64,000 nucleotides of DNA from an uncultured delta proteobacterium (GTDB lineage Bacteria > Myxococcota > Myxococcia > Myxococcales > Myxococcaceae), in the NCBI GenBank assembly GCA_963771175.1, contig CAVYSY010000037.1:1-64000 (forward strand), in the 5' to 3' direction. How positions within the stretch are numbered: the stretch's first letter is position 1; each line of letters begins with the position of its first letter. This document shows, piece after piece, positions 1 to 64,000 of this stretch. A program made the position numbers and the translations under genes. Below the pieces are notes generated by a model. The model saw only the letters and a list, made by a program, of their open reading frames with translations. It ran no database searches and had not been told where the DNA came from.

Positions 1-515
1 TGCTGGCGGCGAACGGGGGCGCGGACTCGGTGCTCGTCTACGAGCGGGCGCCCACCGCCCATACCTTCCGAGGCAGCATCACCCTCGTCACGGACGGAGG
101 TATCGACGCGGTGGAGCGTCCTCGCCACGTGGTGGTGAGCAACCGCGTCCTGGGCACCCGCTTCCCATTGGGAATGGTGGCCGTCCACGACAGCACCAAC
201 ATCGGGGGCACCGAGAACTTCAAGCTCGTCCCCTGGGATGCCATCGCCACCCGCTTCACGCCCAACCTCCTCGTGGACACCAATGGCGGGAACGGCATGG
301 ACGGGGGCACGGACGGGGGCACGCCGGATGGAGGCGCGGACGGGGGTGGACCCGACATCACCGCCCCGCCGCCGCCCGGCCCTCCCGGCTCGCTGCCCGA
401 TGACCTCGCTCTGAAGGAGTCGAGCTGTAACTGCTCCTCGGTGTCCGTGTCGGGCTCGGTGCTGTTCGTGCTGGCGGGCATGCTGCTGCTCTCGCGCCGG
501 CGCCGCGGGTCCTGA
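1..515 (+). CDS. MYXO-CTERM-anchored surface protein, phytase-like beta-propeller (5' part outside window)
   Basis: Gly/Pro linker, then CNCSS, a hydrophobic segment and RRRR tail; 'FPLGMVAVHD...NFKLVPW' resembles a beta-propeller phytase C-terminus. Confidence 0.7.
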   Translation, partial: LAANGGADSVLVYERAPTAHTFRGSITLVTDGGIDAVERPRHVVVSNRVLGTRFPLGMVAVHDSTNIGGTENFKLVPWDAIATRFTPNLLVDTNGGNGMDGGTDGGTPDGGADGGGPDITAPPPPGPPGSLPDDLALKESSCNCSSVSVSGSVLFVLAGMLLLSRRRRGS

Positions 516-561
516 TGCCGGTTGCCTCCCGGGGGGCGGCTGGGCTCAACTCGGCGCCCTC

Positions 562-2403
562 ATGTCTTCCTCCCGACTCCTCTTCGCGCTGGTGGCCCTC
601 GCGGCCGCCGGTTGCGCCAGCGCTCCGCGTCCCGCGGAGTCGTCCTCCCAGACGCCCCCCGCCCAGACGCAGGCCCTGAAGGCCGAGCCCCTCCGGCTCA
701 CGCTGGTGGGCACCAATGACTTCCACGGCTGGTTGATGCCCCATGACACCTCGCTGCCCGGTGGCCTCACGGTGCGCGAGGGTGGGGCGGCCGTCTTCGC
801 CGGTTACATGGCCCGGCTGCGCGCGGACAACCCGGGTGGCGTGCTGCTGCTCGACGCGGGCGACCTCTTCCAGGGGACGCTCGCCTCCAACCTCACCGAG
901 GGCGCCGCGGTCATCGACGCCTACAACCGCCTGGGCTACGCCGCCGCCGCGCTCGGCAACCACGAGTTCGACTACGGGCCGGTGGGCCCCCGCGCGGTGC
1001 CCGGGCCGGGCGAGGATCCCGTCGGAGCGCTCACCGCGCGCATCCGCCAGGCGCGCTTCCCGCTGCTCACCGTCAACGTCCGCGACGCCGCCACCGGCCA
1101 GCACCCGGCGTGGCTCGGCAATGACGGCACGCTGCTGGTGACGCTCCAGGGCGTGAAGGTGGGCGTGGTGGGCCTCACCACTCCGTCCACCCCTCGCATC
1201 TCCAACCCCGCCCACGTGGCCACCCTGCGCTTCGACGACATGGTGCCCACCACCCTGGAGGCCGCGAAGCGCCTGCGCGCCCAGGGCGCCGAGGTGGTGG
1301 TGGGCCTCGCCCACGCCGGTGGCAAGTGCGCCGACCTCTCCAACCCGCGTGACACCTCGAGCTGCGATCGGAAGGACGGGGAGATCTACGGCCTCGTCGA
1401 GTCGCTGCCGCCGGGCACGCTGGACGCCGTCTTCGCCGGCCACACGCACCAGGCCATGGGCCACTTCTTTGGCGAGGTGCCCGTCGTCTCCACCTCGGGC
1501 CTGGGCCGTTCCTTCAGCGTGGTGGAGCTCTTCGTGGACCCGGTGAGCCGCAAGGTGCTGCCGGAGCGCACCCGCCTCCAGGCCGCCGTGCCCGTGTGCG
1601 CCCAGGTGGAGGCGAAGAGCGGGAGCTGTGACGCGCGCAAGCTGAAGGAACTGGGCGCCCCGGTGCAGCTCGTGCCCGCCACGTTCCTGGGCGGGCCGGT
1701 GGTGGCGGATCCGGAGGTGGAGGCGATCGTGGCCCCCGCGCTCGCGCATGTGGAGGAGGAGCAGCGCCGGCCCCTTGGCGTCATCGTCGCCGAGCCTCTC
1801 GGGCGGAACTACGAAGGCGAGAGCGCGCTCGGCAATGTGCTCACGGATGCGCTGCGGGCGCTGGAGAAGGCGGATGTGGCCCTCCTCAACTCCGGCGGCC
1901 TGCGCGCCAACCTGAAGGCGGGTGCCCTCACCTACGGTGACCTCTACGAGGTGCTGCCCTTCGACAACACCGTGTCCATCGTCACCGTCACCGGGGACGA
2001 GCTGCGGCGCCTGCTGGCGGCCGCCTATGGCTCGGGCTCCGGCGTCTTCCAGGAGTCGGGTCTGAAGGTGACGCTCGCGCGCTGCACCGGCCCCGAGCGT
2101 CTGCGTGACGTCACCCTGGCCAATGGCAAGCCGCTGGAGTCCAGCCGCCTCTACCGGGTGGTGATGCCGGACTTCCTCGCTCGCGGCGCCGCCGGGCTTG
2201 GCTCCGTGTTGTCGCAGGTGCCCGCCGAGCGCATCGACCTGGGCATCGGCCGCGAGCTGATCCTCCGGGACGCGCTCGCCACCTGGTGGAAGACCCGCGG
2301 CACGCCCATCTCGGCGCCTGCTACAGGTCGCATCCGCTTCGTGGAGGAGGGCACGCCCTGCGCCTCCAAGGGCCCCGCAACCGCCCGTCCCGAGCGGCCT
2401 TGA
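562..2403 (+). CDS. Bifunctional metallophosphatase/5'-nucleotidase lipoprotein
   Basis: Lipobox AAGC; motifs TNDFHG, LDAGD, LGNHEFD, GHTH, NSGGLR, LPFDN. Confidence 0.92.
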   Translation: MSSSRLLFALVALAAAGCASAPRPAESSSQTPPAQTQALKAEPLRLTLVGTNDFHGWLMPHDTSLPGGLTVREGGAAVFAGYMARLRADNPGGVLLLDAGDLFQGTLASNLTEGAAVIDAYNRLGYAAAALGNHEFDYGPVGPRAVPGPGEDPVGALTARIRQARFPLLTVNVRDAATGQHPAWLGNDGTLLVTLQGVKVGVVGLTTPSTPRISNPAHVATLRFDDMVPTTLEAAKRLRAQGAEVVVGLAHAGGKCADLSNPRDTSSCDRKDGEIYGLVESLPPGTLDAVFAGHTHQAMGHFFGEVPVVSTSGLGRSFSVVELFVDPVSRKVLPERTRLQAAVPVCAQVEAKSGSCDARKLKELGAPVQLVPATFLGGPVVADPEVEAIVAPALAHVEEEQRRPLGVIVAEPLGRNYEGESALGNVLTDALRALEKADVALLNSGGLRANLKAGALTYGDLYEVLPFDNTVSIVTVTGDELRRLLAAAYGSGSGVFQESGLKVTLARCTGPERLRDVTLANGKPLESSRLYRVVMPDFLARGAAGLGSVLSQVPAERIDLGIGRELILRDALATWWKTRGTPISAPATGRIRFVEEGTPCASKGPATARPERP

Positions 2404-2635
2404 CATCGAGCCCGATCCCGCTCGCGGGCCGGAAAATCGGCTCGCGCGCGATCGGGCGGCACTCCGGGGGCTCGCGCAAGTGGCCGAGATTCGGACGGAT
2501 CTCCTCCGGAGGCTAAAAATCGGCCTCCGATCAGTTTCCAACTCCTGAATTCCTCCTTACTCTAGTGGGGGCGAGTCGTGATCCGTGGAGCCTTTCGAGG
2601 CCCGATCACGGCCCGCCCGGCTGGGAGGGACGCAC

Positions 2636-3037
2636 ATGCTTTACAAGGTTACCCCGATGATGCCGCCGCCGGCCTCGAAGGAGGCCAAGACGACGCGCGA
2701 GCCGGGGCAGCCGCGCAAGCGGCGCAAGTCGGCGGTCTACGATGCCGACGGGCACGAGGTGCTCATCTCGCTGATGTGTATCAAGTGTCGCAGCCTGAAG
2801 CCGCTGGCGCAGTTCGGTCTGCGGAAGATGGCGGACGGGGCCATCCGCAACCAGCCGTGGTGCCGCACCTGCCGCTCCGGCGCCGGGACGCGCAAGCCCA
2901 AGGCCGAGGCCGAGGAGAAGGTCACCGAGGCCATCGCCGAGGCTCCCGCCGCGGTCTCGCCCAACCTCCAGGTGGTGCCGGTTCCGGCCGTCCCCCTCGA
3001 GGACGAGGCGCCGATCGCCGTCGCCTCGCAGGGCTGA
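2636..3037 (+). CDS. Small basic protein with putative C4 zinc finger
   Basis: GGAGG SD before ATG 2636; CIKC...CRTC; PRKRRKS basic patch. Confidence 0.7.
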   Translation: MLYKVTPMMPPPASKEAKTTREPGQPRKRRKSAVYDADGHEVLISLMCIKCRSLKPLAQFGLRKMADGAIRNQPWCRTCRSGAGTRKPKAEAEEKVTEAIAEAPAAVSPNLQVVPVPAVPLEDEAPIAVASQG

Positions 3038-3218
3038 GGCAGGGCCCGGCTGATCCGCTGGAGACGTGTCCCTCCGAGGGGCGGAGCGCTTCGCTTCGAC
3101 CCCGGGTGGAGGGATCCGCCCGCTGCCAGGGCTCTGAGGGGGGATACCATCCGCCCCGGGGGCGAGTAGTATCCGAGGGTTGGCGGCGCGGCTCTCCGAG
3201 ATCGCCTGGGACTGATGC

Positions 3219-3842
3219 ATGAGTGATGACACGCAGGTGGGCAGCGGCTCCGTGTACGACACGGAGCAGGACCTGACTCAGCGATTGATCCTGGCGACGC
3301 CGGATCACACCACGCGCGGCATCCTATTCATGGCCACGCTGAGGACACTCCGGGAGCTCGGGGTGGACGAGGCGACGGTGCGGAGCTGCCTGGCTGCGTG
3401 CGGGGAATCGGAGTTCGTGGAGTTCTTCAACTACCCCACGAGCTCGCTCCTCCGGTTGCTCGGGGCCGCGGCGCGGGTGCTGAGCCCCAAGTACGGGAGC
3501 TACGAGGAGGCCATGCGACAGATCGGGTGGATGTCCGGGGACATCTACATGGCCTCCACCGTGGGTCGGTCGGCGCAACAGATGATGGGTGGAACGGACC
3601 CGATGCAGTGGGTGCGTGCCCTGCAGGCGCTCTACAAGGTCGTGATGGTCTACTCGGAGCCGTCGGTCATCTGGATGGGGCCGAAGCGAGGCATCCTCGC
3701 CGTCGAACGCACCTTCACGCCACTCGCGTACCACGAGGGAGGAGCGCTCGCGATCGCCAAGCGGCTCGGCGTGCAGAACGTGAAGGTGCGCGCGAGGAGT
3801 ACGGGGCAGCTCAGCGTCGAGCTGGACCTCTCCTGGGAGTGA
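3219..3842 (+). CDS. DUF2378/TIGR02265-like myxobacterial protein
   Basis: 'DLTQRLILATPDHTTRG', 'FFNYP', C-terminal 'LDLSWE'. Confidence 0.8.
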   Translation: MSDDTQVGSGSVYDTEQDLTQRLILATPDHTTRGILFMATLRTLRELGVDEATVRSCLAACGESEFVEFFNYPTSSLLRLLGAAARVLSPKYGSYEEAMRQIGWMSGDIYMASTVGRSAQQMMGGTDPMQWVRALQALYKVVMVYSEPSVIWMGPKRGILAVERTFTPLAYHEGGALAIAKRLGVQNVKVRARSTGQLSVELDLSWE

Positions 3843-3878
3843 AGCCGGGCCTTCCCCGCCGACGAGCGGGGAAGGGAA

Positions 3879-6659
3879 CTACAGGCGCAGCCCCGCCGGG
3901 AGGGTGTCACCGAGGGCCCGCGCTTCGTCCGCGGCCTCCAGCGCCACCACCTCCGTCACCATCCGCACCCAGGTGTCGGCCGCCTTCGCCGCGCGCAGGG
4001 CCTGGGCCGTCTTCGCTCGCAGCTCGGGGCTGATGTCCCGCATCCGGTCCCCCGTGAGCCGCGCGAGCTGCGCCGCCGCGAACGGCGCCCCGTCGATGTG
4101 CTTGAGGTCCAGCTCCAGCAGCAGCGACAGCCAGGACTCCGCCACCTCCACGTCCACCACCTTGTGGCCGCTGCCGTACAGCGGCACCCGCGCGCCCAGC
4201 CGTCCCAGCGCCCACGACCACGGGCCGCCGCTCTTGCTCTCCGCCTTCAGCCGCGCCGCCACCCACTGGCCCAGCTCCGCCTTGTCGCTCGGGTCGATGT
4301 GCTCCAGCGAGGCCGCCGTGCGCACCATCTCGTCCAGGCCCTCGGGCTGGATGCCCTTGAGCTTGGTATGGGGCTGCGTCACGTCCGGCGGCACCTTCCT
4401 CGCCAGGTGCGGCTTCAGGTAGTCGTACAGCTTGCGCTGCTGCGCCTCGCTCAGCCCGCCCGCCATGCGCCGCCACATCACCCAGAACTCAATCCACACC
4501 GCCTTCTCGGTGTGGTGCTGCACGAGCTGGTCGAACAGCCCGAACGTCTGCTCCGCCCGCCAGTGGTCCAGCGGGTAGCCGAAGCCCGGGCGCAGCGTGA
4601 AGCCCGTCAGGCTGTAGAAGACGCGCTCGTGGTCCGCCGTGCGGCGCCGCTTGGAGGCCCCCGCGAACAGCGAGCTCCACAGCTCGCGCAGCACCGGCAC
4701 CCGCCATGTCTCCTTCGGGCCCAGCACCTTCTCCAGCGTGCGCGAGAGCTGCTTCACGTCCTTGGGGCCGATGGGCAGCGGCTTGTTGCCGTACACCCGC
4801 TCCACGTTCTCCTTCGCCTCGGCGAAGCGCGCGGGCATGGACTCGGTGACGGTCAGCTCGCGCTCGCCGCCCGTGCCCCGCAGCTCGAACTCCAGCCGCC
4901 AGCGCTCGTCCGCCACGTTCGACACGGCGAAGAGCTCCAGCGTGCCGATCTCCGTGAGCCCCGCCTGCAGGTGGACCGGTACCTCCGCTGTCTTCCCCGC
5001 GCCGCCCTTGAGGATGGTGTGGATGGGCGGCAGGGGCTTCAGGTCCTCCGAGAGCGGCACCACGTCGCCCGGCTTGTCGATGCGGTCGCTCGTGGTGGAG
5101 TACAGCGTGAACTGCACCGGCCGCCCCAGGGTGAGCGTGAAGGACCGCTCTCCGATGTCGACCTGGTTGCCCTCCTCGAAGCCTCGGGGGATGAGGCACA
5201 GCACCGGCTGCTCCGCGCTGTCCGCCGTGCGCTGCAGGGCCACGTAGTACGCGCGCGCCGCGCCACCACCGATGCGCAGGCCGTGCCCGCGCCGCACCAG
5301 CCCGTAGTAGGCCGCGCCGCGAGCCACCGCCAGCTCCAGCGACTCGTGCTTCAGCAGCCGGATGCGCGGGGCTCCCGGCCACCACGCGCTCACCGCGTCC
5401 ACCAGCCGCTCGGTGAGCTGCGGCGAGTTGAAGACGCCGCCATTGAGCAGGATGGCGTCGGGGCGGGGCAGGGCACCCTCCGCGGGAGCCGTCTCGCCCA
5501 GCGCCGCGAAGCCCGCCGCCGCGTGCTGCGCGAGGAAGGTCGCCAGGTGCCGGGTGATGGCCGCGTCCTGCGCGTACGGAAGACCGAGCTCCTGGAGCGC
5601 CATGCGCGACACGCGCCGGGGACGCTCCTGCGCGCCCGAGCGGGGGAAGAAGCCGTCCATGACGATGGCCTCCGCCTCCTCGCGCGTGAGGTCCGTGGAC
5701 AGCGAGCCTCCCAGCAGTCGGCTGCCCTCGGCCACCAGGGACACGCCGTAGCGCTCCGGCGGACTCGAGCCCAGCAGCGCCTCCTTGGCGGTGCGCGCCG
5801 CCTGGATGGCCTGCGTCCACTGGGTGGCGGACAGGCGCCGGTTGCCCTCCGGGAAGAGCTTCTCCTCCACGCGCCGGGCCAGCGCGGCATCCATGTTGTC
5901 GCCGCCGAGCATCAGGTGCTCGCCCACCGCGAGCCGCCGCAGCATGGGGCCCTCGGGGGACACGCCCGCGTGCACGAGGGTGAAGTCCGTGGTGCCGCCG
6001 CCTACGTCCACCACCAGCACCAGCCGCACGTTCTCCAGCGACTGCGCCAGGTCCTTCCGGTGGCGCGCGGTGAAGTCGTAGAAGGCCGCCTGCGGCTCCT
6101 CCAGGAGGGTGAACTTCTCCAGGCCCGCCTTGCGCGCGGCGCTCACCGTGAGGGCGCGTGCCGCCTCGTCGAAGGAGGCGGGCACGGTGATGACCACCTC
6201 CTGCTGGGCCAGCGGCGCCTCCGGGTGGGCGTGGTTCCACGCGCGAGCCATGTGCGAGAGGAGCAGGGCGCTCGCCTCCACCGGGGACAGCTTCGCCACG
6301 TCCGCCGGAGCACCCCACGGAAGGATGGGCGCCGAGCGGTCCACGCCCGGGTGGCACAGCCAGCTCTTCGCGGACGTCACCACCCGGCCCGGGCACCCGA
6401 GCGCCCTGCCAGCGGGCGAGCTCGCCCACCACCTGCGTGGCCGCCCTCGCCCCAGGGGAGGCGGAGCGACTCGGCCGCCAGTTCATGGCCGGCGGGCACG
6501 TAGACGCACGAGGGCAGCAGCGACCGCGGGCTCACCTCGCCCTGGCGCACCAGTTGGGGGACGGGGAAGTCCTCCACGGGTGCGGTGGGGCCCTTGCGTG
6601 GGGTCCACCGAGGCGACGGCGCAGTGGGTGGTTCCGAGGTCGATGCCGACGATGTGCAT
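3879..6659 (-). CDS. Hsp70-family protein with long C-terminal (DUF3731-like) domain; frameshifted in the 5' region
   Basis: MHIVGIDLGTTHC at 6659; VITVPASF, EEPQAA, DVGGGTTD, LGGDNMD, AVARGAA. Confidence 0.88.
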
Positions 6660-6696
6660 AGGCGTGCGTGCGGCCCTCCCTGGCCGCGGGCTCCTT

Positions 6697-8550
<1,854 letters not shown>

Positions 8551-8567
8551 ATGGGCTCAATCTGGTG

Positions 8568-9158
8568 TCAGGAGAGCTCGACTTCAGCGGGCGCGAGCAC
8601 GCGCGGGTCCAGCGCCGGGCTGGTGGTCGGGAATTTCACGGCCGTGGTCACCCAGCCGTGGTGCTTGAGCGCGCCGGTATAAGGAGGCTGGCCGGCCACG
8701 TTGCCGGTGAGGCGGATGCGCTGGGCATCGAAGCCCGGAGGCACGTTCACCGCGTCCCCCTCGGACTGGGGCAGCACCGGCTCCAGGGCGAGGTACTGGC
8801 GCACCACCTTGCGGCACCCCTCGTGGACGATGCGGGCGGCGGCGCCCACATCCGCGTCCGGGAAGGCGGCCACGTCCTCCTGGAGGAAGTCGATGAGGCG
8901 CCCCTCGCGCTGCAGCATGGAGAGCAACTGGAGGGCCGAGGCGTGCTCCCGCTCGGGAGGCAGCGCGGGGGCCGGCTTCTCTTCCTCCTTGGCCGGCAGC
9001 TCGGCGGGAGTGGGGCCAGCTGGCAGCTTGCCGGCATCATGCGCCTGGCGCACCGGCAGTACGGCCCGAGCGAACTCCGGGTAGAGCCAGATTCGCCAGA
9101 AGCAGACGAAGGCGAGCCAGAAACGGGCGAAGAACGAAAGCGAGGGCTGTTCGGTCAT
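8568..9158 (-). CDS. DUF2760 domain protein
   Basis: 'ALQLLSMLQREGRLIDFLQED', 'HHGW', 'APAEVEL'; directly upstream of the Hsp70 pair. Confidence 0.85.
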   Translation of the reverse strand: MTEQPSLSFFARFWLAFVCFWRIWLYPEFARAVLPVRQAHDAGKLPAGPTPAELPAKEEEKPAPALPPEREHASALQLLSMLQREGRLIDFLQEDVAAFPDADVGAAARIVHEGCRKVVRQYLALEPVLPQSEGDAVNVPPGFDAQRIRLTGNVAGQPPYTGALKHHGWVTTAVKFPTTSPALDPRVLAPAEVELS

Positions 9159-9211
9159 CGGCCCCGGATAACAGAGCGCCGGAGCTTTTCAACGACTTGG
9201 AGGCCCAAATG

Positions 9212-9243
9212 AAAAGGGCCTCACTGTTTCCAGTGAGGCCCTT
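9212..9243 (-). terminator. Intrinsic terminator after tRNA-Ala
   Basis: AAGGGCCTCACTG-TTTC-CAGTGAGGCCCTT hairpin with a T run on the minus strand. Confidence 0.85.
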
Positions 9244-9253
9244 CCCTGTTGCA

Positions 9254-9329
<76 letters not shown>

Positions 9330-9395
9330 GCAACCACTACATGTGTCCCAACAGCCGGCGGGGCGCTGCTGTTTCCCGCCGCGAAGACGAACGGG

Positions 9396-9424
9396 CAGAT
9401 ACAAGACCCTATTCCACGTGTCAA
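9396..9424 (-). promoter_or_regulatory. Putative sigma70 promoter of tRNA-Ala
   Basis: TTGACA-17 nt-TATCTG on the minus strand. Confidence 0.55.
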
Positions 9425-9513
9425 GGCGGGAATCTTCAGTACCTCTTGCGCGATTGACGCGCGGCAACTCCGGGTGTCATAAGAACCCCCTCCACAGGCG
9501 CCTCCATTACGGA

Positions 9514-11847
9514 ATGTCTACCTCTCCCTCGAAGACGTTGAGCCCGGCCGAGCTTGCGAAGCTGGAGCACGCGTTCGCATCCGACCCTTCCTCTGATGCT
9601 TACCGGCCTCTGGCCGAGGCCTATCTGGCCGCTGGGCCGCTTCATGGAGGCCATGGTCGTCTGCAAGAAAGGGGTGAAGGCTCACCCTGATCGTGCGGAG
9701 CCTCGCCTCCTTCTCGCTCGCGTGTACTCGGAGCAGGGCAAGGACAAGAAGGCCCTGGAAGAGGTGCTCGGCGCCCTCCAGGCACAGCCGGACGACAAGT
9801 CCTCCCTGCGCATGGCCGGAGCCCTCCAGCTCAAGACCGGCGAGGCCGAGGTCGGCACGGCGAACCTCCTCAAGGCGTATGCGGCGGACCCCGCCGACGC
9901 CGAGACGCTGGCGGTGATGCAGCAGTACAAGGTGCAGCCGCCCCAGGCCGCCGCGCCCGCTCCTGCTCCCGTTCCCGTGGCCCCCGCCCCCGTGGCGGCT
10001 CCGGCTCCCGTGGCCGCCGCTCGCCCGGTGGCCGCTGCTCCGGCTCCGGTCGCCGCTCCCGTCACCGCCCGCAGGCCGGCGGACGGGGACGCCGAGGCCC
10101 CGCGTCCCAAGGCCCGCGCCGAGCAGCCCGCTCGCACCGCGGCCCGCCGCGCGCCAGTGGTCGTCGAGGACGACGACACGACGACGACGACGACGCGCCT
10201 CGCAAGCCGCGCAAGACCGGCTCCGGCGGCGGCAAGTTCGTCACGCTCGGCCTGCTCATCGCCGTGCCCCTCATCCTGGGCGGCTACTTCTTCCAGGGGC
10301 GCATGGCCGCGCAGCGCAACCGGGAGATCAAGAAGCAGCTCGACGTGGCCACCGAGCAGCTCAAGCACGACTCCTTCGACTCCTACAAGAAGGCCTGCGA
10401 CGCGGCCAAGCTGGCGATCGAGGTGGACCCCGACTCCACCGCCGCGCACGGCTACCTGGCCTACGCCTACGCCATCCGCTGGGGTGAGCACGGCGGTGGT
10501 GACGACGCCCGCAGCCAGGCCGAGGAGCATCTGGCCGCGGCCAAGAAGAGCGGGGAGATCAGCTCGCACCTGTACGCCGCCGAGGCCCTCGTCAAGACGT
10601 ACGGCGGCAAGGGCAAGGAGGCTCTCACCGAGCTCGAGGGGCGCGTGAAGTCCTTCGACGAGCAGGGCAAGCGCAGCTCGCTGCTGTACCTGACGCTCGG
10701 CCTCATCCAGATGAACGCGGGTGACCTGGATCGCGCCAAGGACAACCTGGAGAAGGCCCAGGGCCTGTCTCCGGACGACCCGCGCATCTACGCCGCGCTC
10801 GGCGCGGTGTACCGCCGGCTCGGCCAGGACACCATCGCCTGGAAGAACTACGACTTCGCGCTGCGCTACGAGAAGGACCACCCCGAGTCCCTGCTCGGCA
10901 AGTCCCTGCTGATGCTGGAGCAGGACGAGCCCAACTTCGCGATGGCGTCGCTGATGATCAAGAAGCTGCTGGAGGCCCAGCCGCCTCCGTCGCCGCGCCA
11001 GCTCGCGGCCGCCTACCTGGCGCGCTCGCTGCTCATCTCGCGCGTGTCCGCGGGCCTGGAGAAGTTCAAGCCCGAGGAGCAGGCGAAGCTCGCCGAGGTC
11101 ACCGGCGTGCCCACCGACAAGGAGAAGGCGCGTCAGGAGATGCACAAGGCCGAGGAGACGGGCTTCACCCTGGACAAGCAGAGCCCCGAGCTGCTGCTCA
11201 TCAAGGGCCGCCGGCTGCTGTCCGAGAACCAGTTCGATCAGGCCGCCGAGGAGATCCGCAAGGCCATCAAGATGGATGGCACGCGCGCCCAGTTCTACGT
11301 CGAGCTGGCCAAGGCCCTCATGGGCAAGCCGGGTGGCGAGAAGGAGGCCTCCGAGGCGCTCGTCACCGCCATCAAGACGATGGGCGACAGCCCCAAGCTG
11401 CTCACCATGCTGGGCAACGCCTACCGCCGGCAGAACAAGCTGGATGAGGCGCTCTCCACGTACGAGCGCTCGGTGAAGGACGCCAACGCGAAGAACCCCG
11501 AGGCCCGCCTGGCCATCGGCACCATCTATCGCGAGCGCTCGATGTGGGGGAAGGCGCAGGAGTCCCTGGAGAAGGCGGCCACCGAGTTCATCGGCCAGCC
11601 GGACCGGGCGGCCACCACGCTGGTCGAGCTGGCGCGCGTCTTCGAGGGCAAGGGCGACGCCGCCAAGGCCGATGAGACCTATCAGAAGGCCTTGAACGCG
11701 GACGAGAGCTTCTCGCCGGCCTACTACTACTACGCGGCGTTCCTCTCGAAGGACAAGAAGCAGGCCGCCAAGGCCAAGGCGCTGGCGCAGGAGTACCTCA
11801 AGCGCGAGCCCAAGGGCGAGTTCGTGGCCCAGGCCCAGGCGCTGTGA
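9514..11847 (+). CDS. Large tetratricopeptide-repeat membrane protein (frameshifted)
   Basis: N-terminal TPRs, Ala/Pro linker, TM segment, C-terminal TPRs; frameshifts near 9630 and 10180. Confidence 0.8.
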
Positions 11848-11983
11848 GCCGGGCTGCCGCTTCCGACAAGCGGCGCTGATATCCACGGGCGCGGGGATGG
11901 CACTCATCCCGCGCCCGTTTGCTTGATGCGAGGCGCGCCCCTGTGTAAGGGGAGGGCCGTTTTCCACACTGGGCGGAGTCTGC

Positions 11984-12868
11984 GTGAGCGCGCGAGCCGT
12001 GAGTCTGTCGAGCATCGCTTCGGACCTGATGTCTCTCACCAAGCCGAGGCTGTCGGGCCTGGTGATTGCCACCACCGCGGGCGGCATGTGGCTGGCCCCC
12101 GGCGAGCTGACGGTGGCCCGCATCCTGGTGACGCTGCTGGCCACCTCCGGCACGGTGGGCGCCGCCAACGCGCTCAACTGCTACTGGGAGCGCCACAGCG
12201 ACCGCTTCATGGCGCGCACCCGCAACCGGCCGCTGCCCTCGGGGCGCATGGAGCCGGCGGTGGCGCTGGGCTTCGGGCTGCTGCTGGCGGCCGTGTCCCT
12301 GCCGGCGCTCGCGCTGGGCGCCAACCTGCTCACCGCGGGGCTGGGGCTGCTGGCGCTGCTCAGCTACGTGCTCGCGTACACCCCGCTCAAGTCGCGCACC
12401 TCGGCCGCCATGCTGGTGGGCGCGGTGCCCGGCGCGCTGCCCCCGCTCATGGGGTGGACGGCCGTCACCGGGCAGATCGACGCGGGCGGCTACGTCCTCT
12501 TCGCCATCCTCTTCCTGTGGCAGATCCCCCACTTCATCGCCATCGCCCTGTTCCGCAAGGACGAGTACGCGGCGGCCGGCCTCAAGTCCGTGCCGCTCGA
12601 GCGGGGCGATGACTCCAGCCGGCTGCAGATCGTCCTCTATCTCGTGGCGCTGGTGCCCATGACGCTGCTGCCCTTCCAGCTGCGCATCGCCGGCGGGTGG
12701 TATCTGGTGGCCGCGGTGGTGCTGGGCCTGTCGTTCCTCGGGCTGGGGGCCAAGGGGCTCTTCCGGCAACTGGGAAGGGCCTGGGCCCGTCAGACGTTCC
12801 TGTTCAGCCTGCTGTACCTGGCCGGCCTCTTCGCCGCGCTGATGCTCGACAGCGGGGGACACGGTTGA
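11984..12868 (+). CDS. cyoE: Heme o synthase (protoheme IX farnesyltransferase)
   Basis: LTKPR, 'D.FMARTRNRPLPSG', YTPLK, 'GAVPGALPPLMGW', WQIPHF. Confidence 0.95.
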   Translation: MSARAVSLSSIASDLMSLTKPRLSGLVIATTAGGMWLAPGELTVARILVTLLATSGTVGAANALNCYWERHSDRFMARTRNRPLPSGRMEPAVALGFGLLLAAVSLPALALGANLLTAGLGLLALLSYVLAYTPLKSRTSAAMLVGAVPGALPPLMGWTAVTGQIDAGGYVLFAILFLWQIPHFIAIALFRKDEYAAAGLKSVPLERGDDSSRLQIVLYLVALVPMTLLPFQLRIAGGWYLVAAVVLGLSFLGLGAKGLFRQLGRAWARQTFLFSLLYLAGLFAALMLDSGGHG

Positions 12869-12875
12869 CTCAAGG

Positions 12876-13886
12876 ATGACCACGGCCCTCTCGGCCCTCT
12901 CTCCCGCGGCGAGCCGCTCCCCGGCGCCTCTCCTCCAGCTCGATGGACTCACCCGCCGCTTCAAGGAGCGGGTGGCCCTCCATGGGCTGAGCCTCGCGGT
13001 GGGCGCGGGTGAAATCGTCGGCCTGCTCGGTCCCAACGGGGCGGGCAAGTCCACCACGTTCCAGCTCCTCGCCGGCCTGCTCGCCCCGGATGCCGGGCGC
13101 GTGCTGCTCGAGGGGCGTCCGCTGTCGCTCCATGACCCGGCGCTGCGTCAGCGCATGGGCATCATCTTCCAGCGCAGCAGCCTGGATGACCTGATGAGCG
13201 CGCGGGAGAACCTGATGCTCGGCGCCCGGCTGTACGGGCTGACGGGTGCGCGGGCCCAGGAGCGCGTGGAGCAGATGCTCCGCGTCATCGGCCTCCAGGA
13301 CCGCGGCGACGAGCGCGTCTCCACCTGGTCCGGCGGCATGCGCCGACGGCTGGAGCTGGCGCGCGCCCTGGTGCACCAGCCGAGCATCCTCCTCATGGAC
13401 GAGCCCACACAGGGACTCGACGAGGCCTCCTTCCGCTCCTTCTGGGCACACCTGAAGGCCCTGCGCGACGCCGAGGGCCTCACCGTGCTGCTCACCACCC
13501 ACCGCGCCGACGAGGCGGAGATGTGCGACCGCCTGGCGGTGCTGGACTCCGGCCGGCTGGTGGCCGTCGACACGCCGGCGGCGCTGGCCGCGCGGGTGGG
13601 CGGGGACATCCTCACCCTGGAGGCTCGCGAGCCCGAGGCCCTCGCGGCCGAGTTGCGCGCGCGGCTCGGCCTGGAGGCCCAGGTGGTGGAGGGCCGGGTG
13701 CAGGTGGAGGTGGAGCAGGGGCACGCGCTGGTGCCCCGGCTGGTGGAGGCCTTCCCGGCCGGCCGGCTCGCCTCGGTCTCCCTGCGCCGTCCCACTCTCG
13801 CGGACGTGTTCCTCCAGCTCACCGGTCGCGCGCTCGGCGCGGACCAACCCACCGCCGAGCCCCCTCGTAGGAGTCGTCGTCGATGA
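12876..13886 (+). CDS. ABC transporter ATP-binding protein (DrrA/NodI-like)
   Basis: GPNGAGKST, WSGGMRRR, LLMDEPT, LTTH. Confidence 0.93.
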   Translation: MTTALSALSPAASRSPAPLLQLDGLTRRFKERVALHGLSLAVGAGEIVGLLGPNGAGKSTTFQLLAGLLAPDAGRVLLEGRPLSLHDPALRQRMGIIFQRSSLDDLMSARENLMLGARLYGLTGARAQERVEQMLRVIGLQDRGDERVSTWSGGMRRRLELARALVHQPSILLMDEPTQGLDEASFRSFWAHLKALRDAEGLTVLLTTHRADEAEMCDRLAVLDSGRLVAVDTPAALAARVGGDILTLEAREPEALAAELRARLGLEAQVVEGRVQVEVEQGHALVPRLVEAFPAGRLASVSLRRPTLADVFLQLTGRALGADQPTAEPPRRSRRR

Positions 13887-14771
13887 ACGTCCACGCCACC
13901 ACCGCCCCGGACACCCGCCCGCCCGAGACGGCACTGCGCCCGGTGGACACTCCGGACTTCCGCCGAGGAGGCGAGGGCCCCCAGCGCGCTCGCGCTGCAG
14001 TGGGCCACCGTGCGCGTGCTGCTGGCGCGCGACGTGGTGCGCTTCTTCCGTCAGCCCAGCCGCATCATCGGCGCGCTCGCCCAGCCCATCCTCTTCTGGT
14101 TCGTCATCAGCGCGGGCTTCTCCGGCTCCTTCCGCGTGGAGGGCGCGCAGGGCCTGGGCTACCAGCAGTTCTCCTACCCCGGCATCGTCACCATGGTGGT
14201 GCTCTTCAGCGCCATCTTCGCCACCATCTCCGTCATCGAGGACCGGCGCGAGGGCTTCCTCCAGTCGGTGCTGGCCGGGCCGGGCTCGCGCCTGGCGGTG
14301 GTGCTGGGCAAGGCGCTGGGCTCCTCGGCCATCGCGCTGATGCAGGCCTCGCTCTTCCTCCTCTTCGCCCCGCTGGCCGGGGTGAAGGCCGCCACCCTCG
14401 ACCTGCCGCTGCTGGCGGCGGTGATGGTGCTGTCCGCCCTCGCCCTCACCTGCATGGGGATTGCCCTCGCCTGGTGGGTGCGCTCCACCTCCGGCTACCA
14501 CGCGGTGATGAGCATCGTCCTGCTGCCCATGTGGGGGCTCTCCGGCGCCGTGTTCCCCCTCAAGGGGGCCGGGCCCGTGCTGGCCTGGGTGATGCGCCTC
14601 AACCCCATGCGCTTCTCCGTGGAGGGGGTGCGTCGTGCGCTGTATGGCGCCGAGGCCTCGCTCGCGGTGGGCACCTCCTCGTCCGGCGCGGGCCTGGAGG
14701 TACCGGTGCTCTTCGTCTTCGCCACCGTCTTCCTCGGGCTGGCCGCCTTCAGCATCAGCCGCCGCGAATAG
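13883..14771 (+). CDS. ABC-2 type permease (frameshift near 5' end)
   Basis: Multiple TM helices; 'DRREGFLQSVL', 'LNPMRFSVEGVR'; ATGA overlap with the ATPase gene. Confidence 0.88.
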
Positions 14772-14892
14772 CTGGAAAGACAGGCCTTTCATTGACTTCC
14801 GGGTCCGCTCTTCTGCTACGACAGGAGGACCCGTTACATCTGGCTGCCCGCGCCCGATCCGATTCACGCCGGCGGCACGAGGGAGTGTGGAT

Positions 14893-15726
14893 ATGAAGCT
14901 GCGTACGCTGGGCGTCGCGGTACTCGGCACCATGGGGCTCGTCGCCCTGTCGGCCTGCAAGAACGAGGAGGCCGCGCCGACCCGCGCTCGTGGCGCCGTC
15001 CCGGCCCAGGGGGCGGCCGCGACGAAGCCCGAGGCGGCTCCGGCGGCGGCTCCCGCTCCCCAGGCGCTCACCGGTGGTGGGACCGTCCGGGGCACCGTGT
15101 CCTTCAAGGGCGTGCCTCCCACGCCGGTCGCCGTCACTCCCAGCATGGATCCCGCCTGCGAGGGCATGGCGTTGACGGCTCAGTCCGTCCAGGTGAAGGA
15201 CGGCAAGCTGGAGAACGTGCTCGTGCGCGTGCGCGGCCTGCTGCCCAGCACGAATGAGGCGAAGCCCGCCGTCATCGACCAGCACCAGTGCACCTACCTG
15301 CCGCGCGTTCAGGGCGTCGCCGCGGGCCAGCCCATCCTCATCAAGAACAGCGATGGCACGCTGCACAACGTGCGGGCCCTCGCCGGGACGAAGTCCATCT
15401 TCAACGTGGCCCAGCCGCCCCACGGCAAGCCCGTGCAGCGCGGTCTGCCCGCGGATGCCGAGGTGGTCCGCCTCAAGTGCGACATCCACCCGTGGATGGT
15501 CGCCTGGGTGGTGGTGAACCCGAATCCGTACTTCGCCACCTCCGGCGCGGAGGGCTCCTTCTCCATCGAGCACCTGCCCGCCGGCACCTACACCCTCGAG
15601 GCCTGGCACGAGACGCTCGGCACCCGCACGGCCGAGGTCACCGTGAAGGAGGGGGAGACCACCTCCGCTTCCTTCGAGTTCTCCTCGGCGGATGCCAAGG
15701 GCATGGCCTCGGGCGGCGTGAAGTAG
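14893..15726 (+). CDS. Lipoprotein with carboxypeptidase-regulatory-like and cupredoxin-like domains
   Basis: Lipobox LSAC; 'NSDGTLHNV', 'KCDIHPWM', 'GTYTLEAWHE'. Confidence 0.75.
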   Translation: MKLRTLGVAVLGTMGLVALSACKNEEAAPTRARGAVPAQGAAATKPEAAPAAAPAPQALTGGGTVRGTVSFKGVPPTPVAVTPSMDPACEGMALTAQSVQVKDGKLENVLVRVRGLLPSTNEAKPAVIDQHQCTYLPRVQGVAAGQPILIKNSDGTLHNVRALAGTKSIFNVAQPPHGKPVQRGLPADAEVVRLKCDIHPWMVAWVVVNPNPYFATSGAEGSFSIEHLPAGTYTLEAWHETLGTRTAEVTVKEGETTSASFEFSSADAKGMASGGVK

Positions 15727-15739
15727 CATCCCGGGGGCG

Positions 15740-16413
15740 TGGACCTCGTCCCTCCAGCGATGCGCGGTTCTCCGTCGCCCGGGTGCGCACCGAGGCGCTG
15801 CCTCCCGTCGCTCCGGTCCTGTCTCGCCAACGCCTCCGCTTGGGCACCGTGGCCCTCGTCCTCTTCGCCGCCACCTATGCCGTGCTCGGGCTCTCGATGG
15901 ACGTGCGGCGCTTCACCGGGCGCCCGCTGCTGGGCTTCCTCGACAAGGTGCAGGAGGCCCTCTCCGGCTTCCGGGGCATCAACACCTACGGCCTGTTCGC
16001 GGTGATGACCACCGAGCGGCAGGAGATCGTCATCGAGGGCAGCGCCGACGGGCAGACGTGGAAGGAGTTCCTCCTGCCGTACCGTCCGGGCCGCTGGACG
16101 AGGCTCCTCGCTTCGTGGCTCCGCACCGCGCCCGACTCGACTGGCAGATGTGGTTCGCCTCGCTCTCTACGTGTCGGGGCAACCCGTGGCTCATCCGCCT
16201 CCAGGAGCGCTGCTGACCCCACCGTGCGGCACCTCTTCACGGAGGACCCTTACGGGGACGCCGCCCCGCTTCGTGCGCACGCGCCTCTTCGACTACCGCT
16301 TCACGGACTGGGACACCTGGCGCGCTACAGGCAACTGGTGGACGCGGAAGGAGGTGGGGCCATACTGCCCGCCCCTCACGCTCGTGAACGGGCAGCTCCA
16401 GGCAGTGCCATGA
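15740..16413 (+). pseudogene. C-terminal fragment of a lipase maturation factor family protein
   Basis: 'NTYGLFAVMTTERQEIVIEGS.DG.TWKE', 'PRLDWQMWFA', 'YRFT' across frames; no N-terminal half or clear start. Confidence 0.7.
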
Positions 16414-16850
16414 TGGGTGGATGAGGGCTGCGCGCGCTGGCCTACACGGGTGACGAACAGCGACAGTGCGTGCGCACCGTACGTCCGCCACGTCCCCTAC
16501 CGAGGCCGCCGGCCTTCCGGGCGCGCTCTTCACGAACTTGTCCACTAACTGGACAAGTTGCTCAACCTTGAGCCCGGAGGGGTGCCCTGTCTTTAGCGAC
16601 GCGCCGACCTCCCGGGCGCGCTTTTCAAAAACCTGTCCGACAGTCGGACAGGTTTCTCGAGACCGAGCCCGGAGGGTCTCCTGTCCACCGAGACCTGTCG
16701 GCCTCCCGGACGCGCTCTTCACGAACGGGTCCGACAGTTGGACCACTTGTGCGAGCTCGCGTCCGGCGGTCCCCTCCTGCACGGACTTCCTGGCGCGGAG
16801 TCCTCCCGCCTCTCACGCTCGTGAACGGGCAGCATCAGGCGGTGACTTGA
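16368..16850. repeat. 46-bp imperfect direct repeat (16368-16413 / 16805-16850)
   Basis: 22-bp identical core CTCACGCTCGTGAACGGGCAGC at 16375 and 16812. Confidence 0.9.
16511..16790. repeat. Three tandem ~95-bp REP-like units with palindromic cores
   Basis: CCTyCCGG.CGCGCTyTTCA at 16513, 16608, 16702; palindrome AAACCTGTCCGAC-A-GTCGGACAGGTTT at 16629-16655. Confidence 0.85.
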
Positions 16851-18207
16851 CCGTGGACGGTCCCTCGCGCCGCAGGGTGAAGCCCACCCGGGCGCCTCCT
16901 CCCGGACGGTTCTCCGCGAAGGTGTCGCCGCCGTGGGCCCGGGCAATCCGCTGCACCAGCGCGAGCCCCAGTCCCAGCGAGCCCGCCTCGCGCGCCTCTC
17001 CGCCCCGGTCCTTCCGGTAGAAGGGTTCGAAGATGCGCGTCTCCTCGCCGGGCAGCAGCCCCGGTCCTCGGTCATCCACGCAGAAGGCGAGCTGTCCCTC
17101 TCGCTCGAGGAGCCGCAGCGCCTCCGTGCCCTGACCGTGCTTGCGCGCGTTGTCCAGCAGGTTGGCCAGTGCGCGCCCCAGCAGCGTGGCGTCTCCCACC
17201 AGCTTCGCGTCGGGCGCCTCCACCGCGAGCGTCTCCACCGGCAGCCCCGCCCGCTCCAGCGCCCGCGCCGCGAGGTCCTTCCCGTCCAGCTCACGGGGCG
17301 TCATCTGGCCGAAGTCCAGCCGCGAGCTCGCGAGCAGCTCGCCCACGAGCGCGTCCAGCTCCACCACCTCGCGCTCCATCTGGTCCGCCGTCCGCTCCGG
17401 GCCTCCGGCGTCGCGCATCAGCTCCACGAGCACCCGCAGCCGCGCCAGTGGCGTGCGCAGCTCGTGCGACACCGCGGCCAGCAGCTCGCGCTGGTCCGCC
17501 ATCTGCCGCTCGATGCGCGAGGCCATGTCGTTGAAGGCCTCGGCCATCACGGACATCTCGCCCGTGGCGTGCCGGCCCAGCGTCACCCGGGTGTCCAGCC
17601 TGCCCGCGCCCAGCTCCTGCGCGGCTCGCGCCAGGGAGTCCATGGGCCGGGACAGTCGCCGGGCGACCCACCCCGATGCCAGCCACAGCGTGGTCCCGGC
17701 CAGCAGCAGCACCATCGGTCCGCGCCAGGGCTGCCGATGCCGGGTATGCCCGTAACAGGCCAGGGCCGTGCCGAGCCTCACGCCGTCGCGCTCCACCGGC
17801 ACGGAGAGCTCCGCGTGCGGGGGGCAGGTCTCCCCGGTGCGCAGCAGCAGCGCTCCGGAGGCATCCCGCAGCTCCACGTCGAACTGAAGGTCCTCGGCGA
17901 CGGAGCGGGCGAGTGCGTCCCGGCGCGCGGGGTCGTCCCACACCTCGGCGAGGCGGTGGCCGGCGAAGGTGCGCACCCGGTCCATTTCCTGGCGCCAGGA
18001 GGGGCCGCCCATCAGGCCGCCCATCACGCTCATCACCGTGCCCACCACCAGGAAGGTGATGAAGATGGACACGCCGAACCAGACGAAGAGCCGGCGACGC
18101 AGCCTCGCGCGGATGAAGCACCCCAGCCGGCTCATGGGCCCGCGCGGGGGCCAGCCCCGGGGTCCTCTCCCATGGGGGCCCATGGGCCCGTGAGGGTGCC
18201 GTCTCAT
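16813..18207 (-). CDS. HAMP sensor histidine kinase (CpxA/RstB-like)
   Basis: Two TM helices, HAMP, SHELRTPL, NLLDNA, DRGPG, GLGLALV. Confidence 0.95.
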   Translation of the reverse strand: MRRHPHGPMGPHGRGPRGWPPRGPMSRLGCFIRARLRRRLFVWFGVSIFITFLVVGTVMSVMGGLMGGPSWRQEMDRVRTFAGHRLAEVWDDPARRDALARSVAEDLQFDVELRDASGALLLRTGETCPPHAELSVPVERDGVRLGTALACYGHTRHRQPWRGPMVLLLAGTTLWLASGWVARRLSRPMDSLARAAQELGAGRLDTRVTLGRHATGEMSVMAEAFNDMASRIERQMADQRELLAAVSHELRTPLARLRVLVELMRDAGGPERTADQMEREVVELDALVGELLASSRLDFGQMTPRELDGKDLAARALERAGLPVETLAVEAPDAKLVGDATLLGRALANLLDNARKHGQGTEALRLLEREGQLAFCVDDRGPGLLPGEETRIFEPFYRKDRGGEAREAGSLGLGLALVQRIARAHGGDTFAENRPGGGARVGFTLRREGPSTVKSPPDAARSRA

Positions 18208-18884
18208 GGGCCATCCTTGCTGAACAGGTAGCCCACCCCGCGCACCGTCTTGATGAGGCGCGAGCCCTCGTCACCCAGCTTCTGCCGCAGGTGGGAGATG
18301 TGCACGTCCACGGTGCGCTCGCCCACCACGGTGTCGCTCCGGCCGGCCTCTCCGAGCAGGGCGTCACGGGGAATGACGCGCCCGGCGCGCCGTACCAGCG
18401 CCACCAGCAGGTCGAACTCGAGCCCGGTGAGCTCCACCAGTCGGCCGCCCACGCGCACCTCGCGGGCGGACGCGTCGATGGAGACGCCGCTGGCCTCCAG
18501 CTTCTCCGCCACCGACGCGGGTTGGGCGCGCCGCAGCACGGCCCTCAGGCGCGCGAGCAGCTCGCGAGGGCTGAAGGGCTTGGCCAGGTAGTCATCCGCG
18601 CCCAGCTCCAGCCCCACCACGCGGTCCGTCTCGTCGCCGCGCGCGGTGAGCATGAGGACGGGGATGGTGCTCTTGGCGCGGATGCGCCGGCACACCTCCA
18701 GCCCGTCCATGCCGGGCATCATCACGTCCAGCAGCACGGCGTCATAGGCGCTGGCCTCCAGCGCTGCCAGCCCGCGTCCTCCGTCGGGCGCGTGGGTGAC
18801 GGTGATGCCGTGCTGCCCGAGGTACTGCGCGAGCAGCTCGTACATCCGGGTGTCATCGTCGATGAGGAGGACGCGGGTGGCCAT
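18204..18884 (-). CDS. OmpR-family response regulator
   Basis: LLIDDD, DVMMPGMDG, GADDYLAKPF, winged helix 'IKTVRGVGY'. Confidence 0.96.
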   Translation of the reverse strand: MATRVLLIDDDTRMYELLAQYLGQHGITVTHAPDGGRGLAALEASAYDAVLLDVMMPGMDGLEVCRRIRAKSTIPVLMLTARGDETDRVVGLELGADDYLAKPFSPRELLARLRAVLRRAQPASVAEKLEASGVSIDASAREVRVGGRLVELTGLEFDLLVALVRRAGRVIPRDALLGEAGRSDTVVGERTVDVHISHLRQKLGDEGSRLIKTVRGVGYLFSKDGP

Positions 18885-19104
18885 GGGAGGGGTCCGACTC
18901 TAACGCGGGCCGGGCTCGGCCGGAGCGTCGGGGACAGGCGCCTGCGCCTGGGGGCGGGAGGCGTCGCGTTGGAGGGTGGGGGCCGTGGTGGCACCCGGCG
19001 TACGGCGAGCCGTAGCGGTGCCAGCGGTGGAGGCTGGCGAAGCCGGAGGAGTAGCCGGCGAGGGTACCGAAGGCGAGCAGGGCGATGAGAACGCGGCGGC
19101 GCAT
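18853..19104 (-). CDS. Small hypothetical membrane/exported protein (3' end uncertain)
   Basis: MRRRVLIALLAFGTLAGYSSG with SD, within the operon. Confidence 0.6.
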   Translation of the reverse strand: MRRRVLIALLAFGTLAGYSSGFASLHRWHRYGSPYAGCHHGPHPPTRRLPPPGAGACPRRSGRARPALESDPSHGHPRPPHRR

Positions 19105-19140
19105 GGTGTGTTCCTTTCCTGTTTCAGGGTTCAGGACGGC

Positions 19141-19617
19141 TCAGCACCGCGAGTAGCCGCCGCGCCAGCCGCGGCCGCATCCGCCTCGGGCGTAGCCGTG
19201 GCCCCAGCCGTGCTCGAGCAGGTCCGCCAGCTCGCGCCGCTGCTTGGGGTCCAAGGCCTCGTGGAGCTTCGACAGCGAGGTGCGGAGCGTCTTGCGCAGG
19301 TTGTCGATGAGCTCGTCGTGCCGCGCGTCCAGCTCGCGCAGGCTGGCCGAGTCGAACGTCTCGCCGCGCAGGGAACGGGCAATGGCGGCGCGCGAGGCGC
19401 TCAGCTCGTCGCGCATCTTCTCGAAGGCCTCGGTGAGGTCATCCGCGGCCTGGACGAGGACCTTCTCCTGGCCGGGCGAGGTGTCCAGGCGCTCGAAGAG
19501 CCAGCGCATCCGGCCGCGCCAGCTCCAGCGGCCGCCGTGGCGGTGGTGCCAGCGGCCGCGGCGCAGGGTGAAGAGAAGGCCGGCGAGGCAGGCGGTGCCG
19601 AAAACGAATCCGAACAT
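19141..19617 (-). CDS. Spy/CpxP-like (periplasmic heavy-metal sensor family) protein
   Basis: 'RLDTSPGQ' and 'LHEALDPKQR' LTxxQ-like motifs; first gene of the two-component operon. Confidence 0.75.
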   Translation of the reverse strand: MFGFVFGTACLAGLLFTLRRGRWHHRHGGRWSWRGRMRWLFERLDTSPGQEKVLVQAADDLTEAFEKMRDELSASRAAIARSLRGETFDSASLRELDARHDELIDNLRKTLRTSLSKLHEALDPKQRRELADLLEHGWGHGYARGGCGRGWRGGYSRC

Positions 19618-19693
19618 GTGCTGCTCCTTCCGTGAGCGGCCGGGCGGTCAGGGGCCCGGCATCCATCGGTTGGTGCAGAAGGTACGGGGGGGG

Positions 19694-19732
19694 TGTGAAG
19701 CGGGCGCCCAGTACTTATGAAGAAGTGTGAAG
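19694..19732 (-). promoter_or_regulatory. Putative OmpR-type direct-repeat operator
   Basis: TRTGAAG at 19694, 19716 and 19726 upstream of the Spy-like/RR/HK operon. Confidence 0.5.
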
Positions 19733-19857
19733 GCGGCAGAGAGGAATGGGGGCTCTGTGGGGGTCGTTGGACCTCGCAGGCACCCCTAAGGTTGGGGTGT
19801 TGGCATCCCTAATGTCCGGGATGTCCGTTCGGCAGTACGCAGAAAGCAGGGATGTAC

Positions 19858-20064
19858 ATGGCAACGGGTACCGTGAAGTGGTTCAACGACGCGAAGGGCT
19901 TTGGCTTCATCGCGCCAGATGACGGTGGCGAGGACGTTTTCTGCCACCACTCCGCCATCAACATGGATGGCTTCCGCTCCCTGGCCGAGGGTCAGAAGGT
20001 GCAATACGAAGTGACACGCGGCCCCAAGGGCCTGCAGGCGCAGAACGTGCGTCCGGCGGGGTGA
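19858..20064 (+). CDS. csp: Cold-shock protein
   Basis: [18 protein letters not shown]...DVFCHHSAI...[10 protein letters not shown]. Confidence 0.97.
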
Positions 20065-20216
20065 GGCCGTAACGCGATGGCCCGAGGGCCATCTCCTTCG
20101 CGCCCGCTCTCACCCCAGAGGAGAGAGCGGGCGTTTCCATTGCGGGGTCCGTGTCGCCCGGTGCTCCTTACCTTGTCCGGCAAAGGACAACCGCCAGCGT
20201 CCGCGAAGGAGCCGAG

Positions 20217-20583
20217 ATGGGCGACACCAGCGTGAAGAAGGTCGACTCCCAGTTCTCCCCGCAAGGGGCAGATGGGACAGAAGTACCTGGCCGGAGGCAT
20301 CCGGGTCTCCATGCGCCTGTGGGAGAACGAGCAGCCGGCAGAGCCACTGCCCCCCAGCGCGCGGGACTACGAGACGGTGGGCTACGTCATCAAGGGCCGC
20401 GCCGAGCTGCACCTGGAGGGACAGGTGCTGCTGCTCAACCCCGGGGACTCGTGGCTGGTGCCGAGGGGCGCCAGCCACACGTACAAGATTCTCGAGGCCT
20501 TCACGGCGGTGGAGGCCACCAGCCCGCCGGCGGGCGTGCACGGGCGCGACGAGAAGAGCCGGCCGGAAGAGGCCAAGGCCTGA
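20217..20583 (+). CDS. Cupin domain protein (frameshift near 20262)
   Basis: MGDTSVKKVDS joins 'MGQKYLAGG...YETVGYVIKG...GDSWLVP.GASHTY'. Confidence 0.85.
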
Positions 20584-20608
20584 GCGGCGCCGTGCGAGGG
20601 AAGGGGAA

Positions 20609-20681
20609 TGGGCCCTCCTGGATTCGAACCAGGGACCAATCGGTTATGAGCCGACAGCTCTGACCGCTGAGCTAAGGGCCC
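20609..20681 (-). tRNA. tRNA with CAT anticodon, most likely tRNA-Ile2 (lysidine)
   Basis: GGGCCCTTAGCTCAGCGGTCAGAGCTGTCGGCT CAT AACCGATTGGTCCCTGGTTCGAATCCAGGAGGGCCCA; ileX-like sequence downstream of rpoD; CCA not encoded. Confidence 0.92.
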
Positions 20682-20775
20682 TCGAGCCACGCACGGACGG
20701 CGCCGAAGCACCGTTCTGACCGAGGGAACTATCGCGCACCCCGCGCGGGCGCAAGAGGGCTGCCTGCCTGGAGGT

Positions 20776-21114
20776 TCAGCGACTCACGCGCCAGTGCGTG
20801 CCCTGGCCCTCCAGGCGCACGCCCTCGGCCTTCAGCCGCCGGGCCTGCTCCACCGCCACGGGGGGCGCGAGCGTCCCGTCCGCGCGGATGACACGCCACC
20901 AGGGCACGTTCTCCAACGTCTTCAGCTCCCGCCCCACGCCGCGCGCCGCTCCCGGCCGCCCCGCGTAGAGGGCCACCTGCGCGTACGAGCGCACTTCGCC
21001 CCGGGGAATGGCGCGCACCGCGCGGCGCACGGCCTCGGGGAAGGCGAGGGGCTCGTCCTGCCTGGGGGCGTCGGTCCCACGTGCCGTCTTCCGTGCCTTC
21101 CCGCGCTGGGCCAT
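20776..21114 (-). CDS. MGMT-family alkyltransferase-like protein (ATL/YbaZ type)
   Basis: '[13 protein letters not shown]...ARGVG...VPWWRV' with Trp in place of the catalytic Cys. Confidence 0.88.
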
Positions 21115-21134
21115 GTCGGACCTCCTGAAACGAC

Positions 21135-21168
21135 GAAGCCCCCGGTCCACGAAGGGAGCGGGGGCTTC
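21135..21168 (-). terminator. Hairpin downstream of rpoD
   Basis: GAAGCCCCCG...CGGGGGCTTC inverted repeat. Confidence 0.6.
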
Positions 21169-21218
21169 TTCTTACGTCAGGCATGCCCTCCTCGGGAGCG
21201 GGAGGGCAGGGGACTCGC

Positions 21219-23388
<2,170 letters not shown>

Positions 23389-23477
23389 TCGGGTACTTCT
23401 CCTTAGAAAAACAGGGGCTTGGCCTGGAGCGAGCCGGCCGATCTATCGCAAAGTAGAGGATTCTTACAAACGCGAAC

Positions 23478-25331
23478 TCAAACCGGTTGCATTGGTGCCT
23501 TTGTTCCCGGGGGAGGCGGGCGAATTTCGTCTTCCACGCGTTTCTTCAGGGAGAGGAGCTCCATTCGCTGGGCGTAGAGCTGTTTCGTCTCCTCGGAGAG
23601 GTCGATGGCACCGTCGGTCTGGCTGGTGGCGCGCGCGATGGAGTCCAACTGCTGCTTGATACGGCGCAGCATGATGGCACGGCAGATCTGCAGGAAGTAG
23701 TGCTCGAGGGCGGAGCCCTGCTGCTCGGCGAGCTGGCGGCCAGCCGCCTCGATGGCCCGTTTGACGGTGTCGTGGGCCTCGAAGAGGGCGTCCTCGGCCC
23801 CATGGCCGGAGATGGCGTGGGCGAGCGCCAGCCGCAGGCCGGGGTGGGACAGCTCGTCGCAGACGCGGAAGGAGTCTCGGGCCACCAGCCGGGGGTCGCG
23901 CAGGGCGGCGGCCACGTAGAGGGACTCCAGGGAGTCCGGAGGCTTCACGGGGGCCTGACGGGGGGCGGGCGCCGCGGGGCCGTTGAAGGCCGCTCCCCGG
24001 GTGGGAGGCCGCTGGCCGGGTGGGGCGCCCTGGGCGGGCTTCGCCGGCGGGGGCGCCTTGGCGCGCAGGGTGGACTCCAGCTCGGCGGCGGGCAGGCCGC
24101 ACCACGCACTCAGCGCGCCGAAGAAGGCCGAGCGCACCAGCCCCACCGGGAGCTGCGCCGACACCGGCTTGAGCCGCTCCAGCGAGGCCATCTTCTCCTC
24201 GAAGGTGGCCTCCTTGCCCTGGGGGAGGATGGTGGAGAAGACGTGGTTGGTGAGGGGACGGGCCTCGGCCAGCAGCCGCTCCATGCCCGCGGCGCCCTCG
24301 CGCCGGATGAAGACGTCGGGGTCGTCCCCCTGGGGCAGCAGGGCCACCTTGGCGGCCGCTCCGGCGGCGAGCAGGGGGCCGGCCAGGCGCTCCACGGCGT
24401 CCAGGCCCGCCTGATCTCCGTCCAGCAGGAGGAAGAGCTCCCGGGCCTCGGCGCGGCCGAGCACCTTGAGGTGGCCCGGGGTGAGGGCGGTGGAGCAGAG
24501 CGCCACCGTGTGCTTCACCCCCTCCTGGTGCAGGGCGATGCAGTCGAAGTAGCCCTCCACGAGGATGGCGGCCTTGCGGCGGCGGATCTCATCGCGCGCC
24601 TGGTCCATGCCGAAGAGCGTCTCGCTCTTGTTGTAGAGGCGGGATTCCCGGGAGTTCAGGTACTTGGGGCCCTCCTCGGCGTCCACCAGCCGGGCGCCGA
24701 AGGCAATGGGGCGGCCCTCCGGGGCGCGGATGGGGATGATGAGGCGGCTGCGGAAGAAGTCGTAGTAGCCGTCGCCCTTCTGGCGCTTGGAGATGAGGCC
24801 CGCGTTGAGGCCCCAGTCGATCATCCCCAGCTTGACGAGCCGGTCCGCCAGCGAGGTCCACGCGGCTGGGGCCCAGCCCAGTCCGAAGGCCCGGGCCGTC
24901 TCGTCGGAGATGCCACGGCTGGCGAGGTAGGCGCGGGCGCGGCGGCCCTCCTCCTCCCACAGGAGCGCGCGGAAGTGCTCGGCCGCCTGGTCGGTCACTT
25001 CCTTGAGCTGCTGGCGCTCCCGGGCGCCCGGGTCCTGCGCGGCCTCCAGGTCCACCCCCACCTCGCGGGCGAGGTCCCTCACCGCGTCGATGAAGGTCTT
25101 CCCCAGGTAGCGCTGGACGAAGGACACGGCGTCACCGCTGGCCCGACACCCGTGGCAGAAGTAGAAGCGCTTCTCCGGGACGACATAAAAGGAGGGCGTC
25201 TTCTCCTGATGGAACGGGCAGCGGCCCTTGAATTCGCGCCCGGCCTTCTTCAACTCGACATGGCGAGAGACGAGCCCCACCAGGTCCACCCGATCGAGGA
25301 CCTCCTGGATTTTGTGCTCGGGGATCATCAT
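23478..25331 (-). CDS. dnaG: DNA primase
   Basis: CPFHQEKTPSF zinc finger; KYLNS; VEGYFD; DGDQAG; DPD. Confidence 0.97.
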   Translation of the reverse strand: MMIPEHKIQEVLDRVDLVGLVSRHVELKKAGREFKGRCPFHQEKTPSFYVVPEKRFYFCHGCRASGDAVSFVQRYLGKTFIDAVRDLAREVGVDLEAAQDPGARERQQLKEVTDQAAEHFRALLWEEEGRRARAYLASRGISDETARAFGLGWAPAAWTSLADRLVKLGMIDWGLNAGLISKRQKGDGYYDFFRSRLIIPIRAPEGRPIAFGARLVDAEEGPKYLNSRESRLYNKSETLFGMDQARDEIRRRKAAILVEGYFDCIALHQEGVKHTVALCSTALTPGHLKVLGRAEARELFLLLDGDQAGLDAVERLAGPLLAAGAAAKVALLPQGDDPDVFIRREGAAGMERLLAEARPLTNHVFSTILPQGKEATFEEKMASLERLKPVSAQLPVGLVRSAFFGALSAWCGLPAAELESTLRAKAPPPAKPAQGAPPGQRPPTRGAAFNGPAAPAPRQAPVKPPDSLESLYVAAALRDPRLVARDSFRVCDELSHPGLRLALAHAISGHGAEDALFEAHDTVKRAIEAAGRQLAEQQGSALEHYFLQICRAIMLRRIKQQLDSIARATSQTDGAIDLSEETKQLYAQRMELLSLKKRVEDEIRPPPPGTKAPMQPV

Positions 25332-25632
25332 GGGCCCAACCCCCTTCGCCCGGCGTGGCCGAACCGCCATGGTCCGCCCACCGGCCCCTTCGGACGAGTA
25401 TGGCGCCGGCCCCTGACATGGGAGCCACGGGCGCCAGGACGCGAGGCGTCACCGGGGAGCGGGAGACCGGAGGCGTTCCGGCGCGGGTCGACGATGTGGG
25501 GCAAGAGGGCCATTTCCGGTGCTGCGTGGCTGCCCGGGTAGTGGGGCAGGGGGGCAACCGGAATACCCTTAATGGCCGATCAGCGGCCGGGCAAGTTCAA
25601 GACCCGCCCGGCGCCGTTCAAGGCCGGGAACT

Positions 25633-26094
25633 TCAGGACAGCTTGGAGAGCTGGCTCTTCACTTCCTCGGAGATGGCGCGGCCCTCGGCACGACCCTGCA
25701 GCTTGGGGCTGACGAGCTTCATCACCGCGCCCATGTCCTTGGCGCTCTTGGCACCGGCCTCGGTGATGGCGGCCTGGACCTCGGCGCGCAGCTCGTCGGC
25801 GGAGAGCTGCTTGGGCAGGTAGCTCTGGAGGACGGAGATCTCCTGCTCCTCCTTCTCCGCCAGATCCGCGCGACCGCCCGACTTGAACTGCTCGACGGAG
25901 TCGCGCCGCTGCTTGATGAGGGTGGCGATGACCTGAAGGATGGCGGGCTCGTCCAGGGGACCGGTGGCGCCGGGCTCCACTTCCTTGTACTTGATGGCGC
26001 TCTTGAGCATCCGCAGGACGCTGGTCTGAAGCTCGTTCTTCGACCGCATCGCGTCCTTGAGGTCGGCGTCGAGGCGCTCTCTCACAGTGGCCAT
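25633..26094 (-). CDS. GatB/YqeY domain protein
   Basis: 'KQRRDSVEQF..GGR.DLAEKE..E...YLP', 'KDMGAVMK'. Confidence 0.95.
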   Translation of the reverse strand: MATVRERLDADLKDAMRSKNELQTSVLRMLKSAIKYKEVEPGATGPLDEPAILQVIATLIKQRRDSVEQFKSGGRADLAEKEEQEISVLQSYLPKQLSADELRAEVQAAITEAGAKSAKDMGAVMKLVSPKLQGRAEGRAISEEVKSQLSKLS

Positions 26095-26183
26095 GGCAGG
26101 ACTCCAGGAATGTGTGGGAAGGGTTGCTACACAGACGGGAGCCAGGGCGCGGAACTGACGCGACCCCAGCTCCCGCGGGGCGG

Positions 26184-26378
26184 CTAGTACGTCTTGCGCG
26201 CCTTCTTCACCGCTCGCTTCTTGGCCGCGAGAGCCTTCTTCTTCCGCTTCACGGAAGGCTTCTCGTAGTGCTCACGCTTGCGGATCTCGGAGAGGATTCC
26301 AGCCTTCTCGGTGGCCTTCTTGAAGCGCTTCAGGGCGCTCTCGATGGACTCGCCGTCCTTAACTCGAATGCCGGGCAT
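26184..26378 (-). CDS. rpsU: 30S ribosomal protein S21
   Basis: ALKRFKK...[12 protein letters not shown]. Confidence 0.98.
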
Positions 26379-26497
26379 ACTGTCACCTCCTTCCGCATGC
26401 GCTAAAAATGTGGGGGCGCCGATATGACGCAGCGGGCGTGAAAACGCAAGGACACCCGCAGAAAAGGATCAGCCGGGTGGGCTAAAATGTACCTTCC

Positions 26498-28090
26498 GTG
26501 AGCCCCGCCCTTTTCCTCGTCCTGCTGTTGTCGACCGGCCAGCACGGCGGCCAGGGAGCGACTGGTTGCTGGATGTCCTGTCAGAAGCACGTACAGGACA
26601 CGGCCCTTCGCTCCCAGGTGTGCAAGCTGTGCGTCACCACCGGCCGCGCCGATGCCTGGATTCTGGAGTTGGCCAAGGTGAACCCCGTCCCCCAGGCGGC
26701 GCTGCGCTCGGCGCTCGCGGACCCGGACTGGCGGGTGCGGTGGGCGGTGCTGCGGGCCCAGGCGAAGGCCCGGGGCCACACCGAGCCGCGCGTGCTCGCG
26801 GACTGGGTGGCGGAGGCCCCGGTGAAGGAGGAGGTGCTCGCTTGTGTCACCGCCGCGCGCGCCGCCGCCCAGGCCGGGCGCTCCACCGCCACCTTCCTCA
26901 AGGAGGCGGGGAGCAGGGGAGGGGAGGCGGCTGCTCGGGTATGGACCCGCCGGGACGCCGTCCGGGAGGCCCTGGAGGTGGAGGTGTATTCGGAGGAGCG
27001 GCAGCTCCGGGGCGAGGCGCTCGTCCATCTCGCCACCTTCCTCGGCAGGTCGCCGGCCCGGGCGCTGCTGTCCGCCATGGCCGAGCGCGGCGAGGCCGGT
27101 GACGAGGCCGCCGCCAGCGCGCTCCTCACGGTGGCCGACAAGCAGGGCACCTCGGTGGGCCGGATGCTCCTGCTGGAGGCGAAGCCGCCGGATCAGGCCC
27201 TCATCAACCGCCTCTTCGCCGTCTACTCCAAGGAGTTGGAGGCCCTCCAGAAGGGGCTCTCCTCCCTGGATGTGGCCGAGCGGCGCGCCTCCGTGCAGTC
27301 GCTGCGGCGCTATGGCCCGCTGGCGCAGCGCGAGCTGGAGCGCGCCCTGGCGGACACGGAGGCCGCGGTGCGTCGGCTGGCCGCGCTCGGGCTGGCCGAG
27401 GCCGAGGGCGTGGCGGTGAGTGAGCTCGCGAGCCGGCGGGTACGCGCCGAGGGCGTGCCGCTGGCCACCCGGCGCGCGTGGCTGCAGGTGGCCGCGGCCG
27501 ACAAGGGCTGTGAGTCGTTCCTCCTGGAGGTGGCGCGCGACAGGGGCCTCCCCGCGGACGTGCGGGGCGAGGCGGTGGCCTGGCTTTCCGAGTGTGAGAG
27601 CCATGGCAGGCGCCGCTTCCAGGTGCTGTCCCCCTTCCTCCAGGACGCGCAACCCCTGGTTCGCGCCGGGGCGGTGCGGGCGCTCGCCGTGCCGCGCTCG
27701 CAGGAAGGGGACGCCGCCATCGCCGCCGCGCTCGGGGACTCCGTGCCGGAGGTGGCGGCCGCGGCGCTCGACGTGGTGGGCCGCCAGCGTCAGATGCCCC
27801 AGGCGGAGGCCGCGGTGGCCCTGCTTGGTTCCGAGCACCCCCAGGTGCGTGAGGCCGCCGCCCGCACGCTGGAGAAGATCGGCCGTGCCCAGCACGTGAA
27901 GCCCCTCTCCCAGACGCTCCAGTCGGACAGCGTGGCCTCGGTGCGAGTGGCCGCGGCGCAGGCCCTGGCCACCCTGGGGGGTCCCTTCGCCGCCTCCGCC
28001 CTCAGTCAGGCCCTGTCCAGGGACCCGGACTCCCACGTGCAGCACGTGGCGCGGCGAGGCCTGGTGCGGCTCGGCTTCAACCCTCCGTAG
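26498..28090 (+). CDS. Exported HEAT-repeat protein
   Basis: Signal peptide; N-terminal CxxxC/CxxC; repeated 'L.D....VR..AA.AL'. Confidence 0.85.
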   Translation: MSPALFLVLLLSTGQHGGQGATGCWMSCQKHVQDTALRSQVCKLCVTTGRADAWILELAKVNPVPQAALRSALADPDWRVRWAVLRAQAKARGHTEPRVLADWVAEAPVKEEVLACVTAARAAAQAGRSTATFLKEAGSRGGEAAARVWTRRDAVREALEVEVYSEERQLRGEALVHLATFLGRSPARALLSAMAERGEAGDEAAASALLTVADKQGTSVGRMLLLEAKPPDQALINRLFAVYSKELEALQKGLSSLDVAERRASVQSLRRYGPLAQRELERALADTEAAVRRLAALGLAEAEGVAVSELASRRVRAEGVPLATRRAWLQVAAADKGCESFLLEVARDRGLPADVRGEAVAWLSECESHGRRRFQVLSPFLQDAQPLVRAGAVRALAVPRSQEGDAAIAAALGDSVPEVAAAALDVVGRQRQMPQAEAAVALLGSEHPQVREAAARTLEKIGRAQHVKPLSQTLQSDSVASVRVAAAQALATLGGPFAASALSQALSRDPDSHVQHVARRGLVRLGFNPP

Positions 28091-28157
28091 GGCTCTCACG
28101 GAGCTCTTGTCGGCGATTCAGGTGCGTCGCTATGGTGCGAAGTCTGGAGAGGTGGGA

Positions 28158-29072
28158 ATGAGGATTACACAAGCCATTGTCGTCGAGCCGGGGGCCGCCG
28201 CGCGCCGCAAGTTGAAGGACGGCCTGGAGAAGGCGGGCCTCGAGGTATCCGCCCTGGCGGAGTGGGAGGCGGAGCCGGGGCGCGCCCAGGTCGTGGTGCT
28301 GGGGCCCTCGGTGGAGCGGTCGGCCCAGGTGGCGCGCGCGGTGCGCAAGCTGCTGCCCCAGGCGCTCGTCCTGGCCGCGCGGGATGACGTCAAGAAGCCC
28401 GGCTTCGCGGATGGCCTGCTGCCGATGCCCATCTCCGCGAAGGACCTGCGGGTGCGCCTGCCCGAGCTGGTGAAGCTACGGACGCCCGCGCGCGCTACCC
28501 CCGCCCGGAAGGGACGCACCGCGCCGGCCTCCGAGCCCGTGCGTGCCTCGGGGGAGGCGCTGTTGGATCCACTCACCCAGTTCTACGCCTTCGCGCACTT
28601 CAAGGACTTCGTCTTCGTCGAGGTGAAGCGCTCGCGGCGCTACGGGCTGCCCCTGGCCATCGCGCTGGTGTCGTTCGATCCGCTGCCGGTGCAGGCGGAC
28701 CGCGAGCTGCGCGAGCAGCTCTACGGAGGACTGGCGCTCGCCATCCGGCGCTCGCTGCGCGACACGGACTACCCCGTGCAGTACTCGGCGGACCGGGTGC
28801 TGTTGTTGCTGCCGCACACGGACCTGGCCGGAGCCCACACGGTGGCCCGCCGTGTCTGCGAGCGCGTGGCCCGCTCCAGCCTCACCTTCGATGAGAAGGT
28901 GGTCCGCCCCACCGTGTCCGTGGGACTGGCCGCGCTCGCTCCGGGGCGGGAGGTGTCCTTCTCCGAGCTCGTCCGTCAGGCCCAGAGCTCGCTGGAGTCG
29001 GCCCAGGCCGCTGGCGGCAACCGCGTGGAGATGCTCGCGGAGACGCCGGGACTGGAGATTGAAGGGACGTGA
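28158..29072 (+). CDS. Pseudo-receiver plus degenerate GGDEF protein
   Basis: 'LDPLTQFY', 'LRDTD', YSADRV at the GGDEF position, 'TVSVGLA', 'GGNRV'. Confidence 0.8.
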   Translation: MRITQAIVVEPGAAARRKLKDGLEKAGLEVSALAEWEAEPGRAQVVVLGPSVERSAQVARAVRKLLPQALVLAARDDVKKPGFADGLLPMPISAKDLRVRLPELVKLRTPARATPARKGRTAPASEPVRASGEALLDPLTQFYAFAHFKDFVFVEVKRSRRYGLPLAIALVSFDPLPVQADRELREQLYGGLALAIRRSLRDTDYPVQYSADRVLLLLPHTDLAGAHTVARRVCERVARSSLTFDEKVVRPTVSVGLAALAPGREVSFSELVRQAQSSLESAQAAGGNRVEMLAETPGLEIEGT

Positions 29073-29099
29073 GTCGGAACGGCGCGAGGGCGCCGGCGT

Positions 29100-30017
29100 T
29101 CACGGACCGCTGATGGCCTTGCCGTCCACGCGGTTCCGGCCGGCGCGCTTGGCGCGGTAGAGGTACTTGTCCGCCGCGGCGATCAAATCCTCCGCCTGCG
29201 TGAAGTCCGAGTCGTGCAGCGTGGCCACGCCCAGGCTGATGGTCACCTTGATGGGCGTGCCACCGAAGATGAAGTCGGTGCGGTCCACCGCCACGCGGCA
29301 GCGCTCGGCGCAGGCCAGGGCCTGCTCCTCGGCGGACTCGCGCAGCATGAGGGCGAACTCCTCGCCGCCGTAGCGCGCGAAGAGGTCCTCGGTGCGGATG
29401 GTGTCGCTCACCCGCTGCGCGATGCGCGCCAGCACGTAGTCGCCGGCCGGGTGCCCGTACACGTCGTTGATCTTCTTGAAGTAGTCCACGTCGAACATCA
29501 CCAGGGACAGGGCCACCCGGTGGCGCAGGCAGTACGCGAACTCCTTGCGGATCGTCTCCAGGAAGTACTTCTTGTTGAAGATGCGCGTGAGCCCGTCGCG
29601 CGTGGCCGACTCGTAGATGCTGCGCTGGTAGGCCTCCTCCAGTTGGTCCTGGATGGAGAACTTCAGCACCGTGTTCGAGCCGATCTGGATCTTGTCGCCG
29701 TCGTAGAGCGGCGCGGCGCTCACCTTCAGCCCGTTGAGGAACGTGCCGTTGGTGCTGCCCAGGTCCACGAGCTGGAAGCGGCCGTCGCCGAGCGACACCA
29801 CCTTCGCGTGCTTGCGCGAGATGCCATCGTCCTCGACCTGGAACTGGGCCTCGACGCTGCGGCCGAGCACCGTCTCGGATCGGTCCAGCTTGAACATCCG
29901 CCCGATGCCCGCGGGGGATTTCGTACTGATGACGATGAGATAGGCGCTCTGCTGCTGGGGCGCGGCGGTCCCCAGCAGGTCCGAAATCGAATGGACGGCG
30001 GTCTTCTCGTCGGACAT
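29100..30017 (-). CDS. FHA-GGDEF diguanylate cyclase
   Basis: FHA motifs GR, SRKH, STNGT; DVDYFKKIND.YGH; RYGGEEF. Confidence 0.95.
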   Translation of the reverse strand: MSDEKTAVHSISDLLGTAAPQQQSAYLIVISTKSPAGIGRMFKLDRSETVLGRSVEAQFQVEDDGISRKHAKVVSLGDGRFQLVDLGSTNGTFLNGLKVSAAPLYDGDKIQIGSNTVLKFSIQDQLEEAYQRSIYESATRDGLTRIFNKKYFLETIRKEFAYCLRHRVALSLVMFDVDYFKKINDVYGHPAGDYVLARIAQRVSDTIRTEDLFARYGGEEFALMLRESAEEQALACAERCRVAVDRTDFIFGGTPIKVTISLGVATLHDSDFTQAEDLIAAADKYLYRAKRAGRNRVDGKAISGP

Positions 30018-30091
30018 CGTGCCCCCATCTTACGGGTCGATGATTGTCCCCAGCAAGCATGCCACGGGACGATCTTCCCGGAGGGTCGCTC

Positions 30092-31135
30092 CTATCGCGT
30101 GCGCTTCGACTTTTTGGCGGGTGTCTGCCCGGCAACCTGGGGGCGCTCGGTCATCTCCCCGACAATTGGGGTCTGGATGAAGCGGGCCAGTGCCTCCCTG
30201 TCCGGGTAGTAGGCGAGCCCCTGCATCAGCTTCACCAGCGCCGCCGAGGGGGTCATGTCCCCTCCACTGAGGGCCCCTTCCGCCAGTGCGGCGGCCCCGG
30301 ACTCGTAGAGGGTGAGGTCCACCCCGTTGCGGAAGGCCTGGCTCACCACCACCACGGGGACGTCGCGCTTCCGGGCCTCCTTGAAGAGCGGGAGGAGCGA
30401 GCGGCCGAGGGAGGGATCCACGGGGTAGTTGCCCGCCCCGTAGGCCTCCAGGACGAGGCCGCGCAGTTGGGGCAGCAGGGCCAGGGGCAGGGCCGGATCC
30501 AACCCCGGGAACACCTTGAGGAGGAAGACGCGGGACTCGAGCTTCTCGCGAAGGCGGAAGGGGCCCTTCTGGCGCAGACCCGGAGTGAAGGTGGCATCCA
30601 CTCCCAGAATGCCCAGCAGCGGGAAGTTGGGGCTCTCGAAGGCGTCGTACTCGGACACCTTCACCTTGCGGGTGCGGTTGCCGCGGTAGAGGTGGGAGTC
30701 GAAGCAGATGCTCACCTCGGGCGGGCCCTGGAGGGCGGACAGCACCGCGTCGATGAGATTGAGCCGCGCGTCCGAGCGGATTTCACCCAGCGGCCGCTGG
30801 GCGCCCGTCAGCACCACCGGCTTGGACAGCCCGGGGAGCATGAAGGAGAGGGCGCTCGCGGTGTAGGCGAGCGTATCCGTGCCGTGCGTCACCACCGCGC
30901 CGTCGAAGTCCGGCAGCCGACGGTGCAGGTGGGCGGCGAGCCGGCTCCACAGCTCCGGCTGCATCTCCGAGCTGTCCAGGTTGGAGAAGAGCTCCAGCTC
31001 GATATCGGCGAGCTGGAAGAGCTCGGGGCAGCGGGCCTTGAGCGTCTTGAAGAAGGCCGCGGGACGCAGCGCGGACGGCCGGCCTCCGGCCATCCCCAGT
31101 GTGCCGCCGGTGTGCAGCAGGAGGATTCTGGGCAT
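30092..31135 (-). CDS. ansA: L-asparaginase type I
   Basis: HTGGTLGM; HGTDTLAY; VLTGAQ; YGAGN. Confidence 0.93.
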   Translation of the reverse strand: MPRILLLHTGGTLGMAGGRPSALRPAAFFKTLKARCPELFQLADIELELFSNLDSSEMQPELWSRLAAHLHRRLPDFDGAVVTHGTDTLAYTASALSFMLPGLSKPVVLTGAQRPLGEIRSDARLNLIDAVLSALQGPPEVSICFDSHLYRGNRTRKVKVSEYDAFESPNFPLLGILGVDATFTPGLRQKGPFRLREKLESRVFLLKVFPGLDPALPLALLPQLRGLVLEAYGAGNYPVDPSLGRSLLPLFKEARKRDVPVVVVSQAFRNGVDLTLYESGAAALAEGALSGGDMTPSAALVKLMQGLAYYPDREALARFIQTPIVGEMTERPQVAGQTPAKKSKRTR

Positions 31136-31188
31136 ATCGCGGGGTCCCTCCCTGGCAGAGCCGGGGTTGCTTTACAAGCCCCGCGCGC

Positions 31189-32190
31189 ATGGCTAAGACC
31201 GGCGCCGTGCTTCCCGTTCGCCGCAACCGTGTCCTCCTCGCGCTCTCCGTGGCGCTGATGGCCGTCGCCTGCTCCAAGAACTCCGAGGCGGCCTCGCCCC
31301 CCCAGTCCGCCGCCTCCAAGCCCGCGGCGGCGCCCGCGACGCCCCCCGCGCCCCCTCCGGCCGCTGCTCCCGCCTCGGGAGACGCCCTCTCCGGCCTCCC
31401 GGGCATGGACTTCTCCGCGCTGCCGCCGGCCGCCAAGCGCGAGCTGTCCACCGTCCTCACCGATGAATTCTGCTACTGCGGCTGCCCCCACACCCTGGGC
31501 CAGTGCCTGCGGGGCCACACCACCTGCAAGCACGCCAAGCGCATGGCCCGGGTCGCCGCCCAGCAGGCCGTGGCCGGTATTCCCGCCACCGACATCATCG
31601 TCGCCCTCTCCGAGTACTACGCCTCGTTCCGCCAGCCCCGGCCGAAGCTGGAGGTGGATCCGCGCATGTGCATGGGCGACGCCAAGGCGCCTGTGACGCT
31701 GGTGGAGTTCTTCGACTTCGAGTGCCCCTACTGCGGCAAGGCCCGCCCCCTGATCGAGGACTTCGCGAAGAAGAACGCCAGCCAGGTGCGCCTGTGCACC
31801 GTGCCGTTCCCCCTGCCCATGCACCCCAACGCGGTGCCCGCCGGCCAGGCGGTGCTCTGGGCGCGCGACCAGGGCAAGTACTGGGAGATGCACGACGCCC
31901 TCTTCGAGAACGCGCAGAACCTCGCCCCCGCGAAGATCATCGAGATCGCCAACAAGCTGGGCCTCAAGGGCGCGGACCTGCAGAAGACGCTCCAGGCCGG
32001 CACCTACGCGAAGGAGCTGGAGAAGTACAAGGCGCTGGGCCAGACGGCGAACATCCACGGCACGCCCAGCCTCTTCTTCAACGGCCGTCACTACGACGCG
32101 CAGATGGGCCTGTCCGAGGGCGCCCTCTCCCACACCCTGGAAGACGAGCTCGAGTGGCGCGCGAACAGCAACGCGTGGGCCGCCGACTGA
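31189..32190 (+). CDS. DsbA/thioredoxin-fold lipoprotein with Cys-rich N-terminal domain
   Basis: Lipobox AVAC; DFECPYC; GTP cis-Pro motif; CYCGC...C...C. Confidence 0.88.
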   Translation: MAKTGAVLPVRRNRVLLALSVALMAVACSKNSEAASPPQSAASKPAAAPATPPAPPPAAAPASGDALSGLPGMDFSALPPAAKRELSTVLTDEFCYCGCPHTLGQCLRGHTTCKHAKRMARVAAQQAVAGIPATDIIVALSEYYASFRQPRPKLEVDPRMCMGDAKAPVTLVEFFDFECPYCGKARPLIEDFAKKNASQVRLCTVPFPLPMHPNAVPAGQAVLWARDQGKYWEMHDALFENAQNLAPAKIIEIANKLGLKGADLQKTLQAGTYAKELEKYKALGQTANIHGTPSLFFNGRHYDAQMGLSEGALSHTLEDELEWRANSNAWAAD

Positions 32191-32197
32191 CGGCATC

Positions 32198-33603
32198 ATG
32201 AGTCAGCGCTTCCGCATCGACGGCTCCCAGCTCGTCCCCGACGAGCGGCAGGGAGGACAACAACAACCGCAGCCGCTGGCGGGCCGCACGGGCTCGTACG
32301 TGCTGCAGCCCACCTCGCCGGATCTGCTCGTCTTCTCGCGCACCCCGGCCGAGGGCGGCTCCCTGCCCACCCCGCGCGTGGTGCTCTCCGGGGACGCGTC
32401 CGGCTTCCCGCTCTCGGACCTCATCGCCTTCCTGAGCCAGTCGCGCTGGAACGGCGTCGTCCGCGTGCAGGCGCCCGGCGGCGAGCGCTCGGTCATCCTC
32501 CGCGACGGCGAGGTGCGTGGCGCCACCTCGGACGTGACGGCGGACCGGCTCGGCGAGGTGCTCGTGCGCCTGGGCTACGTGGAGCGTTCCCAGCTCGAGG
32601 CCGTGCTGCGTGAGCAGCCTCCCTCCAAGATTGGCCGCACCCTGGTGGAGCGGGGCCTCCTGCAGGCGCATGACCTCTTCAAGTGCGTCACCCACCAGGT
32701 GAGTGAGATCTTCCACGCCATCGTCCTGTGCCGGGAGGGGAGCTTCTTCCTCATCGACCAGCCGGTGGAGGACAAGCTGGGCCACAACATCCAGCTGTCC
32801 ACCCAGAGCCTGCTGATGGACAGCATCCGGAAGATCGACGAGCTGGCGCACTTCCGGAAGCGCATCCCCAACAGCCGCCTCTACGTGCTGCGCAAGGGCC
32901 AGACGATGGCCAAGCTGGAGGCGGACGAGGACAAGGTGCTCGGCGCTGGTGGACGGCCGCCGCACGGTGCTGGACCTGGGGCAGGCCGCCCGGCTGTCCG
33001 AGTTCGACGTCATCAAGGTCATCTACGGCCTGCTCGAGGGCGGCTTCGTGTCGCTCTCGGACAAGCCCCTGGGCGGCACGATGCAGTCCATCTCCGGCAT
33101 TCCGGCGGTGCGCCCGCGCAGCATCATGGGCATCCCCGTGGTGCGCCCGTCCTCCACCGGCATCCCCTCGGTGCGCTCGTCGCAGTCCGGGCTGCGCTCC
33201 ATCGAGCCCGCCCGGCCCGTCGCGGTGGACTCGCGCGAGGTGGTGCGCGTCTTCAACCGCATCTTCCGGGAGATCGCCACCGAGGTGTCCAAGCAGGGCC
33301 TGGCGCGCGAGTTCATCGCCTCGGCCAACGCGGCGCTCTCGGGACAGGCGCTGTCCTCGTCGCCGGTGCTGGCGGGGCTCGTCTTCGCGCCCGACGGGAG
33401 CCTGCCGGACGGCAGGCTGTTGGAGTCCTACGAGCGCCACCGCGGCGCGCTGGGTCCGGAGCCCCTGGTGGCTCTTCCGCCAGTCGCTCAGTGACGTGAT
33501 GTTCTTCCTCCTCTTCCAGGCGGGTGAGCTGCTCGAATCCCGCGCGGACGAGGACCTTGCCCGGCGCGTGAAGGACATGCTCGCCACCCTCGGTGGCTCA
33601 TGA
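32198..33603 (+). CDS. DUF4388 (PATAN-like) domain protein, frameshifted
   Basis: 'LSGD.SGFPLSDLIAFL', 'RLGEVLVRLG'; frameshifts near 32945 and 33470. Confidence 0.75.
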
Positions 33604-34616
33604 GCGACACACTGCCCCGGTTGACGGAGGACGTGCCGGGGTGCGGCGGCGCCTTCAAGCTCGTTCCCGAGGACTTCGAAGTGGAGGAGTTGCCCGCCTA
33701 CCAGCCCTCGGGGGAGGGGGAGCACCTCTACCTCTGGGTGGAGAAGCGCGGCCGGGACACTCGCGAGGTGGTGCGCGCCCTGTGCTCCGCCCTGGGCGTG
33801 GACGAGGGCGACGTGGGCGTGGCGGGGATGAAGGACCGGCAGGCCATCACCCGGCAGCTCCTCTCCGTGCCCGCTCGGGCCGAGGCGCGCCTGCCCGACT
33901 TCTCCCTGGAGGGCGTGAGCGTCCTGTGGAGCCGGCGCCACGGCAACAAGCTGCGCACCGGGCACCTGCGGGGGAACCGCTTCCGGCTGCGCCTCCGGGG
34001 CGTGAAGGACGTGGGCGCGGCCCGGGAGAGCTTCACCCGGCTGGCCACGCGCGGTGTGCCCAACTACTTCGGTGAGCAGCGCTTCGGCCGCGAGGGCGAC
34101 AACGCGGACTTCGGCCGGCTGCTCGTCCTGGGCCAGCGGCTGCCGCGCCGGCCCGACAAGTTCCAGCGCAAGCTGTACCTCTCCGCCTTCCAGTCCCGCC
34201 TCTTCAACCGGGCCCTCGTGGACCGGCTGCGCGCGGGCACCTTCGACACGGCGCTCCTGGGCGACGTGCTGCGCAAGGAGGACTCGGGCGGCCTCTTCGT
34301 CTGTGAGTCGCCCGAGGTGGACGTCCCCCGCGTGGCCGCCTTCGAGGTGAGCCCCGCCGGGCCCCTCTTCGGGCCGAAGATGACCGCGGCCGCCCATGCC
34401 GTGGCCGAGGCCGAGGCGAAGTTGCTCGCGGACGAGGGCGTGACGTTGGACGACTTCCGGCGCGGTGGGGACGAGACCCAGGGCGGGCGCAGGCCCTACC
34501 GGGTGCGGCTCGGCAACCCGTCGCTCGAGGTGGAAGGGGAGGACCTGGTGCTCACCTTCGAGCTGCCCAAGGGCTCCTACGCCACCGAAGTGCTGCACGA
34601 GCTGCTGAAGGACTGA
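33600..34616 (+). CDS. truD: tRNA pseudouridine(13) synthase
   Basis: PEDFEVEE, AGMKDRQAITRQ, PNYFGEQRFG, LPKGSYAT. Confidence 0.97.
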   Translation: MSDTLPRLTEDVPGCGGAFKLVPEDFEVEELPAYQPSGEGEHLYLWVEKRGRDTREVVRALCSALGVDEGDVGVAGMKDRQAITRQLLSVPARAEARLPDFSLEGVSVLWSRRHGNKLRTGHLRGNRFRLRLRGVKDVGAARESFTRLATRGVPNYFGEQRFGREGDNADFGRLLVLGQRLPRRPDKFQRKLYLSAFQSRLFNRALVDRLRAGTFDTALLGDVLRKEDSGGLFVCESPEVDVPRVAAFEVSPAGPLFGPKMTAAAHAVAEAEAKLLADEGVTLDDFRRGGDETQGGRRPYRVRLGNPSLEVEGEDLVLTFELPKGSYATEVLHELLKD

Positions 34617-34683
34617 GGACCCCCACATCCCAGCGCCGGAGCGGGGGCCTCCAGGTCTCCCCGGCGCCCCCCCCCAAAAGGAA

Positions 34684-34748
34684 GAGGGTGCTCGCGACCT
34701 CTCGGGCGCGGCACCCTCTCCTGAAGCCCCTCCCGGTGGGGGAGGGGT
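34684..34748. terminator. Two hairpins between the convergent truD and OmpA genes
   Basis: GAGGGTGC...GCACCCTC and CCCCTCCC...GGGAGGGG. Confidence 0.5.
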
Positions 34749-36440
34749 TACTGCTCGACGATGTTGAACTCGGTGCGGCGGTTGTTCGCGCGGCCCTTCG
34801 CCGTCGCGTTGTTGTCGATGGGCTTCTCCTCACCGAAGCCCACGGCCTCCATCCGACCCGGGTCGATTTCGCGCTTGAGCAGCTGCGCCATCACCGCGTC
34901 CGCGCGCGCCTGCGACAGCTTCAGGTTGGCCACGTCCTTGCCGAGCGAGTCCGTGTGGCCCTCGATGCGGATCTTCTTGATGGTGGGCATGTCGCGGAGC
35001 ACCTGCGCCACGTCGTCGAGGATGGTGAAGCTCTCCTTGCCGATGATCTTCGCCGAGCCGGACGCGAACTTGATCTGCTTCTTGATCTCGATCTTGTCCT
35101 TCTTGACGACGACCATCTTGTACTTCTTGGCGCAGCCGCGCTCGTCCTTCACGCCGGGCTCGTCCGGGCACACGTCCACGCGGTCCGGGATGCCGTCCTT
35201 GTCGGTGTCCGGATCCGGGCAGCCGCGCATCTCCTGGGGGCCGGCCTGGGCCGGGCACACGTCCTGGCGATCCACCAGGCCGTCGCCGTCCGTGTCCACG
35301 TCGGCGCAGCCGCGCGTCTCCTTCGGGCCGGCCTGCTCCGGGCACAGGTCCAGGCGGTCCGGGAGCCCGTCGCTGTCCTTGTCGGGGTCGGGGCAGCCAC
35401 GCAGCTCCTTCGCGCCGGGCTGATCCGGGCAGAGGTCCTGGCGATCCACGGTGCCGTCCCCGTCCTTGTCGTCATCCGGGCAGCCGCCGTTCTCCAGCGG
35501 GCCGAGCTTCACCGGGCAGCGGTCGATGCCATCGGGGATGCCGTCGGCGTCGTTGTCGAGGTCCGGGCAGCCGTCCTCGTCCTGGAAGCCGTCCTTGTCC
35601 TCGGGCTCCGTCGGGCACTTGTCCTGCGAGTCCTCGACGTTGTCCCCGTCCTTGTCCGTGCGGGGGCAGCCCAGGTTCTGGATGGGGCCGGAGGCGTCGG
35701 GGCACTTGTCCGCGCTGTCGATCAGCCCGTCCTGGTCATTGTCGGCCTCGGCGCAGCCGTCGCTGTCCTCGAAACCGTCCTTGTCCTCGACCTGGTCGCG
35801 GCACTTGTCCAGGTTGTCGGGGATGCTGTCGCCGTCGCTGTCCTTCGGCGCCTCCTCCGGGCAGCCCTGGTTGGAGAGCGGGCCTTCCGTCGAGCGGGCA
35901 CTTGTCGTTGCCGTCCAGCACGCCGTCCCGGTCGTTGTCGGGCTCGGGGCAGCCGTCCGAGTCCTCGAAGCCGTCGCGGTCCTCCGCGCGGTCCGGGCAC
36001 GGGTCATCCTTGTCGAAGATGCCGTCGCCGTCGGAGTCCTTCTCCTCGATCTGCACCACCACCTGCTGCGACTGCTTGGGGGTGATCTCCACCTGCTGCG
36101 GGTTCTGCTGCGTCTGGGTGGGAGTCTCCGGCTTCTCCTTGACCGTCACGCGCTGGGGGGCGCAGCTCTTGGAGCGCTCCAGGGCCTTCTTGATGGCGGT
36201 CTCGGCGGTGCGGATGTGCTCGGAGGCGCGGTAGCTGGTGCCCTGGCTGAGCTCGCCCCGGGCGAAGTCGAGGTTGGCCTCGGCGGTGGCGAGCTCCACC
36301 GGGGCACAGCGCATGGCGCCGCTGCGGCGGGCGCGCTCGATGTCGGCCTGGATGACCTCGGAGTCCGCGCGGACCTTGTTACCGCTCACGCAGGCCGCGG
36401 AGAGCAGGAGCAACGAGGAGGCGATGAGGAGACGTCGCAT
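34748..36440 (-). CDS. OmpA-family lipoprotein with DUF4398 and thrombospondin type-3-like repeats (frameshift near 35890)
   Basis: Lipobox SAAC; many DxDGDG..D..D.CP repeats; IEGHTD...LSQARA...NRRTEF. Confidence 0.92.
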
Positions 36441-36458
36441 CGGTAGGGTGCTCTCGCG

Positions 36459-36776
36459 TCAGGGGTTGGGGCTGGAGGACGCCGCATCTTCGGCGTTGGC
36501 GTTGGCCATGGCTTGCTCACGCGCCTGGGCGGCGAAGCGGGCGGCCTTCTCGGCGAAGTCCACACCGGCCTGGTAGTCCGAGTAGCTGACCTCCTCGCGG
36601 GCCTTGTGGATGTAGAGGTTGGCGGCCGTCCACTCGTAGGGCGCGAGCTTCTCGGCGCCGGCGGTGCGGGCGGCTTGAATCTGGACCTCTGCGTCCAGCA
36701 GGTGCGAGGTGGACTTCACGGGACCGCATCCGGCGAGGGCTCCCGCCGCAGCCACCAGTGCCAGGAGTCGCTTCAT
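36459..36776 (-). CDS. DUF4398 lipoprotein
   Basis: LAGC lipobox; 'A..AGAEKLAPYE...A.....KA'. Confidence 0.82.
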   Translation of the reverse strand: MKRLLALVAAAGALAGCGPVKSTSHLLDAEVQIQAARTAGAEKLAPYEWTAANLYIHKAREEVSYSDYQAGVDFAEKAARFAAQAREQAMANANAEDAASSSPNP

Positions 36777-36935
36777 GGGAGGGGCCTCGGGATAAGGGCT
36801 TGAAGACACTGCCTGTGGTCGTATCAATCGCATGGGGGAGGGTCAAGAATCGGCCACTCCCACACGTCCGAGGGAGGGGGCGGGCTCGGCCAGGGTTTTG
36901 ACAGCCTCGTGGGGGCCTTGTCATCGTGGCCGGCC

Positions 36936-37922
36936 GTGCGCACCCTGCCCGCCTGCCTGCTCCTCGTCCTCGTACTCACCGCTTCGGCCGTCCTGGCCGC
37001 CCCGCCCTCCGCCGAGAAGCGCCTGTCGCGCCGCGCGGAGACGGAGCAGCTCGTCAGTGAGCTGCTGGAGGGGCGACTGCCGGTGCCCACCGCCACCTCG
37101 CGCCTGCGCATCCTGCGCGAGACGCCCTACGCGGCGAGTCTCCTCATCCGGGCCATCCCCGACGTAGTGGAGCCGCGGCGGCTGCGGGACGTGACGGCCG
37201 TGCTGGGCGGGCTGGAGGTGCGCTCGGCCGAGTCCACCCTGGTGGGGCTGGCCGGGCACCAGGACGGGGCGGTGCGCATGAACGCCGTCGAGGGCCTGGG
37301 CCGGCTGCACAGCCGGCGAGTGGACGTGCTGCTGCCGCTGCTGGAGGACAAGTCGCTCGGGGTTCGCCGCGAGGTGGCTCGCGCCCTGGGCGCCACGCGT
37401 GAGCCCCGGGTGGGCAAGGCGCTCCTCACCGCGGCGCGCACCGAGGCCGATCCGCAGACGCGCGTCCTGCTGCTGGAGGCGGTGGGGGCCGCGGGTGACA
37501 AGAAGCAGGCGCCGGGCCTCAAGGCCTTCCTCGACGACAGCTCCGAGAGCACCCGCTTCTCCGCCGCGCGCGGGCTGTGCCTGCTGGGCGCCCCCGAGGG
37601 CTTCGCCTTCGCGCGCAAGCTGCTGGCCTCGGAGGACAAGCACGTGCGCCGCCAGGGCCTGGCCCTCTACGAGGGACTGCCCGTGAAGCTGTCGCAGACC
37701 GCGCTCCGCCCGCTGCTCGAGGACAAGGATCGCACGCTCGCGGCCGGCGCGGCCCGCATCCTCCACCAGGGGGGCGACAAGACGATGCTGGGGTGGTTGG
37801 TGCTCGCCTCGTGGAAGGCCAGTGGCGAGGAGAAGCTCGCCTATGAGAAGGAGCTGGAGACGCTCCACCTCGCGGACGACGAGCGCAAGGCCATCCTCCG
37901 CAAGGCGGGGATGGTGAAATGA
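36936..37922 (+). CDS. Exported HEAT-repeat protein
   Basis: Signal peptide; 'LLEDKSLGVRREVARALG'-type repeats. Confidence 0.82.
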   Translation: MRTLPACLLLVLVLTASAVLAAPPSAEKRLSRRAETEQLVSELLEGRLPVPTATSRLRILRETPYAASLLIRAIPDVVEPRRLRDVTAVLGGLEVRSAESTLVGLAGHQDGAVRMNAVEGLGRLHSRRVDVLLPLLEDKSLGVRREVARALGATREPRVGKALLTAARTEADPQTRVLLLEAVGAAGDKKQAPGLKAFLDDSSESTRFSAARGLCLLGAPEGFAFARKLLASEDKHVRRQGLALYEGLPVKLSQTALRPLLEDKDRTLAAGAARILHQGGDKTMLGWLVLASWKASGEEKLAYEKELETLHLADDERKAILRKAGMVK

Positions 37923-38833
37923 AGGCGCTCGCGCTGCTCTCGGCGCTGCTCGCCCACGCGCCCTCCACCGCGACTCCCCCCGCGGCGGCCACTCCGGCCC
38001 TGCGGACGGGGAAGCCGCCGCCGGTGGTGTGGGCCTCGCTCAGCCCCCAGGAGCGCGCCGCCTTCATCACCCAGGAGGCCACGCTTCCCCTGCGGGAGCG
38101 GCTGCTGCGCGTGAGCGAGCGCTTCCTGGGCACGCCCTACGTCCACTCGCCGCTGGGGGAGGGGAGCGGGGTGGATCCGGATCCCACCTTCCGGCTGGAC
38201 GCGGTGGACTGCCTCACCTTCGTGGAGCAGGCGATGGCGATGAGCCTGGCCAACGCCGAGTCCCAGGTGCCGGAGTTGCTCGAGCGCCTGCGCTACGCGG
38301 GCTCCCCCACCTACGAGGCTCGCAACCACCTGATGGAGGCCCAGTGGCTGCCCAACAACCAGCGCAAGGGCTTCCTGGTGGATGTGACGCGGCGCTACGG
38401 CGGTGAGGACACGGTGCGGGTGCAGAAGACGCTCACCGCCCTCACCTGGACGTCGCGCTCCTCGCTGGCACTGGGACTGCCCAAGACGCATCAGCCACGG
38501 GGCACCTACAGCCTGAACATGATTCCGCTGGAGCGGGTGATGGCGCACGCGCGCCAGATGCCCTCGGGCACCATCCTCATCGTCCTGCGGGAGGACCTGC
38601 CGCTGAAGGCCACGCGGGTGACGCACCTGGGCTTCGTGGTGCAGAAGGGTCGGCGCACCTGGCTGCGGCACGCGCGGCGCGGCGTGGATGGCAACGGCCG
38701 GGTGGTGGACGAGGACCTGGAGACATTCCTCGCGCGCAACGCGAAGTACGACAAGTGGAAGGTCTCCGGCGTGAGCCTCTACGAGCCCCACCTCCCCGAC
38801 GCGGGCGGTGGCGAGCTCGTGCGCTCTCCGTGA
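37919..38833 (+). CDS. DUF1460 / NlpC-P60-fold amidase-like protein
   Basis: FLGTPY; 'DCLTFVE'; RNH; 'VTHLG'; LRHA. Confidence 0.88.
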   Translation: MKALALLSALLAHAPSTATPPAAATPALRTGKPPPVVWASLSPQERAAFITQEATLPLRERLLRVSERFLGTPYVHSPLGEGSGVDPDPTFRLDAVDCLTFVEQAMAMSLANAESQVPELLERLRYAGSPTYEARNHLMEAQWLPNNQRKGFLVDVTRRYGGEDTVRVQKTLTALTWTSRSSLALGLPKTHQPRGTYSLNMIPLERVMAHARQMPSGTILIVLREDLPLKATRVTHLGFVVQKGRRTWLRHARRGVDGNGRVVDEDLETFLARNAKYDKWKVSGVSLYEPHLPDAGGGELVRSP

Positions 38834-38845
38834 CGGCCTCCCTTC

Positions 38846-38912
38846 CACTTCTGGACGTCCAGAAGTGATGGGGTGAACCCACCTACATGTCACTTGGAGT
38901 CGACTCCGAGTG
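38846..38912. repeat. Double-palindrome module, left copy
   Basis: CACTTCTGGACGTCCAGAAGTG, 23-nt spacer, CACTTGGAGTCGACTCCGAGTG. Confidence 0.9.
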
Positions 38913-38931
38913 ACCTCTGGGAGGTGCGGTC

Positions 38932-39387
38932 ATGTCTCGGCTGCAGGTGCTGCCGCTGTTGCTCTTGTTGCTCTCGGGGTGCGCCGTCGTGGAGGGGAGC
39001 CTCCGACCGGAACACTTCCAGTTCGTGGATGTGGTCTCCAAGAAAGGGAAGGGTCCGGGAGGTTGGCGGGCCGCATGTGTTCACGTGGGTATCAAGAAAA
39101 GGGTCACGGGAGACATGTTCCTCTGCAAATTTGGCGTGGAGGTGCCCATTGAGAACGAAGAGCAAGGATTCATCCCGGTCGAACGGGCGCGGAGCGTTGC
39201 CGCGAAGTGTGCCAACCTGGCTGCGAGGAACGTTCTCAGCCTCACCACCAAGGAAACCCCTCTGGGCATTGCGTGCGAGGTCTTCAGGGTCGAGTACGAA
39301 TTGATTCTGAATAATACCATCAGGGGTGCACACGTTCCGAAAATGTGTCACGCACGGACCAAACCTGTCGTCGTCATTCCGCCCTGA
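38932..39387 (+). CDS. Cys-rich hypothetical lipoprotein
   Basis: GGAGG SD; LLSGC lipobox; lower GC than flanks. Confidence 0.75.
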   Translation: MSRLQVLPLLLLLLSGCAVVEGSLRPEHFQFVDVVSKKGKGPGGWRAACVHVGIKKRVTGDMFLCKFGVEVPIENEEQGFIPVERARSVAAKCANLAARNVLSLTTKETPLGIACEVFRVEYELILNNTIRGAHVPKMCHARTKPVVVIPP

Positions 39388-39391
39388 CGCC

Positions 39392-39955
39392 ATGACCCTC
39401 TCATCTGAGCAGTTGATTTCGATCGCCCGGAATTATTGGTCCACGACCGACGAGTACTATCTCCAGGGTGAGGCCAGTCCCGAAAATAAGAGACTTGGTG
39501 CGTTGTGGGAGCAGGAGATCAAGAAACTGGATCAATGGTGGGCGTTCCTGGAGGAACTGGAAGGAGCGTTGCCGGAATTCACTATCGGCGACGCTACTAC
39601 GACATCCGATGCGAACTTCCGTTGTGTCGCCTATTGGGGGGAGAAGCCCCTGCGCGACTTCGCTGTTGTCGGATGCGTCAGCATCATCGCGCCCGTATTC
39701 ATCATTTACGGTCTGGAGTTTGGCGTGGCCAAAGGGCGGCGAACCGTCAGAAGGGTCTGCTTCGAGCCTCTTCCGGCTGAAATGCAGAAGCCTGCCAGGA
39801 TCATGGCCGACAAGATTGAAAAGACATTCAAGGTCAGCGCGCTTCCTCGTGAGCTCGCTGAAACCCCCGTTCCGCTCTTCGTGGAGCGGAAAGAGCCTCC
39901 ACACACCACTCTCTTCCATGCGCTCTTCACGCATATGCCCGAGAGCGTGCCCTGA
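39392..39955 (+). CDS. Hypothetical cytoplasmic protein (possible partner/immunity protein)
   Basis: Starts 4 nt after the lipoprotein stop; acidic and aromatic-rich; lower GC. Confidence 0.7.
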   Translation: MTLSSEQLISIARNYWSTTDEYYLQGEASPENKRLGALWEQEIKKLDQWWAFLEELEGALPEFTIGDATTTSDANFRCVAYWGEKPLRDFAVVGCVSIIAPVFIIYGLEFGVAKGRRTVRRVCFEPLPAEMQKPARIMADKIEKTFKVSALPRELAETPVPLFVERKEPPHTTLFHALFTHMPESVP

Positions 39956-40057
39956 TTCAGCGATGCACACCGTGGCGAGGCAGCGGAAGTATCGAGCTGA
40001 ACCGGAGCCCGACTGCCCCGGTTCAACCCGGTGTGTGGTCATCGGGCGGCGGTGCGT

Positions 40058-40546
40058 TCAGCGGAAGCCGTCGACGATGTAGACGCCCGCGATGGGGAAT
40101 TCGAGCTCCGCGGTTCCCGGAGCGGGTCCCTGCTTCTTCTTCAACTGGCCATGACCCAGGCGGGCCACGGCGCAGATGGGGATTGGATCTCCATCCGGAG
40201 GACGCGCCTCGTAGTACCGGATGACCACGTTCGGGCCACCGGTCCAGATCTGCCCGTACATCCGGGTCAACGGCTCCAGGTACCCGAGGTCTCGTTCCAG
40301 ATAGCTCTCGACGGGGCCATCGTTGACGATGATCGGGCTCTGGCTGCTCTGGTTGGCGTCGATCACCACCGTGGAGGTATCACCCGGCCGGAGTCGCAGG
40401 ATTCTCATCGCCTCCAAGGCCTTCTCCGGGCACTTCTCCGGTCCTGGACCTCCGTCTGGACGCAAGGCAACGCCAGATGCCGTGCAGGCCAAGCCCAGGC
40501 AGGAGACGACAAGGGCTGAAAGGAAGGGTGCTTTCATCGGGAGCAT
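40058..40546 (-). CDS. Small exported/lipoprotein resembling the C-terminal domain of myxobacterial Ser/Thr kinases; DUF2381-associated
   Basis: LGLAC; 'CPEKA..AM..L', 'LEPLTRMYGQIWT', 'IPICAV'. Confidence 0.6.
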   Translation of the reverse strand: MLPMKAPFLSALVVSCLGLACTASGVALRPDGGPGPEKCPEKALEAMRILRLRPGDTSTVVIDANQSSQSPIIVNDGPVESYLERDLGYLEPLTRMYGQIWTGGPNVVIRYYEARPPDGDPIPICAVARLGHGQLKKKQGPAPGTAELEFPIAGVYIVDGFR

Positions 40547-40618
40547 CGAAGGGCTCTTGACTTTTCCTGTCCGTGTTCTCCAATCCGCGAATGCGGATCC
40601 CACCACGTCGCGGCCAGG

Positions 40619-41582
40619 TCAGTGCAGCAGATTGGCGGGGAGCAGTTCGACGTAGGCTTGCCGGAGCCCTCCATTCCTGAAGAGCTCCAGGACGAGCTTG
40701 TCTTCCGTCCCTGGCCGGGTCGAACGAGGCGAGATCGGTGACGATGGCAATGCGGCCGGCCTTACCTGGGGGGATCGAGGACGGTGTTGTGCGAAGCGCG
40801 AACGGCTTGGGCTGCCAGGTGGTGAATGTCGAGAGTCGTGCCTCCTGCAACTCCCAAGGCCTCAGGGGGTCCTTGTTCTTCACGTTGAAGACGACGGCGG
40901 CCTTCTTCCTCGCCACTTTGCTCTGGTTCTTTCGGGGAACGAAAATGAGGATTTCGACGTCGACTCCATCGCCGCGCAACACCCACTTCTCGCCCTCCCG
41001 AAACGGGGTCATCTCGATCTGCTCGTTGAGCAGTAGCGCGGCGAGGGCGTGATCCACCGAGGTGCCCTCCTCGCGCTGGCGTCGGTTCTCGTCTCGGAGC
41101 ACGTCGTTCTCCTTGCGCGCGTCCTCCAGTGCCGCGCGAACCGCCTCGGGGGACTCTGGCTTGGGGAAGACGGTGACCTGTCCGTCCACGCGCGTCTCGC
41201 TGGTCTTGACGGTGAAGGGCAGCGAGGTGCCGTCCATGAGCGTCACCAGCAGCATGAGGCGGTCGTCCGGGTCCAGATTCTTGAGCGGAACGATGACCAC
41301 GGATCGGCCGCCCACCAGCAGCGGTTCGAAGCGACCTTCCCACCCCAGCAGCTTCGTCTTGCTCGGGTCGCAGTCACTCTCGAAGCGCAGCGTGGTCACG
41401 ATGCCAGCGGAGACGAAGAGCTCCGGCACCTCGTGCTGGGGAGCCGTCGAGAAGTAGAGCGCCCTCCGCATGGGCGGCTCCGCGAAATGGGGCTGCCGCT
41501 CGTGGGCCGCCACGCTCGTGGCCACCAGCAGAAGGGCGACCAGCGCCGCCTTCCGTATCCAGCCGATGGGAAAGGTCATCAT
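40619..41582 (-). CDS. DUF2381 family protein (frameshift near 40705)
   Basis: Signal peptide; 'TTLRFE..CDP..TKLLGWEGRFEP', 'LLVTL.DGT.LPF', 'GRIAIVTD'; ends 'LVLELFR.GGLRQAYV.L'. Confidence 0.8.
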
Positions 41583-41693
41583 CGGCGGGCGAACCTATCC
41601 GGTCACGGAACTGGCCGCCAGCATCAGGCGCTGTCGCGGCCTGGCGCCAGAGGGCAGGGGCCGGGCCGCTCTGCCGTGAAATCCCGGGCCCTC

Positions 41694-41828
41694 GCTTCCG
41701 GACGTCCAGAAGCCAAAGAGGCCCGGTCCTCCGCTCGCTTACAGACGTCTGTAAGTGATGTGGGATAGGGGAGTACATGTCGCTCGTAGTCGACTACGAG
41801 TGCGCCACTTCTGGACGTCCAGAAGTGA
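41694..41828. repeat. Palindrome cluster including the right double-palindrome module
   Basis: Palindromes at 41694-41713, 41736-41757, 41781-41802 and 41806-41827. Confidence 0.9.
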
Positions 41829-41844
41829 GGTGTGCTGGCCCGTA

Positions 41845-42289
41845 TCAGAGCGCGCTGTGCGGGGGGGCGGTGACTTCCGTCTCGCGCTCCTCCTCCTCGG
41901 CGGCCGCGGCGGCCTCGGTGGCCGTGGACTCCAGGGTGCTCTCCTCTCGCGACAGGAGCTGGATGGCACGCTCCTGGTACTCCTCGGGCACCATGATCTC
42001 CCACCAGGGCTCCAGCGCCCCCGTGGTCAGTACATCCACCGAGCCCGTGCGCCGGGGCCGCGGAGAAGACGGGGATGTGCTCCTTTTCCAACAGCGCGAC
42101 GAAGTCATCCGCGGTCAGCGGATCGTCCGCCGTGGCCGCCCGGACGAACTTCTGCGTGTCATGCTCCCTCGACAGGGCGACGTGGCGCTCGCGCATCGTC
42201 TCCGCGTCCACCAGGGTGCTGCCCGGACAATCGGCACACTCCTTCACGTCGTCCTGGTACTCGGAACCGCACTGCATGCAGTACTTCAT
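41845..42289 (-). CDS. Zinc-ribbon plus DUF2007-like protein (frameshift near 42062)
   Basis: MKYCMQC...CADC; continues 'WWEIMVPEE...A..LL' in a second frame. Confidence 0.7.
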
Positions 42290-42349
42290 CGTGCCCTCCC
42301 TCCAGGAACATCACCCTGGCAACCAGGCTCGAAGTTAGCACGCACCGCC

Positions 42350-42706
42350 TCAGTGCCTGGCTGCTTCCCCGAGACTTCCGACGGCGGCTGACAACCGTTC
42401 GACATCAATGGGCTTGCGCAGCACCATGTCGCAGCAGCCGGCGTCCACGTCGGTGTAGCCGGACACGAGGATGACCCCGGCCTTGGGCTGGCGGGTCTTC
42501 ACCTCCTGGGCGAGCACGGTGCCACACATGCCCGGGAGGGACTCGTCGGTGATGACCACGTCGGGGTGGTCATCCTCGAACGCCCTCAACCCCGCGGGAC
42601 CGTCCGGCGCCGTGATGACGTCGAAGTCCACCTCGAGAATCTCCGCGAGGAGTTCCCGGCTGTCGCCGTCATCCTCGACCAGCAACACCTTGATTCGCTC
42701 TCCCAT
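42350..42706 (-). CDS. Single-domain response regulator
   Basis: LLVEDD, VITDESLPG, VSG, LRKP. Confidence 0.92.
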   Translation of the reverse strand: MGERIKVLLVEDDGDSRELLAEILEVDFDVITAPDGPAGLRAFEDDHPDVVITDESLPGMCGTVLAQEVKTRQPKAGVILVSGYTDVDAGCCDMVLRKPIDVERLSAAVGSLGEAARH

Positions 42707-42859
42707 GCGCTACTGGAACCCAGAGGTTGAGCTGAAACGTCCGCGATCGCCCGGCGCTCCGTCCCGCGCCAGGAGGGCGAGCGAGGGGACGGGCCCCCCT
42801 CGCCGCTCACCGAAGGCCTCCGGGCTGAGCATCTTTCAGAGACCAAGGGAGGAGACGCC

Positions 42860-43204
42860 ATGAAGGTGTTGATGCGAGGAGTCCATCTGGAGCTGACGGA
42901 TTCGTTGCGGAACTACGTGACGCAGCATCTGGTGGAACCCCTCGTCAAGTACATCGACGACGAGGCGACCGAGCTGGATATCGCCCTGGCGGACATCAAC
43001 GGTCCCAAGGGAGGCGTGGACCAGGAGTGCCGGGTGACGGTGCGGATACCCGGCTTCTCGAGCATGCACGTCACGGAGACGGCGGAGACGATGTTCAACG
43101 CCATCGACACGGCGCGTGACACGCTGGAGAAGATGGTCAAGCGCACCATCGAGAAACGTCGGGAGGCGACCAGCCAGGGCCTCCCCGAGGACGTCCGCTT
43201 GTAG
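42860..43204 (+). CDS. HPF/RaiA-family ribosome-associated protein
   Basis: 'LELTDSLRNYV', 'DINGPKGGVDQEC.V', 'AIDTA.D.L'. Confidence 0.85.
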   Translation: MKVLMRGVHLELTDSLRNYVTQHLVEPLVKYIDDEATELDIALADINGPKGGVDQECRVTVRIPGFSSMHVTETAETMFNAIDTARDTLEKMVKRTIEKRREATSQGLPEDVRL

Positions 43205-43333
43205 CGGGCCAACGGAGCCCGGAGGCCCCTCGGCGGGTGTCCGGGCTCCCAGGCGGGCCCTGTCCGTTTCTTGCTGGCCCCGAGCGGTGGACGCTATAAG
43301 CGGAAACCTCCACCCCCGGGCTAAAGGACGGCG

Positions 43334-45328
43334 ATGGTCCGCCTCAAGTTCTTCCTCTTCGCACTCCTGGTCCTCGGACTCGGAGTGGCTCACCTTCCCC
43401 TGGTGTCGGGACCCCTGAGCACCCGCGCCACGGAGGGGGCTCCCGCCCAGGCCGAGGCCGCCATCTCCGAGGTGGCCCGGGCCCTCGAGGCGCGTCGGCC
43501 TCTCGTGCAGGCCCTGGCGTTGAAGCTCGCCGCGAGCCCGGAGGTGGCCACCGCGGTGCAGCCCCAGGTGGTGCCCCTGCCCAAGGGCAAGGGCATCCGC
43601 ATCGTGGAGCCTCCCACCGAGGAGCGCTTCGCCGGCCTGCGCGCCGCCGCCAAGGGCCTGGTGCCCGAGGCGCTCCAGGGCTCCGTCGTCCTCGCGCTCG
43701 CCACCCCTGACGGCACGCTGTACGCGCGCGCCGACGGCGAGCCCGCCTCCGACGACAAGCTCGACGTGCTGGCGCTGCTGAAGGCGGGCGGCGAGGGCAT
43801 GTTGGTGGACGCGTTCGACGCGCCCCACGTCTTCTTCTCCGTGCCCGTGCTGTGGAACCCCGAGGGCAGCCACTCGCAGGTGGCCGCCACCGTGGTGGTG
43901 GGCGCCCCGCTGGAGCTGGACACGAAGGCCCTGGAGTCCGCGGCCGTGTCGTCCGGCGTCGCCGCGCTCGCGCTGGTGAAGGGCGACAAGGTGCTGGGCG
44001 TCGCCGGCTCGGAGAAGGAGCTCGCCGACGAGGCCCTCAAGACGCTCACGGCCGGCCAGTCCGGTCACGTGGTGCGGCGCGGCAGCGTGCGCGGGCTGCT
44101 CCCCCAGCTTCCCCAGGTGAAGCTGCCGCTGCTCACCCACCCGGAGGACTTCAAGGGCGGTGATGCGCCGCTCGCGCTGGGCTCGCGCCGGGCGCTCCAG
44201 GGTGGCTTCGAGGTCGTGGCCGTGGTCAGCGTGCGCCCCTTCATGGCCGCGCTGGCGGACTACCAGCAGAACGCCCTCTTCGGCCTGCTGGGCCTGCTGG
44301 GCCTCTCCCTGGTGTGGACGCTGCTGATGGGGTCGGGCAAGGCCGCCGCGGTCCAGGCCCCCGCCAAGAAGGAAGAGAAGAAGAAGAAGGGCAAGAAGGG
44401 CCAGCAGGAGGACGCGAGCGGCGAGCAGGCCCCCGCGCCCCTGGCCCTCGCTCCGCCCCCGCCGGAGCCGCCCGTGCCCGGCCCGGACGACTTCCCCTTC
44501 CCGGCGGCTCCCGCCCCTCCGCCCCCGGCCTCCAGCCCGGATGCCTACCCGTTCCCGCCGGCTCCGGACCCGTTCGCGGCTCCGGCCTCGGGTGGGGATG
44601 CCTATCCGTTCCCGCCGGCGGATCCGTACGGCTCGCCGACGGTGCCGGGCTCCACCGACCCGTTCGCCGCGCAGGGCCTGGGGGCCGATGCCTACCCGTT
44701 CCCGCCGGCTCCGGCCCCCGACGCCTTCCCGCCGGTTCCGGCCGCCGACGCCTTCCCGCCGGCTCCGCCACCGAGCGTGGCCACGGCCGGGCCCCGGGGC
44801 GCGTTCGCCTTCGAGGACCATCCCACGGCGGCCTACTCGCTGCAGCAGGCGGCGGATCCCTTCGCCGCGGCCACCGCGCAGACCGGAGCTCCGCCCCTGG
44901 GCTACGAGGACTCTCCGCCCGAGACGACCCGCGTGGCCGCCATCCCGCAGGAGTTGCTCGCGCGCTCGATCCGTCCCAACACGGTCGACAGCATCCCCCT
45001 GCCGCGGCCGGGCGGTCACCCCGGGGTGGCCGCGCCCACGCCCTTCATGGGCACGCCGATGGGGGGAGTGGGCCTGCCGCCTCCCATGGGCAACAACGCG
45101 GTGGCCCTCTCGGAGGAGCAGCACTTCCAGGAGGTCTTCCGCGACTTCGTGGCCACGCGCAACGAGTGTGGTGAGCCCAACGACGGCCTGACCTACGACA
45201 AGTTCGTGGCCAAGCTGCGCAAGAACAAGGAGCAGCTCGTCCAGAAGTACGCCTGCAAGACGGTGCGCTTCCAGGTGTACGTGAAGGAGGGCAAGGCCGC
45301 CCTCAAGGCCACGCCCGTCAAGGACTGA
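43334..45328 (+). CDS. MXAN_5187-family membrane protein
   Basis: Two TM helices, Pro-rich linker, C-terminal 'LTYDKFVAKL..N...L...Y.CK.VRFQVYVKEGKAALKA'. Confidence 0.8.
   Translation: MVRLKFFLFALLVLGLGVAHLPLVSGPLSTRATEGAPAQAEAAISEVARALEARRPLVQALALKLAASPEVATAVQPQVVPLPKGKGIRIVEPPTEERFAGLRAAAKGLVPEALQGSVVLALATPDGTLYARADGEPASDDKLDVLALLKAGGEGMLVDAFDAPHVFFSVPVLWNPEGSHSQVAATVVVGAPLELDTKALESAAVSSGVAALALVKGDKVLGVAGSEKELADEALKTLTAGQSGHVVRRGSVRGLLPQLPQVKLPLLTHPEDFKGGDAPLALGSRRALQGGFEVVAVVSVRPFMAALADYQQNALFGLLGLLGLSLVWTLLMGSGKAAAVQAPAKKEEKKKKGKKGQQEDASGEQAPAPLALAPPPPEPPVPGPDDFPFPAAPAPPPPASSPDAYPFPPAPDPFAAPASGGDAYPFPPADPYGSPTVPGSTDPFAAQGLGADAYPFPPAPAPDAFPPVPAADAFPPAPPPSVATAGPRGAFAFEDHPTAAYSLQQAADPFAAATAQTGAPPLGYEDSPPETTRVAAIPQELLARSIRPNTVDSIPLPRPGGHPGVAAPTPFMGTPMGGVGLPPPMGNNAVALSEEQHFQEVFRDFVATRNECGEPNDGLTYDKFVAKLRKNKEQLVQKYACKTVRFQVYVKEGKAALKATPVKD
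44485..44770 (+). repeat. Intragenic D(A/D)(Y/F)PFPPA coding repeats
   Basis: GATGCCTAyCCGTTCCCGCCGGC recurs three times plus degenerate copies. Confidence 0.75.
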
Positions 45329-45434
45329 CGCTCGGCACGCTCGACTGTTGCCTCCCGAGGGCTCCAGGTCTTCAAGGCCTGGGGCCCTCTCGCTTTTCCT
45401 GGTAGCCCTGGCGGCTCTCCAAGGAGGAGCACAC

Positions 45435-46322
45435 ATGAAGGTGGGCTTCATCGGACTCGGGAACATGGGCCAGCCCATGGCGCGCAACCTGCGCGCGGCG
45501 GGGCACGCGCTCGCGGTCTACAACCGCTCGCGCGAGAAGGCCGAGCCGCTGCGCCAGCAGGGGGCCCGCGTCGCGGACTCGCCGGCGGACGCGGCGCGTG
45601 GGGCGGAGGTCGTCTTCTCCATGCTCTCGGACGATGCCGCCGCGGAGGGGGTCGTCTTCGGCGAGTCGGGGCTGCTTGGTGGGTTGGGGCAGGGGTCCGT
45701 CCACGTCTCGTCGAGCACCCTCTCGGTGGCGTGCTCGGAGCGCCTGGCCGAGGCGCATGCGCAGGCCGGGCAGCGGTACGTGTCGGCGCCGGTGTTCGGC
45801 AGGCCGGAGGCGGCCGAGGCGAAGCAGCTCTGGGTGCTGGCCGCGGGCGCGAAGGACGACGTGGAGCGGTGCCGGCCGCTGCTGGAGGCCCTGGGGCGCG
45901 GGCTCACGGTGCTCGGGGAACGGGCGCCCTCGGCGAACGTGGTGAAGCTGTCGGGCAACTTCCTGATCGCCTCGATGATGGAGGCGCTCGGGGAGGCGTT
46001 CGCGCTGACGCGCAAGTCGGGCGTCGAGCCCCAGGTGTTCCTGGAGGTGTTCCAGTCGGTGTTCGCGCGCTCCCCCATCTTCGAGCGCTACGCGGTGCTG
46101 ATCGCCAGCGGGCAGTACGAGCCGGCGGGCTTCAAGCTGCGGCTGGGGCACAAGGACCTGCGGCTCGCGCTGGAGGCCGCCGGAGCGGCGGAGGTGCCGA
46201 TGCCGCTGGCCAGCCTCCTGAAGGACCACTTCCTCGGCGGCATGGCCCGGGGAATGGGGGACCTGGACTGGTCGGCGCTTGGGGCGCTGGCGGCGGAGCG
46301 GGCCGGCCTGGACGCGAAGTGA
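45435..46322 (+). CDS. NAD(P)-dependent 3-hydroxyisobutyrate dehydrogenase-family oxidoreductase
   Basis: GFIGLGNMG; SAPVFG; VKLSGN; KDL. Confidence 0.93.
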   Translation: MKVGFIGLGNMGQPMARNLRAAGHALAVYNRSREKAEPLRQQGARVADSPADAARGAEVVFSMLSDDAAAEGVVFGESGLLGGLGQGSVHVSSSTLSVACSERLAEAHAQAGQRYVSAPVFGRPEAAEAKQLWVLAAGAKDDVERCRPLLEALGRGLTVLGERAPSANVVKLSGNFLIASMMEALGEAFALTRKSGVEPQVFLEVFQSVFARSPIFERYAVLIASGQYEPAGFKLRLGHKDLRLALEAAGAAEVPMPLASLLKDHFLGGMARGMGDLDWSALGALAAERAGLDAK

Positions 46323-46338
46323 CCGGGGTGGGCCCGCC

Positions 46339-47148
46339 TCACGTGGAGGAGGGCTCGTCATCCTCCGTGGGAGGCACCGGCTCGTCGCCTCTGGCGGGGC
46401 GCTTGCGCGCGAGGGGCGTCAACTCCGGACCCACGCCCAGGACGAAGGTGTGGCCGGACGTGGTGCTCGCGCTCTCGAGCGTCTGCAGCATGCGCAGGTT
46501 GAGCAGGGAGGGGTTCTGCTCCACCATCCGCGCCGCGTTGGCCAGGTTGCGCAGGGCCGCCGACTCGCCGCGCGCCTTCTCCAGCATCGCCTGCGCCTCC
46601 TTCTTCGCCTTGAGCGACTCCGCGAAGGCTCGCCGCAGGTCCGCCGGCAGCATCACGTCCTTCATCTCCACCGACTCCACGGAGAGGCCGAACGCACGGG
46701 CCTCGCCGGCCACCCGCTCGCGCATCCCCTTCCCGAGGTCCAATCGCCCCGACACCAGCTCCTCCAGCGGGTGGCGGGACACCTCCTCGCGCAGCGCGAG
46801 CTGCACGGCGAGGTAGAGCGCCTCGGTGAAGTTCTGCACACGATGCAGGGCCTGCTCGGGCTCCGCCACGGCGAAGCGCACCGCGACGCTCACCTTGAGC
46901 CCCACCTGCTCCTGGCTGAGCACGTCCTGGCCGGGCACGGTGAGCGAGCGCAGGCGCACGTCCACCTGCTGCGTGGTGTAACCCCGGCGCGGCACCCGGT
47001 GGGCTCCGGGCTTCAGCACGCGCACGAAGCGCCCCTGCCGGTAGAGCAGGGCGACGAAGCCCTCGGGGACGACCACCTTGCGCACGAGCACCACATAGGT
47101 CACCGCGAGCGCCATCACCGCCAGGGGGAAGAGTCGGAACCAGAGCAT
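46339..47148 (-). CDS. Slipin (SPFH/band-7) family protein
   Basis: 'VDVRLRSLTVPGQDVL', 'KDVMLP', 'LEKARGESAALRNLANAAR....NP.LL.LR.LQ'. Confidence 0.9.
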   Translation of the reverse strand: MLWFRLFPLAVMALAVTYVVLVRKVVVPEGFVALLYRQGRFVRVLKPGAHRVPRRGYTTQQVDVRLRSLTVPGQDVLSQEQVGLKVSVAVRFAVAEPEQALHRVQNFTEALYLAVQLALREEVSRHPLEELVSGRLDLGKGMRERVAGEARAFGLSVESVEMKDVMLPADLRRAFAESLKAKKEAQAMLEKARGESAALRNLANAARMVEQNPSLLNLRMLQTLESASTTSGHTFVLGVGPELTPLARKRPARGDEPVPPTEDDEPSST

Positions 47149-47242
47149 GTCCACGGGTGCGCACCTCGTACGGAAGACGTCCGCCCCGGGGGCCCCGGCG
47201 GCGCGGCGGGGGCTCTTCACCCGCATGGCCGTTCCGCACGGT

Positions 47243-47345
47243 GCGCTCGAAAGCGCTGGCCCCCGGAGCAGCCGTTGGGGAGTTGAACCCCGGCCTTTGC
47301 AGGCTGCCAGGAAGGGAGACCCCCATCCCAGGACACCCCCGGACC
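47243..47345 (-). ncRNA. Putative tRNA-like structured RNA upstream of slipin
   Basis: T-arm GGGG-TTCAACT-CCCC enclosed by a GCAGCC/GGCTGC stem; GCGCT-TTCG-AGCGC hairpin. Confidence 0.5.
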
Positions 47346-47454
47346 GATGTCCGCGGGCGCTGGCGAGGCCTCCCGCACGGACGGACGCATGCGACGCGGA
47401 GTCCTGACACGGTGAGGAGCCGGATGACGGACGACCTGCTGGTCGCGTGCGGCG

Positions 47455-47552
47455 AAAACCTGTCCGACTGTCGGACAGGTTTTTGAAAAGCGCGGCCGGG
47501 AGGCTCCCCGGGCACGCTCGCGAGCAACTGGTCCGATGGTCGGAGCAGTCCA
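47455..47552. repeat. REP-like palindromic units, same family as 16511-16790
   Basis: 47455-47503 is a near-exact reverse complement of 16608-16655; a degenerate second unit follows. Confidence 0.85.
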
Positions 47553-47557
47553 CGCGG

Positions 47558-48415
47558 TCATCTCCCGAGGTCCCGCGTGGAGAGCACCTCCGCGACCCGC
47601 TGGTACAGCCACGTATGCACCGGCACCGGCATTCCCTGAAGCACCACCTCTGAGTACAGCTCGTGGGTGAACCCGTGTCCGTGGACGATTCGTGCCGCGC
47701 ACAGCTCGTCCCACTGCCCGGCGAGCTCCACGGGGCGTGTGTCGAGCACCTCGCCGGCCAGCTTCAGGGAGAACCGCTCTCGCGCCACCGCCACGGTGCG
47801 CGCTAGTTGCAGGGTGGGCAACGACAGTCGCGCCAATCGGCGTGCGAGCAGCTCCCCCACCTTCTCCGGCACGGGCAGGGTCCCGGGTGACGTGGACGCC
47901 AGCTCTCCGGACCCGAGGAGGCTCTTGAGTGTCTCCACCACGAAGAGCGGGTTGCCCCCGGTGTGGCGGGTGAGTGGCTCCGCGAGCGCCGTGGCCCCAT
48001 CGACCTCCACCCCACCCAGCAGTTGACCCACCTCCTCGGAGGTGAGGGGCTCCAGCTCCACCCAGAGGGCGAGGCCCGCGTCCACCATTCCGCCGAGGAG
48101 TCGCTCCCCCTCGGAAGCCAGCTCCCCCGGGCGCAGCGCGGTGAGGACGCGTGGCAGCTCCGGGTCGTTCGACAGCCGGCTGACGAGGTACGCGAACACC
48201 TCGAGGCTGGCCGGGTCGCTGGCGTGCAGGTCGTCGATGAGGATGGCGGAGACGTCCCGGCCCGCGAGTCGCATCAGCTCGAGCTGTGCCTCGAAGAGTC
48301 GCGTCCGGTCCGTCTCGGGGTTGTATGGGGCGGGGGCCTCGCCCAGCTCCGGCATCACGCGCGCCAGCTCCCGCTTCACCCACGAGCGGATGATGGGGGA
48401 GGTCCTCTCCAGCAA
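47558..48415 (-). pseudogene. Internal fragment of a STAND/AAA ATPase regulator (BTAD/LuxR type)
   Basis: 'IDDLH..D.AS', 'TGGNPLFVVE', 'F.H.L'; no Walker A and no plausible start. Confidence 0.7.
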
Positions 48416-48593
48416 GCCGGAGGAGGCCCGCCGGATGGCCGGCTTCGGCGCGCGGGGGCTGGACTGCTACCTGCGCTTCCTCGACGACTGCCTGCGCGCG
48501 TCCCAGGGCACCTGGACCGCTCGCGCCGCGGCGGCCTGAGGCCCTCACGCGACAGGAGCGCCGCCCCCGTTGCCAGGGACGGCGCTCCTCGGC

Positions 48594-49772
48594 TCACCTC
48601 ACCGCCGTGACGACACCGGCGCCGATCGTCTTCCCACCCTCACGGATGGCGAAGCGCATGCCCGGCTCGACCCCGATGGGGTAGAGCAGGCGGAAGCTCA
48701 CCTGGGCCCGATCGCCCGGCTGGACGAGCCCCTCGCCCTTCACCTCGATGCTCCCCGTCACGTCCGTGCTCCCGAAGAAGAACTGCGGCGTGTAGCCGGT
48801 GCCGAACGGCGTGTGCCGGCCGCCCTCGTGGGCGGCGAGCACGTACAGCTCGGCCTCCCCGGTGGCGTGCGGGTGGATGGAGCCCGGAGCGCAGAGCACC
48901 TGCCCGCGCGTCACCTCCTCGCGCTTGACGCCGCGCAGCAGCAGCCCCACGTTCTCACCCGCCCGCGCCTCCGGGCGCTGCCGGTGGAAGGACTCGATGC
49001 CGGTCACCACCACCTCTCGCGTGTCCGGGCCCTCCAGCCCCACCACCTCCACCATCGCCCCGGCCGTGAGCACGCCGCGCTGGACGCGCCCCGTCACCAC
49101 CGTGCCGCGCCCCGAGATGGTGAAGACGTCCTCGATCGGCATCAGGAACGGCGAGGTGTAGTCCCGCACCGGGTCCGGGATGTGCCGGTCGAGCGCGTCC
49201 ACCAGCGCGCGGATGCAGCGGGTGGCCTCGTCCTCCACACGCCCGGCGGTGACGGCCTCGAGCGCCTTGAGGGCCGAGCCCTTCACCACCGGCACGTCCA
49301 TGTAGCCGTGGGTCGCGAGCAGCTCCTGCGTCTCGAGCTCCACCAGGGCGAGCAGCTCCGGGTCGGCCACGTCCATCTTGTTGACGAACACGACCATGTG
49401 CCGCACGCCCACCTGGCGGGCCAGGAGGATGTGCTCACGCGTCTGCGGCTGCGGCCCCTGCGAGCCGTCGACCAGCAGGATGGCGCCGTCCATCTGCGAG
49501 GCGCCGGTGATCATGTTCTTCACGTAGTCGGCGTGCCCCGGGCAGTCGATGTGGGCGTAGTGCCGCGTGGCCGACTCGTACTCGACGTGCGTGATGTTGA
49601 TGGTGATGCCGCGCGCCCGCTCCTCGGGCGCGCTGTCGATCTGGTCGAAGCCGAGCCCCTTGCCGCCATGCAGCGCGGCCATCACCTGGGTGAGGGCGGC
49701 GGTGAGCGTGGTCTTGCCGTGGTCGACGTGGCCGATGGTGCCGACGTTGACGTGCGTCTTCTGCGTGCCCAT
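48594..49772 (-). CDS. tuf: Divergent elongation factor Tu paralog
   Basis: [37 protein letters not shown]. Confidence 0.93.
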
Positions 49773-49818
49773 GGGAGTGCTCCTGGTTGTGGGCCGGGCC
49801 GGCCCGGGTGAAGCGCTG

Positions 49819-49859
49819 GAAAAAGAAAAACCCCTCGAGCCACGCGGGCCCGAGGGGTT
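49819..49859 (-). terminator. Intrinsic terminator in the tuf 5' leader (attenuator candidate)
   Basis: AACCCCTCGGGCC-CGCGT-GGCTCGAGGGGTT followed by TTTCTTTTT, about 50 nt before the tuf ATG. Confidence 0.8.
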
Positions 49860-49890
49860 GGCCGGGGAAGGCGCTGCCGGACTCAGCCGG

Positions 49891-49983
49891 TCAGAGCGCC
49901 ACCTCGCGCCGCGCACGCGGGTCTCGCGACGAGCGGATCGCCGCTGAGCCTGAGACTGATGACGTGGGCGCGAAGGAGGTCAT
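49891..49983 (-). CDS. Putative leader peptide [30 protein letters not shown]
   Basis: 30-aa ORF ending about 30 nt before the leader terminator; no clear SD. Confidence 0.45.
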
Positions 49984-50180
49984 GGCCGTCGAAAGGAAGA
50001 GAGTCCAGGGAGCACGGACGCTCGGGGCCGCGGAAACTGACACGCCCCGGTGTCACGCTTTCCCGGTTGTGGCCTGAAACGGGTGCATGGGCCTGGGAAG
50101 GAGTCAGGGTCTGAGCATCGGCGGGCCATGGATGGCGGCTCGTGGGTGCTCGGCGGGGCGGGCTGTGATAGCCCTGGTGT

Positions 50181-51482
50181 GTGAGCGACACCTTCCAGCA
50201 GCTTGGCCTGTCCCCCGAGTCCCTCGATGCCCTGCGCCGCGCGCGGTTCTCGGGGCCCACGCCCATCCAGGCGCAAGCCATTCCCCCGGCGCTCGCCGGC
50301 AAGGACGTCATCGGCTGCGCCGCCACCGGCACGGGCAAGACGGCCGCGTACGTGCTGCCCCTGGTGGAGCACTTCGCCGGCCGCAAGGGCACGCTGGGTC
50401 TGGTGCTGGCGCCCACCCGCGAGCTGGTGCAGCAGATCGCCGGGCCGGTGGGGTTCTTCGGCGAGTCGCGCGGCGTCACGCACGCGGTGGTCATCGGCGG
50501 CGAGGACATGGGGGCTCAGGTCGAGGCGCTGAAGCGGAAGCCCACGCTGGTGCTGGCCACGCCGGGGCGACTGGTGGACCTGCTGGGCTCGGGCGCCGCG
50601 GCGTTCCCGCACCTGGCGGCACTGGTGTTGGACGAGGCGGACCGGATGCTCGACATGGGCTTCCTGCCGCAGATCGAGCAGATCCTCGCCGCCCTGCCTC
50701 GCAAGCGGCAGACGCTCCTGTACTCGGCGACGCTGGGCCCGGATGTGAGCCGCTTCGCCCGTGAGTGGCTGCACAAGCCGGTGCGCGTGGAGGTGACGCG
50801 CAGTGGCACGCCCGCCGAGCGCGCCGAGCAGCGGCTGTACGTGGTGAAGCCGGAGGAGAAGTCCGCGCTGCTGCTCACGCTGCTCGCGCGGGACGAGGCG
50901 ACGGCTCTCGTGTTCACCCGGACGAAGGAGCGCGCGGACAAGGTCCACCAGTCGCTCCAGCGAGCGGGGTACCGGTGCGCGGTGCTGCACGCGGACCGGA
51001 CGCAGAACCAGCGCAACCAGGCGATGGAGGGCTTCCGCAAGGGCACGTACCGGTGCCTGGTGGCCACGGACATCGCGGCGCGAGGGCTGGACGTGGAGGA
51101 CGTGGGGCACGTCATCAACTACGACCTGCCGCACGCGCCGGAGGACTACGTGCACCGCATCGGCCGCACGGCGCGAGCCGCCGCGAGCGGCGTGGCCTCG
51201 ACGTTCGCCACGACGAAGGACCGGCAGATGATCGAGACCATCGAGCGGCTCATGCGGGGCGGGATTCCCCGAGCGACCGTGCCGCGAGAGGACCCCGTCT
51301 TCCAGGCGGAGGTGGAGCGACTCAGGCCGCGCAGCGCCACCCGGGTCCGCCCCAGAAGGACCATGGCGTCTCCAAGAAGGAGTCAGGGCAGGAGCCGGGG
51401 CGGCACGCGCGGTCGCACGGGCGAACTCCTCGGAAGTAAGGCGGGAGGAGCGGGCCCCCGCTCACGACGGACCGAGGACTGA
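50181..51482 (+). CDS. DEAD-box RNA helicase (RhlE-like)
   Basis: PTPIQ, TGTGKT, PTREL, TPGR, DEAD, SAT, ARGLD, HRIGRTAR. Confidence 0.96.
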   Translation: MSDTFQQLGLSPESLDALRRARFSGPTPIQAQAIPPALAGKDVIGCAATGTGKTAAYVLPLVEHFAGRKGTLGLVLAPTRELVQQIAGPVGFFGESRGVTHAVVIGGEDMGAQVEALKRKPTLVLATPGRLVDLLGSGAAAFPHLAALVLDEADRMLDMGFLPQIEQILAALPRKRQTLLYSATLGPDVSRFAREWLHKPVRVEVTRSGTPAERAEQRLYVVKPEEKSALLLTLLARDEATALVFTRTKERADKVHQSLQRAGYRCAVLHADRTQNQRNQAMEGFRKGTYRCLVATDIAARGLDVEDVGHVINYDLPHAPEDYVHRIGRTARAAASGVASTFATTKDRQMIETIERLMRGGIPRATVPREDPVFQAEVERLRPRSATRVRPRRTMASPRRSQGRSRGGTRGRTGELLGSKAGGAGPRSRRTED

Positions 51483-51603
51483 TTTTTAAGGGCTTGTCTA
51501 TTGCCTCATGGGCCACATGATTCCCACGGCGTAGAGTGTCCCTCGCCGTAGGCTGGCCAATTCGTCCTGTCCCTTCGGATGTGGTAGATCCACCACCTTG
51601 ACG

Positions 51604-52847
51604 ATGGAACACGGCGAACATACTGATTTTCCAAGGTTCTACCGAGTCAGCCCTGCGGATCGGAAGCCGCTCATCGACTTCATGATCGAGGGTCTTGAGG
51701 CTGGCGGCTGCCGAATCATTCATCGGCCGCGACCGGACCGGGCTCCATTCGTCATCACGTTCGAAACGCCACTGGGCGAGCGCGTTGGAATCGTCGCGTA
51801 CGCATTTCTCGCCAACAACGAAAAAATCAAGAATAGACCGTCCGACGAGCACCGCTTTCAGGTCAAATACGGAGGCGATCTGTCTGGATTGCATGGCGTA
51901 TGGCAGGACCCGTACGGTCTCTATACGACCCTTTTTCTTGGCATCAATCCTGACTCAGGCTTCTTCGTGGCGGCCGACCCCACGCTGCACCATCCTACCC
52001 GGTTCTCTGTTTCGGTGGAGTTCAAGGACGAGCATGCCGCGAGTATCGAGGAGAAAGGGTGGTTTGCCTGGGAGCGAGAGCGGCGTGGAGGTCACCCGAT
52101 CCGAAACAGAAGCGGACTTCGCGGGCGAGCGGTGGCGACAATGACCCGCTCTTCGAAGTGCTGGTCGGAGGGCGCCGCGAGCATTTCCTCCGGCTCATCC
52201 GGTTCGAGCGAGAGGCTTTTGGGGAAGCACCTGGCGAGCGTCAATACGTTGCAGACCATCTGGCCGATGGGAGCTTGGCGACCATCACGCCGGGGTTCTT
52301 GGAGGCCCCTCTCCCATCGCGAGAGCGGCTTCACTCGCTCGCACGGGAGTTTCAGTTGCCAGAGTCCCGGGTTCTCGACCTCATCGCTGAGCGCCGAATG
52401 CTTAAGGTCGCGGTCCGGGGGTCGGTGGCAGAGCAGCATCTGATCGAGACTCTTGGTGGCTTGCCCGGTGTCGAACGGTGCGCGCGCGTGCGTGACGAAA
52501 ATGGTCCCGATGTAGAGGTTGTGTTTGAGGGAAAGCGCCTTCTCGTCGAATGTAAGAATAGCTCTCGTAATCGCACTGCCGATGGTCTCGCGAAAATCGA
52601 TTTCCAACGAACGCGCGCCGCAAAGGGCAACCCGTGTTCGCGCTATTACAGCCCGACCGACTTCGATCTCGTCGCTGCGTGTATCCATGCTCTTACGGAG
52701 AAATGGGAGTTTTGCTACGCCCCGACACGCGCTCTTTCGCCACATCGCATCTGCGAGGGCAAGCTCGATAACAATGTGAAGCTAGATTCCAGGTGGATGT
52801 CCGACCCACGACAAGCTCTTCGGGAGGCGGCTCGGTGCACGGGTTGA
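51604..52847 (+). CDS. Putative restriction endonuclease with C-terminal PD-(D/E)xK domain (frameshift near 52100-52140)
   Basis: 'GPDVEV..EGKRLLVECKN'; directly upstream of a C5 methyltransferase; lower GC. Confidence 0.65.
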
Positions 52848-52877
52848 TGTCAGCCTCTTGGTGTACAACCGGCATTC

Positions 52878-54472
52878 ATGTCGACTCTAAAAGTCATCAG
52901 TCTGTTTTCTGGCGCTGGTGGTCTCGACTACGGGTTTGAGGCTGCTGGGTTCCACACCGCCGTCACTCTTGAATTCGACCGCTACTGCTGTGAGACCCTT
53001 CGGCGGAACCGGCCGTGGCCTGTCATCGAACGCAGCATCTTCGATGTGCCCACAGATGAGTTGCTGTCGACGGCAGGTCTTAAGATTGGCGAGGCTGCGG
53101 TTCTGATTGGTGGGCCGCCCTGCCAACCGTTCTCGAAGTCCGGATATTGGAAGAGCGGTGATTCGAAGCGCCTTGATGACCCACGCGCTGACACGCTCAG
53201 TGCCTATGTTCGGGTTCTAGAGGAGGCACTGCCAGGTGTTTCTTCTCGAGAACGTTGGCGGTATGGCGTTCTCGGAGAAGGACGAAGGGCTGCAGATGCT
53301 GCTCGATCGCATTGCGCGCATCAATCGCCGAGCGAAGACTCACTATCGGCCCGTTTTCAAGCTACTGAACGCTGCGGATTACGGCGTGCCACAACTCCGG
53401 GAGCGGTTTTTCATCATCGGCGTTCGTGATGGAACACCGTTCCGTTTTCCCACACCGACGCATTTCGATCCGGCCGAGTCGAGCGACCTCCTGATGGGCA
53501 GTGCGTTCGTGCTCATACCGCACGGCGTGGGATGCCTTGGGCGACTTGCCAGACGACGGAGGGGGAGAAGACGTGGCGATGCGCGGAAAGTGGGCAGAGT
53601 TGCTTCCGTCCATTCCCGAAGGTCAGAACTACCTCTGGCACACGGAGCGTGGCGGCGGCCTCCCATTGTTCGGATGGCGCCGCCGCTATTGGAACTTCTT
53701 GCTGAAGTTGGCAAAGAATCAGCCGTCGTGGACGGTGCAGGCTCAGCCTGGGCCCTCAGTAGGCCCATTCCATTGGAAAAACCGCCGCCTGAGCATCCGC
53801 GAACTCTGCCGCATTCAGACCTTCCCGGGTGACGTGCAGATAGTCGGTGACCGGATCGCTGGGCAGCGGCAGGTTGGCAATGCTGTGCCCTCTCTTCTCG
53901 CGGAAGTGCTCGCGCGCGCGCTTCGCGAGCAGGTTTTTGGTGGGCGCGTCAAGTCAGTGCATCCGAGCTTGATGCCGCCAGTGCGGTCACCCGTTCCGGC
54001 GCCAGAGCCTATGCACTCTGTTCCCAGGAAGTACCGCTCGCTCATTGGCGCTCACGAACCGCACCCCGGGACGGGGATGGGTTACGGCGCGCTCGCTAGG
54101 AAAGCGGCCGCCGAGTACGAGTCCGCAGCAAGCCCAGTTCGTACGGCGGTGACGATGGCTTCGACGGCAGGTCCTCGGGTCCCTTTTGATGTCGGTCTCC
54201 CAGAAACGCAGCACTCTCCAGCCAAGCTCCGACAGCTTGCGCTCATTGCTGCGGTCGCGCTCAAAGTTCGCTTTCACCTTGGATACCCAGTAGCTCGCAT
54301 TGTGTCCGCGCGCGAGCTTTCGAAGGCGCTCTTCGAGATTTCGTCCGTGCCAGAAATCCCCATCGACGAACACGGCCAAGCGAGCGCGTCGGAAGACGAT
54401 GTCCGGACGCCCCGGAAGGTCTCCCGCGTCGATGCGGAAACGCAGGCCCGCAGCATGAAGCGCTCGGCGTAG
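52878..54472 (+). CDS. dcm: DNA (cytosine-5)-methyltransferase, frameshifted; true 3' end uncertain
   Basis: FSGAGG, GGPPCQPFS, ENV, PQLRER, RELCRIQTFP, QVGNAVP across three frames. Confidence 0.92.
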
Positions 54473-54568
54473 ATGCAGTTCGGGTCGGGTGTTTCGTTTC
54501 TTGCTTGATTGATGGGCACGTAGGCTTGAGAGCCGACTGGCTGGCTTCAGCCCATCAAAGCGCGGCAT
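54082..54568 (-). CDS. vsr: Very short patch repair endonuclease (frameshift near 54176)
   Basis: TRPE, LPGRPDIVF, FVDGDFWHG, YW..K...N.ERD, GWRVLRFWE. Confidence 0.93.
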
Positions 54569-54844
54569 GCGAATCCTCCCCGAGGGTTTCCTTTTCGTGC
54601 TGGACGATCGTGCAACTCTGGGCCAACGCGGTCACGCGGTGGTCATCACGCTAGCCGTAATCTCGTCCAGCACTACGCCGGGGCGGTCAGTGGTGATCCT
54701 GGCTACTCCTCAATCAAGCCAGTAGCATGAACCGGTGCTTCAAATCAGTCGGACGCATTGGTTGGGATCGCATTAGAGGTGATCCATCCAGCAATCATGA
54801 GGAGTTACGACCTGCTCATCCAGTCGAAGTGGCGCTCAGGGTCC

Positions 54845-56578
54845 TCACTTCGAGACGTGTGGAAGTGGCAGCGCCTCCAGGACACTGAATCCACCTGCGG
54901 CGTCCAGTTCTTTGCCTGTGAGATGACATGAGCGCTCGCGGGGCAGGGACAGGGTGAAGCAGGCGCCCTGGCCCGGCTCGCCGCCCACGTCCAGCTTGCC
55001 CCCGTGCTCCTGGAGGATGCGCGCGGCGATGGCCAGTCCCAGGCCCGTGCCGCCGTCCTTGGTGGTGAAGTAGGGCTCGAAGATGCGGGCGCGGTGCTCG
55101 GGGGGAATCCCCGGGCCGCTGTCCTGCACCTCCACCACCGCCTCCCGCTCGCTGCCGTGCACGCGCACGTGCAGCGCCCCGCCGCCCTTCGTCATCGCCT
55201 CCTCGGCGTTCTTCACCAGGTTGACGAGCACCTGCGTGAGCTGGTCCCGGTCCACCTTCGCCACCACTCCCGGCTGCACCTCCGAGTGGATGCTGATGCC
55301 CGGCGGCGGTGAGGCGTAGAGCGACAGCACGTTCTGCGCGAGCTCGCCCAGGTCCACCGGCTCCAGTTGCGGCTTGGGCAGGCGTGCGAAGCGGCTGAAC
55401 TCGTCGACAATCCGCTTCAGCCGGTCCACCTCCTCCAGGATGACGCCCGCGCTCTCGCGGAACAGGGCGGGGAAGCGCGCGTCCTGCGCGTCCTGCACCG
55501 CCATCAGCGTCTCCAGCGACATCCGGATGGGCGTCAGCGGGTTCTTGATTTCGTGCGCCAGCCGCCTCGCTACCTCCTGCCACGCGGCCACGCGCTCGCT
55601 GGCCACCAGCCGCTCGGTGGTGGAGCGCAGCTCCGTCGTCATGTGGTTGAACGTCTTCACCAGCTCGCCCACCTCGCCCGTGGCCTTCACCTGCACCTGC
55701 ACGTCCAGCGCGCCCTCGCCCACGCGCCTCGCACCCGAGGTGAGTGCCTCCACCGGCTGGGTGATGCGTCGGGCCATCAGCATTCCCACCAGCACCGCGA
55801 AACTCAGGCCCAGTCCCGCCAGCAGCAGGAAGGAGCGCAACACCCCCAGCGTGGCCTCTCGCTCGGCCGCGCGGCTGAAGAGGAGCCGCACCGTGGCGGC
55901 CTCGCCCAGCGGCAGCACGCGCGACACCGTGGGCGGTGTCACGCTACCGGCCCGGGCCACCACCGTGTCCCCGGACAGCAGCGACACCTCCGCTCCCGTG
56001 AGCCGCGACAGGTGCGACGCCAGCCCCTGGTCCAGCAGCACTCCTCCCACCGCCCACAGCCTCGTGTCCCCGTAGTCCACCGGCCTCGCCGTGACGAGCG
56101 CGGGCACCTCGCGCAGGCCCTCGTCCCCGCGCACCGACACCTTCACCGGCACTGGCTTGGGCGACTTCTCCCGGGTGACTCCGAAGAGCTCCGGGTCCGG
56201 ATCCCCCCGGCGCGCGGGCAGGTGCCCGGAGGACAGCGTGGTGCCCTTCCGGTCGAAGAGCGCCAGCACCGTGAGGCCCCGGCTCTTCATCAGCGCCTGG
56301 GCGGTGTCCGCGCGGATGGCGCGAGCGGGAGACTCTCGGGCCTCGCGCGCCAGGTCCTCCATCGCGGGGCTCTCCACCAGCTCCTCCACCGCCCGGCGCG
56401 CGTTGGCGGCGGCGCGCTCGAGGGCCTCCTGCGCGGAGGCGGTGGCCCCGTCCATGCGCGCATCCAGCCCCCGCGAGAGCGTGGCGCGCAGTCGCGTCAG
56501 CGTGAAGGGCACCATCACCGCCAGCGGCACCAGGGCCAGCAGGGCGAAGGCGAGCGCCAGCCGCGTCCTCAACCTCAT
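54845..56578 (-). CDS. NtrY-like HAMP sensor histidine kinase
   Basis: 'AAWQEVARRLAHEIKNPLTPI', NLVKNA, DSGPG, GTGLGL. Confidence 0.93.
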   Translation of the reverse strand: MRLRTRLALAFALLALVPLAVMVPFTLTRLRATLSRGLDARMDGATASAQEALERAAANARRAVEELVESPAMEDLAREARESPARAIRADTAQALMKSRGLTVLALFDRKGTTLSSGHLPARRGDPDPELFGVTREKSPKPVPVKVSVRGDEGLREVPALVTARPVDYGDTRLWAVGGVLLDQGLASHLSRLTGAEVSLLSGDTVVARAGSVTPPTVSRVLPLGEAATVRLLFSRAAEREATLGVLRSFLLLAGLGLSFAVLVGMLMARRITQPVEALTSGARRVGEGALDVQVQVKATGEVGELVKTFNHMTTELRSTTERLVASERVAAWQEVARRLAHEIKNPLTPIRMSLETLMAVQDAQDARFPALFRESAGVILEEVDRLKRIVDEFSRFARLPKPQLEPVDLGELAQNVLSLYASPPPGISIHSEVQPGVVAKVDRDQLTQVLVNLVKNAEEAMTKGGGALHVRVHGSEREAVVEVQDSGPGIPPEHRARIFEPYFTTKDGGTGLGLAIAARILQEHGGKLDVGGEPGQGACFTLSLPRERSCHLTGKELDAAGGFSVLEALPLPHVSK

Positions 56579-57948
56579 TTCCGGGCTCCCGGGACTCCCG
56601 TCAGGGTCGGCTGCAGCCAGGTACCGTCCAGCATGGGCAGCCCCTGGCCGTCGAAGGCGAGCCCTCCCACCTCCGGCGCCGCGCGCAGCGCCAGCCCCTG
56701 CGCGTAGAGGGGCAGCATCGGCACGGACGGGGCGAGCGCCAGGGCCCGCTCGCGCGCCCTCGCGTCTCGCGCCGCCGGGTCCGCCAGGGCGCCGATGCGC
56801 GGCAGTTCCACCCCGAGCAGGTCCTTCCGGCCCGCCGCGTCCAGCACCACGGCCAGGGCCGGGCCGGGCACGGGCGGCAGCAGCAGCGAGTGCAGCATCA
56901 GCTCGTAATCGCCCCTTGCCCAGCGGGCGCGCAGCTCGGCGCGCGGCAGCGGCTCCAGCGCCACGGCGTAGCCCCGGTCGTGCAGCTTCACCTGGAGGCG
57001 CTCGGCCACCGCGCGCTGGTCCTCGCTGCCCGCGTCGTAGAGGAGCGTCACCTTGCGCGCGGCCTGGGGCGGGGGCGGCGCGGTGCGCGGGCCCGCGGCT
57101 GCGGGGAGGAGGGCGGGCGGCAGCAGGTGCGGCATGGGCACGGCCGGCCCGCGCACGAAGAGGCGCGTGAGGTCCTCCCGGTCGAGGGCGCTCTCCACCG
57201 CCAGGCGGAAGTCCGGAGGCACGCGTCGCGGCGTCCAGGCCAGATAGGTGGCGTACAGCGCCGCGCCGGAGGGGGTACCCACGTCGGGGAGGACGCCGAG
57301 CGCCACCTGGGTCTCCTTCGAGGACCACAGGCGCGAGAGGCCGCGCTCGTCGGTGGCGGTGAGGCGCAGCCGGTCCAGGTACGGCCGGCCCTCGGTCCAG
57401 GCGAGCCGCGCTTCCACGGCGGTGGGGCCCGAGGCGGAGAAGGGGCCGAGCGCGGCGGGGGCGGAGCGCGGAGGGGCGAGCGCGGGGTGGCACAGCGCGC
57501 GCTCCAGGTCCGGCCACGGGAAGGCGAGCGCCAGCTCCAGGCTGTCCCCGGTGGCGGAGAGCTGCCGGCCCTCGGCGCGCAGCGGGAAGAGGAGGGCGCG
57601 GTAGGGCGAGGGGGCCTCGGTGCCGGCGAGCCGTGTCCAGGCGCGGGTGAGCGCGGAGGCCTGGGCGGGCGAGGGCAGGGTGAGGCGCACCACCTGCGGG
57701 AAGGGGCGCGTCAGCTCCCGGGCGAGCGCGGGAGAGAGGTGCCCGTCCGCGGCCAGCCGACACGCGGGCCGCGAGATGAGCCCGAGGAGGGTGGCCTCGG
57801 TGGGGGTGTCGGCGAGGGCCGGCTCTCCGGGCTCGGCGGGGCCGGTGTGGGCGACGCGCAGCTCGCCTCCGTAGGGGACGCGGCCGGCGGCGAGCGCCGG
57901 CGCGGCGCCGAGCAGGAGGAGGCTGGCGAGGGCGTGGCGGAGCGTCAT
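56575..57948 (-). CDS. Peptide/nickel ABC-type substrate-binding-like protein
   Basis: Signal peptide; 'YGGELRV', 'LGPF', 'GRPYLDRL', 'PLY'. Confidence 0.75.
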   Translation of the reverse strand: MTLRHALASLLLLGAAPALAAGRVPYGGELRVAHTGPAEPGEPALADTPTEATLLGLISRPACRLAADGHLSPALARELTRPFPQVVRLTLPSPAQASALTRAWTRLAGTEAPSPYRALLFPLRAEGRQLSATGDSLELALAFPWPDLERALCHPALAPPRSAPAALGPFSASGPTAVEARLAWTEGRPYLDRLRLTATDERGLSRLWSSKETQVALGVLPDVGTPSGAALYATYLAWTPRRVPPDFRLAVESALDREDLTRLFVRGPAVPMPHLLPPALLPAAAGPRTAPPPPQAARKVTLLYDAGSEDQRAVAERLQVKLHDRGYAVALEPLPRAELRARWARGDYELMLHSLLLPPVPGPALAVVLDAAGRKDLLGVELPRIGALADPAARDARARERALALAPSVPMLPLYAQGLALRAAPEVGGLAFDGQGLPMLDGTWLQPTLTGVPGARK

Positions 57949-59321
57949 GGCGCACCCTGGCGCAGGAGGAAGAGCTCGCCGGTGCCGTCCGGCTTCGTGA
58001 GGCCCACCACCACCTCGCGGTACCTGTCCCCGTCCAGGTTGGCCGTCACCACCTGCAGGGCGCGGCCGGCGGGCAGGGGGCCCTGCCAGAGGGGCTCGTG
58101 GGTGGTGGGGTTGCTCCCGTTCGTCTTGAAGACGCGCAGGGTGTCCTGTGCCGGCTGTATCTCGGCCGAGGTGGTGAGCAGCTCCGGCGTCCCATCCCCG
58201 TCCAGGTCCCCGAGCGCGCTGCCGGCGCCGAGGCCGGAGAGGAGCAGGGGCGCCACCGAGGGCCGCGGGAAGAAGGAGGCCGAGCCATCCGGGTGGACGA
58301 GGAGGACGCGGGAGTTGGCGGTGCTGAAGGTGGTGAAGCGGGCCGGCACGCCGGGGAGGAGGGTGCCGCCGAGCCGCACCTCGGAGGTGAAGGCCGTCTG
58401 TCCCGGCACGAAGGTGCCGCGCGCGTCCGGGCCCAGGGGCGCGGCATCGAGCCGGGCCACTCCGTGCAGCGCGCCGCCCTCCAGGGAGAGCACCTCGCCG
58501 TGGGCGTAGCGGGTGGAGAAGGCGGCGAGGCGCGGCGGTCCAGCGAGGACGGTGAGGGCGCCGAAGGGCTCGCGGGTGGGGGCGGGGCTGGGGGACAACG
58601 CCTCCAGCGAGCGCTCCGCGACGAGGTGCCCGTCGGCGGCGAAGACGAAGACGGCGCGCTCGGTGAGGGCCACCACCTCGTCCTTGCCGTCCCCATCGAG
58701 GTCCCCCGCGGCGAGCGCGGCGAGCGGCTCGGGCAGCCGCGCCAGCACGGCGCCCAGCAGGCGCAGGGGGCGCGGCTCCTCCGGGGTGGTGGGCGGCGGG
58801 CGCGGAGCGGACTCCACTGCGGCGAGCGCGAGCGCCGCGGCGTCCGCCTCCACCGACTGGGCGATGGCGGCGGCGGGCCCGGGCGGACGGGTGGCCGTGC
58901 GACCGGACCAGAAGTTCACCCAGGTGCCGAGCAGGTCGCCGTGCGCGCGCAGCTCCCCGTCCCTCGACGTCCAGGGTGAGGCGCACCAGGGCTCGGGCTC
59001 CCTGCTCGCGGGCGAGGGACTCGGCGGCCACGGGCGAGGGCGCCTCCAGCACCACGGGCGCGAGCCGTCGGAGGCGAGCCGCGCGGCGAGCAGCGTGCCC
59101 GAAGGCACGTCGCAATTCAGGGGTGCCGCCGGAGAAGTGCAGGGCCACGGGGGCCTCGGGCTTCTCCGCCCGCACGTCCGCGGCCACGGCCTGCGCGAGC
59201 CGCTCGAGGGCGGGAGTCGGCCGGGCGCCGGGGCGGCCGGGGCTGGCTGAGCCGGAGGGGGTTGGGCGGCCGGAGCGGGCAGCGCGGCCAGCAGCAGCGC
59301 GGCGGCGAGGGCTCGGCTCAC
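57945..59321 (-). CDS. Exported FG-GAP/VCBS repeat protein (frameshifted)
   Basis: GDLDGDGKDE, GDLDGDGTPE, NLDGDRYRE. Confidence 0.75.
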   Translation of the reverse strand: MSRALAAALLLAALPAPAAQPPPAQPAPAAPAPGRLPPSSGSRRPWPRTCGRRSPRPPWPCTSPAAPLNCDVPSGTLLAARLASDGSRPWCWRRPRPWPPSPSPASREPEPWCASPWTSRDGELRAHGDLLGTWVNFWSGRTATRPPGPAAAIAQSVEADAAALALAAVESAPRPPPTTPEEPRPLRLLGAVLARLPEPLAALAAGDLDGDGKDEVVALTERAVFVFAADGHLVAERSLEALSPSPAPTREPFGALTVLAGPPRLAAFSTRYAHGEVLSLEGGALHGVARLDAAPLGPDARGTFVPGQTAFTSEVRLGGTLLPGVPARFTTFSTANSRVLLVHPDGSASFFPRPSVAPLLLSGLGAGSALGDLDGDGTPELLTTSAEIQPAQDTLRVFKTNGSNPTTHEPLWQGPLPAGRALQVVTANLDGDRYREVVVGLTKPDGTGELFLLRQGAP

Positions 59322-61909
59322 AGACCGCCCCGACTGCCTTCCTGGAGGAAGAAGTCGCTCGGGCTGACGTGGCCGGGCGGGGGGGCCTCGGCGGTGGGCT
59401 GGGTGCCCTCGAGGAAGGACTCGAGGCGGCCCGGCACGGAGTTGCCAGCGAGCAGGCCGGTGACGGGGTCGATGCGCACCTGCACCACGCCAGGGGGCAC
59501 GCTCGAAGTCGCGCGAGGGCAGGCCCTGGTGGGCGGCGCGCATGAAGTCCGAGCCAGATGGGGAGGGGCGCGCGGCCGCCCGTCTCGCGAGCTGCCCAGC
59601 GGCGAGTGGTCGTCGAAGCCCACCCAGGCGCTGGCGACCAAGTCCGCGGTGTAGCCGCTGAACCAGGCGTCGCGGTTCTCGCTGGCGGTGCCCGTCTTGC
59701 CGGCGGCGGGGCGGTTGAGCTCGCGTCACCGCCTTGGCCGTGCCCTCCTCCACCACGCTGCGCATCAGCGAGGTGGTGAGGTAGGCCACCGCCGGGGGCA
59801 GCGTCTCCTCGAAGGCCGGCTGGTGCTCCTCGAGCACCTTGCCGCCGCGCGTCCGTCACCTTCAGCAGCATCAGCGGCTCGGCATGGCGGCCGTTGGCCT
59901 GCAGGGTGGCGTAGGCGTTGGCCGCCTCCAGGATGCTCACCTCGCCGGTGCCCAGCGCGAGGGTGAGGTTCTCCGGCAGCGGCGAGCGGATGCCGGCCCG
60001 GCGGGCGAAGTCGATCGCGGTGGCGGGGGTGATGGCCTCGATGAGGCGTACGGACACGGTGTTCTTGGACTTGGTGAGCGCCTCGCGCAGCGTCATGGGG
60101 CCCTCGAAGGCGCGATCGTAGTTCTGCGGCTTCCACGTCTTGCCGGTGTACGGGTCGCGGATGGCCTCGGGGGCGTCGTTCACCGGGCTGAGGGGGGTGA
60201 AGCGGCCGCTGCCGAGCGCGGCGCCGTAGAGGAAGGGCTTGAAGGACGAGCCCGGCTGGCGCTTCGCCTGGGTGGCGCGGTTGAAGGGCGAGCGTTCGAA
60301 GTCGTAGCCGCCCACCAGCGCCACCACGTGGCGGTTGCTCGGGTTGATGACGACGAGGCCGCCCTGCACGAGCGGCACCTGGTCCAGCGTGGCCTCCAGG
60401 AGCGCGGGGGCGGGCGTGACGCGCAGCACGCGCACGAGCACGAGGTCTCCGGGCTTCATCACGTCCGACATCTTCGAGGGCGCGCCCTTCCCCTTGAGGC
60501 GCGCCCAGGTGACGGTGGAGAAGGGAATCTCCGCGGTGCGGCCCACCAGGTCCACGCGGGCGCGCTTGCCCGCGTCGTCCACCTGGGTGACGAAGCCCGT
60601 CACCCGCAGGCCCTCCTTGAGGGGCTCGAGCTTCACGTCGAGCGCGAGCTTCTCGTCGGCGGAGAGCGTGGCCTCCTCCTCCTCCTCGGCGGGGGTCTCC
60701 ACCGGCTCCTCGGCCTCGGCCGGCTTGGGCGTCTGCTCACCCGTCTGGGCGAGCGAGGCGAGGTCGGCGACGTAGGCGCCTTCCTTCTGGCGCCGGCCCG
60801 TCTCTTCGAGCTGCTTCGCGATGAGGGGCTGGAGCCGCTCGAAGCGCGCGGGCTCCAGCGTGCCGAGGGCGCCGCGGTAGCCCTGGCGCCGGTCCACCGC
60901 CTCCAGCCCCTCGCGCACCGCCTCGTCGGCGATCGCCTGGAGCTTCGGGTCCATGGCGATGTCCACGCGCAGGCCGCCGGTGAGCACGACCTCGTCGCCG
61001 TAGCGGGCGACGAGCGTGCGGCGGATCTCCTCGGCGTAGTAGGGGCCCACCTCGGGCGGCGGCCGAGGCGCGAGCACGATGGGCTTCTCCAGCTCCTTCT
61101 CCACCACCTCCCTCGGGAGGAAGCCGTGCTCGGCCATCTGCCCCAGCACGTAGCGCTGACGCTGCTTGGCGCGGACGATGTTCGTCTCCGGGTTGATGCG
61201 GTTGGGCGACTGCACCGTGCCGCCGAGCACGGCGGCCTCGCCGACGCTCAGGTCCTTCGCGTGCTTGCCGAAGTAGTAGAGCGCCGCCTCCTCGACGCCG
61301 TAGCGGCGCTGCCCGAAGTAGGTCTGGTTCACGTACAGGTTGAGGATCTGGTCCTTGGTGAGGGCCTGCTCCACGCGCGGGGTGAGGATCCACTCGCGAA
61401 TCTTGCGCGTCAGGCTGCGCTCGTGCGTGAGCAGCAGGTTCTTCACCACCTGCTGGGTGATGGTGGAGGCGCCGGACTTGCGGCTGCCGGGGATGAGGTT
61501 CTTCACGGCCGCGCGGACCATGCCGACGAAGTCGAGGCCCTCGTGCTTGTAGAAGTCGGCGTCCTCGGCGGCGAGGAAGGCGTTGCGCACGTGGGGCGGC
61601 AGCTCCGTGACGTCCACCAGGGTGCGGCGCCCCTGGGGCATGAAGAACTCCGCGCACACGGAGCCGTCGGCGCAGGCGCACCTTGGTGACCTGGGGCAGG
61701 GCGTAGGTGCGCAGCGCCTCCACCGAGGGCAGGTCCCGGCTGAAGTAGAGGTAGACGCCTCCAACGACGAGCGCGAGCAGCACCACGCCCACGGCGGCCA
61801 GGACGAGGAGCCGCTTCGTCCATCGCCACAGCCGGGCGCCGAAGCGGGCCGGAGGGATGGAGGGTGGGGAGGATTTTCGCTGGGAGCTCATCTCTCGGGC
61901 CGTGTTCAT
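59318..61909 (-). CDS. mrcA: Penicillin-binding protein 1A (multiple frameshifts)
   Basis: AEDADFY.H.G, GASTITQQ, RKIRE, QPGSSFKP, SKN, KTG-type motif in an alternate frame. Confidence 0.92.
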
Positions 61910-62017
61910 GGGAGGCGGGGACAACAGAAGGTGGGCGACGTTAAACCGCCGGGAGGGGAACCGGAATGGGCCAGGTGGCCCGCCGGGCGGTTGGCCTCAC
62001 GAAGGCTCAGCGCCCCC

Positions 62018-63004
62018 TTACTCCGGGCACCCCGGGGACTGCCTGTTCCCGAGGAGCTTCAGGACCTCGATGGAGGCATGGGCCTCGCGATTCAAGCGCT
62101 CCCGGTTGAGGCGGGCCTTGGAGTCCCTCGGAGCCAGGCGGGTGGCGGTGTCATAGGCCATGCGGGCCTCCTCGAGGCGGCCGAGTCGCTCGTAGGCGAG
62201 TCCCAGGTTGTTGTGGACGTAGCCCACGTGGGGCAGCACGTAGGCCGCCTGGGCGAGGACCTCGGCGGCCAGCGCGTCCTGGTCGGTCCGCAGGTAGGCC
62301 AGCCCGAGGTTGTTGAGGGCATACCCGTGGTAGGGATCGAGGTGCACGGCCTGTCTGAAGCGGATGATCGCCTCGTCGAGCTGGCCAGCGGAGAGGTGGG
62401 CTCGGCCGAGCACCTGGTAGATTTCGGGGTACTCGGGGTCGAGCTCGAGCGCGGCCTCGGCGGCGCGGAGGCAGCCTTCGGTGTCGCCCAGCTCCAGCAG
62501 GAGGCGGGCTTGCTGGACGAAGGGCTCGGGACCGTCGGGGAAGAGTCGGGCGAGCTCCCCATAGGCCTCCACGGCGAGCTGCTTCTGGCCGGTGAGGCGG
62601 GTCAGGCGGATGACGGTGTCGAGGGCGGCTTCGGCCGCATCGACGTCATCGGCGGCGTCGTGGACGGCGCGGCGGGCCTCGGTGAGGGCACCCGAGATGT
62701 CTCCCTCCTGGCTCAGCGCGCGGGCGCGGGCGAGGTGGTCCACGGGATGAAGGTGCTCCTCGTGGGAGAGCCAGAGCGTGTCCGCTGGCTCAGCGGGAGC
62801 GAGGTCCTCGGGCGCCACGGGGAGGGGGCCGGTCGTCTCGGGGAGGCCATCGGTCAGCGAGGGGAACTCCGGCGAGGGGAGCACCGAGACGGCGGGGTGC
62901 GACTCGACGGTCGAGAGGCGTCCGTGGGCCCGCCGGGTCTGGCTGGCATCGCAGGCGGCGAGGGAGAGGACGGCGAGGCAGGCGGACAGGATGGTGTTCC
63001 TCAT
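62018..63004 (-). CDS. TPR lipoprotein
   Basis: LAAC lipobox; 'ALNNLGLAY', 'HNNLGLAY'. Confidence 0.88.
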   Translation of the reverse strand: MRNTILSACLAVLSLAACDASQTRRAHGRLSTVESHPAVSVLPSPEFPSLTDGLPETTGPLPVAPEDLAPAEPADTLWLSHEEHLHPVDHLARARALSQEGDISGALTEARRAVHDAADDVDAAEAALDTVIRLTRLTGQKQLAVEAYGELARLFPDGPEPFVQQARLLLELGDTEGCLRAAEAALELDPEYPEIYQVLGRAHLSAGQLDEAIIRFRQAVHLDPYHGYALNNLGLAYLRTDQDALAAEVLAQAAYVLPHVGYVHNNLGLAYERLGRLEEARMAYDTATRLAPRDSKARLNRERLNREAHASIEVLKLLGNRQSPGCPE

Positions 63005-63033
63005 GGTGCGGCTCCTTGTCGGGAGGAGCCCAC

Positions 63034-63049
63034 TGCGATGCCCGTGCCA
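63034..63049 (-). promoter_or_regulatory. Sigma54 (-24/-12) promoter
   Basis: TGGCACGGGCATCGCA (GG-N10-GC) 30 nt upstream of ATG 63004. Confidence 0.7.
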
Positions 63050-63268
63050 ACCAGCCTCTCCCTCTGCGCGGAGGCCGGAGTGAGGGTCGCTGAGGACGCC
63101 TCCCCGCTCTCCTTGCAGGTGCGGTGCGGCCTGAGGGCCACACCCGAGGACACCGGGGGAGCCGAGGGCCACGGAGACAGGCCGCTACAGGACCTGCAAG
63201 GGTGTACCCCCGAGGAGGAAGGGAAAAAACCATGGCGGGGGTGGAGGTGACGTGCGAAGTTGGGCGGG

Positions 63269-63655
63269 ATGAAGATCGCTGCTTGGAACGTGAACTCGGT
63301 CCGTGCCCGCCTGGAACGGCTGGTGGACTGGCTGAAGAGCGCTCAACCGGACGTGCTGTGCCTGCAGGAGCTGAAGTGCATGGACGCCGAGTTCCCGATG
63401 GAGGCCGTGCGGGAGGCGGGCTACCACGCCGCGGTGCACGGGCAGAAGACGTACAACGGGGTGGCCATCCTCGCGAAGATGGAGCCGACGGACGTGGTGC
63501 GGGGCCTGTCGGACGGGGTGGACGACTCACACGCGCGGCTGATCGCGGCGACGGTGAACGGGGTGCGGGTGGTGAGCGCGTACGCGCCCAACGGGCAGGA
63601 GGTGGGCTCGCCAGCGTACGAGTACAAGCTGCAGTGGTACGGGCGGCTGCGGTGG
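63269..63655 (+). CDS. xth: Exodeoxyribonuclease III, N-terminal half only
   Basis: WNVNSVRAR, LCLQELK, GQKTYNGVAIL, Y.PNG, YKL.W; GDxN/SDH half missing. Confidence 0.88.
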
Positions 63656-63795
63656 ATTTCTCCTTCGCATCCTCTGCTATCTTCTATAACCCCGAACCGG
63701 TCTAATCGTGCCATCTGTATAATATGCTGCTCAATACTCCGCCCCGCCACTAGCACCCTCACCACCCAGAACCATTAACCGTTAATCACCCTCCC

Positions 63796-64000
63796 TCACC
63801 TCCCCACCTCGATCTTCTCTTCCACGACCATCCCATCCGGCCAGTTGCCTTCCACCCATTTTGCCACGGTTTGCAATGCCGATTCAAGGTGTCCGCGTTC
63901 ATTCCCGATCATCGCACACCCAATGATGGCGTCCTGCCACTTGTCCTGCAGATCGAGCTCGGCTACCGACACGTTGAACTCCCGCCGGAGGCGGGCCATC
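63796..64000 (-). CDS. DUF503 family protein (5' part outside window)
   Basis: 'RLRREFNVSVAE.D.QD.WQ.A.IG.A'; non-myxobacterial codon usage. Confidence 0.8.
   Translation of the reverse strand, partial: MARLRREFNVSVAELDLQDKWQDAIIGCAMIGNERGHLESALQTVAKWVEGNWPDGMVVEEKIEVGR

Follow-up and report, generated by a model that had tools for sequence, protein, structure and literature searches.

Results

The window, the whole 64-kb stretch of DNA that was analysed, is part of an Archangium chromosome. Within it, a 2.9-kb low-GC block lies between two convergent core genes, one encoding an AmiA-like protein and the other a small zinc-ribbon protein (Table 1). The AmiA-like gene is syntenic in 74 of the 74 loci examined and the zinc-ribbon gene, in which the reading frame shifts near 42050, in 61 of them. 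Of the 61 related loci with both genes, 57 have them side by side.

The GC content of the block is 53-66% versus about 70% in the flanks, with a GC3 of 0.69-0.77 versus 0.84-0.98. It encloses four genes. Two of these, encoding LipC and ORF187, were found in the window only among the compared loci, and neither protein belongs to a Pfam or NCBIfam family. LipE, which is without a Pfam or NCBIfam match as well, is similar to a family of proteins of about 160 aa confined to Myxococcota; it is common to the window and the related loci L004 and L006, with a remnant in L002. The match of the fourth gene to PF09544 covers profile positions 1-268 of 288, and a frame shift near 40720 makes it either a pseudogene or the site of an indel error. 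A C5-methylase gene is frameshifted too, and for it and the zinc-ribbon gene the same two explanations apply. PADLOC gave no match for the four cassette proteins. Low GC, low GC3, and patchy presence in relatives bear out the proposal of the initial annotation that the block is accessory. It is not one unit as had been assumed, but combines an apparently old LipE-DUF2381 pair with a window-only LipC-ORF187 pair of lower GC.

Table 1. Features of the locus and an outlying unit (window coordinates; a dot marks features with no assigned strand)
Feature	Position	Strand	Description	Match or score
AmiA-like / DUF1460 amidase-like gene	37919..38833	+	Left flank, 304 aa	Pfam PF07313, E 1.1e-27
P1a, left copy	38846-38867	.	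22-bp palindrome CACTTCTGGACGTCCAGAAGTG, GACGTC centre, perfect	
Left-module spacer	38868-38890	+	23 nt	
P2a	38891-38912	.	22-bp palindrome CACTTGGAGTCGACTCCGAGTG, GTCGAC centre, one T-G mismatch	
LipC	38932..39387	+	Predicted lipoprotein, 151 aa, LSGC lipobox, GC3 0.72	
ORF187	39392..39955	+	187 aa, lowest-GC part of block	
LipE	40058..40537	-	Predicted lipoprotein, 159 aa	
DUF2381 / TIGR02268 paralogous-family gene	40621..41582	-		Pfam PF09544, E 3.1e-62; TIGR02268
Degenerate P1	41693-41714	.	CGCTTCCGGACGTCCAGAAGCC	
P1b	41736-41757	.	22-bp palindrome, GACGTC centre, inner arms ACA/TGT, one G-T mismatch	
Right-module spacer	41758-41780	+	23 nt	
P2b	41781-41802	.	22-bp palindrome, GTCGAC centre	
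P1a, right copy	41806-41827	.	Identical to left copy over 24 bp	
Zinc-ribbon gene	41845..42289	-	Right flank, small protein	Weak Pfam Zn_Ribbon_1, weak NCBIfam NF049953
Solitary P1-like palindrome	54846..54867	.	Degenerate, 2 mismatches	R1 11.9 bits, E 0.26

Both ends of the block carry 22-bp palindromes centred on GACGTC (P1) or GTCGAC (P2), paired at each end with a spacing of exactly 23 nt. This 22-23-22 architecture had been described in the initial annotation, and all its coordinates and sequences were confirmed against the window, as were an exact 24-bp repeat at the outer edges of the block (38845-38868 = 41805-41828) and a further degenerate copy near 41694. The left P1a copy starts 12 nt past the AmiA-like stop codon, and 17 nt separate the end of the right copy from the stop codon of the zinc-ribbon gene. 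The left-module spacer is asymmetric, which gives this module a direction, and a small hairpin is predicted when it is folded. The degenerate P1 at 41693 has the left arm of the L002 variant and the right arm of the window variant. The P2b 22-mer is also present at L002 11017, and a variant differing by one base (CACT instead of CGCT at the start) occurs at L002 10972 and twice in L009; the window, L002, and L009 thus have a common P2 22-mer that varies by no more than one base. Residual mismatches are G-T in P2a, P1b, and P2b, as originally annotated, and C-A and C-C in the degenerate copy at 41693.

When up to two mismatches are allowed, the pattern CRCTT-N3-GACGTC-N3-AAGYG has five matches in the window versus 0.07 expected, and 0 of 100 shuffles reach five. 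The GTCGAC pattern has two exact window matches, both within the bracketing modules. The fifth match of the first pattern, absent from the initial list, is the solitary degenerate unit at 54846, which marks the right-hand border of a second island of low GC, containing restriction-modification genes, and overlaps the last codons of a long histidine-kinase ORF. A full double module at this position was considered and rejected: the global alignment scored 2-3 sd above shuffles, resting on the first unit, and the second half was unconvincing.

The palindromes were compared in 10 modules from nine genomes by a covariation test. Overall, 91.8% of cells are paired and 11 of 22 pairs show both-sided changes, whereas slid controls pair in just 25-40% of cells; none of 500 shuffles attains the observed value in any of the five measures. 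As originally proposed, the arms vary yet remain symmetric, with compensatory changes keeping palindromy. Inner positions are variable, outer (CACT/AGTG) and central (GWCGWC) positions are conserved, and the central hexamer also stays palindromic, by a compensated change from GACGTC to GTCGAC. Perfect palindromes account for 9 of 28 well-formed units, with no bulge. The start-to-start distance between palindromes is exactly 45 bp in 7 of the 10 modules, though spacer sequences differ, which hints at a protein-sized constraint. Palindromy might be maintained because the units form hairpins or cruciforms, or because family members are copied from one another.

As assessed by folding, the 22-bp units have predicted stems of 9-11 bp, a pairing that the covariation bears out, and stable hairpins are predicted on both strands (z-scores -4.7 to -8.5). 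We infer that hairpins form in vivo. In L008 and L009, where the two palindromes are alike, the whole module folds into one long REPIN-like hairpin; this is not the case for the window modules, as their P1 and P2 are unlike. Raw script counts of mismatches over 32 22-mers were 21 G-T, 15 A-C, and 30 other. Four of these 22-mers were dropped (three mis-registered and one very degenerate), and a hand count in the remaining 28 units gave 13 G-T, 7 A-C, and 14 other. A strand bias of wobble mismatches was discarded as not significant; 7 of the 13 G-T mismatches represent one position (CGCT...AGTG).

A covariance model of the module (R1), searched in relatives over 74 loci and 1.18 Mb, identified modules in the window and in L002, L004, L005, L006, L007, L008, L009, L010, and L011. 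Significant matches are confined to the AmiA-like/zinc-ribbon junction. No units were found in the +/-10-kb flanks of the relatives, which amount to one orthologous region sampled repeatedly, and the window outside the locus contains one degenerate unit in ~61 kb. Modules are thus present in 10 of 13 Archangium-clade loci and, among the 74 loci compared, in no genus outside Archangium. Four of the loci (L003, L005, L008, and L011) come from complete Archangium chromosomes. L003, L015, Cystobacter, and all other genera are without the element, many having the two stop codons merely tens of bases apart.

Five of the 10 loci (L005, L008, L009, L010, and L011) are entirely without cassette. These are the empty-site alleles that had been predicted, in which a single module or palindrome separates the AmiA-like (DUF1460) gene from the zinc-ribbon gene. 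The modules are consequently not cassette ends as such, the view taken in the initial annotation, but residents of the junction regardless of cassette presence. Among the 10 loci, the units number 1 to 4 per side and vary in number and type. The usual array consists of a module followed by one extra P1 unit beside the zinc-ribbon stop codon, and L004 is one-sided, lacking the left module. Every unit at the locus is extragenic, situated either between two stop codons or between a stop codon and the start that follows it.

The right-module spacer of the window is identical to the L008 empty-site spacer at 19 of 23 positions, whereas that of L005 groups with L006-left and L009 (15/23). L005 and L008 are sister genomes (SH-aLRT 96), both empty, and this difference in spacer type fits an ancestor with at least two modules that would have undergone independent deletions. 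The inner arms of the outermost P1 copies read TCTG in the window and TCCG in L002, the same within a genome and different between genomes, a pattern that fits recombination between the two ends. For the outer P1a copies to be identical over 24 of 24 bp beside a half-changed P1 (41693), either a recent exchange of ends or site-specific recombination would be needed.

A LipE-DUF2381 core is common to four genomes, which differ in gene content and order. Its identity between genomes is 77-80% versus 82-87% for the flanks, and it occurs in three subclades (the window; L004, with a remnant in L002; and L006). This points to an old resident pair that has been repeatedly lost. In L002, the LipE-DUF2381 remnant has a two-gene unit on its right, whereas in L004 this unit is on the left of the pair. 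The L004 junction retains just GAGCGC, a short tail found after a palindrome in L002; the change of order is in keeping with unequal exchange between modules. The stretch of L006 that bears the cassette adjoins a duplicated AmiA 3' fragment, and the structure also includes a stub of the 3' end of the zinc-ribbon gene. The AmiA duplication points to a probable origin by general, not site-specific, recombination. We looked for a similar decayed AmiA 3' remnant upstream of the right array of the window and rejected the candidate, whose score was matched by 135 of 500 shuffles. On the AmiA side, the empty L009 runs collinear with L006; on the other side, it is collinear with the L006 unit nearest the zinc-ribbon gene, and the change from one to the other occurs inside the repeated module. 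Pinning this crossover to one palindrome is not possible, the L009 spacer being about equally like two L006 spacers (16/23 to L006-left and 17/23 to the last L006-right sub-unit).

Linked genes for RAYT, HUH, or tyrosine recombinases, a possibility raised in the initial annotation, were not found: none is present among the Pfam-scanned window ORFs, and the 13 cassette ORFs of relatives include no transposase or recombinase. A comparison of 38000-42600 with Rfam gave no match (E up to 1), and a terminator scan of 38500-42300 found no site at the modules and no U-tract after the hairpins. The right-hand array, compared in distant mode with PLSDB plasmids and INPHARED phages, had no match. No spurious ORFs over other array copies were found among predicted proteins using the 47-aa array translation, which is not evidence of absence. 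A literature search identified no description of REP-like extragenic palindromes in Myxococcus, Archangium, or other Myxococcota; a repetitive M. xanthus sequence is reportedly the subject of a 1991 J Bacteriol note. DUF2381 was encountered once, in a preprint on another subject.

Discussion

We put at about even the chance that the locus is a REP/BIME-like palindrome array at the AmiA-like/zinc-ribbon junction that promotes local rearrangement of the genes it encloses. The array would be resident in the short gap between the two convergent genes, with or without accessory genes. In the window, an old LipE-DUF2381 pair and a younger LipC-ORF187 pair of lower GC would lie inside the array, so that units stand on both sides as direct repeats. 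Recombination between repeated units, by homologous exchange, hairpin-helped replication slippage, or some enzyme, would delete, duplicate, or reorder the enclosed genes, and deletion would leave one module in the "empty" genomes. The units would then be the crossover points, and the palindrome family is presumably dispersed elsewhere in the genome. The cassette-mobilisation system put forward in the initial annotation is retained in part: the compensated palindromes, the accessory block, and the empty alleles stand, but residence at the junction, a non-unitary block, and the failure to find a recombinase in the scanned ORFs speak against it.

Families of extragenic palindromes have been studied in detail in Proteobacteria. 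In classical REPs the palindrome is imperfect, REP/BIME elements typically occur as tens to hundreds of dispersed copies per genome, and REPINs consist of two inverted REPs whose cognate RAYT (Y1 transposase-like) gene is itself REP-flanked. The Archangium units are likewise short, extragenic, and located between convergent genes, and the head and centre of the palindrome are conserved. Like REP/BIME elements, they form arrays with a strain-variable number of units at sites of rearrangement; they also form doublets with a short spacer, which in L008 and L009, though not in the window, are predicted to fold as one long REPIN-like hairpin. They differ from REPs in being perfect or near-perfect and without bulge, which leaves their orientation undefined, and in having two centre types and a strictly 23-nt spacer. 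They also differ from REP/RAYT systems in their host phylum, Myxococcota, and no RAYT gene was found among the scanned ORFs. Moreover, a hairpin loop does not require a palindromic centre, and the compensated change of the hexamer therefore counts against a REP-type reading. So do the exact 45-bp start-to-start distance in 7 of 10 modules and the 24/24 identity of the outermost P1a copies. A 67-bp non-coding unit with mutually inverted ends, when both palindromes are alike, also recalls a MITE, but no target-site duplication is visible at the edges and the palindromes also occur singly or in threes.

Alternatively, the palindromes may be att-like core sites at which a recombinase encoded elsewhere inserts and excises the block as a cassette or cassette stack, which we consider unlikely. 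This would account for the exact 24-bp repeat so close to the two stop codons, for the same architecture in L002 with its own P1 variant at both ends, for the one module kept in empty sites, and for the permuted gene order between L002 and L004. The two centre types, at their fixed 45-bp spacing, could be incompatible crossover cores. However, neither the scanned window ORFs nor the cassettes yielded a recombinase, the cassette core exceeds its flanks in age and divergence, and the left module is missing in L004. The duplicated AmiA 3' fragment and zinc-ribbon stub in L006 are typical of general or illegitimate recombination. Furthermore, symmetric cores should give inversions as often as deletions, whereas shared units are co-oriented in 4 of 4 genomes.

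As in integrons, structured covarying palindromes lie at cassette boundaries, and content and order vary at one chromosomal site. Integron cassettes, however, carry one attC each, share one orientation, and are mostly single ORFs without a promoter. In contrast to integrons, there is no intI, attI, or Pc in the window and no recombinase domain in the scanned ORFs, units are found on both sides of the block and also without a cassette, and the four enclosed genes are in both orientations and include a two-gene operon. attC sites have extrahelical bases, a GTTRRRY-type core, and conserved R boxes. By-eye comparison with this consensus shows no extrahelical bases and no GTTRRRY-type core in the Archangium units, and the absence of the tested attC features weakens the suggestion of attC-like sites. 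In Acinetobacter plasmids, accessory modules are likewise flanked by short dyad sites, the centre of which measures 6 bp. These pdif sites are 28 bp long with distinct XerC and XerD arms, and the recombinase is encoded elsewhere; the Archangium sites are instead 22 bp long, symmetric, and chromosomal, at a single locus.

Rather less likely still is that the modules are a locus-specific cis element, with tandem hairpins acting as a bidirectional terminator or 3'-end stabiliser under purifying selection, and that their position at cassette edges only reflects insertion into the intergenic gap. The presence of units at the 3' ends of both convergent genes is in keeping with such a role, as are the hairpins predicted on both strands, the near-invariant P2 22-mer in genomes whose flanks are 82-87% identical, and significant model matches at the junction only. 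Against it, the hairpins have no U-tract and the terminator scan is negative at the modules. The element is missing from L003, L015, Cystobacter, and all other genera. Since most Myxococcaceae are without a hairpin at the junction, a terminator role is not required there. A hairpin function would also leave the palindromy of the loop bases unexplained, mismatches show no clear strand bias, and a related unit exists at 54846. Operator-like double-stranded sites, in which each 22-bp dyad binds a homodimer and two dyads 45 bp apart form one module, would suit the perfect dyad symmetry, centre included, the conserved outer and central positions with variable inner ones, and the fixed spacing, but are very improbable, considering that independent reading of half-sites would not enforce compensation in variable inner arms that are not contacted, that the 3' ends of convergent genes are an unusual operator position, and that no gene for a DNA-binding regulator adjoins (the adjacent response regulator contains just a receiver domain).

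In brief, a REP/BIME-like array that promotes rearrangement is the reading we prefer. The strict 22-23-22 geometry and the compensated change of the centre hexamer are unusual. It is improbable, in our estimate, that the junction is a chromosomal cassette dock in which symmetric 22-bp cores with incompatible GACGTC and GTCGAC centres 45 bp apart serve as sites for an unlinked enzyme that inserts, excises, and reorders gene cassettes. If true, Myxococcota would have a new kind of system resembling integrons, in which, through repeated cycles, both end cores of an island would stay identical in any one genome. Myxobacterial genomes are large and rich in paralogous and strain-specific genes, and such palindromes were not found in the literature on them. 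At this locus, filled, reshuffled, and empty alleles form a natural series around a single repeat array, and this series may be used to test how such palindromes bring about gains and losses of accessory genes and whether an enzyme takes part.

Paired palindromes in the window

The junction between the AmiA-like (DUF1460) and zinc-ribbon genes carries 22-bp palindromic units centred on GACGTC (P1) or GTCGAC (P2), two of which, separated by a 23-nt spacer, form a module. Every element listed in the initial annotation, which took such modules to bracket a mobile cassette, is present in the window where it had been placed, including a 24-bp exact repeat (38845-38868 = 41805-41828; repeat family D1). 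The GACGTC-type pattern has five matches in the window (0.07 expected), the fifth of which, a degenerate unit at 54846, was absent from the earlier list. Scanned for palindromes in general, the window showed the CACT...AGTG type in these unit clusters alone.

Genes and palindrome units of the window
Feature	Position	Strand	Remark
HEAT-repeat gene			left of AmiA-like gene
AmiA-like/DUF1460 gene	37919-38833	+	left module comes next
P1a, left copy	38846-38867		left module, first palindrome
P2a	38891-38912		left module, second palindrome, 23-nt spacer after P1a
LipC, lipoprotein			right of left module; no known family
ORF187			after LipC; no known family
LipE, lipoprotein	40058-40537	-	between ORF187 and DUF2381 gene
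DUF2381/TIGR02268 gene		-	frame shift near 40720; right array comes next
Degenerate P1	41693-41714		start of right array
P1b	41736-41757		right array; 23-nt spacer, then P2b
P2b	41781-41802		right array
P1a, right copy	41806-41827		end of right array
Zinc-ribbon gene, small	41845-42289	-	after right array; frame shift near 42050
Response regulator, receiver-only			after zinc-ribbon gene
HPF gene			after response regulator
MTaX1 methylase-associated protein			second low-GC island, 51598-54900
ORF without assignment	52059-52847		second low-GC island
C5 cytosine methylase	52878-54472		split into three overlapping ORFs
Vsr mismatch endonuclease	53987-54568	-	

In an alignment of 10 modules, 91.8% of cells are paired and both sides have changed in 11 of 22 pairs, and none of 500 shuffles attained the observed value on any measure; when the partners were slid by 1-3 columns, only 25-40% paired. 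These figures support the structural maintenance that the initial annotation had proposed. The outer CACT/AGTG and the centre are constant across modules, whereas the inner arms vary (TCTG, TCCG, GGTA, TACA, TCGA, CGTA, and TGGA), and the P1 and P2 centres differ by a compensated A/T swap. Of the 10 modules, seven have a palindrome start-to-start distance of exactly 45 bp and one has 46 bp. RNA and DNA folds of the modules lie far above shuffles in predicted stability, and those of two relatives' loci, L008 and L009, are predicted to form one long hairpin. A hand count over 28 units gave 13 G-T and 7 A-C mismatches, with no significant strand bias. Rfam returned no match.

The same junction in relatives

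A search with the AmiA-like protein yielded 74 loci (designated by L numbers), all from Myxococcaceae in the wide sense, the nearest by this protein being Archangium (83-93% identity). The zinc-ribbon gene lies downstream in 61 of the 74 and is a direct neighbor in 57 of these 61, so the empty arrangement, without accessory genes, predominates. Of the other four, L002, L004, and L006 hold cassettes and L033 has an IS4/IS5-family element in the gap; in L007, >4.5 kb of other genes follow the AmiA-like gene up to the contig end. Five empty loci carry units in the stop-to-stop gap: P2-spacer-P2 (L005), P1-spacer-P1 plus a degenerate P1 (L008), P2-spacer-P2 plus a degenerate P1 (L009), P2 plus a degenerate P1 (L010), and a single P1 (L011). 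None was found in this gap in L003 (A. minus), L015, three Cystobacter loci, or any other genus. The empty site predicted earlier thus exists, with such an element kept in the gap of these five Archangium loci; because these loci also carry units, the modules belong to the junction and not to the cassette. Significant matches to a covariance model built on the 10 modules were restricted to this junction (window, L002, and L004-L011; 74 loci, 1.18 Mb), which says little about the remaining genome because the relatives' flanks are one orthologous 20 kb sampled repeatedly.

The L033 element (Corallococcus coralloides; 10960-11830; DUF4096 + DDE_Tnp_1, inverted ends) indicates that the gap takes insertions even where palindromes are absent. 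In two Cystobacter fuscus loci (L012, 10870-10900; L052, 10875-10915) the gap holds two to three tandem GGGTTCACGCC copies and no palindromes. The closest relative, metagenome contig L001 (94% identity; 3435-3450), ends 15 nt beyond the stop codon of the AmiA-like gene, near the expected start of the first palindrome, as would fit an assembly broken at a repeat. The L007 island (4425-8996) is a different one, with a collagen-repeat protein, a 567-aa protein weakly matching DUF2380 lipoproteins, a SUKH-1 (SMI1/KNR4) immunity-type protein, and a palindrome module in its middle (7145-7229); it may be a polymorphic toxin-immunity locus.

Age and make-up of the enclosed block

The enclosed block is foreign by composition (GC 53-66% versus ~70%; GC3 0.69-0.77 versus 0.84-0.98), and the window is otherwise core chromosome, with dnaG, a sigma factor, tuf, and a class A PBP among its genes. 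Scans of 41 further window ORFs and of seven ORFs around 52-58 kb detected no transposase, integrase, or Y1/HUH domain. The block is composite and old. Positions 40054-41605 (LipE, DUF2381, and 23 nt upstream) are homologous in L004 (80%) and L006 (77%), with two remnants in L002; among the compared loci, LipC and ORF187 occur in the window only. In every pair, identity of this region is below that of the flanks (82-87%), giving no sign of recent spread. In a left-flank tree of the window and 18 of the 74 loci, built by a quick method, filled and empty states are intermixed within a 13-row Archangium clade, a pattern that takes roughly five losses, or else four to five gains, to explain. The divergence figures favor old residence and repeated loss.

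Frame shifts break the DUF2381, zinc-ribbon, and C5 methylase genes; since one of them, the zinc-ribbon gene, belongs to the core set, assembly indel errors are as likely as true pseudogenes. The zinc-ribbon break is not an in-frame TGA, and the N terminus of this protein weakly matches NCBIfam NF049953, "zinc ribbon-containing (seleno)protein DG" (27 bits; cut-off 130). LipE resembles several Myxococcota-only clusters of ~160-aa proteins auto-named "serine/threonine protein kinase"; these contain no kinase domain, and the label seems to be a misannotation that has spread. A second low-GC island (51598-54900; 55-65% GC) holds restriction-modification genes; its right edge touches the degenerate palindrome at 54846, and no palindrome was found at its left edge.

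Exchange among units and likeness to known systems

Sister loci L005 and L008, both empty, differ in spacer lineage, as expected if their ancestor carried at least two modules. The empty L009 resembles its filled sister L006 on the AmiA side and the last unit of L006 on the other, the switch point being resolved to the repeated module and not to a single palindrome. A two-gene unit (~640 and ~220 aa; L002, 11413-14035; L004, 11112-13684; 78% nucleotide identity; no Pfam match) changes sides relative to LipE-DUF2381: in L002 it is to the right of the remnant of that pair, in L004 to the left of the pair, and at the L004 junction only a short tail is left, one that follows a palindrome in L002. 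The outermost P1 copies are an identical pair in the window and share another variant in L002, and the degenerate P1 of the window is a half-changed intermediate. Spacer lineages, the L009/L006 switch, the position of the two-gene unit, and the matched outer P1 copies together show apparent exchange among units, whatever the machinery behind it.

The end of the cassette-bearing stretch in L006 speaks for general recombination: a stub of the zinc-ribbon 3' end abuts a decayed duplicate of the AmiA 3' end of this locus, and beyond these lie an SH3 gene and the complete zinc-ribbon gene. In this region of L006 (13283-14066), the AmiA duplicate covers aa 223-304, minus ~32 nt lost internally, and the 80-aa SH3_3 gene is unique to the locus.

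A REP/BIME array with REPIN-like doublets is closest to this array in anatomy and behavior. The initial annotation had instead proposed a dedicated system mobilizing cassettes, with its recombinase encoded elsewhere. Its observation, the structural maintenance, and the empty site all stand; the modules are tied to the junction, and dedicated mobilization becomes an unlikely, minority reading, in its boldest form a still less likely one. MITEs and pdif sites resemble the array only in part. The units lack the integron attC features tested, and no U-tract follows their hairpins, unlike those of intrinsic terminators. Judged by its anatomy and its behavior at the junction, the locus appears to work like a REP/BIME array, of which it is a candidate member.

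Follow-up and report, generated by a model that had tools for sequence, protein, structure and literature searches.

The stretch of DNA that we analysed, referred to below as the window (64,000 nt), comes from a member of the Myxococcaceae and raises one question: why would a genome that already has two housekeeping EF-Tu genes keep a third, diverged one behind a short serine-rich open reading frame (ORF) and an intrinsic terminator? Our answer is that the locus is probably a self-contained single-gene module, made up of a promoter, a serine-codon attenuator and a conditional accessory EF-Tu.

The third EF-Tu gene and its clade

We located the coding sequence of the EF-Tu paralog by ORF call and by family and domain scores, and its ribosome-binding site by reading the sequence:

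48594..49772, minus strand: coding sequence of the EF-Tu paralog, 392 amino acids plus stop
49780..49784, minus strand: Shine-Dalgarno sequence AGGAG of the EF-Tu gene, 7 nt 5' of the ATG

The whole protein scored 559.4 bits against the NCBIfam EF-Tu equivalog model TIGR00485, which has a cut-off of 522.4 bits, while the housekeeping EF-Tu copies scored about 755 bits. All three Pfam EF-Tu domains (PF00009, PF03144 and PF03143) matched the paralog, and the sequence and alignments showed that its G motifs, including SAL, were intact and that the catalytic histidine of DCPGH was kept. Judged by its motifs and domains, the paralog is a complete and catalytically intact EF-Tu. It is the third EF-Tu gene of the genome and shares 59% identity with both other copies, which occupy canonical contexts: fusA-tuf-...-rplD on C22 for the first, and tRNA Thr-Tyr-Gly-Thr-tuf-tRNA Trp-secE-nusG on C25 for the second. 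An initial annotation, made from the letters alone, had already described a full EF-Tu outside the str and secE contexts, which the TIGR00485 score, the copy number and the location of the other two copies bear out. It had also pointed to an N-terminus without the usual AKEKFER, to an altered YRPQFYFRTTD segment and to PIGV in place of PIAM; the translation has the short N-terminus, the altered segment and YPIGV.

The neighbours of the paralog were, according to the Pfam scan, a divergent DEAD-box helicase, a 302-amino-acid ORF of no known kind and a Band-7 protein, and there were no tufB-like upstream tRNA genes near it. No biosynthetic cluster was detected near the paralog among the 23 window ORFs, and the 58 flanking ORFs of 30 orthologue loci contained no conserved partner gene or cluster in the same kind of scan. 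We had considered a self-resistance gene inside a biosynthetic cluster, and rejected it on these two sets of ORFs. As for codon usage, the serine codons of the paralog were 37% AGY, compared with 19% for the housekeeping tuf copies, and TCA accounted for 0 of 372; this purging of UCN codons from the paralog's own coding sequence was mild, and we judged it too weak to use.

A comparison with housekeeping tuf genes, as proposed in the initial annotation, placed the paralogs in a separate, monophyletic clade (56 rows, SH-aLRT 100) with a stem of 0.95 substitutions per site. Adding 78 EF-Tus of other phyla did not break up its monophyly (42 rows, support 100), and the clade occurs mainly in Myxococcota. 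By these trees, the paralog belongs to a distinct and fast-evolving EF-Tu clade. When a broad outgroup was used to look for the origin of the clade, it attached to the long-branch rows L175 and L157, which is most likely an artefact.

The clade carries its own set of substitutions, which we numbered according to an alignment with the actual E. coli tuf gene. R333G, V104L and S106D were present in all 56 members, F304G, G268A and V360F in 55 and A107G in 54; further clade-specific changes were V258I, R262H and K263R, plus others in domain 3. The window protein has L104, G304, G333 and S334 at the otherwise universal EF-Tu positions V104, F304, R333 and T334. In a panel of 78 generic EF-Tus of other phyla, taken from among the matches listed, 77 kept the canonical residue at these four positions. 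The departure of the paralogs at these positions therefore marks a distinct subfamily within EF-Tu. Such a subfamily, previously unlisted and changed at residues that are invariant elsewhere, is a natural experiment on how those residues contribute to domain closure and to the binding of tRNA and inhibitors.

A serine-rich leader ahead of a terminator

Upstream of the EF-Tu gene we recorded the following elements, listed in the direction of transcription. The two promoter-like elements were identified by motif alone, the pairing of region 1 comes from an in silico minimum free energy (MFE) fold of the nascent leader, the serine-codon cluster from a codon count, and the T-run from a sequence scan:

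50037..50041, minus strand: -35-like element GTCAG of an ECF-type bipartite motif
50017..50020, minus strand: -10-like element CGTC of the same motif
49891..49983, minus strand: leader ORF of 30 codons, with the ATG at 49983 and the stop codon at 49893..49891, lacking a Shine-Dalgarno sequence
49963..49976, minus strand: region 1, predicted to pair with region 2 when the ribosome is absent
49945..49962, minus strand: cluster of rare serine codons, TCA TCA GTC TCA GGC TCA, the proposed stall site
49896..49917, minus strand: region 2 (CGTGCGCGGCGCGAGGTGGCGC), which contains the GAGG box, lies directly 5' of the leader stop codon and is the proposed antiterminator
49829..49859, minus strand: intrinsic terminator hairpin (regions 3 and 4) with a 13-bp stem, 9 G-C pairs and a 5-nt loop, followed by TTTCTTTTTC
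49818..49828, minus strand: terminator T-run TTTCTTTTTCC
49794..49808, minus strand: small GC palindrome CCCGGGCCGGCCCGG, located 3' of the terminator and 5' of the Shine-Dalgarno sequence

The same order of ECF-type motif, serine-rich short ORF, GAGG box, terminator and EF-Tu gene was found at 28 of the first 30 orthologue loci, and the pairing of a serine leader with the paralog spans classes of Myxococcota. We scanned 208 genomes of the family with the full leader pattern, which coincided with the paralog locus in 19 of them; its other matches in these genomes were at about the level of a reversed-pattern control (22 places). A wider serine regulon was looked for across the genome in the form of TCN-rich short ORFs with a hairpin behind them; the 14 matches were weak, and none was convincing. 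In Rfam, the window had no match at the gathering score except two tRNAs, the leader searched at E <= 10 gave only two chance-level matches (13 and 11.6 bits), and four orthologue loci gave nothing.

The motif GTCA(G/T)-N16-17-CGTC lies 5' of 28 out of 28 leaders, and its spacer sequences differ from one leader to another. The CGTC is 33 nt 5' of the leader ATG in the window and 8-12 nt in most other genera. Many ECF promoters are reported to have CGTC as their -10 consensus (Wecke 2012, PMC3426412), and the leader motif agrees with the bipartite ECF promoter described in that source (CGTC -10 element, spacer of 16 +/- 1), though its -35 element differs from the TGTCACA of ECF41 promoters. A scan of 48300..50400 detected no sigma-70 site, and the interval from the terminator to the start codon of the EF-Tu gene contained nothing promoter-like. 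That interval measures 56 nt in the window and 34-84 nt across loci; in L015, the ATG follows the terminator stem after only 17 nt (12 nt after the T-run), which leaves no room for a separate promoter. Transcription probably starts at this ECF-sigma-type promoter. A start downstream of the terminator, which the initial annotation had named among the cases that would refute its reading, is argued against by the motif in front of all 28 leader ORFs.

The strong terminator and the 30-codon ORF that the initial annotation had reported in the 5' leader were both found. The same 30-codon frame was called in 9 of 11 Archangium-type loci and is contained within a longer called ORF in the other two, and the window ORF matches in position the poly-serine leaders of other genera. 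It has 7 serines among its 30 codons and no long run, but 4 of these 7 are TCA and fall within six codons, while TCA represents 2.1% of the serine codons genome-wide. Going by position and codons, the window leader, of the Archangium type, is a degenerate form of a poly-serine leader. The leader ORFs of other genera consist mostly of UCN serine codons, in a run of 8-12 (e.g. MRSSSSSSSSSSSS). Of the first 30 orthologue loci, 28 had a serine-rich leader ORF; the two exceptions were L019, with only 131 nt of upstream sequence, and L052, which lacks one, and the ORF of L020 starts with GTG. The serine run is absent in L052, in a basal subclade (L059, L064-L066) and in L152.

Serine accounted for 237 of 635 codons in 26 distinct leader ORFs vs 6.3% in the genome. 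All but two of these serine codons (235 of 237) were UCN, although AGC and AGT make up 32% of the genome's serine codons, and 94 of the 237 were TCA or TCT, which together represent 4.6% in the genome. Codons 3-13 of the leaders have a triplet periodicity, with T at 83%, C at 90% and then any base. The orthologous leader ORFs likewise lack a Shine-Dalgarno sequence, and their ATG and in-frame stop codon are conserved; in Archangium, the ORF would begin about 26-33 nt from the putative transcription start. As the leader ORF lacks a Shine-Dalgarno sequence, its translation is an assumption on our part, and RNA pairing instead of serine could be the reason why the pyrimidine run is conserved. The tRNA-Ser gene set of the genome is ordinary.

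In B. subtilis under serine starvation, UCN codons are reported to become slow and AGC/AGU codons are not (PMC3862929), and the sensitivity of attenuators is described as depending on synonymous codon choice and on low codon usage (PMC1183508). The codon content of the leaders points to the decoding speed of serine codons as the signal, and not to a drug as such; this preference follows from the 8-12 UCN serine codons in the relatives. The nearly exclusive use of UCN codons, with the rare TCA and TCT enriched, accords with the view of serine depletion as an early signal of starvation, which is relevant where multicellular development begins with amino-acid starvation. As to the stalling-inducible leader proposed in the initial annotation, the attenuator anatomy is conserved in the orthologues, while the signal indicated is the decoding speed of serine codons and not a drug as such.

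A terminator scan returned 2 terminator-like sites vs 0.4 expected from shuffled sequences, and an equivalent hairpin with a T-run was present at 28 of the 30 orthologue loci. In 16 leaders, the terminator core CCCCTCGAG/CTCGAGGGG does not vary, and the two outer pairs show compensatory changes. The leader stop codon lies 31 nt 5' of the terminator arm in the window and 26-40 nt across leaders. At this stop codon, the GAGG box can pair either with the serine run or with the 5' arm of the terminator: its GAG-G columns are invariant across 22 leaders and are complementary to the invariant CCCTCG of the terminator arm. At the site of the GC palindrome, other genera have different small stems (GCGCC..GGCGC, GGGGC..GCCCC), and one genus group has none.

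Our fold models are consistent with a switch between these two pairings. In the window, region 2 is predicted to pair with 9 of the 13 nt of the terminator 5' arm when a ribosome is masked on the TCA cluster, and with 4 of 13 without it. Across 20 leaders, the mean number of 5'-arm nucleotides sequestered rose from 3.95 without a ribosome to 9.0 with a ribosome on the serine run, vs 6.4 and 7.2, respectively, in spacer-shuffled leaders. Folding the leader for an antiterminator had been proposed in the initial annotation; with the ribosome masked, the switch went in the same direction in 20 of 20 leaders, whose sequences are mutually related, and the shuffle controls were weak for single sequences, as a switch at least as large as the observed one occurred in a fraction of 0.02 to 0.65 of the shuffles, depending on the leader (0.15 for the window). 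RNAalifold recovered only the terminator and one inner hairpin; the alternative pairing has no covariation support because its key pairs are invariant.

A proposed switch and the probable role of its product

We propose that the UCN-serine-rich short ORF would be the first part to be transcribed from the ECF-type promoter. A ribosome that translates it quickly to the stop codon would cover the GAGG box, so that the hairpin and U-run would form and transcription would end before the EF-Tu gene. If no ribosome were loaded, the box would be held by the 5' part of the leader, and termination would occur too. A ribosome slowed on the serine codons would leave the box available for pairing with the terminator's 5' arm, which would allow read-through into the EF-Tu gene. 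The slowing could be caused by a shortage of charged tRNA-Ser(UCN), or of its delivery to the A site. The product is most likely an alternative elongation factor, made conditionally to serve translation that is starved or impaired, and a functional analogue of EF-Tu3 of Streptomyces.

A more tentative reading is that the locus may form a closed homeostatic loop, in which the UCN-serine attenuator would control an EF-Tu variant that sustains the delivery of scarce Ser-tRNA or of aminoacyl-tRNA in general where the housekeeping EF-Tu fails. Such a variant would owe its properties to a remodelled surface at the tRNA acceptor and the domain junction (R333G, F304G, R262H and V104L/S106D/A107G), and the loop would be triggered by starvation, by (p)ppGpp or by an inhibitor that blocks ternary-complex formation. 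If this reading is true, Myxococcota would own an EF-Tu reserved for emergencies that is both sensed and put to use at the ribosome, and the serine-specific leader and the elongation-factor output would both be firsts. If the attenuator itself is confirmed, it would show that the decoding speed of one codon family can decide which elongation factor bacteria make.

The attenuator would be the same if the paralog were an elfamycin-insensitive back-up EF-Tu, induced when a drug slows aminoacyl-tRNA delivery and the housekeeping EF-Tu is poisoned; only the natural signal and the benefit of the protein would differ, and we regard this as unlikely. The initial annotation had based it on R333, T334 and A375. 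The first two are indeed changed in the window protein (R333G and T334S), but A375, within RFAIREGG, is unchanged, and PIAM corresponds to residues 365-368. We take R230C, R333C and T334A to confer pulvomycin resistance in E. coli, G257S and G275A to confer GE2270A resistance, and L120, Q124, Y160, G316, Q329, A375 and E378 to be the kirromycin-resistance positions. Within the clade, R333G is invariant, T334 is S, T or A, Y160 is H, Q or N, and G257S occurs in 11 of the 13 orthologues compared, though not in the window protein. There, R230, G257 and G275 are unchanged, and so are six of the seven presumed kirromycin positions (L120, Q124, G316, Q329, A375 and E378; Y160H is changed), so that only R333G and T334S fit resistance. 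Since the altered residues lie along the surface that binds the acceptor end of the aminoacyl-tRNA, they may just as well reflect a different handling of tRNA. Streptomyces EF-Tu3, which is reported to resist three classes of inhibitors, would be a precedent. Pulvomycin and GE2270A are described as preventing aminoacyl-tRNA from binding EF-Tu (PMC4307249), and such a block would leave the A site starved and the leader ribosome stalled. Yet a general drug sensor does not account for a leader that is nearly all UCN, and neither a biosynthetic cluster nor a conserved neighbour was found at the 30 loci; the 'predator of antibiotic producers' of the initial annotation is speculation.

We consider it improbable that the paralog has become a specialist in serine decoding, for example through tighter binding of Ser-tRNA(UCN), with a closed feedback loop that would relieve slow UCN decoding, as in biosynthetic operons whose products lift their attenuation. 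The coupling of the serine leader to the paralog gene across Myxococcota classes would suit this idea, as would V258I, R262H, K263R and G268A, at positions that we take to adjoin the pocket for the tRNA 3' end and the aminoacyl group, together with the domain 3 changes; the reportedly serine-specific EF-Tu of nematode mitochondria is a precedent. However, the alignment showed no change at H66, E215, D216, F218, T228 and N273, presumably the aminoacyl side-chain pocket, or, in E. coli numbering, at Q329, T338 and E378, presumably the T-stem contacts, and the tRNA-Ser genes are ordinary.

Finally, we find it very hard to believe that the upstream element is an independent small gene (for a peptide or sRNA) or a protein-binding RNA site (TC-rich, GGA) and that EF-Tu is expressed from its own downstream promoter. 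In favour of this, the leader ORF lacks a Shine-Dalgarno sequence, the box with the GGA motif and the Shine-Dalgarno sequence look like the motifs of RNA-binding regulators, and no known RNA family matched, but the terminator-to-start gap is short and free of promoter-like sites, the element was not found apart from the paralog above control level in the 208 genomes, and its ATG, in-frame stop and triplet periodicity are conserved.

Comparison with known systems

Our preferred reading, a serine-codon attenuator in front of an accessory EF-Tu, has its closest likeness in the leaders of amino-acid operons. Leader-peptide attenuation is textbook knowledge for amino-acid biosynthesis; serine codons and a translation factor as output are new with respect to the literature that we searched. 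Neither a serine leader-peptide attenuator nor an attenuator with a core translation factor as its output was found in Rfam or in that literature, which also contained no description of a serine switch combined with an extra EF-Tu. Like the trp, his, thr, leu and pheA leaders, the module has a short ORF in its leader in which codons for a single amino acid stand in tandem, a three-way pairing (1:2, 2:3 and 3:4, here predicted) that ends in an intrinsic terminator, and a stop codon placed so that the terminating ribosome would cover the antiterminator. A biased choice of synonymous regulatory codons, as reported for such attenuators (PMC1183508), is shared as well. In contrast, the regulatory amino acid is serine here, the ORF has no Shine-Dalgarno sequence and is probably located at the 5' end, or close to it, of an RNA made from an ECF-type promoter, and the sole downstream gene encodes EF-Tu, a translation factor, whereas the products of amino-acid operons make or charge the amino acid that is sensed.

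The module also resembles the erm, cat and ABC-F leaders, where a ribosome stalled on a leader ORF remodels the RNA and turns on a translation-protecting gene. Those leaders use drug- and peptide-specific arrest motifs and not runs of a single codon family, and the module described here implicates no drug. In the sinR gene of B. subtilis, UCN codons, and not AGC/AGU, are reported to read out serine depletion at the end of growth (PMC3862929). The sinR codons are inside its own coding sequence and lower its translation, whereas here a dedicated leader would control transcription termination.

On the protein side, the EF-Tu2 of nematode mitochondria, reportedly described as serine-specific by Ohtsuki in 2002, shares with the paralog that it is a natural EF-Tu variant tied to serine decoding. 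It is organellar and adapted to truncated tRNAs, whereas the presumed pocket residues are unchanged in our protein, which has no sign of serine specificity. The Streptomyces tuf3 product, EF-Tu3 (actEFTu2), is said to resist three classes of inhibitors, and we know of no leader-peptide attenuator for tuf3. It belongs to another phylum, and we liken it to the paralog by description only, since the Streptomyces EF-Tus among the matches listed were all canonical. EF-Tu3 is reported to be inessential, under positive stringent control and resistant to inhibitors (PMC4342817), and Table 1 of that 2015 census gives actEFTu2 as the only extra bacterial EF-Tu subfamily. In both cases, an extra and diverged EF-Tu is encoded outside the ribosomal operons of a soil bacterium with a developmental cycle.

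A third, diverged EF-Tu gene and its clade

We found three EF-Tu genes in the source assembly (9.8 Mb, 58 contigs, 82% complete); the closest named proteins come from Archangium. Two of the genes, the housekeeping copies, hardly differ in sequence, and their identity to the third, the paralog, is 59%. Both occupy textbook places: one lies 3' of fusA and 5' of the S10 genes, and the other between tRNA Thr-Tyr-Gly-Thr and tRNA-Trp, secE and nusG. The paralog (window 49772..48594, minus strand) has as neighbours a DEAD-box helicase gene, transcribed divergently from it, and an ORF of unknown identity, and is indeed the full EF-Tu outside the str/secE context that the initial annotation described. 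Its 392-aa product comprises the GTPase domain, domain 2 and domain 3, scored 559.4 bits against the curated EF-Tu equivalog model (cut-off 522.4) and aligned over its full length with EF-Tu proteins of known structure (E about 1e-153). The short N-terminus and divergent motifs reported earlier were also found.

The paralog was aligned to an E. coli tuf gene, fetched for residue numbering, and compared at positions that we take to be kirromycin, pulvomycin or GE2270A resistance sites. The substitutions expected at R333 and T334 were present (R333G, T334S), and are presumably consistent with pulvomycin-type resistance. The supposed A375 substitution was a misplacement: PIAM corresponds to residues 365–368, where the changes to PIGV are A367G and M368V, and A375 itself sits in the unchanged RFAIREGG motif. 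Besides A375, residues E378, L120, Q124, G316, Q329, R230, V226, G257 and G275 were unchanged, and Y160 was replaced by H.

Orthologues (91–93% identity) were detected in 9 of 17 other genomes of the genus, together with one fragment. At E <= 1e-152, and among sampled genomes many of which are incomplete, the paralog was present in 34 of 207 other genomes of its own family, in the single genome of a second family and in 36 of 363 genomes of the order, including the window's own; none of the 154 sampled genomes of the remaining seven families had it, which given their incompleteness does not imply absence. Across the phylum, other classes included, it was found in 37 of 401 sampled, often incomplete genomes. 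The protein database contained >120 clusters at 72–92% identity; names among them include Polyangia, Pendulispora and Myxococcota, and one comes from a MAG labelled Alphaproteobacteria.

A maximum-likelihood tree with E. coli as root, 73 rows in all, grouped the 56 paralog rows in a single clade (SH-aLRT 100; stem length, 0.95 substitutions per site) and the 16 housekeeping Myxococcota rows in another (support 93). When 78 EF-Tus of many phyla, among the matches listed, were added, the paralog clade stayed intact (42 rows, support 100), with an unreliable attachment point. The clade signature comprised R333G, V104L and S106D (56/56 each), F304G, G268A and V360F (55/56 each), A107G (54/56), and A367G and R262H (52/56 each). 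The canonical residue stood at V104, F304, R333 and T334 in 77 of those 78 listed EF-Tus; the sole exception, from a MAG labelled Pseudomonadota (locus L152), bears the clade signature. These conserved substitutions indicate a factor under its own selection rather than a decaying copy.

Gene neighbours varied between paralog loci, and no biosynthetic genes were seen around the paralog in the window or in the flanks of orthologue loci. A basal subclade (loci L059, L064, L065 and L066) has an N-terminus MSQKKE... and no Ser leader; in L066 a tRNA-Tyr gene lies upstream, recalling the tRNA-tufB arrangement. Elsewhere in the window, 5.4 kb from the paralog, an S30AE (ribosome hibernation/sigma-54 modulation protein) gene adjoins a stand-alone response-regulator gene (42350–43204). 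A lower-GC island (51598–54472; 0.59–0.64 against about 0.71 around it) encodes a methylase-associated MTaX1 protein and a C-5 cytosine DNA methylase seemingly split in two ORFs (52878–53429 and 53501–54472), and may be a frameshifted restriction-modification element. Finally, in a very GC-rich stretch (54845–61764; 0.76–0.79) long open frames overlap on the minus strand; they encode a histidine kinase, a protein with FG-GAP repeats and a class-A penicillin-binding protein. The frame of the last extends far beyond its domains, and gene boundaries there need proper calling.

Promoter motif, serine codons and terminator of the leader

The leader elements of the initial annotation were recovered in the window, namely a 30-codon ORF from ATG 49983 and a terminator with T-run at 49859..49829. 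We then surveyed the regions upstream of the first 30 orthologue loci. A short, mostly-Ser ORF preceded the hairpin in 28 of 30 (e.g. MRSSSSSSSSSSSSAPDACA and MCSSSSSSSSSSSASADRRAMT; one Ser-rich ORF starts with GTG), and a GC hairpin with T-run lay 17–84 nt 5' of the start codon, also in 28 of 30. In locus L020, which has no standard hairpin, about 85 nt are inserted between the same arms; the leader of L019 is truncated by the contig end. The layout is retained in more distant lineages: in L056 the leader MFRRSLSSLSPVSGPLSSDSG... contains TCG eight times and is followed by a terminator, and L067 has a poly-Ser ORF with no terminator detected.

Over 26 distinct leader ORFs, Ser accounted for 237 of 635 codons; 235 of these were TCN, and 94 of the 237 were TCA or TCT. 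The baseline of the window's genome is 6.3% Ser codons, of which AGC+AGT make up 32% and TCA+TCT 4.6%. Outside Archangium, codons 3–13 showed T (83%), C (90%), then any base, a periodicity that looks like a mark of selection on the codon family. The Archangium-type leader of the window is degenerate (6–8 Ser per 30 codons), with one cluster:

49962..49945, minus strand: rare Ser codon cluster; TCA supplies four of the leader's seven Ser codons, all inside a six-codon stretch

The leader of L152 (390–560) has a terminator and an ORF, MIRSAKTLNGLAVLAIAGADERDYTDF, that is not serine-rich; regulatory codons may differ between lineages.

All 28 leaders examined were preceded by GTCA(G/T)-N16-17-CGTC, with unrelated spacer sequences. 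CGTC is described as the -10 consensus common to many promoters of ECF sigma factors, the spacer being given as 16 +/- 1 (PMC3426412); the -35 element is unlike the ECF41 motif. The distance from CGTC to the leader ATG is 33–36 nt in Archangium and only 8–12 nt in most genera, in which the ORF would therefore lie at or near the RNA 5' end; its lack of a Shine-Dalgarno fits this placing. In an Archangium-type leader, L015 (genome G017, about 1481–1500), a deletion has removed the spacer and Shine-Dalgarno between terminator and EF-Tu start, leaving 17 nt from terminator stem to ATG; this paralog may be poorly translated, or heading for loss. The upstream motif and this 17-nt gap argue against transcription starting solely downstream of the terminator.

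The putative -10 element is closely followed by another hairpin, a weak one (GTCCGTGCTCCCTGGAC, then a T/C-rich run; window 50003–50019), with which the leader transcript would begin; other Archangium-type leaders have a similar sequence. The spacer holds a further element:

49794-49808, minus strand: small GC hairpin between terminator and Shine-Dalgarno, also studied in loci L040-L048 and L070

Its stems differ by genus yet are complementary (CCGGGCC/GGCCCGG, GCGCC/GGCGC, GGGGC/GCCCC), and one genus group has GCGCGTGACAC in its place.

Proposed alternative pairing in the leader

An alignment of 22 leaders showed two blocks without any variation: a GAGG box, located at the leader stop codon or immediately 5' of it, and CCCTCG of the terminator 5' arm. 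The box is the complement of the 5' arm and similar to the 3' arm. For folding, the nascent RNA was ended at the terminator loop, and a stalled ribosome was represented by masking 30 nt around a Ser codon in the middle of the run. With no ribosome, the pyrimidine-rich Ser run (window 49976..49963) paired with the box region, leaving the terminator arm free; with the ribosome masked mid-run, the box paired with the arm; masking at the stop codon gave a mixed result. Mean sequestered arm nucleotides rose from 3.95 to 9.0 over 20 leaders, in the same direction in 20/20, these sequences being kin, and only from 6.4 to 7.2 in dinucleotide-preserving spacer shuffles. Taken one leader at a time, however, a fraction of 0.02–0.65 of the shuffles equalled the switch seen (window, 0.15). 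RNAalifold returned only the terminator (compensatory changes at its two outer pairs) and an inner hairpin; covariation adds no support to the alternative pairing because box/arm pairs never vary. We treat the three-state attenuator as a well-motivated hypothesis.

The joint pattern of Ser run, box and terminator arm matched in 47 of 208 genomes of the family, at the paralog locus in 19; matches elsewhere were single, and about as many as with a reversed-pattern control (22 places). A genome scan found no other convincing TCN-rich short ORF with hairpin in the window's genome, no Rfam family matched the leader, and the open-access literature searched gave no description of a Ser-leader switch on an extra EF-Tu.

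Proposed function and known parallels

Judged by sequence, the leader is of his/thr/leu-type anatomy, with UCN Ser codons as its putative regulatory codons. In B. subtilis, serine is reported among the first amino acids exhausted, and serine starvation to raise ribosome density at the four UCN codons and not at AGC/AGU (PMC3862929); attenuator theory, as outlined in PMC1183508, has sensitivity set by synonymous codon choice and low codon usage. These lines make the leader codon bias meaningful and, with the leader anatomy, suggest that the module is most likely a sensor of slow decoding at UCN Ser codons, which would allow transcription into the alternative EF-Tu. The protein could be adapted to starvation, insensitive to inhibitors or better at handling Ser-tRNA. 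The clade-specific changes, assumed to lie close to the pocket for the acceptor end and to the domain junction, are compatible with all three roles and prove none.

The nearest functional parallel is Streptomyces tuf3. It is described as a dispensable gene that is under positive stringent control and whose product resists three inhibitor classes, and as the sole extra bacterial EF-Tu subfamily in a census of translational GTPases (PMC4342817).
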